From positions 150,001 to 182,000 of the forward strand of contig NW_008806276.1 in assembly GCF_000400465.1 (NCBI RefSeq): a DNA stretch of 32,000 bases, in the 5' to 3' direction. This stretch comes from Wallemia ichthyophaga EXF-994. Its lineage: Eukaryota > Fungi > Basidiomycota. A program made the position numbers and the translations under genes. A model generated the notes under the pieces. That model worked only from the letters and a program-made list of their open reading frames with translations, searched no databases and had not been told where the DNA came from. Shown here in pieces: positions 1-32,000 of the stretch (within the stretch, counting starts at the first letter, position 1; each line of letters opens with the position of its first letter).

Positions 1-1
1 C

Positions 2-851
2 AAGTGCATCGAGATGATTGATTGGTTTGACTTTAAGAATCACATTTGCATCGTTTCTGACTTGTTGAGCGAGTCCGTGTATGACTTCCTCAAATCGAAC
101 AAATTCACTCCCTTTCCCGCCACACACATACAGGAAATAAGTTATCAGTTACTCAAATCCGTCGCATACCTACACACACTCAAACTAGTCCATACTGACC
201 TCAAACCAGAGAATATCCTCCTCGTCAGCAACAAATCCAAGATGGAATTGGCTAACGACAAGAAACCCCAACGGAAGATTCTCGCTAATACTGATATACG
301 CTTGATTGATTTTGGTAGTGCGACGTTTGAATCTGAGTATCATTCGAGTGTGGTTAGCACGCGACATTACAGGGCGCCTGAGATTATATTAGGTGAGTTT
401 CGCTGTTTCAAGAGGCTTACACCTTAGTTAACAATGTACAGGACTTGGATGGTCATATCCCTGCGACGTATTCAGTCTTGGGTGTATAATAATAGAGCTG
501 ATGACGGGGGAGGCGCTGTTCCAGACACACGACAACCTCGAACACTTGGCTATGATGGAGGTGGTCATGGGTCCAATGCCACTCAATTACCAGAAGAAAG
601 CGTCGAAAGCGAAACCTGAATATTTTCGTGGATTGAAACTCGATTATCCTAATGGGAATACAACAAAGCAATCGCGAAAAGTGGTAAAGGGGATGAAGTC
701 TATCGATCAGATAATAAAAGCACGAGATCTTTCTTCACTCCAGCTGATTGATTTGTTGCAGAAGATGCTGACGTTCGACCAAGACGAGCGGATACGAGTA
801 GATCAAGCGCTAGAACACCCGTACTTTAAATCAAAAATATTTGTAGATTAG
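2..851 (+). CDS. LKH1: LAMMER/CLK dual-specificity protein kinase, 3' part (gene starts before the window); exons ..392, 442-851; intron 393-441
   Basis: HTDLKPENILL, DFGSA and HYRAPEIILG kinase motifs. Removing the GTGAGT..TACAG intron gives IILG-LGWSYPCDVFSLGC, which continues into EHLAMMEVVMG (LAMMER signature). Confidence 0.95.
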
Positions 852-864
852 ACAGATCGCACAG

Positions 865-1127
865 ATGAAATTCAACCAGTTTGTAAATATAATTGGATTT
901 TCTATTTCAGGTGGTGGGTGTGGTTGTGTATATGGGGGTATTTGACATGGGCTTATACACACCACAGTCACAGCAACTTGGTGCGTCTTGTTCGCAGATT
1001 TCGGTGAAAAAGAACACGTCTTCTCTGGTGTAAGTGGGGTGCTGTGATGTACGCCTATACCACATCTAACACGCTAAAGATACGCCGTGAATACACAAAG
1101 CAAGCGAATAAATTATTTGAGTTATAG
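865..1127 (+). CDS. Predicted 52-aa single-pass microprotein; exons 865-913, 968-1029, 1080-1127
   Basis: Introns 914-967 (GTGGGT..CACAG) and 1030-1079 (GTAAGT..CTAAC..AAAG) match the window's intron size and signals. Spliced product: MKFNQFVNIIGFSISGVTATWCVLFADFGEKEHVFSGIRREYTKQANKLFEL*. Absent from the ORF track. Confidence 0.7.
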
Positions 1128-1169
1128 ATTCTTATTTGTAGAATATATTCACTTTCCTCTATATCCATC

Positions 1170-2135
1170 ATGTCCACTTCAATTTCAAACCAAGAAGCAA
1201 GCCTGTACGATAGACAGATACGTCTATGGGGTTTATCAGCACAGAACAAGATACGCAGTAGCCACGTTGTACTGGTCAATGCTCTGCGTGGATGCTCATG
1301 CGAAGTCGCAAAGAATCTAACACTCGCCGGTGTAGGCAAGTTAACGCTTATAGTGGAGCATACCGACTGGGATAATGTAAAAGTCGATGGAAGTACAGCC
1401 ATTTTTATACGCGGCGGTGAGAACAATACACAGAGCACAGAGGATACATTCAAATCAAATATCAATAACCTCAATCCACACGTGCAAGTAGAAATTAAAT
1501 CAGTGGACAGCTACAGTAACCTTGTGGACGCGTACAAAACAGCGAATATCGTCATAGCTACAGATCTACAGCCACACAATTACAACGCCATCCACTCACA
1601 GCTCAACCCACTAACACCACTCTACTTGATTGGCACTCTCGGACTGGCTGGGTACGTGATTGTGACGAATGGTTCTGTTGACGCGAGTGGGAGTGAAATG
1701 GTACACAAAACTCTCGACCAACTTACTCAATCAAAACCTGGCACCAAAACACGTAAATTGCGCGAAAAAAGAGATTTGCTGGGTAAATGGAGGGGATGGC
1801 TATTGGTAATGGCGTGGTGGAGTTGGCTAGAAAACGAGAGGAGGAGTGTAACAACAGAGAGTGAGGATGTTGACAGGTTCTACGACACCCTCCTCAATAA
1901 AGCCAAGTATGCTGATTTAATTGATGACAATCCACTGCCATTCACAAAGGCAGACGTAGCTCAGCTTATACCCTCACTCAACACCTCGATAGCTCCCGTA
2001 CATGCCACCCTCGGTGGTTTCATTGCGCAGGATGTCATCAGCGCTATCAGCAGCAAACACCCCGGGACAAATAACGCTTGGAATTGGTTGAGTTATGATG
2101 CCAAATTGGGTGTATTCTCAAGACTTAAGTTGTGA
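1170..2135 (+). CDS. AOS1: SUMO-activating enzyme E1 subunit 1 (Aos1/Rad31/SAE1), ThiF family
   Basis: N-terminal LYDRQIRLWG, EVAKNLTLAGVGKLTL and C-terminal LGGFIAQDVI. The 321-aa length fits Aos1 rather than the longer Ula1/Uba1. Confidence 0.85.
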   Translation: MSTSISNQEASLYDRQIRLWGLSAQNKIRSSHVVLVNALRGCSCEVAKNLTLAGVGKLTLIVEHTDWDNVKVDGSTAIFIRGGENNTQSTEDTFKSNINNLNPHVQVEIKSVDSYSNLVDAYKTANIVIATDLQPHNYNAIHSQLNPLTPLYLIGTLGLAGYVIVTNGSVDASGSEMVHKTLDQLTQSKPGTKTRKLREKRDLLGKWRGWLLVMAWWSWLENERRSVTTESEDVDRFYDTLLNKAKYADLIDDNPLPFTKADVAQLIPSLNTSIAPVHATLGGFIAQDVISAISSKHPGTNNAWNWLSYDAKLGVFSRLKL

Positions 2136-2331
2136 GCACGTAAGCGTGTAAATTGAATTGATCTATCTTATTTTGGGTTCAGAACCCACTCGCTAAGTCG
2201 ACTCGGTAATTCCACTCGCTGCAAAGATAGCGCGAGGTTGGATGACGACATGTGATGTGCGCAGGTATAAATGGATTTTGAACGAGAGGGTAAAGTGAAC
2301 GATCAACGAATAAACGAATCAAGTCAACAAG

Positions 2332-3311
2332 ATGACGCTATCATTACCAAGAGGAAACTACGCACCAATCGTAAGCACGCGCAACTGTTACACCACTCAA
2401 ATCACTCAAACCACTCACACCCCCGCCAGCCTACATTCTACGCTAAAGATCAGAATCAATCTGTCGATTTATCAGCCACTGCGCAACATGCACTCAACAT
2501 CGTCAAGGCGGGTGTAGCAGGTGTAGTATGCCAAGGCAGTACTGCCGAATGGGTCAGTTTGAATGACGACGAGAAAAGCAGCATCACGCAAGCCGTCAGG
2601 AAAATTCTCAACGATCATGGTTTCACTCATGTACCAGTGCTTGCAGGCATAGGCGCACAATCCACCAGACACGCCATCCAGCTGGCCAAATCGGCAGGCG
2701 AGAACGGCGCACAGTACGTGCTTTCACTCCCGCCCTCGTATTTCGCAGCAAGTCTCACTCAAGCGGCGTTGGTTGATTTCTATATTGAAGTGGCTACACA
2801 CTCCCCAGTCCCCCTCCTCATCTACTCCTTCCCGGGCGTGTCGAATGGTGTGACGTTGAGCACTGACACTCTCATTACCCTCGCCGCCCATCCTAAGATC
2901 GTCGGTATCAAGCAGACAGACCATGATATCGGTAAGATGACTCGTTTGGCTGGTCTACATTCACAGACGCAACATGAATATGATTTCGCCGTCTTTGCAG
3001 GCGCGTCTAACTACCTAGTGGCCGCCTTGTCCGTTGGTGCACACGGGTCTATTACAGGCGCTGCCAATTACGCTCCCGAGCTCGTGACGGCTGTACAGGA
3101 AGCATACGATGGCGGCGACACGCGACGCGCCGTTGAGCTGCAGAGGAAGCTGGCCGAGTTGGAAGACACGACAGCTACGGGTGGCATCCCCGGCATCAAG
3201 TTGGCCGCTTGTTGCAAATACGCCTATCACAACCCTCAACCGCGCCATCCTGTGCCTTTGTGCAGCGACACTGTCCACAAGAGCATCGTAGCCGCTATGA
3301 AGGGTATCTAG
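2332..3311 (+). CDS. DHDPS/NAL-family class I aldolase (fungal 2-keto-3-deoxy acid aldolase-like); exons 2332-2370, 2430-3311
   Basis: Intron 2371-2429 (GTAAGC..CCAG) joins MTLSLPRGNYAPI to PTFY, the usual family N-terminus. Schiff-base Lys in IVGIK (2910-2912), Tyr in LLIYSFP, and GSTAE motif. The ORF-track start at 2271 is probably spurious. Confidence 0.85.
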
Positions 3312-3389
3312 ACATAATGGGCATGTAAATGTAATGCGCACATGTATCGAACCTATCATATACATATAACATATACACACACACGCACA

Positions 3390-5343
3390 TCAAATCATTA
3401 TCCTGTCCTCTATGTCATCGCGCACCCTCTGTATCCACGACTTGGCCGCCGATGCCAACCTCTCAGGATCAATATCGAGGTCGGGGACATTGCCCAAGAG
3501 TTGCTGGTTCTGTGCATTACCTGTGTTCGTTGGCGCTTTGTACACGGTAGGCGCGAAGTGTGTCGCCGCGTCAGCCATCATATCGAGGAATTGACGGCTG
3601 TTAAGGACTGTGTTCCCACCAAGGATAACCCTCGACGCACTTCCCTCTTTAGCCATCTGTTCATTAAGCAGCGTCACACTGCGAGCCTCTTCATAAGTCG
3701 TGCCGCCGACGATAAAGACTATCACCTCCTGCGGTCTGTAAGTATACACACTAGCATCAGGCTGTTGCTGCGTTGGCGAGAAAGGCGCCATGGCAGGATA
3801 GCTGCTCTCTTTTAACCGCCCCTTCATTAGCAGATCTACCGTTTGGGAGAGATGCGGAGTGTGCTGTGTATACACATTCTCAACCCCCTGTAATCCCTTC
3901 AACGCCGATCTGCCCCGACTGAAGAAATTGTCATTCATGAATAAATCATCCTGTCGCTTGTCCGCTCCGGCTAAGTTTAGCATCACATATACCAACGCAA
4001 CCCGATGCTGTGGGATGCCTTGCTGTAACAGTTGCGATACTACCGCCTGGATAGCATTCGATGGCATTTTCTGATAGCGGAGTGCATAGAGAATAGAGAG
4101 ACGCACTTTGCTTTCTTGTGGTATATCGGGGCTGTCTATCATTTCTTTGATGGCCTGGTGATTAGTCGTTAGTGTGAGAGCATATTCGAACTGCATATCT
4201 CCTTGTACACACCCTCAAATCCGATGAATGACTCTCATTGCTAGCGAGCGACTGCTCTAATTCAGACACCTGTAGCAACTTCTTATCATCAACAAGTTTA
4301 GATAGCTCCCCAATCAACGTAACGTGCTTGCTGACGTTGTTGCCTAGCTTTTTCATCTCCGGGTATGACTCAACGAATTTTTTCATATCGCTGATAGTTT
4401 CAATGTTTTTTACACTGTCATTCCCACCTATCTTGGCTTGATAATCACTGACATATTGCTTGACATTTGCACCCAAGTCACCAAAGTTTGCAAAAGCGTT
4501 GCGGGTGTAGAATGAGTCGTTGTCTGAAGTGAGAGATAGAAGAAGTTGCTTCTGAGAAGGAGAAATGTTGTCAAAAGCGCGTAAATCCACTTTATCATTT
4601 TCTAAACCGATCAAATCGTGTACCATTGCTTGATATGTCCATTGAGAGAGAAGTGGAGTGACAGGATCGTTTGTTCTGTCGCATAGGAGTAAGGTGGGGG
4701 TGGATTGAGAAGACCTAAAGTTGAATAGTTGAGACTCTGTATTGATATTGTGGGTAATTGAATCAGCCAATGATTTGCAGAGGTTTGAAGATGATTGGTA
4801 TCTAATGATTGGTTTGCGTTTGAGAGAGAGAAGGAGAGCTGTAAGTGAGTTTGTAGTTGAGTTCAAAGAGTGATTATTCCAAGCATCAGGGTTAGTTGAG
4901 TATAGATTGTGCTTCGTTGGAATGAAATTGAGTGAAAAAAGACAGTCACTGAGAGTTAAGTAGTCTAGGAACAACTCCTGACATTCCTTAACAACAGAGT
5001 AGGTGTCTGATGAAGCAAGAATCTCAATTTGATATTTGGTGAGAGTATTTGAGAAGTACAAGTAGTACTGCGAATAGAGTGGATTCGATAGTTCCAAGCA
5101 GAGGTTGTCTATGGATTGTGCAGTTGGAGTAACGAAGACAATACACTTCAAATGACTTATACGCTGTCTATTCCTATTACCAATCTTATCGATCAAATAG
5201 ATTTCCTTGTTGAGTATATTGGTTTGTGAGGTAATTGAACTTATGTAGCTTATCGTGGTGCTATCAAGTAAAAGCGATTTAATTCCAATGACGTCATTTA
5301 AAAGCTTATCTAAATAATTATGTGATGCCTCAATCAACTTCAT
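3390..5343 (-). CDS. VPS45: Sec1/Munc18-family protein Vps45; exons 5343-4213, 4154-3390; intron 4155-4212
   Basis: Motifs DRTNDPVTPLLSQWTYQAMVHDLIG, NVSKHVTLIGELS, VENVYTQHTP and IVFIVGGTTYEEA. The GTGTGT..CACCAG intron restores the frame. Confidence 0.95.
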
Positions 5344-5360
5344 GATGGTGAATACCTGCG

Positions 5361-6374
5361 ATGATCAATTTCATTCATTTCATCAAATATCCGAGAATTT
5401 TAAATGGAAGCTTAGTCTTCTCTGTTTCAATATCTAATGACCTTAGAACTGAATTCTTGGAACCCACAAATCCTATTCAGATCAATGCAGCTGTTTTGAT
5501 TCACAATCGGCAATCAAAACCAATAAAACTGGATAACGTTTTAATTTACGCTTCTTCACGTGATGGATATAAAGTTATTGATCTTCCTCTCTCTGTTGCA
5601 GGTCTAAGCCCCTCAGACACCTTTAGTCTACTCATTTATACGAAAAACTCATCAATCAAGCCAAATTTGAAGGATGTGTTACATTTGCAACACCCAATCC
5701 CATTACAATCACTCCCTTCTTCTTTAAATCAAGCTCAATACCTTCAACAGCGTTCTTTCACTGTAAACACGCAGCAATTACACATTGTTGAACACACGTC
5801 GTTCGATTTGGATAAAAAGTTATGGGATAGTGGATTGGCTTTAAGTGGAGACCTGATTAGCTGTTTAAATACCTATTTAGACCTCTCAAAATCACTGAAA
5901 ATACTTGAATTAGGTACAGGTACAGGAATTGTATCAATTACTCTCGCAACTCTGCTATCACAGATGTCTAAACAGTCGCACACAATCACTGCAACTGATT
6001 TAAACAGCGCTATACCCCTTCTTCGGAGCAATACCAAGAGAAACGCTCACCTTTACAAAAACATTGAAATACAACCAAAAGAGCTGTCTTGGGGATCAAA
6101 TAGCTCGCTTGAGAGTGTAGAGTATGATATCATTATTGCTGCCGACATTACATACAATATGTCATCGTTCCAACTTCTGCGAAACACTTTATCCAACTTA
6201 TTCACCGCGAATCCATCAACCAAGCTAATTCTAGCGCACAAATATAGGGATTATCAAGAAGACACCTTCTGGGATCATGCTAGCCAAATAAATCTCAAAT
6301 CGACTCACCTCAAATCTATTGGATGCGGCAGACGAGGCTATGAGACTGAAATATGGGAATTTAAGAGGATGTAA
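5361..6374 (+). CDS. Putative protein-lysine methyltransferase (Methyltransf_16 / METTL21-like)
   Basis: KLWDSG, ILELGTGTGIVS (SAM motif I), ITATD, LSWG and DIIIAADITY motifs. Confidence 0.8.
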   Translation: MINFIHFIKYPRILNGSLVFSVSISNDLRTEFLEPTNPIQINAAVLIHNRQSKPIKLDNVLIYASSRDGYKVIDLPLSVAGLSPSDTFSLLIYTKNSSIKPNLKDVLHLQHPIPLQSLPSSLNQAQYLQQRSFTVNTQQLHIVEHTSFDLDKKLWDSGLALSGDLISCLNTYLDLSKSLKILELGTGTGIVSITLATLLSQMSKQSHTITATDLNSAIPLLRSNTKRNAHLYKNIEIQPKELSWGSNSSLESVEYDIIIAADITYNMSSFQLLRNTLSNLFTANPSTKLILAHKYRDYQEDTFWDHASQINLKSTHLKSIGCGRRGYETEIWEFKRM

Positions 6375-6434
6375 TAGATGAATACTAATTTATAAATTTA
6401 AATTTATTTGAATTTCAGTTTCAACTCTGTATTA

Positions 6435-6440
6435 ACGCGT
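6435..6440. promoter_or_regulatory. MCB-like element ACGCGT upstream of the Borealin-like gene
   Basis: Exact ACGCGT 17 bp before ATG 6458. Function is inferred only. Confidence 0.3.
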
Positions 6441-6457
6441 TGTAAGCTCCACCCATC

Positions 6458-7482
6458 ATGATGCGCAACGCGGTTGCGGTAACCGCAACGCCAGACAAGT
6501 CAAAATCGAATTGGACAGCGCAGGCGCAAGCGTTTAGTGAAGATGAATCTGATGCGATATTGCAATCATATTTATTAGATGGTGAGTGTGTAGCGGTGCA
6601 GTGAATGGCACACAAAGCTCACCAACACCGCACGCAGTCGACAACAAGCGCAAAGCAATGAAGCTACACCTCGATAGATCTTTAAGCGCTTTCACAGCTC
6701 GCTCTCTCTCCATTCTCGCAAGTGTCCCGAAAGCACTGCACAACCTCACCCTGGGTGAATTTCAGGACAAATTCGGCGGTGATCTCGTACGCGCTGTCCG
6801 CGGCGAGGGCGTTAAAGACGCCACTCATGATCTTGAAGACAATGACCGCGAGGAGGAGTGGGAAGCTGCACGGAAACGGAAGCGGGTGGACAAGGACGGC
6901 GATGGTATTGATCCCAGTCAGAGTCCACAGCTTGAGAAGAAAACTAGTCGGAAGAATACAAAGAAAGTTGCTAAAACACCTTCTGCACGCAGTACACGCT
7001 CAACGAGATCAAAAACTAAGGGCAGAAATGGTGTCAGTGCGGTGAAAGATAGTGAAGATGAAGATTCTCATATGCCTTCTTCCTCTTTTAACCCCACTCT
7101 CACTACACATGATGATTTGCCCGATGAGGCTGAGGTGGAGGCTGAAGTGAGGGCTGGTATGTACAATACCTCAACACATCACACTATCAAACGACGTCCA
7201 TCTATACAGTTAGTGGGGAATGGCATATCGGATCTCAATATCGATCATATCGACCTTCCGAATGCATCCACTAAGAACGAAACGAGATATCTTCACGACA
7301 CAGCTACCCTATTCATTCCCCTTCCCGATGGGACTAAGCTGGCTGTTGATCCTGCGCGGGCTGAGCCTGAAGAGCTCAATAAGCTCGAAGGGGTCAATGA
7401 TGAGATGCGCGATATAGTTCGCAAACAGATTGAAAGGCGTATGCAAGAGTTGGTGGGTTTGATTGATAGATGGAAGACCTAG
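6458..7482 (+). CDS. Borealin/Nbl1-like chromosomal passenger subunit; exons 6458-6581, 6638-7482
   Basis: Intron 6582-6637 (GTGAGT..CGCAG) gives ILQSYLLD-V-DNKR...SILASVPKALHNLTLGEFQDKFGGDL, resembling the Borealin N-terminal helical motif. A basic/acidic disordered middle and a helical C-terminus follow. Confidence 0.65.
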
Positions 7483-7551
7483 TTGTATAATAACTTGTTG
7501 TATTTATCTTATCTTGAATAGTCATTATGGTTTCTACGTGTTTATCAATAG

Positions 7552-7574
7552 ACGCGTCTCGGTCATCTACGCGT
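7552..7574. promoter_or_regulatory. Pair of MCB-like ACGCGT elements
   Basis: ACGCGT at 7552-7557 and 7569-7574 in the largest intergenic gap. Confidence 0.35.
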
Positions 7575-8022
7575 CAGAAATTACCTATGTAGGCAGGAGG
7601 AAAATATCAGGGGAGTGAAGAAATATGTATGCTAGTTATTAAGGTACAAAATTTTTGATGAACTGGTTTTGGTTTTTATGTTGTGATGATTTGAGCAAAG
7701 AGGCCCAGTAGGTGAACCTCTATGGTAGTGAGATGAAGCAGCCTTTAATGAGAAAAGTGAGGTACGTGTCAGATTATCGAGGCTGTCTTAAATGCTTAAA
7801 GACCTCAATTTCCTTCGCAGCGCGTTCCCTTCATACCGGTGAAAATTTAGAATCAAAAAGAATACAAATGCAGGAAATTATACGCTGAAATGCCCACCAA
7901 GCAGCTGATTGTATTAAGGGACACGACAGGAAATAGCCATGTCATGGACTATTTGACAGGCAGTTGACGTATACCCAAGAAAGTCACATTCCTTATAGAA
8001 TTGAGCATAAGTAATAACGATC

Positions 8023-11000
8023 ATGAGCCAACAGATACCTTTAGAAAGAGTAAGGCAAACACAAGCGACGTTTGTTTCGCGCAATGCAGCATCGCACCTA
8101 TGTTCAGACGTGCGCAGTGTAGGAGTATCGCTCGAGTGTCTAGCGACGTTAAACAGTCTGCTCGATGAGATATTGGCGAGGGTGTTGGCGCATGCACACA
8201 GTTTTAGACTTGCACTCCTACGCAGAGCGATACTGGACGTCATAGGCGTGAGCTTTGGACAGAATGCCATTACCGAGGCTGAAATGAAGCTCCAAGTGAG
8301 CTATCCGTTGGGGAGTTATTATAGCGGCGGAGGTAACGAGAACGGAAATGGAAAACTAGGGCAGTTCCCACTAGACGACGCGTTTAATGTAAGTTGATGT
8401 CTCTGATATTGCACTATTGCACTATTGCATCATTGCAGCACTCTAATGAACACCTTAGACACTGCGGTACAACGCCATCCTCAAATCCAAATACTCGGAT
8501 CCGGGACTGCAGTCACTCACACTAGCAGCCACGCTCGAGACCAAGCTGTACGAATCGCTTAGTAACCACGTGCTGGATCTGGGGAGCATTCCAGTTGCGG
8601 GGATATACATGTCGGGGGTGCTGGAGTGCGTGACGGAGACGATATGCGCGGATATCGCAACGGTCGTTGTGCGCTCGAGTACCAAACATGAAGCGCGTCT
8701 CGAAGACCTCTACGATGCAATACAAGGTGGTGAGACTGCTGGCGGGAGTGGGCAGAGCTGACGCGCGACGCAGAGAATGATCACGTCAACAGCGTTATAC
8801 AGGGGATGCTGATGAAGGATGAGATTGAGCTGAAAGTGAATCAGGCGGAGGAGAGAAGGCGGTCGATAACGAGTCAAGTTAGTGCGATCAGCAGGATATC
8901 GCAGGCGACGCAAGGGAATAGAGTTGGTAAAAGCAGGCCACCATCTATAGATACAGCCCAATCAAATACAATGCATAGACACTCTTCAAGTATCGGCGCT
9001 AGGCTGTTCAGTGGTCTGCACACACCAGTCAGCGCAACTAGCAGGGATAGCAGGGACAGCACAGACAGTACCACTATCGCTGGCAGACGCTCCTCCAGTT
9101 ATCTTAGGAAATTAAAAAATACTCCGGAAATTGTAAGTGGAGCTCGTTCCTCTCGACACCCACGACCAAGTTAGAGTTGACTCAGACTCGCAGTGTGAAA
9201 CAGAAAGCACGGACAAGAAAATATTCGACAACATTTTGAATAACAAGGATACGGTGAAACTATCATTAACACCTACGACAGTACACGTGAGTTGGTGGTG
9301 TCTGTGCGGGGACCGTTGACGATGCTGACGACGACTCAGACACAGAAAGCAAGCAATATGAGCTACGCGCACGCGGCAAACACTATACACACCATAGACA
9401 CGCTCAATGAAGATCACGAGCTGGACGATTCCGATGAAGTGGACTCGCTCAGTGAAGAAATCGGCAGAAAACCCAACAAGAAGGAGTCGCTGATCGATTT
9501 CCTCAATAGCACACCGCCCTGGGAAAACGGCGGTGGGCGTGTACCTCATAACCCACACCAATCACACCACAGCCTGCCTTCGTCCGTAGACGACGAGCAG
9601 CACGGACGCACACCAGGACTGTCCAACTTCAGCCGCGACCTCATAGCGTTCCTCAACACAGAACCGCCCGGCGGAACACCGAAGCCATTGAACGAGAAGA
9701 AGAGCACCAACAAATTCAAGAGCATTTTCAAGGGCAAAGGGGGTGGTGGCAGTGGTGGAAGTGTGGCCAGTACAGGCAGCGGTAGCGTCGAGAGCCATAA
9801 TAACAAGAAGACGGCGAATAAAATTAGCGTTCCTGCGTCTGTCCTCCACACTGCAGCATCGAGTAACGGTCTGAATGGATTGGGCGGCGCGGGAAGCGTG
9901 AGCAGTGCGCGCAGTACCAGTCTAGGACACACAAGTGCAATGAGCAATGCGCGCACAACCACCGCACCCAAATCTAGTTTTTCCACATTGCGCTATTCGG
10001 AGCCAGACAGGCAGTCAGCGTATTCGGAGGAAGCGGGATCGGGAGCAGGAGCAGGGATTGGAGTGTCAAACTCGTCGTGTCCACCGCCAATACTGACGAA
10101 TGGATATGGCCATACACCTCCTGCACCTGCACCTGCACCTGCACCAACGCAAACAACAGAAAAACTTCCTCCGATTCAGTCACCGTTGCCCATGTCGACA
10201 TCATTCACCAGATCGCCCTCTCCTCAGCTATCGTTGTCGGCGTCAGTATCTCCGGCGTCGTATGTGCATATGCAGCAGTCTCAACAGCAGCAGCTACCGA
10301 TCGCAAGCACGAGTTCTGCGATTGCAGATCAGTACGCAGCGGCTGTGCTGAGACGAACGCAGTCTACGCATCAGAATTTGAATTTGAACAGCGCAAATGG
10401 AAGTGCAAATGCGAATGCGAATGCAAACACCAACACAAACAATAACAATAACACTAACGCCTCCGCCAATCTCACTCCACCGCTGCCATCACTCCCCTCA
10501 TATACCAGACCCAGCAGTCCAAAGGCGGAAGAGGTATACGGCACACACAGCCCGTGCAGTCGGTCGCACAGCACCTCCCAGAGTCTACGACGCGACGGGA
10601 AGCCGTCGCCAATCCGCAAACCTGTCCCAGCGCTGGACAGTGGGGGAGAAGTGGGAGAAGAGATTGAAGGTGGAGAGAGGCATATGACGCAGCGGGCGAA
10701 CGAGGGAAGGGGACACAATGGGGCGCAGCAGCACAATCAAAAACAGACCCAAACCCAGACCCAGAAACAGACACAGAAGAACGATTCACAAACCGAGAAA
10801 GATAAGCACGACAGCACATCCACCAACGAACGCTACAGCACAGCTGTGCAGACAGCCAGCAGGGCAAGCAGTCAAACACCCTACTCTCAGCACACACGCG
10901 ACACGGATGATGCATATATACACAAAGGTACACTTGTCAAGATGCACAACATACTTGCACATGCACAGACGGCTGACGAATGCAGGCTGTACCTCGATGC

Positions 11001-11631
11001 CTTCCTCAAGAGCGTGAAGGTAGCCATGCCGCAAGAGGAAGAGGATGGGGCTGAGGGTGAGGTGGTATCGGGGGCGTCAGGTGTGTCAGGCAGCTCAGCC
11101 AGTGCAAGGATGTCAGGCGCGTCAAGAGCCTCAATGCAGCCGCAACAGAGCACCGGCGAGCTGAGCCACCATGCGGATATCAATGAAGTGGGTGTGAGCG
11201 GGACTGGGAGCGCGATTGTTAGCGCCAGTGCCATTCCCATGTCTATCAGCGAAGATAGGAGGGAGGACGATGATGAACACACTCAATCCCCCTCCAGGCA
11301 AGCCGTCGAGATCGACCACGCCAGCTCACAATCATCCCTTCCGCATCTCGTTGGGCAGCAAGGCAGCAGTGATGAGATGGATGAAGTGGATAATGCGGAT
11401 GAGAAGGAGAGGCCAATTCGGTACACCTACACACATACACATTCACCTACGGAAATGAGCACACCAGGGGCTACACCCATCACCACACCCATAACGCCAA
11501 CAGCTACTTCACCGTATAGAAGCGACAACAGGACTTCAGAGGATAACTTTGTTACCAAGTGGCTGATGGGAGATAGTCAGGCACATACAGGAAACGGAAT
11601 CCAGGTGGAGATCACGGATAGTGGTGTTTAG
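8023..11631 (+). CDS. Uncharacterised ~1125-aa protein: tandem histone-fold-like N-terminus, long low-complexity C-terminus; exons 8023-8388, 8459-8726 (or 8729), 8774-9132, 9194-9286, 9340-11631
   Basis: Four GT-AG introns with branch-like CTAAT/CTGAC/TTGAC join five ORF pieces in frame. H2A-like segment AGIYMSGVLECVTETI and repeated LxxFLNxxPP motifs are present. Confidence 0.7.
8408..8438 (+). repeat. Intronic 8-bp tandem repeat (ATTGCACT x2, ATTGCATC, ATTGCAG)
   Basis: Read directly from the sequence. Confidence 0.85.
10120..10143 (+). repeat. Coding hexamer repeat (CCTGCA)4 encoding a Pro-Ala tract
   Basis: Read directly from the sequence. Confidence 0.9.
10398..10460 (+). repeat. Coding Ala-Asn / poly-Asn low-complexity tract
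   Basis: GCAAAT/GCGAAT and AACAAT iterations encode SANANANANTNTNNNNNTN. Confidence 0.85.
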
Positions 11632-11691
11632 GAGTTGAGATGTCTCGGATAATTTTCACGTTGTACAGTTGAGTAAAGATAATTACAGAGA

Positions 11692-12108
11692 TTAGAGAGA
11701 TACGCCTGTATTCTTAGTGTGTTTTTCGTGTTTTTCGTGCTTTTCGTGCTCGTCGTGCTTGTTTTGCTCGTTCTCACCACCATTCAACTTGAATTTGAGT
11801 AAAGCGACGCGTTCTCGCTGACTAGAGATGGTGTACTCGTTCTCTTTGATGGTGTTGGTGATTAGGGAGTAGTCGTCATCAGAATCGTCGTCAACTACGC
11901 GCAGCTGCTGTGTATCTTCAGAGGCAGCAATTTCAGCGTCGCGTGTGCCAATCGATTGGCTGTCAAAGCCACCGTCAAATTGAGATTGCAGATTCGTTGT
12001 CTTTGGTAAGTAAGTGAGTAGCTCGCTGTTGGAACGGATAAGGTGGTTGATAGAGTTATCTAACCTCTTGATCTCGGCAATATCGGCATCAACTGAGTAT
12101 AAATCCAT
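11692..12108 (-). CDS. Small hypothetical coiled-coil protein (138 aa)
   Basis: Intronless ORF filling the gap. Two amphipathic segments (EIKRLDNSINHL; IKENEYTISSQRERVALLK) flank an acidic linker, and there is a C-terminal HEK repeat. Confidence 0.7.
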   Translation of the reverse strand: MDLYSVDADIAEIKRLDNSINHLIRSNSELLTYLPKTTNLQSQFDGGFDSQSIGTRDAEIAASEDTQQLRVVDDDSDDDYSLITNTIKENEYTISSQRERVALLKFKLNGGENEQNKHDEHEKHEKHEKHTKNTGVSL

Positions 12109-12175
12109 GAATATTTTCTGCTTTACGTCGTTCTAAGTGGTTGATTAGAAGCAGCCAGAGCGACCATCACCGAGA

Positions 12176-14463
12176 ATGAGCAAATTACTCTACTCAAAAT
12201 CTAAAGTGAATATAAATACCGCAAAATGTAAAATACCGGGGAATTTAGCTTTGGTTGAAGATCCCAATGACTCTATAACGATTAGCTGGTTACCAGAGAC
12301 AATCCTTAAGGAACTGGATGAAGAGGACAAATTTGTCTTAGTTGAATCAACCAATAAGATTGAAGTTATTGTTAATCCTCCACCGCACATAAACGATTCA
12401 TACGCCTTCAATTATCCAATTTCTGACATATACTCAATAATGCTTAATCCTCCTTCTATTTCTAATTGGTATGGTACTGTTACTATTAATCTTCAAGGCG
12501 GTGTTACTCTCCCTGTGTTGCACTTCCATGATGACGAAATTACGTCATCATCGATACCTAGAACACGAGGCACTTGGGGTGGAAATGAGTTTATAAGCTG
12601 TCTTCGTCTTTATATATCTCTTTTGCAATCTCAAATCACCAACAACCTTTTCCTCGTTGATCCTAATCCGATCGATAAAACTTTTCATCAACAGCCACAG
12701 CCACAGTCACAACCACCGACGCAACAATCACTCCTTCACTATGCTCTAAACCCACAATCAACTCACTCTCAACGCATTTCTACACGCTTCAACTCCCACC
12801 AACGCGACAACTCAACTACTACTATGAAAGGTTTCTTTCCAGATAATGTCGCTGATGCAACTCCCGCTGTGAATAACTTCACTTCAGTATATCAAAATAC
12901 CCTTACAAGCTTCGCAAACATTTCCCGCTTTTCAAAACAAACTGCTCATAATATTCTGTCTCACCCACTCGCTCAACCAATCCTTCCACACCTCCCGACT
13001 CCCGTGCAGAGCAGAGCAGTTGCTGGACGCAGTCACGCAGGTGAATACGACAGCGCTCGCATCTACCTAGCCAAATGGGCGCGCAAAGTGGCTGAAGAGG
13101 GTGACAGGAATAGTGGCCAGGGGGGTGAGAGGAGAGAGGGAGTAGGAGTAATGAGACCATCAAGTAACTCAGTGGACGAAAATATACAAACAGTTGACGG
13201 CAGTGTAGAGAGTGATTTAGGTAATTTCCAGCTACTCAACGTTTCCTCAGAAAGGTGTACACGAGATCCAACTCATCCAATCACTCTCCCAGAGTGTACA
13301 GCCTGGTTCGATCATACTGGCAAGCCCCTCATTAGTGAGTCGGAGATGCGCGAGCGTGTTTTTAGAAGGGGCACTGAAAGTACCGCTAAGAGTCTTATCT
13401 GGCCATTCATTCTCTCCGTTATACCGTGGGATACAACGCATCAAGACAGGCAATCTGCTTGGGATGACTTGGATACCCAGTATGTACAGCTGAAGAGCAC
13501 GTGGAAGAATCTCGATGTATTCCACGATAAACAAGTTACCGAAGAGCGTCATCGCATTCGCGTCGATTGCCTGCGCACTGATCGAAATGTCCCTCTCTTT
13601 GCCAAGAGCGACAGTGAGCTCAACGAGCTCAAACTGGGTATTGCGGAGTTGGGTGAGAATGGGAGTACGAGTGGGAGTGGTGATAGCAGTGAGGACAAAC
13701 ACAGCGACAGCAAAGAAGGCTCATCACAGGCTTATAGCAATGTCCACGTTCGCAAGCTGCAGGGTATCCTTCTCACATACAATTTCTACGAAAAAGGATT
13801 GGGATATGTCCAGGGCATGTCTGATCTTATCGCTCCTCTTTACGTTATCAGCGAGGCTAATGAATCAACTACGTTCTGGCTTTTTGTCAACTTGATGAAC
13901 CGCACCAAGGAGAATTTCGCAGCTGATCAGAAAGGCATGTCGAGGAAATTAATAACGCTGCAAGATTTGATTAGAGTGATGGATCCACAACTCTACCAAC
14001 ACTTTAAACAGAGTGACAACCTCAATATGTTCTTCTGCTTTAGGTGGATATTGGTGATGTTCAAGAGGGAGTTTTTGTTTAGTGATATTATCACATTGTG
14101 GGAGGTGAGTTGGGGTTGGTAAATATTACACACTCACTTATATCAATAATTTTCTTAGGCACTCTTCACTCGCCCTGTTCAACAACAATTTGAACTATTC
14201 GTCGCACTTGCTGTGCTTGAGTCACATCGCGATATCATTCTGAGATATTTAATGGAGGTGCGTTTTAATTATCACCTCAACCACATCCTTGCTCACAAAG
14301 ACAGTTTGATGAAATGCTCAAATATTGCAATGACCTTAGTGGTACGATTGATGTGCATAAAACACTCAATACCGCTCAAGTGCTTTATGATAACTTATTT
14401 ACACTACACAATACCACAAGAGGGAAGAACTTTACAGATAATCTAGTTGAATTGGTTGTGTAG
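12176..14463 (+). CDS. GYP7: TBC-domain Rab GTPase-activating protein Gyp7 (TBC1D15/17 type); exons 12176-14104, 14159-14257, 14305-14463
   Basis: MSKLLYSKSKV N-terminus, IRVDCLRTDR (Arg finger), GYVQGMSDL (Gln finger) and FFCFRWILVMFKREF. Introns 14105-14158 and 14258-14304 restore WE-ALF and LME-FDEMLKYCNDLSG. Confidence 0.93.
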
Positions 14464-14477
14464 CAAGATGACAAGAA

Positions 14478-15554
14478 CTAAAAATACAATCTCAACGCAG
14501 CAGAGGATTGAGATTCAGCAGGACAATAAGGACACTTAACTCTACCACCGCCTTTAGATAACTTGGATAAGCTATCATTGGCTAGAACATGCCCACATGA
14601 TAGCATCATTGGTGGGTTTGTGTCAGTTGTCTGTTCTTTGCTAATTGGGCAGGTGAATACGCTATGAAATTTGTATTTGTCTTGTAGAGGTACTTGTACA
14701 GGTAATTCATCAGATTGAGACCATTCTGTGCGTGTTTTCTGTATCAATTGATTGAATCGTGAAAGAATGGGGAGAGCAGAACCACCGCCGATGTCTAGAG
14801 TGAGTTTGAGATGATCAATTTTCGGGATGTCGTTGATTGTGCACCAGGAGTGTTCAAATGTAGGTACGAGTAAATTTGAGTGAATTGCATCTGTTGTGAG
14901 ATAAGAGTAAGGTGAGTTAGCGAGATCTTTGAAGGCAAGTGAAGCTAAAAGGGAGCTAGCAGGTTTAGAAAATTGTGGTGATGATAAGTAGGGTGATAAG
15001 TTTTGTTTGAAGTAATTGAGGCTGTCTAGGGAGGAATTGAATTGTGAAAATTTTGATCGGTGTAGGTAGAAAAGGAGAGGGGAATTGAGAGGATGTTGGT
15101 AATGATTAGCCCAATCCAGAGCAGATGTGAGATTGTTAGATTTGAGTTGATTTATGATTGTGTTTAAGGATGTTATTTTGTTGATGTAACTGGGCTCAAA
15201 TGCGATTTTATAAACGCTGCAGAAGTCGTTAAACACGTCCAACCATCCTAATCTCAATAAGTAAGCAGCTATAGCTTTGTTTAGGTTGTAATCGTGGTTG
15301 AAGTCTACAGTGGGAATTGTAGATTGAGGCTGTGAATTCAAAGACTTGTCAATACGTTTTATTAACTTATAGTTATCCAAATTATTTTCATTTATCTGAG
15401 TGATGTCATTTGCAATGGTGGCTGGGTTAACTGATGCCGAATCTGAAGCCGATGCCAAATCCCTCAAGCCTTCCAAACTACCAATTAATTTATCCAAATT
15501 ATTTAAATTTGATTTTATTTCATTTTTATTTGTCAACGTGATTACATTTTCCAT
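14478..15554 (-). CDS. RMD5: GID/CTLH complex RING E3 subunit Rmd5/Gid2 (RMND5)
   Basis: FHSVFTCPISKEQTTDTNPPMMLSCGHVL...KCPYCP degenerate RING, preceded by LisH/CTLH-like segments. Confidence 0.93.
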   Translation of the reverse strand: MENVITLTNKNEIKSNLNNLDKLIGSLEGLRDLASASDSASVNPATIANDITQINENNLDNYKLIKRIDKSLNSQPQSTIPTVDFNHDYNLNKAIAAYLLRLGWLDVFNDFCSVYKIAFEPSYINKITSLNTIINQLKSNNLTSALDWANHYQHPLNSPLLFYLHRSKFSQFNSSLDSLNYFKQNLSPYLSSPQFSKPASSLLASLAFKDLANSPYSYLTTDAIHSNLLVPTFEHSWCTINDIPKIDHLKLTLDIGGGSALPILSRFNQLIQKTRTEWSQSDELPVQVPLQDKYKFHSVFTCPISKEQTTDTNPPMMLSCGHVLANDSLSKLSKGGGRVKCPYCPAESQSSAALRLYF

Positions 15555-15587
15555 TCTAACTTGATAGTTGAATGCTAAGTGTCATCA

Positions 15588-17857
15588 ATGGAGGTGTGTT
15601 ATAAATTAAAGCGCGTTTTATTTTCTAAAAAAATATCAAGACATCCTCTTCAATACCCAGCCTGATTGATAATGGCCCTGACTACGCCGATGACAATGAG
15701 GACTACGACGACAACGAAGATCACGGCGATCATCTCGGCGAGGATTCCGAGGTTGCTCACGATTCGGAGGCTATCCAGGGATCTCCTGCTGCAAACGACA
15801 TTCACGTCATTCCCAGTCCAGATGACATACCAGCTGCACAACCACACTCATCAAGAAGTACAAGTCTGTTAAACCAAGATATTGATAAAACAGCAGCACG
15901 TGCAGCATCCAATCCCCATGCACTAGTTATTGCCTCTCTTCGTGCGCAGATCGATGAGCTTACCAGCCAGCTCAACAGTCTCAACGCGAAGCTAGTCCAT
16001 ACTTTCGACAAATCAGACAATCTCCAGCAAGAGCTTGATGAGGCGCGGACGCTGCACCACCACCATCAACTCCGCATTACCGCGCTCGAGAAGGAGACAG
16101 CGGCTGTGAAGACGAGTCTCGACAACGGCACGCTCGTTGAGCGCGAGAATGTAATGCACGAGCTCACACATATGGTTGACTCTATCGTCACCGAAACCCA
16201 AAAAGCTACGCTAGCGCGACAAGACAAGGCAGCTATCGAGCAGGACCTCGATGATCTCAGCGCTAATCTCTTCGCAGAGGCTAACCGCATGGTTGGCGTC
16301 GAACGACTGCTCAAAGCCCAGGAAGCGGATCGACGCCGTGTAGCTGAAGAGAGGCTCGTTGAGGCTGAGGAAGCTGTCCGAGTCACCCAGCGCCAGATGA
16401 GCGAGTGGGTAGAGAGGGGTGAAAGTAGCAACGGCGCCCTCCAACCACCTGCAGCTTCCGATTCCAATCTCAAACCAACTCTTACTCCCGTTCCTACTCT
16501 CACGCACACCCATATCCCCTACCTGGAATTCATCAGCTACCTGCATACGCTGGCAAGCGCAGCCAGTGTGCGGCAGAGAGCGAGTGAGTCTCAAACTCCT
16601 TCCCAACTCCTCCCGCTCGACCTCTCACACGCCTTCCTGCGCCGACTGCTTGAAGAAGACGTTGAGCCAACGCTGCGCCTCGACCTCTCACGCGCTTTTG
16701 GCCTCCTCACACGCGGTAAGGTGCTCACAGCGGTGACAGAGGGCACGCTCGAACTAGAGCCTGCTCGCGGCGCCGAGTTTGCACCCGGAACCGAGTGTGC
16801 ATTGTCAGGTCGTGTGCTCATACCCGTGCGCGACGGCGAAGGTGGTCACAAAGGGAGCGCGTCCCAGTCCTCTTTCTTCAGCTGGAGTGGGAGCGGCAGG
16901 GGGAGCAGCCGACCTGCCTCAACGGGTGCAGGTGGAAATGCAGATGCAGGTACAGGCGAGAGCGCAATACACGTATTCAGACTCTCCGCTAGCCCCACAG
17001 CTACCCGCTATCCCGTCGATGCAGGCTGGGCGGTACCGCGGCTGCGTGCTGCGTGCGAGTTGTGGCGGTACGTGCGCGCTCTGCAGGCATCTGTCGTTAC
17101 TATGCAACCCCCATTCTGCCCACCAGCGGGATGTCAGACTAGGGAGGCGTTTGATGCATCTATAGGCAGGATGGGATTGAAGAGCGGTCGAAAAGGTGGA
17201 GATGGACTCAGTGGAGATACTAATCCTTCTCCTACTATTCCACCCCCAGCAACAGGTAGATCGTTCTGGGGTGCTTTCCAGTATGCTAGATCTACCCCAT
17301 CGGTGTCGGCTCCATCTTCCGCTTCCCCGTCCCCTCTGCACGCTGACAAGACTGAATTGCCTGATGAGACAAAGAAGGGGGTTAGGGAAACACACGATAT
17401 TGCGGGTCGTGTCGATGACCATATTGACGAGAGCAGTCGCAGCGATCATACACACACACAAGACGACACCCACCATCCTCACCTTGTCTTGTCTAACCCT
17501 CAGCAGCCACCACCGAAACCCAAGCGCGGAAGGAGAAGCAGGGGACGGAAGGGCACGGTGACAGGTGCACCTCCATCGATACCTTCTCAGCGCGACAAGG
17601 AGGACGAGGAGGGGAGTGAAAATAAGAATCAAGAGAATATTGCCAGGCAAAACTCTGACGACAAATCGGATAAAAGTGTTGACTCGAACACCACGCTCAC
17701 CCAGAACACACTAGATTTGCAACTCAGCGATACAGCAGAAAAGGAAATAGAAACAGAAACAGAAACATGGGAGATGGCTAGATGGAGACAGATAGTGGAA
17801 CTAAAGCAAAACATGTTCTGGGCGCGGGTTAATGGTGATCCAAATGCTTCGATGTAG
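15588..17857 (+). CDS. SEC2: Sec2-like Rab guanine nucleotide exchange factor; exon 1 15588-15593 (ME), intron 15594-15640, exon 2 15641-17857
   Basis: Coiled coil with LDDLSANLFAEANRMV (Sec2 GEF motif). The frame is open from 15629 but has no ATG until ~16153, so a micro first exon is proposed. C-terminus reads KQNMFWARV. Confidence 0.8.
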
Positions 17858-17951
17858 AGTAGAGTCGAGTAGAGTCAAAAAGTGTATTTATTTTAATGTC
17901 ACAATGATATAATGCCATAATGCCAACGACAACGACAACGCCACAGTAAAT

Positions 17952-18902
17952 CTACACAAACAACCTGAATGGATAGATGGGCTGCTTCATTTTGAATATA
18001 TAAACGAGCACACTGAATGTGACAATGAGTATTAGTGTCCATAAGTATGCAGCAGCTCTTTGTCTGCCAGTGTTTTGTATTTTGGGAACAGAAATGGTGA
18101 GAATGACGATAGTGCTGGCTAGAAGAGCATAAATAGTGCCAATTATAACAGTCTCTGCTCTATACTGGTTGGTGACTCCATTTGCAAAGTACTGAGCGCC
18201 ATTCTTAGTCATCACCATCTGTGGAGGTTTGCGTATCTGATTCCACATGTAACCAGAAGTCATAGTGAGGATGATGATGAGAGTGAGCATACACCAGGAC
18301 CATTTGGAGAAGATGAAAGGTTTAGTCAAGGTATTCCAGTTCTTCTTTGCGAATACTGCGAGGATTGTAAGGAGGACAAGGGCAATAACCGTGCTTGTGT
18401 GGTCGACAGGGCGTTTGAAAGCGAATTTAGTGGGAGAGTGAGTGTTTAAGAAGGCAACTAAACGTTCAGCGAGGAAACCATTCCTGTTAAAGTCGTACAG
18501 ATGTCCATTGAGCTGATGTGGTGGATGATAGAAGAGAGAAGGCGCGGTATTCAAGCCTAGATCGTTAAAAGTGCGCTGACCGTCCATGAAATCGAGACTT
18601 GCAAATACGATTGAGTTCTTATTGGTTGATCTTCTCCCTTTAGCTTGTTTAGCGAGTAAATGGAATTCCGGCGCGAACTTATGACAAGGAGTGCATTTCA
18701 TACGCTCATCCATCGCCGTTAACACAACTGCCACACCAAAGTCCCTCTCAGGCGTCCTTATAAGCTCGTTGTAGCTCAAATCGTCCAATTTAACAACACC
18801 AGCTTGATTTTGGGCTAAACTATCGTATTTAGATAGTAGAGCTGATTTTGCTAGTGCTATACTGGCAATTATCAAAATTGAAATAATTTCGGGTATTTTC
18901 AT
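17952..18902 (-). CDS. OST3: Oligosaccharyltransferase subunit Ost3/Ost6 (MAGT1/TUSC3 family)
   Basis: Signal peptide, thioredoxin-like CTPC, four C-terminal hydrophobic segments, SGYMWNQIR and YPFRL motifs. Confidence 0.93.
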   Translation of the reverse strand: MKIPEIISILIIASIALAKSALLSKYDSLAQNQAGVVKLDDLSYNELIRTPERDFGVAVVLTAMDERMKCTPCHKFAPEFHLLAKQAKGRRSTNKNSIVFASLDFMDGQRTFNDLGLNTAPSLFYHPPHQLNGHLYDFNRNGFLAERLVAFLNTHSPTKFAFKRPVDHTSTVIALVLLTILAVFAKKNWNTLTKPFIFSKWSWCMLTLIIILTMTSGYMWNQIRKPPQMVMTKNGAQYFANGVTNQYRAETVIIGTIYALLASTIVILTISVPKIQNTGRQRAAAYLWTLILIVTFSVLVYIFKMKQPIYPFRLFV

Positions 18903-18942
18903 CGTGATGGTTGCTGGTCAACGTGTTATTTCAGTTACCATC

Positions 18943-19585
18943 ATGTTGGATTACGGAGATGGCGGAGATGGCAGGCGCTATGGTCGCAACAGTAGAGATG
19001 ATCGTCGCAGCGATAAAGATGAACGGCATTGGCGGGCTGAAAGGGATATTAGGGATGGCAGGAGTCGCAGAGATGTTAGAGATGCGGACAGCAGGGGCGG
19101 CAGACGCAGGAGTAGATCTCCACGGCACAGACCGACTCGCGCAGAAACCAGCCACCACAAAGTAGGCGGTTTAGATCTACGCGACGGCTCGGCAGCAGAT
19201 CGTGAGCGTATGTTGAAACAGATCCAGTCCAAGGAAGCTGAAGAAGAGCGCAAGCGGGTTGAAGAAGAGCATAGAGCCATCGAGGAGGGCGAGAGAAAGG
19301 CCAAAGACGCAGAGCAGCGGAAACCAGAGGACCAAGAGGAGGAGGACGACGACGAGGTCGATCAAGATACCCTGGCAATGCAGCAGATGATGGGTTTCGG
19401 TGGTTTCGATTCAACCAAGGTGAGCAACGAGATTCACTGACTGAATAACACTCTCTTACAAATTAAAGGGCAAAAAGGTGTCTGGAAATGAGGAGGGCGC
19501 GGCTAAAGTACACCAGCCGCGTACTTATAGACAATACATGAATCGTGTAGGCGGGTTCAATAGAGCTCTCGATAAACCCAAGTGA
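18943..19585 (+). CDS. SNRNP27: U4/U6.U5 tri-snRNP 27-kDa protein (DUF1777); exons 18943-19419, 19469-19585; start could be ATG 18907
   Basis: RD/RS-rich N-terminus. Splicing intron 19420-19468 gives [15 protein letters not shown]...[18 protein letters not shown]. Confidence 0.92.
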
Positions 19586-19621
19586 TGGAGATTATACATA
19601 AGATTAATTGCACAGATTACG

Positions 19622-20370
19622 TCACTTTGTCAATATAGTCCTATGGAAATGCTCAAAGAGGTGCTGCTTCAATTTAGGCATGTTGGCGAATATCTTGCCG
19701 TTGTGGTGCGATTTTAGTGGGCTCTTTAACAGCTCTTGTTTGGCTCGGAGGGATTGTCGTAGTTGCTATGGCACCTGTTAGTTAGACTAGGTGCGTGTAC
19801 ACACTCACATCTTTTTTGCCTTCTTCGACAGCTTCAGTGACTTGGCCAAAGTCCACAAAGAAGCCTGTCGTGAATGAGTTGTAGTGTTTCTTGTTCTTCA
19901 ATCTATCTGACACCAAATCATTGCTAAAGACGTGCAAGTGGATGCTGTCCATCGATGGTACAGCGTGGAATCCTCTTCTGATTCCCCAGTGCGTTCCATA
20001 CTCACGCAGTTGTTCCTCTCGTATCGTTTCTTCTACGTCATTGTCGAACGCATCGAGCACTGCGTTGATCACGTCGTCAGGCTGCGAAAGAAGATGGTCA
20101 AGGGATCTGATGTTAAACGGCTGCCTGAGGAGAATGAGAAAGTGGTACTTGGCCTGCGATTGAGGTGAACAAGAGCGCGGATAGTGATTTGCTGAGTCAC
20201 CCACCTTTGGAAATCTGCTCTATTCATAAGCCACGTAAAGAAACCAAATGATTGGACACCCACTTATCATGAATAGTCACAGTCTTGTCGTCATACAAGA
20301 GTACCTCTGATTTGGGCAGAGACTCTGGGTCTTTGAGTGTATACTGCTTAAGCGCAAATGCAAATGACAT
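19622..20370 (-). CDS. HNT3: Aprataxin/Hnt3 HIT-family DNA deadenylase; exons 20370-20264, 20214-20205, 20153-19809, 19765-19622
   Basis: Splicing yields TIHDKFPKAKYHFLIL, GFHAVPSMDSIHLHVFS, LKNKKHYNSF and C-terminal ANMPKLKQHL. Confidence 0.9.
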
Positions 20371-20516
20371 AGTTGAATAGACACGAGGTAATCACCAAAT
20401 CACACCACACCACTCTCACCACACAATTCAACTTTGAATGGTGATGGAAAGTGTAAAATTTGAAAGAATCAGCACCAAGCGCCCTTCATGTTATAAAAAG
20501 CTTTAAATAGACACAA

Positions 20517-21220
20517 TTAGTAACCGAACTCAGCGAGCTTAGCGTTTTGTGGAGCATCCTTGAAAGCGTTTGCACGGAGCTTGGTAGCAGCAGCCTTACG
20601 TTCGTGGTAAGCAGCACCCTTAGCCTGTGAGTGGGAATGAGTGGGTAGTTCAAATGATCAAAATAACCAATCAAACTAACCTTACGCTTAGCCTCGAGCT
20701 TGTCGACGACTTCAGCGTGTGCCCAACCGAATTCTGAGGACAAACGCTTGAGGGTACAGTACTTACGGCCTGGCTTGAGACGCAAGACACGAAGAGCTTG
20801 AGGAACAACCATTTTCTTCTTTGATTGGTAAAGTGGTGGGACACCCTCAAACACCTTGATACGTTGCATAGCAGCAGCACCCTTTGCGAGCTTGTGAGGA
20901 ATCATACCACGAACACTCTTCAAGAAGATACGGGAAGGAGCTCTGTGGTGGAATGGACCACCCTTGGAAGGCTTAACCAAGTGACGAAGACGCATGAACT
21001 TCATGTAGTCCAACTTCCTACGGAAGAAGCCACCAGACAGGTTGAGCTCCTCACAACGGACAACGACGACCTTGTTGCCGTTGAGCATGTGCTTAGCGAC
21101 GACACTGGCGAGTCTACCTGAGAAGCCTGGTGAGTCGTTTGGCCGCGGTTATTTAGCTTTCTCACCCATGAGGTGTCCCTTAGCGTCAATAATGACTGGT
21201 GCTGCTGTGTAAGTGGACAT
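20517..21220 (-). CDS. RPL16: 60S ribosomal protein L16 (uL13); exons 21220-21166, 21117-20681, 20624-20517
   Basis: [26 protein letters not shown] and [18 protein letters not shown]; two canonical introns. Confidence 0.97.
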
Positions 21221-21659
21221 GGTTAGTGATGGATGCTCCAGGACAAGTTTGTAATTTTGCGAGCGAGTTTCTCAGATTTACGTGAAAAATAAAGATTTAT
21301 TCATATAAATATATGGCAGCGCTTTAAATACTCGGCTCACTCTCTTCTCCTTATACATGTAATTATTATTCCATTTTCATTGATCCTCGTATGCAGATTT
21401 GATTTGAGCTGGTTTGTGAATGGAATTTAGAGTTATGAAGAGATGATTAGTATTGTAGCACTCCTGAGATTACAATGAGTATACTTGTATACTTGTTATA
21501 CACTTTTTAGCCATTTTTGGTTGATGTGATCTTACGAAGAGTGAGCATCTTACACTGAATTTCTACCGCGAGTATATCTGATATACAAGCTCACCACTGA
21601 TTTACTCAATAATCCGCACATTTCCCTTCTTCTCGAACGACCATCATCTTCTTCAATAG

Positions 21660-23640
21660 ATGAGGGCGTTGCTACGGCCTTTAAGAGTGCATAGTGTGCT
21701 GCAAGTGAACAGGAGCTACCATATGACACAGAATCACATTAAATTATTAAAAAGATCATTCACGACGCAACGACCACTCTACGAGCAGCCCAAACGAAGC
21801 GATGAGAATGATCAATGGACACAGCACACACAGCATACGCAGCACACTCAAAACACCCAAAACACCCATGATAACAGGAAATACTCCCCTTTCTTTAGAT
21901 CACTGATGCACAATCTACCACACCCCCACACGCCGACAAAAGAAGAACTCCTCGGCTTGGCTAATGGCTTCTTCGAGAGACTACGCATACGCTGGAAATG
22001 GTGGACAATTAGAGGTTTCAGAAAGTTCAATGCAGACGACGTCAGCGCTTTCATTAGCTGGCTACTCGTCGGACACATATTTTGGATTTTGATTGGTACA
22101 ACGACTTTCTTCTCTGCTATCTTTGCCACTGCAAATAGTCTAAGATTGCAGAATTACATCGCAGGTGCTATTTCTGATTATCTCACTCAAGCTACTGGTG
22201 TGAGTGTACTTTATCCACCCATTACCACACCCCACTAATAATAAATTCAGGTTACTGTCGCTTTTGAGAGTGCTATTTTACCCAAATGGAAAGACAGCCG
22301 GATATCCTTTAAAAATGTTCATGTTTCTAGGCATTCTGGTGGAGAAACTCTACCGCCCGTTCAGCCAGATAGTGCGGCGGTGCGGCGAAAGATTATCTGG
22401 GATGATCACGCACACGTACACGACGAAGATCACGATCTCACATTAAAAATTGCACCACCACCTCCTCAAGAGACTTGGACTATGTTTGATATCAATCTCG
22501 ATTCTGTGGATGTTGAACTATCACTATGGCGGTGGTTGGATGGGAAGGGATTGGTGAAGGACGCCTCAATAAAAGGTATTCGTGGTGTCTTAGATCGAAG
22601 GGGTGTAAAATGGGACTATGACAATCCACTCGATCCAAAGGATTTTAGGCACCCTCATCATCCAGGAGACTTTGAACTTGAATCACTCACTATTGAAGAT
22701 TTACTGATTACAGTGTACCAACCAGAAGATTTCAGACCTTATAATATGAGTATATTTAGAGGAGAGATAGGAACATTCAGGAAACAGTGGTTATTCCACG
22801 ACTTGCTAGCTGCATATGCAATGACTGGTCAGTTTGACAATTCGCTTTTCAGTTTGCATAAACCACAATCGATAACACGCACACACAACGCCGATGTTGA
22901 TAGAGTGACGAGATTTAGAATAGATGGTGTTGCAGTGGATCATCTTCAGGCAGCGGCGGGAATGACAGGACCAACAGCCTGGATAACTCACGGAAAGATG
23001 GACGCTGTAGTTGATATCACCTTCCCATTCCAGCAGGATGAAGATCTATTCGATGCGATAATGGAGAGTATAAATAATCTAAATTCGGCCGTGCAAGATG
23101 GAGATAGTAGAATACCTGGACAAGCACAACTTACTAGACCAGCACTCAAGTCACCCGACCAGACTGAACAGCAGGATGAACCGGCGTTGAGTAAGGAGAG
23201 GGTAGCTGTTGATATAGATTTGAGGTTCAGGGATGTCAAAGCTAGTGTGCCATACTACACAAGTGATTTAACATATACAAACAATGCACTAGTGCGGCCA
23301 ATAGTTGCATTCATAAACTCAAACCGCACACTCATACCAATATTGTCACATGTCGAGTTGCTAATTGATGAGTTTGATGGGAGTTGGACTATGTGGGAGA
23401 GTGAGTTGGAGTATAAACGTTGGAGATTTCTGAATAGAATTGCTAACATAATCAATCATAGCTGGACTGATGAGCGCAGTAAGTGATCGTATATACGACG
23501 CACTCGCGCATCACGTCACATCGACAGAAGCGAATAACCAGCGAGTCAAGTATGTAACGTTGTGGAGTCTACAATTATCGGCGAAAGGAGCAATACAAAC
23601 GCTGAAGAATATCTTAGGACAATCGAAAGCATTGTTGTAG
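21660..23640 (+). CDS. MDM31: Mitochondrial inner membrane protein Mdm31/Mdm32; exons 21660-22199, 22251-23400, 23462-23640
   Basis: Presequence-like N-terminus, RGFRKFNADDVSAF, ILIGTTTF, FESAILPKWKDSRISFKNV and LVRPIVAFINS. The last exon, GLMSAVS..LWSLQL, is recovered by splicing intron 23401-23461. Confidence 0.92.
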
Positions 23641-23760
23641 CACTATTCATGTAATCATAGTCTTACGATGAGTTATGGAGCGAGGAGGGGAAAAAGAGGT
23701 TGAAATGAATGTAATATAGAACACTAATAACAGCCATACAAATCCCTCTTTGCGTCGCTC

Positions 23761-23776
23761 AAAAAATATTTTTTTT
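23761..23776. promoter_or_regulatory. Poly(dA:dT) tract upstream of RPS3
   Basis: AAAAAATATTTTTTTT about 60 bp before the ATG. A nucleosome-excluding role is inferred. Confidence 0.35.
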
Positions 23777-23838
23777 CGACAGAAAATATTCTCATTCAAA
23801 CGAAGGGAGGACAGCTTCCAGCTTAACAGCCAGCGACC

Positions 23839-24641
23839 ATGTCTGCAGTGAACCGCCAAGTCAGCAAGTGAGTGAGCTATTCAAACATCAGGGAATCTAA
23901 TTAACGATAAACTCAAAAAGATCCCGTAAGATCGTCCAAGACGGTGTTTTCCAAGCTGAATTGAGTGAATTCTTCACCCGTGAACTCAGTGAGGAAGGAT
24001 TCTCCGGATGTGAAGTACGTGTTACCCACGCTCGTACTGAGATTATCATCCGTGCCACCCACACACAAGAAGTTCTCGGTGAAAAGGGTCGCAGAATCCG
24101 TGAATTGACTGCACTCGTCCAAAAGAGATTCAAATTCCCTGAGAACTCTTTGGAATTATACGCTGAGAAGGTGCAAAACAGAGGTCTCTCAGCTGTCGCT
24201 CAATGTGAATCTTTGAGATACAAGCTCCTTGGTGGTCTCGCTGTTCGTCGTGCCTGTTACGGTGTTGTTAGATTCATCATGGAATCTGGTGCTAAGGGTT
24301 GCGAAGTCGTCGTCTCCGGTAAGCTTAGAGCTGCTAGAGCCAAAGCTATGAAGTTCACGGATGGTTTCATGATCCACTCTGGTCAACCTGTTAGAGACTT
24401 TGTCGATTACGCTGTTAGACACGTTCTCCTCAAGCAAGGTGTTTTGGGTCTCAAGGTTAAGATCATGAGACCACACGACCCAGAAGGCAGAGCTGGTTTC
24501 CCTAAGCCATTGCCTGACTCTGTCGTCATCGTCGAGCCAAAGGAGGAGCAACCAGTACAAGTTGTTTCTGAGAACAAGGCTAAGCCAAACGTTGAGTCAG
24601 CTTCTGCACCTGCTCAACAACAACAAGCTCAACAAGCTTAA
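23839..24641 (+). CDS. RPS3: 40S ribosomal protein S3 (uS3); exons 23839-23867, 23921-24641
   Basis: [51 protein letters not shown] and [16 protein letters not shown]. Confidence 0.98.
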
Positions 24642-24771
24642 CCTTTGTTCAAAAATACTTGTATTTCATTCACATAAGCTTATTTCATGACGGCGTGAGT
24701 GAAATTGAATTATCTGGTATGCTTTGTGTTTTCAATGTGTTTTCAATGTCTTCTCCTTTGGCTATACCACC

Positions 24772-26316
24772 ATGTCACTCACTGCTTTTGTTAACTTCCC
24801 CTCGGAATACACGCAAGCTGCTGTGATTAGAGGATTCAAGAAATATCTACCGGATGTTCTTCTTATTACAGATAAGCCTACGGAGAAGTTACAGATACAG
24901 TATGCAGATTGTATGTGTGGTAGTCGTCGATCTTCGCCGTAGCACACACTCACATCAAACAATCCAGACGACTTGATTGAATTCGATTGGCTGATGCAAG
25001 ATACAAGTAACTGTATTGGTTCTAGTTATTGTTTCCGCAAAGTCCGTTACCTGCTCAACTATGCATACACCCACTCATCCCCGCAAATCAGGCTCTTACG
25101 CGTAAAAACTTTCTTCATCAAACTATCGAGGCTTACTTGGCTAAGATGGAGCATAGACTGTCTGTAAATGCCGTCGATCGTTCCGAAGAAGCCAATGTGG
25201 ATTTATTGCGCAATGCGATGCCAAAATGCTGGACAATAGATGTCGCTCATTCGGAGGATCTTGATGAGGTGCTAATGGATGAGCTCTACGATCTTCGTGA
25301 AAAGTTGTCCCAAGAGGGCGATCATTGGTTCATTCTCAAGCCTGCAATGTAAGCAATCATTAATTCGCCTATTGTGATATTCAATTCTCACACAACTCTC
25401 AAGGGCTGATCGTGCCAATGGTATCAGGCTCTTCAACAGTGAAGACAGTCTTCGTGAAATTTTTGCAGAATTCGATAGTGATTCAGAAGATGAAGGGGAA
25501 GATGAAGATGACGATAACCACTCAGATGAATACTCTACTGCTGTGTCTACATCGCAGCTCAGACATTTCGTTATACAGGTGATTTTAATCAATCACTCTC
25601 TTCTGCTCACGCTGACTATCGACAAGGAATACTTATCGAACCCACTTCTAATAGATCCAACGGGAAACCAGCAGTCATTCCACAAGTTCCACTTGAGAGC
25701 TTATGTTTTGTGTGTCGTAGGTGATAATTTTGAACAAGTTGTGTCAGGTCGTTTTAACTTGAAAGTACTACAGGGAAGCATAAAAGTGTACATGCCAAAG
25801 TCTATCCTAGCATTATTTGCATCTCAGTCTTACAAAAATCCAGATGAAGATCAAAGCCTATTATCTCACCTCACAAACTCATGCTTACAGGGCTCGAATA
25901 TGGATAGGGATAAATTTGTGAAATCACTGCAAGAGCTAGAGGGGTGTTATACTAATAGTGGTACGCAAATTACGTCTGATCAGATAAACAGGTGGTTGGA
26001 TAGTGCATCCAAGGTAATCGGTCAGGCTGTCAAAGGTGCTGTTGAGTCTGCGTCAGTACACTTCCAGCCTCTGCCTAATGCATTTGAGATATACGGAGTT
26101 GATTTGTTGGTCACAGATAAGGATGAGGTCAAGCTGCTGGAATTCAACGGATGTCCTGATTTCGGACAGACTGGTGATAGGTTGGCATGGATAGTGGATT
26201 ATGTTGTTGATGCGTCGTTCGAGAGTGCTCTACTGGAACTTCTCGGTCGACAATCGGCGCATGATCATCAGGAAACTGTCAAATGTCTAGATTTTGAGTT
26301 TAAGAGAGGCTGGTGA
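24772..26316 (+). CDS. Tubulin-tyrosine-ligase-family ATP-grasp protein (Pby1 C-terminal-like, no SurE domain); exons 24772-24910, 24968-25041, 25092-25348, 25404-25578, 25627-25716, 25774-26316
   Basis: WFILKPAMADRANGIRLF, HFVIQEYLSNPLL, KFHLRAYVLCVG, NAFEIYGVDLLV and LLEFNGCPDF motifs are restored by five introns. Confidence 0.85.
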
Positions 26317-26582
26317 AAGTTGTAAAGACCAAATACATATCATAAACTATCAAATTGATTCAATTATCGGCGAAGATAGCTCAGACATTACAGAAGACAG
26401 CGAGGAGAAGGAGGACGGTGTAAAAGGAATAGAATATCCCGTATACTTCAAGACTTATTAAATTAATTCAAAAAGCGTCTGTAAAAATTAAAATTTGTAA
26501 AGTAAATTTTGGCCGCTGTTCCCATGGGCTCACTAGTTGTTGCTCACTTAAGTCTAAAGCTTAACACGTAAAAATATTGAAA

Positions 26583-27622
26583 ATGTTGGTAATTTTATTA
26601 AATAATTGGAACTCCCGGTGCTTATTTATCTAATTTAAAGGTCTGGAGGTGTTCGCTCTGTCAACCCATTCGCTCTTCTTTGTACGGATTTTCGTAGTCG
26701 AGGAATACCCATCTAACAAATACATACAGCAGAAGACGGTGACGCTCCACGTGCTTCAGCTCCTGCTCCAGCACCTGCAGCTGCCCCAGCACCAGCACCT
26801 GCTCAACAGCAAAAGCCACGTACTCAACAGAAGCCACGCACTCAAAAGGGTGGTAAGGACTCTGGCAGAGAAGACAATGAGCCATCAGAGCGTGGTATGT
26901 TTGGCATATTACTATAAAGCATAACACTCACAAAGCTTTCAGCCCCTCGTGGTGAGCGTGGTGCTAAGCGTACCCGTCCAGCCAAGACCCCAGGTAACGC
27001 AGGTGGTCAACGTAAAGGCCGCCAATTCGACCGTCAATCACAAACTGGTCGTACTGACTCCCAGAAGCAAAAGTCTTCTTGGGGTGGTGAAGACGGTCAA
27101 AAGGAGCTCGCAACTGAAGAAGCTGGCAAAAAGGATGCCACTACTGAAGGTGCTGAGACTGTTCCAGGCACTCCTGCTGAACCAAAGGAGCCAGAAGACT
27201 CAACCAAGACTTTAGACGAGTACCTCGCTGAGCGTGCTTCAAAGAAGCTTGACATTGGTGCTCCTCAAGTTCGTAAAGCCAACGAAGGCTCAGACACTGT
27301 CACCGGCGTTCAACTTCTCCGTAACTCAAACGAGGAAGAAAACTACTTTGTTGCTCCAAAGACTCAACCAAAGGAGCCAAAGGCAAAGTCACAAAAGTCT
27401 GGCAAGGTTCACATCGAGATTGATGGTCAATTCGCTAAGGCTGAGTCCGAGCGTAGACCAAGAAACACAAACGGTAGAGGTCCTCCTCGCGGTAAAGGCC
27501 GTGGTCCTGCACCTGCTGCTGCTGGCAAGCCTCGTGGTGGTCCAAAGGGTGGTAACCGTCAAAACGCTGCTGGTGCTAACGTCAACCTTAACGACGAGAA
27601 GGCTTTCCCAACTCTTGCTTAA
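26583..27622 (+). CDS. STM1: Stm1/SERBP1-type ribosome hibernation / RNA-binding protein; exons 26583-26584, 26641-26681, 26730-26894, 26943-27622
   Basis: Spliced product: MSGGVRSVNPFALL...RQFDRQSQTGRTDSQKQKSSWG...TKTLDEYLAE...RGGPKGG...NLNDEKAFPTLA. Codon usage looks like that of a highly expressed gene. Confidence 0.88.
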
Positions 27623-27836
27623 GTTGATTTTAAAGTTTTCAAACTGGTCTTAAAGAGGTGTTTTCTCATATTTTGAGATGGTTTCTGTTCTTTATTAGCC
27701 CTAAATTCATTTCCATTCCTTACTCTGATTATTTTTGTGTCGTTTAATCAAGTTGTTTGCGTCGTGAATTATATAAGCTGTCATGTCCTCAAGGCTCCTA
27801 TAATATGATTCGATTCTATATGCTTATTTTACATGT

Positions 27837-28268
27837 CTATTCCTCCACCATTTCATATAGTACATGAATACGTTCACTGCATCCACTACAACCCAATAAC
27901 TCTGATCCACGCTCCAGATCATCTGCCGTAACAATATACTCATTTCCACATCTACACGGCAAGCTGAATGTCTCCTCATCCTCACTAACATCAAACTGAT
28001 CAAGCGATACCTGCGGATAAATCCTATTTACCACTGAATTCTCATCTTTATTTAATTTCTCATCATATTCTATCTTTTGCTGCTCATCTGATAGGCATTC
28101 GTATGCTTTATAAAGCTGTATGACTTGCTCATTCGATCCGCTGCGATCAGGATGTAACGACTTGACTTTGTGCAAATAACTCGATCGTATATCTGCCTGA
28201 GTCGCTTGCTTGCTTACTTCTAAAACCTCATAATAGGTTTGCACCATCGGTGATGCTGAGGAAGACAT
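27837..28268 (-). CDS. DPH4: Diphthamide biosynthesis protein Dph4/Jjj3 (J domain plus CSL zinc finger); start could be ATG 28247
   Basis: YYEVLEV...LHPDR J domain and PCRCG...GCSGCS zinc finger. Confidence 0.92.
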   Translation of the reverse strand: MSSSASPMVQTYYEVLEVSKQATQADIRSSYLHKVKSLHPDRSGSNEQVIQLYKAYECLSDEQQKIEYDEKLNKDENSVVNRIYPQVSLDQFDVSEDEETFSLPCRCGNEYIVTADDLERGSELLGCSGCSERIHVLYEMVEE

Positions 28269-28292
28269 CAGCGGTCTTCTGCGGAAACAACG

Positions 28293-29704
28293 ATGGCTGC
28301 ATTTCAGCTACACAACAAGCAAAACAATTCAAACATCACTATCACTCCCGATGATAAAGGCCTATCAATATCCTCTCCTGAGGCATCCACTTTCCACGTT
28401 GATTACTGGAAAGTTGTCAATTGCTATATAGACGATGAGAAGGTCATATATCTTTCTGTTTTGTTGTCTGAACACAATAACGAACTAGTCGACTTTTACG
28501 GCATTGCAAACGACCTTGATCAAGGAAATGAAACGCTCATTCAAGACATACGCTCGAAATCCAAACTGAAAAGTGCACGCCGTTTGAAAGCACTCGTTAA
28601 TCCAGTAGGGGGTACAGGCAAAGCTGTCGACTATTATGTTGAGACAGTCGCACCAATTCTGAAGACCTCAGGCTGTATTGTTGACATGCAAGGTAAGTTT
28701 TGGGATTGCACACTCAACCAATACTTATCCAACAAACACAAGTCCTCGAATACAAAAGACATGCCTTCGATATAGCTAAGGCATTAGAGCTAGAATACGA
28801 TGCAGTTGTTTGCGTGAGCGGAGATGGAATACTGCATGAAGTCCTAAACGGTTTCTTACATCATCAAACACCCTCAGAAGCGTTCAAGATGCCGCTTTGT
28901 CCTGTCCCTGGTGGATCTGGAAACGGCATCAGCGTTTGTGTCTTGGGAGCTGAAGATGGTCTTGACTTGAGCATCGCTGCGCTCAATGCTGCAAAAGGCG
29001 ACGCAATCCCGCTCGATCTCTTCTCCATATGGCAGGATGGTAAACGCACACTCTCTTACCTCACACAAGCGGCCGGTTTGATGGCAAGCATAGACATAGG
29101 CACCGAAAATCTGAGATGGATGGGCGATACACGGTTCACTGTGGGGTATCTCCGCTCACTCTTTTGGAATGCACCATGTCCCTGCGAGATCTACATAAAG
29201 GTCAAAGAAGACAACAAGGACGAAATGATCAAACTTTTACACGAGAAAAGGCTGGAAAAGCCTTTCTCACTGCCTGAATACACCCAAATCCCTCCTGTCA
29301 CCTATAAAAATGGACCTCAACAAGACTGGATCAAGATAAGCGATGATGTGTTTTATCTCTACGCTGGTCAGGTACCTTGGGTTAGCAAGGACTTGAAGCA
29401 ATTTCCCGTTTCCATGCCAAACGACGGCTTTATAGATGTTGCCGTTCAGCTAAATGTCTCACGTATGCACAAATTGAAGGCTATGGATGGCGCCGAGCAT
29501 GGTGCTATGTTCTTCGACGATTCATTAAAGTACTACAAAGCAAAGGCATACCACTTTAACCCTCTAGATAACTCAGGCTACCTGGCTGCAGATGGTGAGC
29601 AAATACCTTTGCTGCCATTTACTGTTGAGGTTTTGCCATCGCTTGGACGTCTTATTTCTCCATTTACTTCTTGGAATAACAGCTTTCAAGAGGATAATTT
29701 GTAA
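28293..29704 (+). CDS. LCB4: Sphingoid long-chain base kinase, copy A; exons 28293-28692, 28743-29704
   Basis: LVNPVGGTG, VSGDGILHEVLNG, PGGSGN and DGEQI DAGK/SphK motifs; intron 28693-28742. Confidence 0.92.
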
Positions 29705-30251
29705 TCTATTGATAAATCTTAAGTTGGTCGTGCAGATAGTGAAATTTTCGGTGTCTTGAATACATCAGACTTAAGTCAACATGCATTTTGTGCTCACAGA
29801 GTCGTTATGTTTGCCTCAGTAAAGATTAACTTGCATCAACAATATTATAATTCTCACTTGAACAAACTACTCTCAAAGGTGGACACAACGAAAGCAATTA
29901 TTACGACGAAACACTAAAATACAGCTTGATCACAATTGCCTTTATCATAGATTATGATACCCTGCTATGGAATGATATCACCGGAAACAGGGATATTTAA
30001 GCTGTCAAAATTAGTTTCTTCTATTTATGAATTATGTACTATAATAGTAAAACTTGTGTACAATTGTGAAACAATCTTATCAGCTACCAGGAATGTCTGA
30101 AATGCCAAGCGAGCACGCCAAAGGCAAGAAAACCCTTTAAAGGTGACGGCTATTGAAAGTTAAGAAATTGAAGCTATCAAAAGCCATTAAATATTTCAAT
30201 GGCTTTAAATAGGTTAAATATCCTTTGCGAGTATCCACCAAGATGGGACTG

Positions 30252-31771
30252 ATGGAATTAAAATTAGAGGATAAGGATAAGCAATCATCGAAGATTGTTG
30301 CAGAAGACACAAGGGTTGTCATCCGAACTCCAAAGGCCAACACTACGAAGAAGGCAAGCAGAAGTTGTAAAAGCTGTTTTAATAGAGGAAATTACGAGCC
30401 GATTGACTCAGTTGTGGGACATGAGACTCACCTCACCTATTACAGAATTGTCAGTTGCAGCATCAACATCGAAGGCTATGTGCACCTATCAGTCGTGTCT
30501 TCTCAACATGACAACAAGCTCATGAGCTTTGAGGGGAATCCATTGAATATGTCAATTGAGCAGGCGAGAGATTTCTTGCACGGATTGCGCGTTAAGGCTG
30601 GTGAGTTTGTCGCTGCCTTGTGTTGCCATGCTAATTAATAAAGGCATCCCTCGAGCAAGGAAGTTGAAGGTATTGGTCAATCCTGTAGGAGGCCAAGGAA
30701 ATGCAATCAGGTATTACAATGAAAGAGTCTTCCCTATTTTGAGATCATCTGGATGCACAGTAGATTTGCAAAGTAAGTTTATCAGATACTCATTCCGTTT
30801 CCTTCTAATAATCAAAAGTGCTGGAATACAAGTTACATGCTTTTGACATTGCTAAAGAAATGGATCTCTCTTATGACGCCATAGTCTGTGTTAGTGGAGA
30901 TGGTGCTGTACACGAAGTGCTAAACGGGTTCTTACACCACCAAAACCCAATCAAGGCAATACAAACACCACTTTGTCCAATCCCTGCTGGTTCTGGCAAC
31001 AGTCTGAGCTTGTGCTTGTTAGGTTTGGAGGAAGGGTTTGACATCAGCTTGGCAACACTCAACGCAATCAAAGGCCACGCCATGCCCTTGGATTTGTTCT
31101 CAATTATGCAAGGCAACAAGCGCACATTATCGTATCTCACTCAAGCCACTGGTTTAATGGCAGATTTAGATATCGGTACTGAGGATATGAGATGGCTGGG
31201 CGATACACGATTCGTAATTGGTTACGTGCGCTCTCTTGTCAGAAATGCGCCATGCCCCTGCGAAATCTACATCAAGGTAGAGCACGATGACAAAAATCAA
31301 ATGGTCAATTGGGTACGCGAAAGACATTTGGACACACCGGTTCCTGTACCTCAGTATACGGGAAGTGAGTTACCAAAAGTACAGTATCCAAATGGTCCTG
31401 AATTTGATTGGGAAAAGGTCTCCGATGACATCTCCTACCTATATGCTGGACAGGTGCCCTGGGTTAGCAGGGACTTGAAACAATTTCCCGTTTCCATGCC
31501 AAACGACGGCTTCATAGATGTTGCCGTTCAGCTGAATGTCTCACGTATGCAAAAGATAAAGGCTATGGATGGTGCCGAGAACGGTGCTATGTTCTTTGAC
31601 GATTCATTAAAGTACTACAAAGCTAAAGCTTATCACTTCAAACCATTACAAACCGATGGATATATCTCAATCGACGGAGAAAGTGCACCAATCCTGCCAT
31701 TCACAGTAGAAATAATGCCCAGCTTAGCAAGAGTATTATCCCCATATTATACCTGGAACAACCAATTTTAA
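30252..31771 (+). CDS. LCB4: Sphingoid long-chain base kinase, copy B; exons 30252 (or 30243)-30600, 30644-30772, 30819-31771
   Basis: LVNPVGGQG, VSGDGAVHEVLNG, PAGSGN and IDGE motifs; introns 30601-30643 and 30773-30818. The start codon is uncertain. Confidence 0.9.
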
Positions 31772-32000
31772 AACAGACAAGGACGATTAGAATCAAGAAC
31801 AATTTCGTGTAATTTTTTGACAACAAATTAAGCATTAAAAGTAAGTTGTGTGATCGGCATAAGTGATAAATAAAAATGAGTCATTGAAATCATAAGAAGC
31901 GAGTGAAATGATTGAGTAAAATGGGTAGAAAGAAGTGATTAGATTGAGCGATGTAAGTTAGTCCCGTTCTTTGTTTAATGAGCTTCGACTAAAGTTGGCA

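Follow-up and report, generated by a model that had tools for sequence, protein, structure and literature searches.

On the forward strand of the 32,000-nucleotide stretch of Wallemia ichthyophaga DNA that we analyzed (hereafter the window, to whose positions all coordinates refer), a kinase ORF (501..851) ends in a TAG stop codon at 849..851, and AOS1, which codes for the SUMO-activating E1 subunit with a ThiF fold, occupies 1170..2135. The gap between the kinase stop codon and the AOS1 ATG is 318 nt long. GC content in the window is about 0.36-0.59 per kb, mostly 0.40-0.50, and the published GC content of Wallemia genomes is 40-45% (PMC3849046). The first-pass annotation had proposed that the gap hides a three-exon gene for a 52-residue membrane microprotein. 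We re-spliced the region by script and found the proposed gene model to be right to the base, in its exons, in its product and in both of the junctions that had been named (913/968 and 1029/1080).

Exon 1 (865..913, forward strand, 49 nt) begins 13 nt 3' of the kinase stop codon. It opens with the ATG and holds 16 codons and the first base of codon 17, encoding MKFNQFVNIIGFSISG and the G of Val17, which corresponds to the N-terminal half of a predicted transmembrane helix. Intron 1 (914..967, forward strand) is a 54 nt, phase 1 intron of the form GTGGGT...CAG. Exon 2 (968..1029, forward strand, 62 nt) runs from phase 1 to phase 0 and encodes the second half of the helix together with the family signature (V)TATWCVLFADFGEKEHVFSG. 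Within this exon, codons D27-F35 (DFGEKEHVF, 997..1023, forward strand) form the juxtamembrane motif that defines the family in a 17-sequence alignment. Intron 2 (1030..1079, forward strand) is a 50 nt, phase 0 intron of the form GTAAGT...AAG, and the CTAAC branch point that had been noted in it is present at 1066-1070. Exon 3 (1080..1127, forward strand) encodes IRREYTKQANKLFEL, an amphipathic C-terminal helix with an invariant Arg39, followed by a TAG stop codon that lies 42 nt 5' of the AOS1 ATG. The spliced product of 52 aa is MKFNQFVNIIGFSISGVTATWCVLFADFGEKEHVFSGIRREYTKQANKLFEL. The largest ORF obtained from any single exon is at most 46 codons.

The two introns had also been described as being of the local size. 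A nearby intron in the kinase gene (393-441, donor GTGAGT) is 49 nt long and the published mean intron size in Wallemia is 55-61 nt (PMC3849046); judged by these values, introns of 54 and 50 nt are indeed of the local size. An Rfam scan of positions 600-1400 on both strands found no RNA family. Coding on the opposite strand was rejected as unsupported, the ORFs there being short or antisense to AOS1.

One alternative is that the spliced ORF arose by chance and that the gap contains only the 3' UTR of the kinase and the promoter and 5' UTR of AOS1. We shuffled the 318-nt gap 300 times and counted ORFs of at least 50 aa. With a loose rule that accepts any GT...AG intron of 40-70 nt, a two-intron ORF appeared in 85 of the 300 shuffled gaps (28%), which favors the chance alternative. 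Because such ORFs are common among shuffled gaps under this rule, the gene call rests on comparative evidence. With a strict rule that demands GTRNGT donors and a branch-like motif, no shuffle gave such an ORF (0/300), which argues against chance. Chance could thus account for the ORF by itself, but not for the splice signals or, above all, for the conservation described below. The spacers are a further point for the chance alternative, in that 13 and 42 nt leave no space for a separate promoter or terminator. With spacers this short, the transcript of the microgene would have to overlap both the 3' end of the kinase gene and the 5' region of AOS1.

Wallemia genomes have only about 4,900-5,300 annotated genes. 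The first-pass annotation had suspected that standard annotation could miss a gene of this kind, and this is what we found. The kinase-AOS1 gap of W. mellicola contains no gene in the NCBI calls, and searches of a collection of 5.8 billion proteins, both with the 52-mer and with a profile that included Wallemia sequences, retrieved no Wallemia protein of this kind. A word-index protein search with the 52-mer returned no candidates. Among Logan contigs we found no spliced transcripts; all contigs with the neighboring AOS1 are colinear with the genome. Published novel-transcript candidates of W. ichthyophaga were intergenic, exceeded 150 bp and were set 200 bp up- or downstream of annotated genes (PMC3849046), and as we read that description, the pipeline could not report a gene 13 nt from its neighbor. 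The locus illustrates how short multi-exon genes in compact genomes slip past annotation filters based on ORFs and transcripts.

Selection on the reading frame in Wallemia lineages

The kinase-AOS1 gap of W. mellicola (L001/L002) and the corresponding gaps of two further Wallemia-lineage loci, L004 and L005, contain the same three-exon gene with introns at the same codon positions. Their products are MKFQFNRFINILGFSLSTVTATWCVLYADFGEKEHVFSNIRREYQKQVDKLLDL, MKFNQFVNIIGFSISGVTATWCVLFADFGEKEHVFSGIRRHYAKQANKLFEL and MRFNQFVNIIGFSVSSVTATWCVLFADFGDKEHVFSGIRRQYAKQVEKFLDPNT, and the Wallemia-lineage proteins are 52-54 aa long. The gene order EFR3-kinase-gap-AOS1-DHDPS-Sec1-methyltransferase is kept in W. 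mellicola (L001) and L004, parts of it are present on L005, L026 and L027, and the syntenic kinase gene calls have Pkinase Pfam matches. The AOS1 protein of the window is 54% identical to that of W. mellicola CBS 633.66, and 62%, 73% and 99% identical to metagenome or Logan proteins. Since the identities between lineages are 54-73%, the orthologous loci are not assembly duplicates of one genome.

The architecture of the gene is retained across these lineages. All four loci start with M-K/R-F, exon 2 is 62 nt in every one of them, and the introns are 45-54 and 48-50 nt long. Three of the lineages terminate at equivalent positions, L005 terminates two codons further on, and three different stop triplets are used. 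From the stop codon to the AOS1 ATG, the distance is 33-52 nt in all four. GTGGGT, the intron 1 donor of the window, is weaker than the GTGAGT or GTGAGG of the orthologues. Intron 2 of L005 terminates in TG rather than AG, which could reflect a non-canonical acceptor, an assembly error or a damaged copy.

We compared the coding sequences and introns of the four loci. Where it could be computed, dN/dS was 0.018-0.14, with pS values of 0.58-0.80 that place synonymous sites near saturation. In the closest pair, the window and L004, differences were distributed over the three codon positions as 3/0/20, so that 20 of the 23 fell at third positions. Identity between lineages was 65-85% in the coding sequence and 49-68% in the introns (49-60% in intron 1 alone). 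Sister-strain contigs, whose AOS1 is the 99% identical one, differed from the window at 8 sites over 501-2135, and the only two within the gene (1050 T>C and 1077 A>C) were both in intron 2, the latter retaining the AG acceptor. As read from these alignments, the pattern matches that of a translated and spliced gene on which purifying selection acts, and is unlike that of a UTR or promoter element. We conclude that the comparison of the four syntenic loci demonstrates strong purifying selection on the reading frame, and this upholds the proposed hidden gene of three exons, coding for a 52-aa membrane microprotein. The codon-position bias and the low dN/dS across four lineages, in contrast with intron sequences that have decayed to about 50-68% identity, also argue strongly against a chance ORF.

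Another explanation is that the conserved blocks belong to the neighboring genes, as alternative terminal exons of the kinase or as leader exons of AOS1. In all four lineages the ATG comes 4-13 nt after the kinase stop codon, with AG dinucleotides just upstream of the ATG, and formally the kinase could have an isoform that arises by read-through or alternative splicing. However, the kinase stop codon and the start and stop of the microgene are conserved in all lineages, and an in-frame stop codon is located 7 codons 5' of the ATG in the window (844-846) as well as in L004 and L005. These in-frame stops also make a missed upstream exon unlikely. In addition, the similarity to a 74-aa homologue from another fungus (P0123, described below) opens exactly at the Wallemia start (AKFGPY vs MKFNQF). 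Outside Wallemia, homologues stand alone and the flanking genes differ in every mapped locus; because these neighbors are unrelated, we take the gene to be independent and not an appendage of the kinase or AOS1. We therefore consider it very improbable that the blocks are kinase or AOS1 exons.

A different possibility accepts the gene as real and has the protein translated from a bicistronic kinase-microprotein mRNA, as a downstream ORF reached by reinitiation. Polycistronic transcripts have been reported in basidiomycetes. The 4-13 nt spacer is kept in all four lineages, whose synonymous sites are otherwise saturated, and the genome is extremely compact, with about 74% coding (PMC3849046). 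Compaction alone, however, is enough to explain the spacing, no conservation of the spacer sequence is seen when W. mellicola is compared with the other lineages, and homologues elsewhere are monocistronic. We regard translation from a bicistronic message as unlikely, though it deserves more weight than the other alternatives considered here.

A fungal family and its intron positions

We searched 1.84 billion representative proteins exhaustively by phmmer with the 52-mer as query. The top two matches (P0121 and P0122) are long repeat proteins and were discarded as false positives. They were followed by P0123 (74 aa, E 6.9e-5), P0124 (4.1e-4), P0125 (6.6e-4) and P0126 (9.5e-4). CNAG_06378 is in the same Cryptococcus neoformans cluster as P0125, and P0126 is a Kwoniella protein labelled "transmembrane protein". 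A profile search then yielded 28 proteins with E values down to 1e-20, and the named matches are all "hypothetical", with no Pfam domain in any of them. Members include C. neoformans CNAG_06378 and C. deneoformans CNN01040, Kwoniella IAR55_003100, Microbotryum saponariae P0130 (Pucciniomycotina), Entomortierella parvispora EMPS_03271 (Mortierellomycota), Cetraspora pellucida P0128 (Glomeromycota), and proteins of the Agaricomycetes Postia, Fomitopsis and Bondarzewia (P0135, P0138 and P0141). Pairwise BLASTP gave 42% identity over all 52 residues to the Cryptococcus protein (E 2e-13) and 49% over 37 residues to the Cetraspora protein (E 7e-12). A further 16 loci, some with the motif exon only, came from scanning JGI metagenome contigs; in one GC-rich intronless form, GEKENVF replaces GEKEHVF. 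We identified no ascomycete or non-fungal members in searches that were of limited sensitivity.

The common features of the family are a Gly/Ser-rich transmembrane helix followed by A-D-F-G-x-K-E-H-x-F...R. The 17-sequence alignment has invariant columns at G29, K31, F35 and R39 (window numbering), and conservation reaches at least 90% at D27, E32 and H33; the window protein matches the invariant or near-invariant columns at D27, F28, G29, K31, E32, H33, F35 and R39. Pfam scans of the 52-mer, four longer homologues and the 17 members, at E values up to 10, returned nothing meaningful. Literature searches for CNAG_06378, CNN01040, other member genes and the motif strings found no paper, and a search on unannotated small ORFs in Wallemia found nothing relevant. 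From these alignments and searches, the Wallemia protein is an unannotated and unusually minimal member of a family known in databases only as hypothetical proteins. The first-pass annotation had pointed to a D-F-G-x-x-E-H-V-F-S pattern in small unannotated fungal proteins. The pattern is real and is the signature of this fungal family; in several genomes, however, the description as unannotated does not apply, since members are entered there as "hypothetical protein".

We mapped the genes of homologues outside Wallemia in Cetraspora, Entomortierella, Bondarzewia and Microbotryum. In the first three, as in the window, a 62-nt exon lies between a phase-1 and a phase-0 intron and codes for the second half of the helix and ADFGEK(E/N)(H/T)xFxx. 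Intron 1, a phase-1 intron that falls within the transmembrane helix, keeps its position in W. mellicola, L004, L005, Cetraspora, Entomortierella and Bondarzewia, and intron 2, a phase-0 intron three residues before the invariant Arg, does so in every homologue gene mapped. Microbotryum has intron 2 in common with the window, and its intron 1 lies 8 codons upstream. Many prokaryote-style ORF calls on genomic contigs read through intron 2 (...EHVFSPV-S..., later ...RRxY...), which indicates that its position is common to further fungi. A lack of homologues conserving the motif and the intron positions had been named in advance as evidence against the gene; homologues conserving both were found.

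Taken together, these gene comparisons show that the exon-intron structure predates the Dikarya-Mucoromycota split. A near-invariant nine-residue motif and intron positions that have been kept since before this divergence imply an important function. Homologues in eight named genera of other fungi and intron positions common to the four mapped are also difficult to reconcile with a chance spliced ORF, an alternative that, as judged from the selection and intron-position data, is effectively refuted and to which we assign almost no probability.

Predicted protein and putative function

The 52-residue product is predicted to be a single-pass membrane protein. Its hydrophobicity is borderline for a transmembrane helix: the best 19-residue Kyte-Doolittle segment, residues 7-25, scores 1.66 (range 1.4-1.66). 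AlphaFold2 modeled the protein as a helix (residues 2-28), a loop (29-35) and a second helix (36-51), with a mean pLDDT of 74. In the model that we propose, a Gly/Ser/Thr-rich transmembrane helix would span about residues 6-26, the near-invariant A-D-F-G-x-K-E-H-x-F turn would lie at the membrane surface, and a short amphipathic helix with the invariant Arg would follow it. The small residues of the first helix are G11, S13, S15, G16, T18, A19 and T20, and relatives have GGWxxG-like runs in the same helix. Such a small-residue composition favors helix-helix packing. The C-terminal helix has a hydrophobic moment of 0.43 (residues 36-52) and a hydrophobic face that, by eye, comprises I38, Y42, A46, L49 and F50. 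The first-pass annotation had read the protein as a hydrophobic helix, DFGEKEHVFS and a basic tail; the helix and the motif stand, and the tail proved only mildly basic, with 4 K/R vs 2 D/E in residues 36-52.

Relatives of 75-135 residues have in addition an N-terminal soluble segment, often Y-x-R-R-V-like, and a longer C-terminal tail, F-F/W-T-L-S-x-x-E. The AlphaFold2 model of the full-length Cetraspora protein (103 aa, pLDDT 85) has an extra N-terminal helix, the transmembrane helix and two short C-terminal helices. The N-terminal 30-60 residues and the C-terminal tail extension are absent from all four Wallemia-lineage proteins, which start at the transmembrane helix and stop about 26 residues after it. 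They are also absent or shortened in some other members (P0123 and P0141), and by this comparison the N-terminal segment and the tail do not appear to be obligatory for the family. Judged against its relatives, the Wallemia protein consists of the family's bare, minimal core. In the longer relatives, inspection by eye found basic residues before the helix and an acidic stretch after it, a distribution that suggests an N-terminus facing the cytosol or matrix.

We infer that the protein is a putative small accessory, structural or assembly subunit of a membrane complex. The reasons are its size, its packing-type helix, and a near-invariant charged interfacial motif that has been kept for hundreds of millions of years. 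In such a role, the small-residue helix may pack against the transmembrane helices of a partner or against copies of itself, and the charged K-E-H turn would lie along the membrane interface together with the amphipathic helix. The small organellar complex subunit that the first-pass annotation had suggested is a reasonable candidate role. As to the compartment, a rough apportionment gives slightly over a third of the weight to the mitochondrial inner membrane, somewhat under a third to the ER or another secretory membrane, and the remainder to other locations. Moderate hydrophobicity is more typical of mitochondrial inner-membrane proteins, but by eye the longer homologues have no obvious presequence at their start.

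A more specific, and tentative, reading is that the ADFG-x-KEH-x-F proteins might be an ancient and so far unrecognised component of a core organellar membrane machine such as a respiratory-chain or ER complex, either as a subunit or as an assembly factor. The family would then have been overlooked because its members are tiny, split by two introns and not represented in model ascomycete yeasts, and the 52-residue form found in Wallemia would mark out the minimal functional module.

Considered as a whole, the explanation that the gap contains a real, unannotated gene of a conserved family, coding for a predicted single-pass protein with an inferred subunit role, is one in which we have high confidence. 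It adds a real gene to Wallemia genomes and draws attention to a family that has no Pfam model, solved structure or literature. The Wallemia form delimits the minimal conserved module, a transmembrane helix, the motif and an amphipathic helix, and as such is a convenient starting point for experiments.

We also considered whether the protein is a diverged member of a known family, either SMIM4/UQCC5 (UPF0640) or a complex I accessory subunit such as NDUFC2. SMIM4/UQCC5 (UPF0640, PF15114) is a human mitochondrial microprotein and a complex III assembly factor. Like the proteins described here, it is small (about 70 aa) and single-pass, with a conserved G-x-E-x-F-Y-x-x-Y-R-R directly after the helix, and the family might act in the manner of such a small assembly factor. 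The layout of a transmembrane helix followed by G-x-(K)-E-x-aromatic...R-R is thus similar, and hhalign sets the SMIM4 motif in register. Nevertheless, homology to the ADFG-x-KEH-x-F family is not detectable: the hhalign probability was 0.3%, and neither the window protein nor any of the 17 members matched UPF0640 at E values up to 10, whereas the SMIM4 query sequence matched PF15114 at E 4e-34. We rejected kinship with SMIM4/UPF0640 on these grounds.

Single-pass accessory subunits of respiratory complexes, for example NDUFC2 and other supernumerary subunits of complex I, resemble the family in general architecture, with a transmembrane helix set between a short helix and an amphipathic one, and the top PDB matches by sequence and by fold were of this type, at chance level. 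Sequence searches of the PDB with the 52-mer, a core profile and a broad profile returned only Drosophila NDUFC2, which has VFSGI in common with the family, at E 0.39 with the core profile; the match was lost with the broad profile. The family profile matched none of the fungal complex I, III, IV, V, TOM or TIM subunits in the PDB. Foldseek against the PDB gave no match for the 52-aa model and a single one for the 103-aa Cetraspora model, a mouse complex I chain at E 8. None of these matches is significant, and single-pass complex I subunits are so numerous in the PDB that they are the expected top chance matches. Furthermore, none of the 17 members matched NDUF_C2 in Pfam at E values up to 10, and NDUFC2 has two transmembrane helices, whereas one is predicted in the window and Cetraspora proteins; an identity with NDUFC2 was rejected for these reasons. 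Overall, we find it improbable that the family is a diverged branch of either group.

Among known systems, the CNAG_06378-type proteins are those with significant homology to the Wallemia protein. Both have a transmembrane helix followed by A-D-F-G-x-K-E-H-x-F-x-x-x-R, the same intron positions and phases, and a 62-nt middle exon. The Wallemia proteins differ in being shorter, at 52-54 aa, and their gene differs in being unannotated and squeezed between two others.

Spacing and introns between the kinase gene and AOS1

The microgene (window 865-1127, forward strand) lies extremely close to both of its neighbors. In all four lineages compared, namely the window and the equivalent Wallemia-lineage loci L001, L004 and L005, the kinase stop codon is separated from the microgene ATG by 4-13 nt (window 849-865), and the microgene stop codon from the AOS1 ATG by 33-52 nt (window 1127-1170). 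From sequence, such short spacers in four lineages imply that the microgene transcript would overlap the transcripts of its neighbors, or would sit on a bicistronic mRNA. To judge how long introns are here and which signals they carry, we used the 49-nt intron of the upstream kinase gene (window 393-441; GTGAGT...TTAAC...CAG), which interrupts the conserved stretch APEIILG|LGWSYPCD.

Variation at the intron 2 acceptor

We compared the window with a sister strain (contigs L026 and L027), whose AOS1 is 99% identical and which differs at 8 positions within 501-2135. The two differences within the microgene, at 1050 and 1077, are both intronic, and the change at 1077 (A>C) converts the acceptor from AAG to CAG. 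In L005, an ENA metagenome scaffold from a Wallemia-like fungus, intron 2 (937-984) ends in TG instead of AG (...CTAACACTATCTTTTG, followed by ATTCGT). Despite the TG end, the frame 3' of this intron, IRRQYAKQVEKFLDPNT, is conserved, and use of the next AG would yield a truncated product ending ...FSGLKSF. Possible explanations for the TG end are use of a non-canonical acceptor, an error in the assembly and recently acquired damage.

Gene models of AOS1 and of the homologues

On the Logan contig L004, a prokaryote-style gene call for AOS1 (4001-5116; protein P0002) is 371 aa long, compared with 321 aa in the window. The call starts inside the microgene, upstream of the real AOS1 ATG (L004 4112); its extra N-terminal length is an over-extension artefact that masks microgene exon 3. 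Annotated lengths also disagree widely among close orthologues: the Kwoniella newhampshirensis protein P0126 is annotated at 212 aa, and the Cryptococcus deuterogattii proteins P0156, P0158 and P0159 at 102 aa versus 131-133 aa in sister strains. This disagreement suggests that models of this small, multi-exon gene are often wrong even in genomes whose annotation includes it. The annotated Microbotryum saponariae homologue (L006 1501-2031) has an extra 5' intron with an odd donor, GTCCCC, which may be an annotation error. In this homologue, the first intron in the transmembrane region is placed 8 codons further upstream than in the other fungi. Lastly, two JGI metagenome contigs with a GC content of 0.61 (L013 612-743 and L014 621-752) carry an intronless homologue of ~77 aa, and our guess is that they come from an intron-poor, GC-rich basidiomycete yeast. 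The motif of this homologue, FADWGEKENVF, has Asn in place of the near-invariant His.
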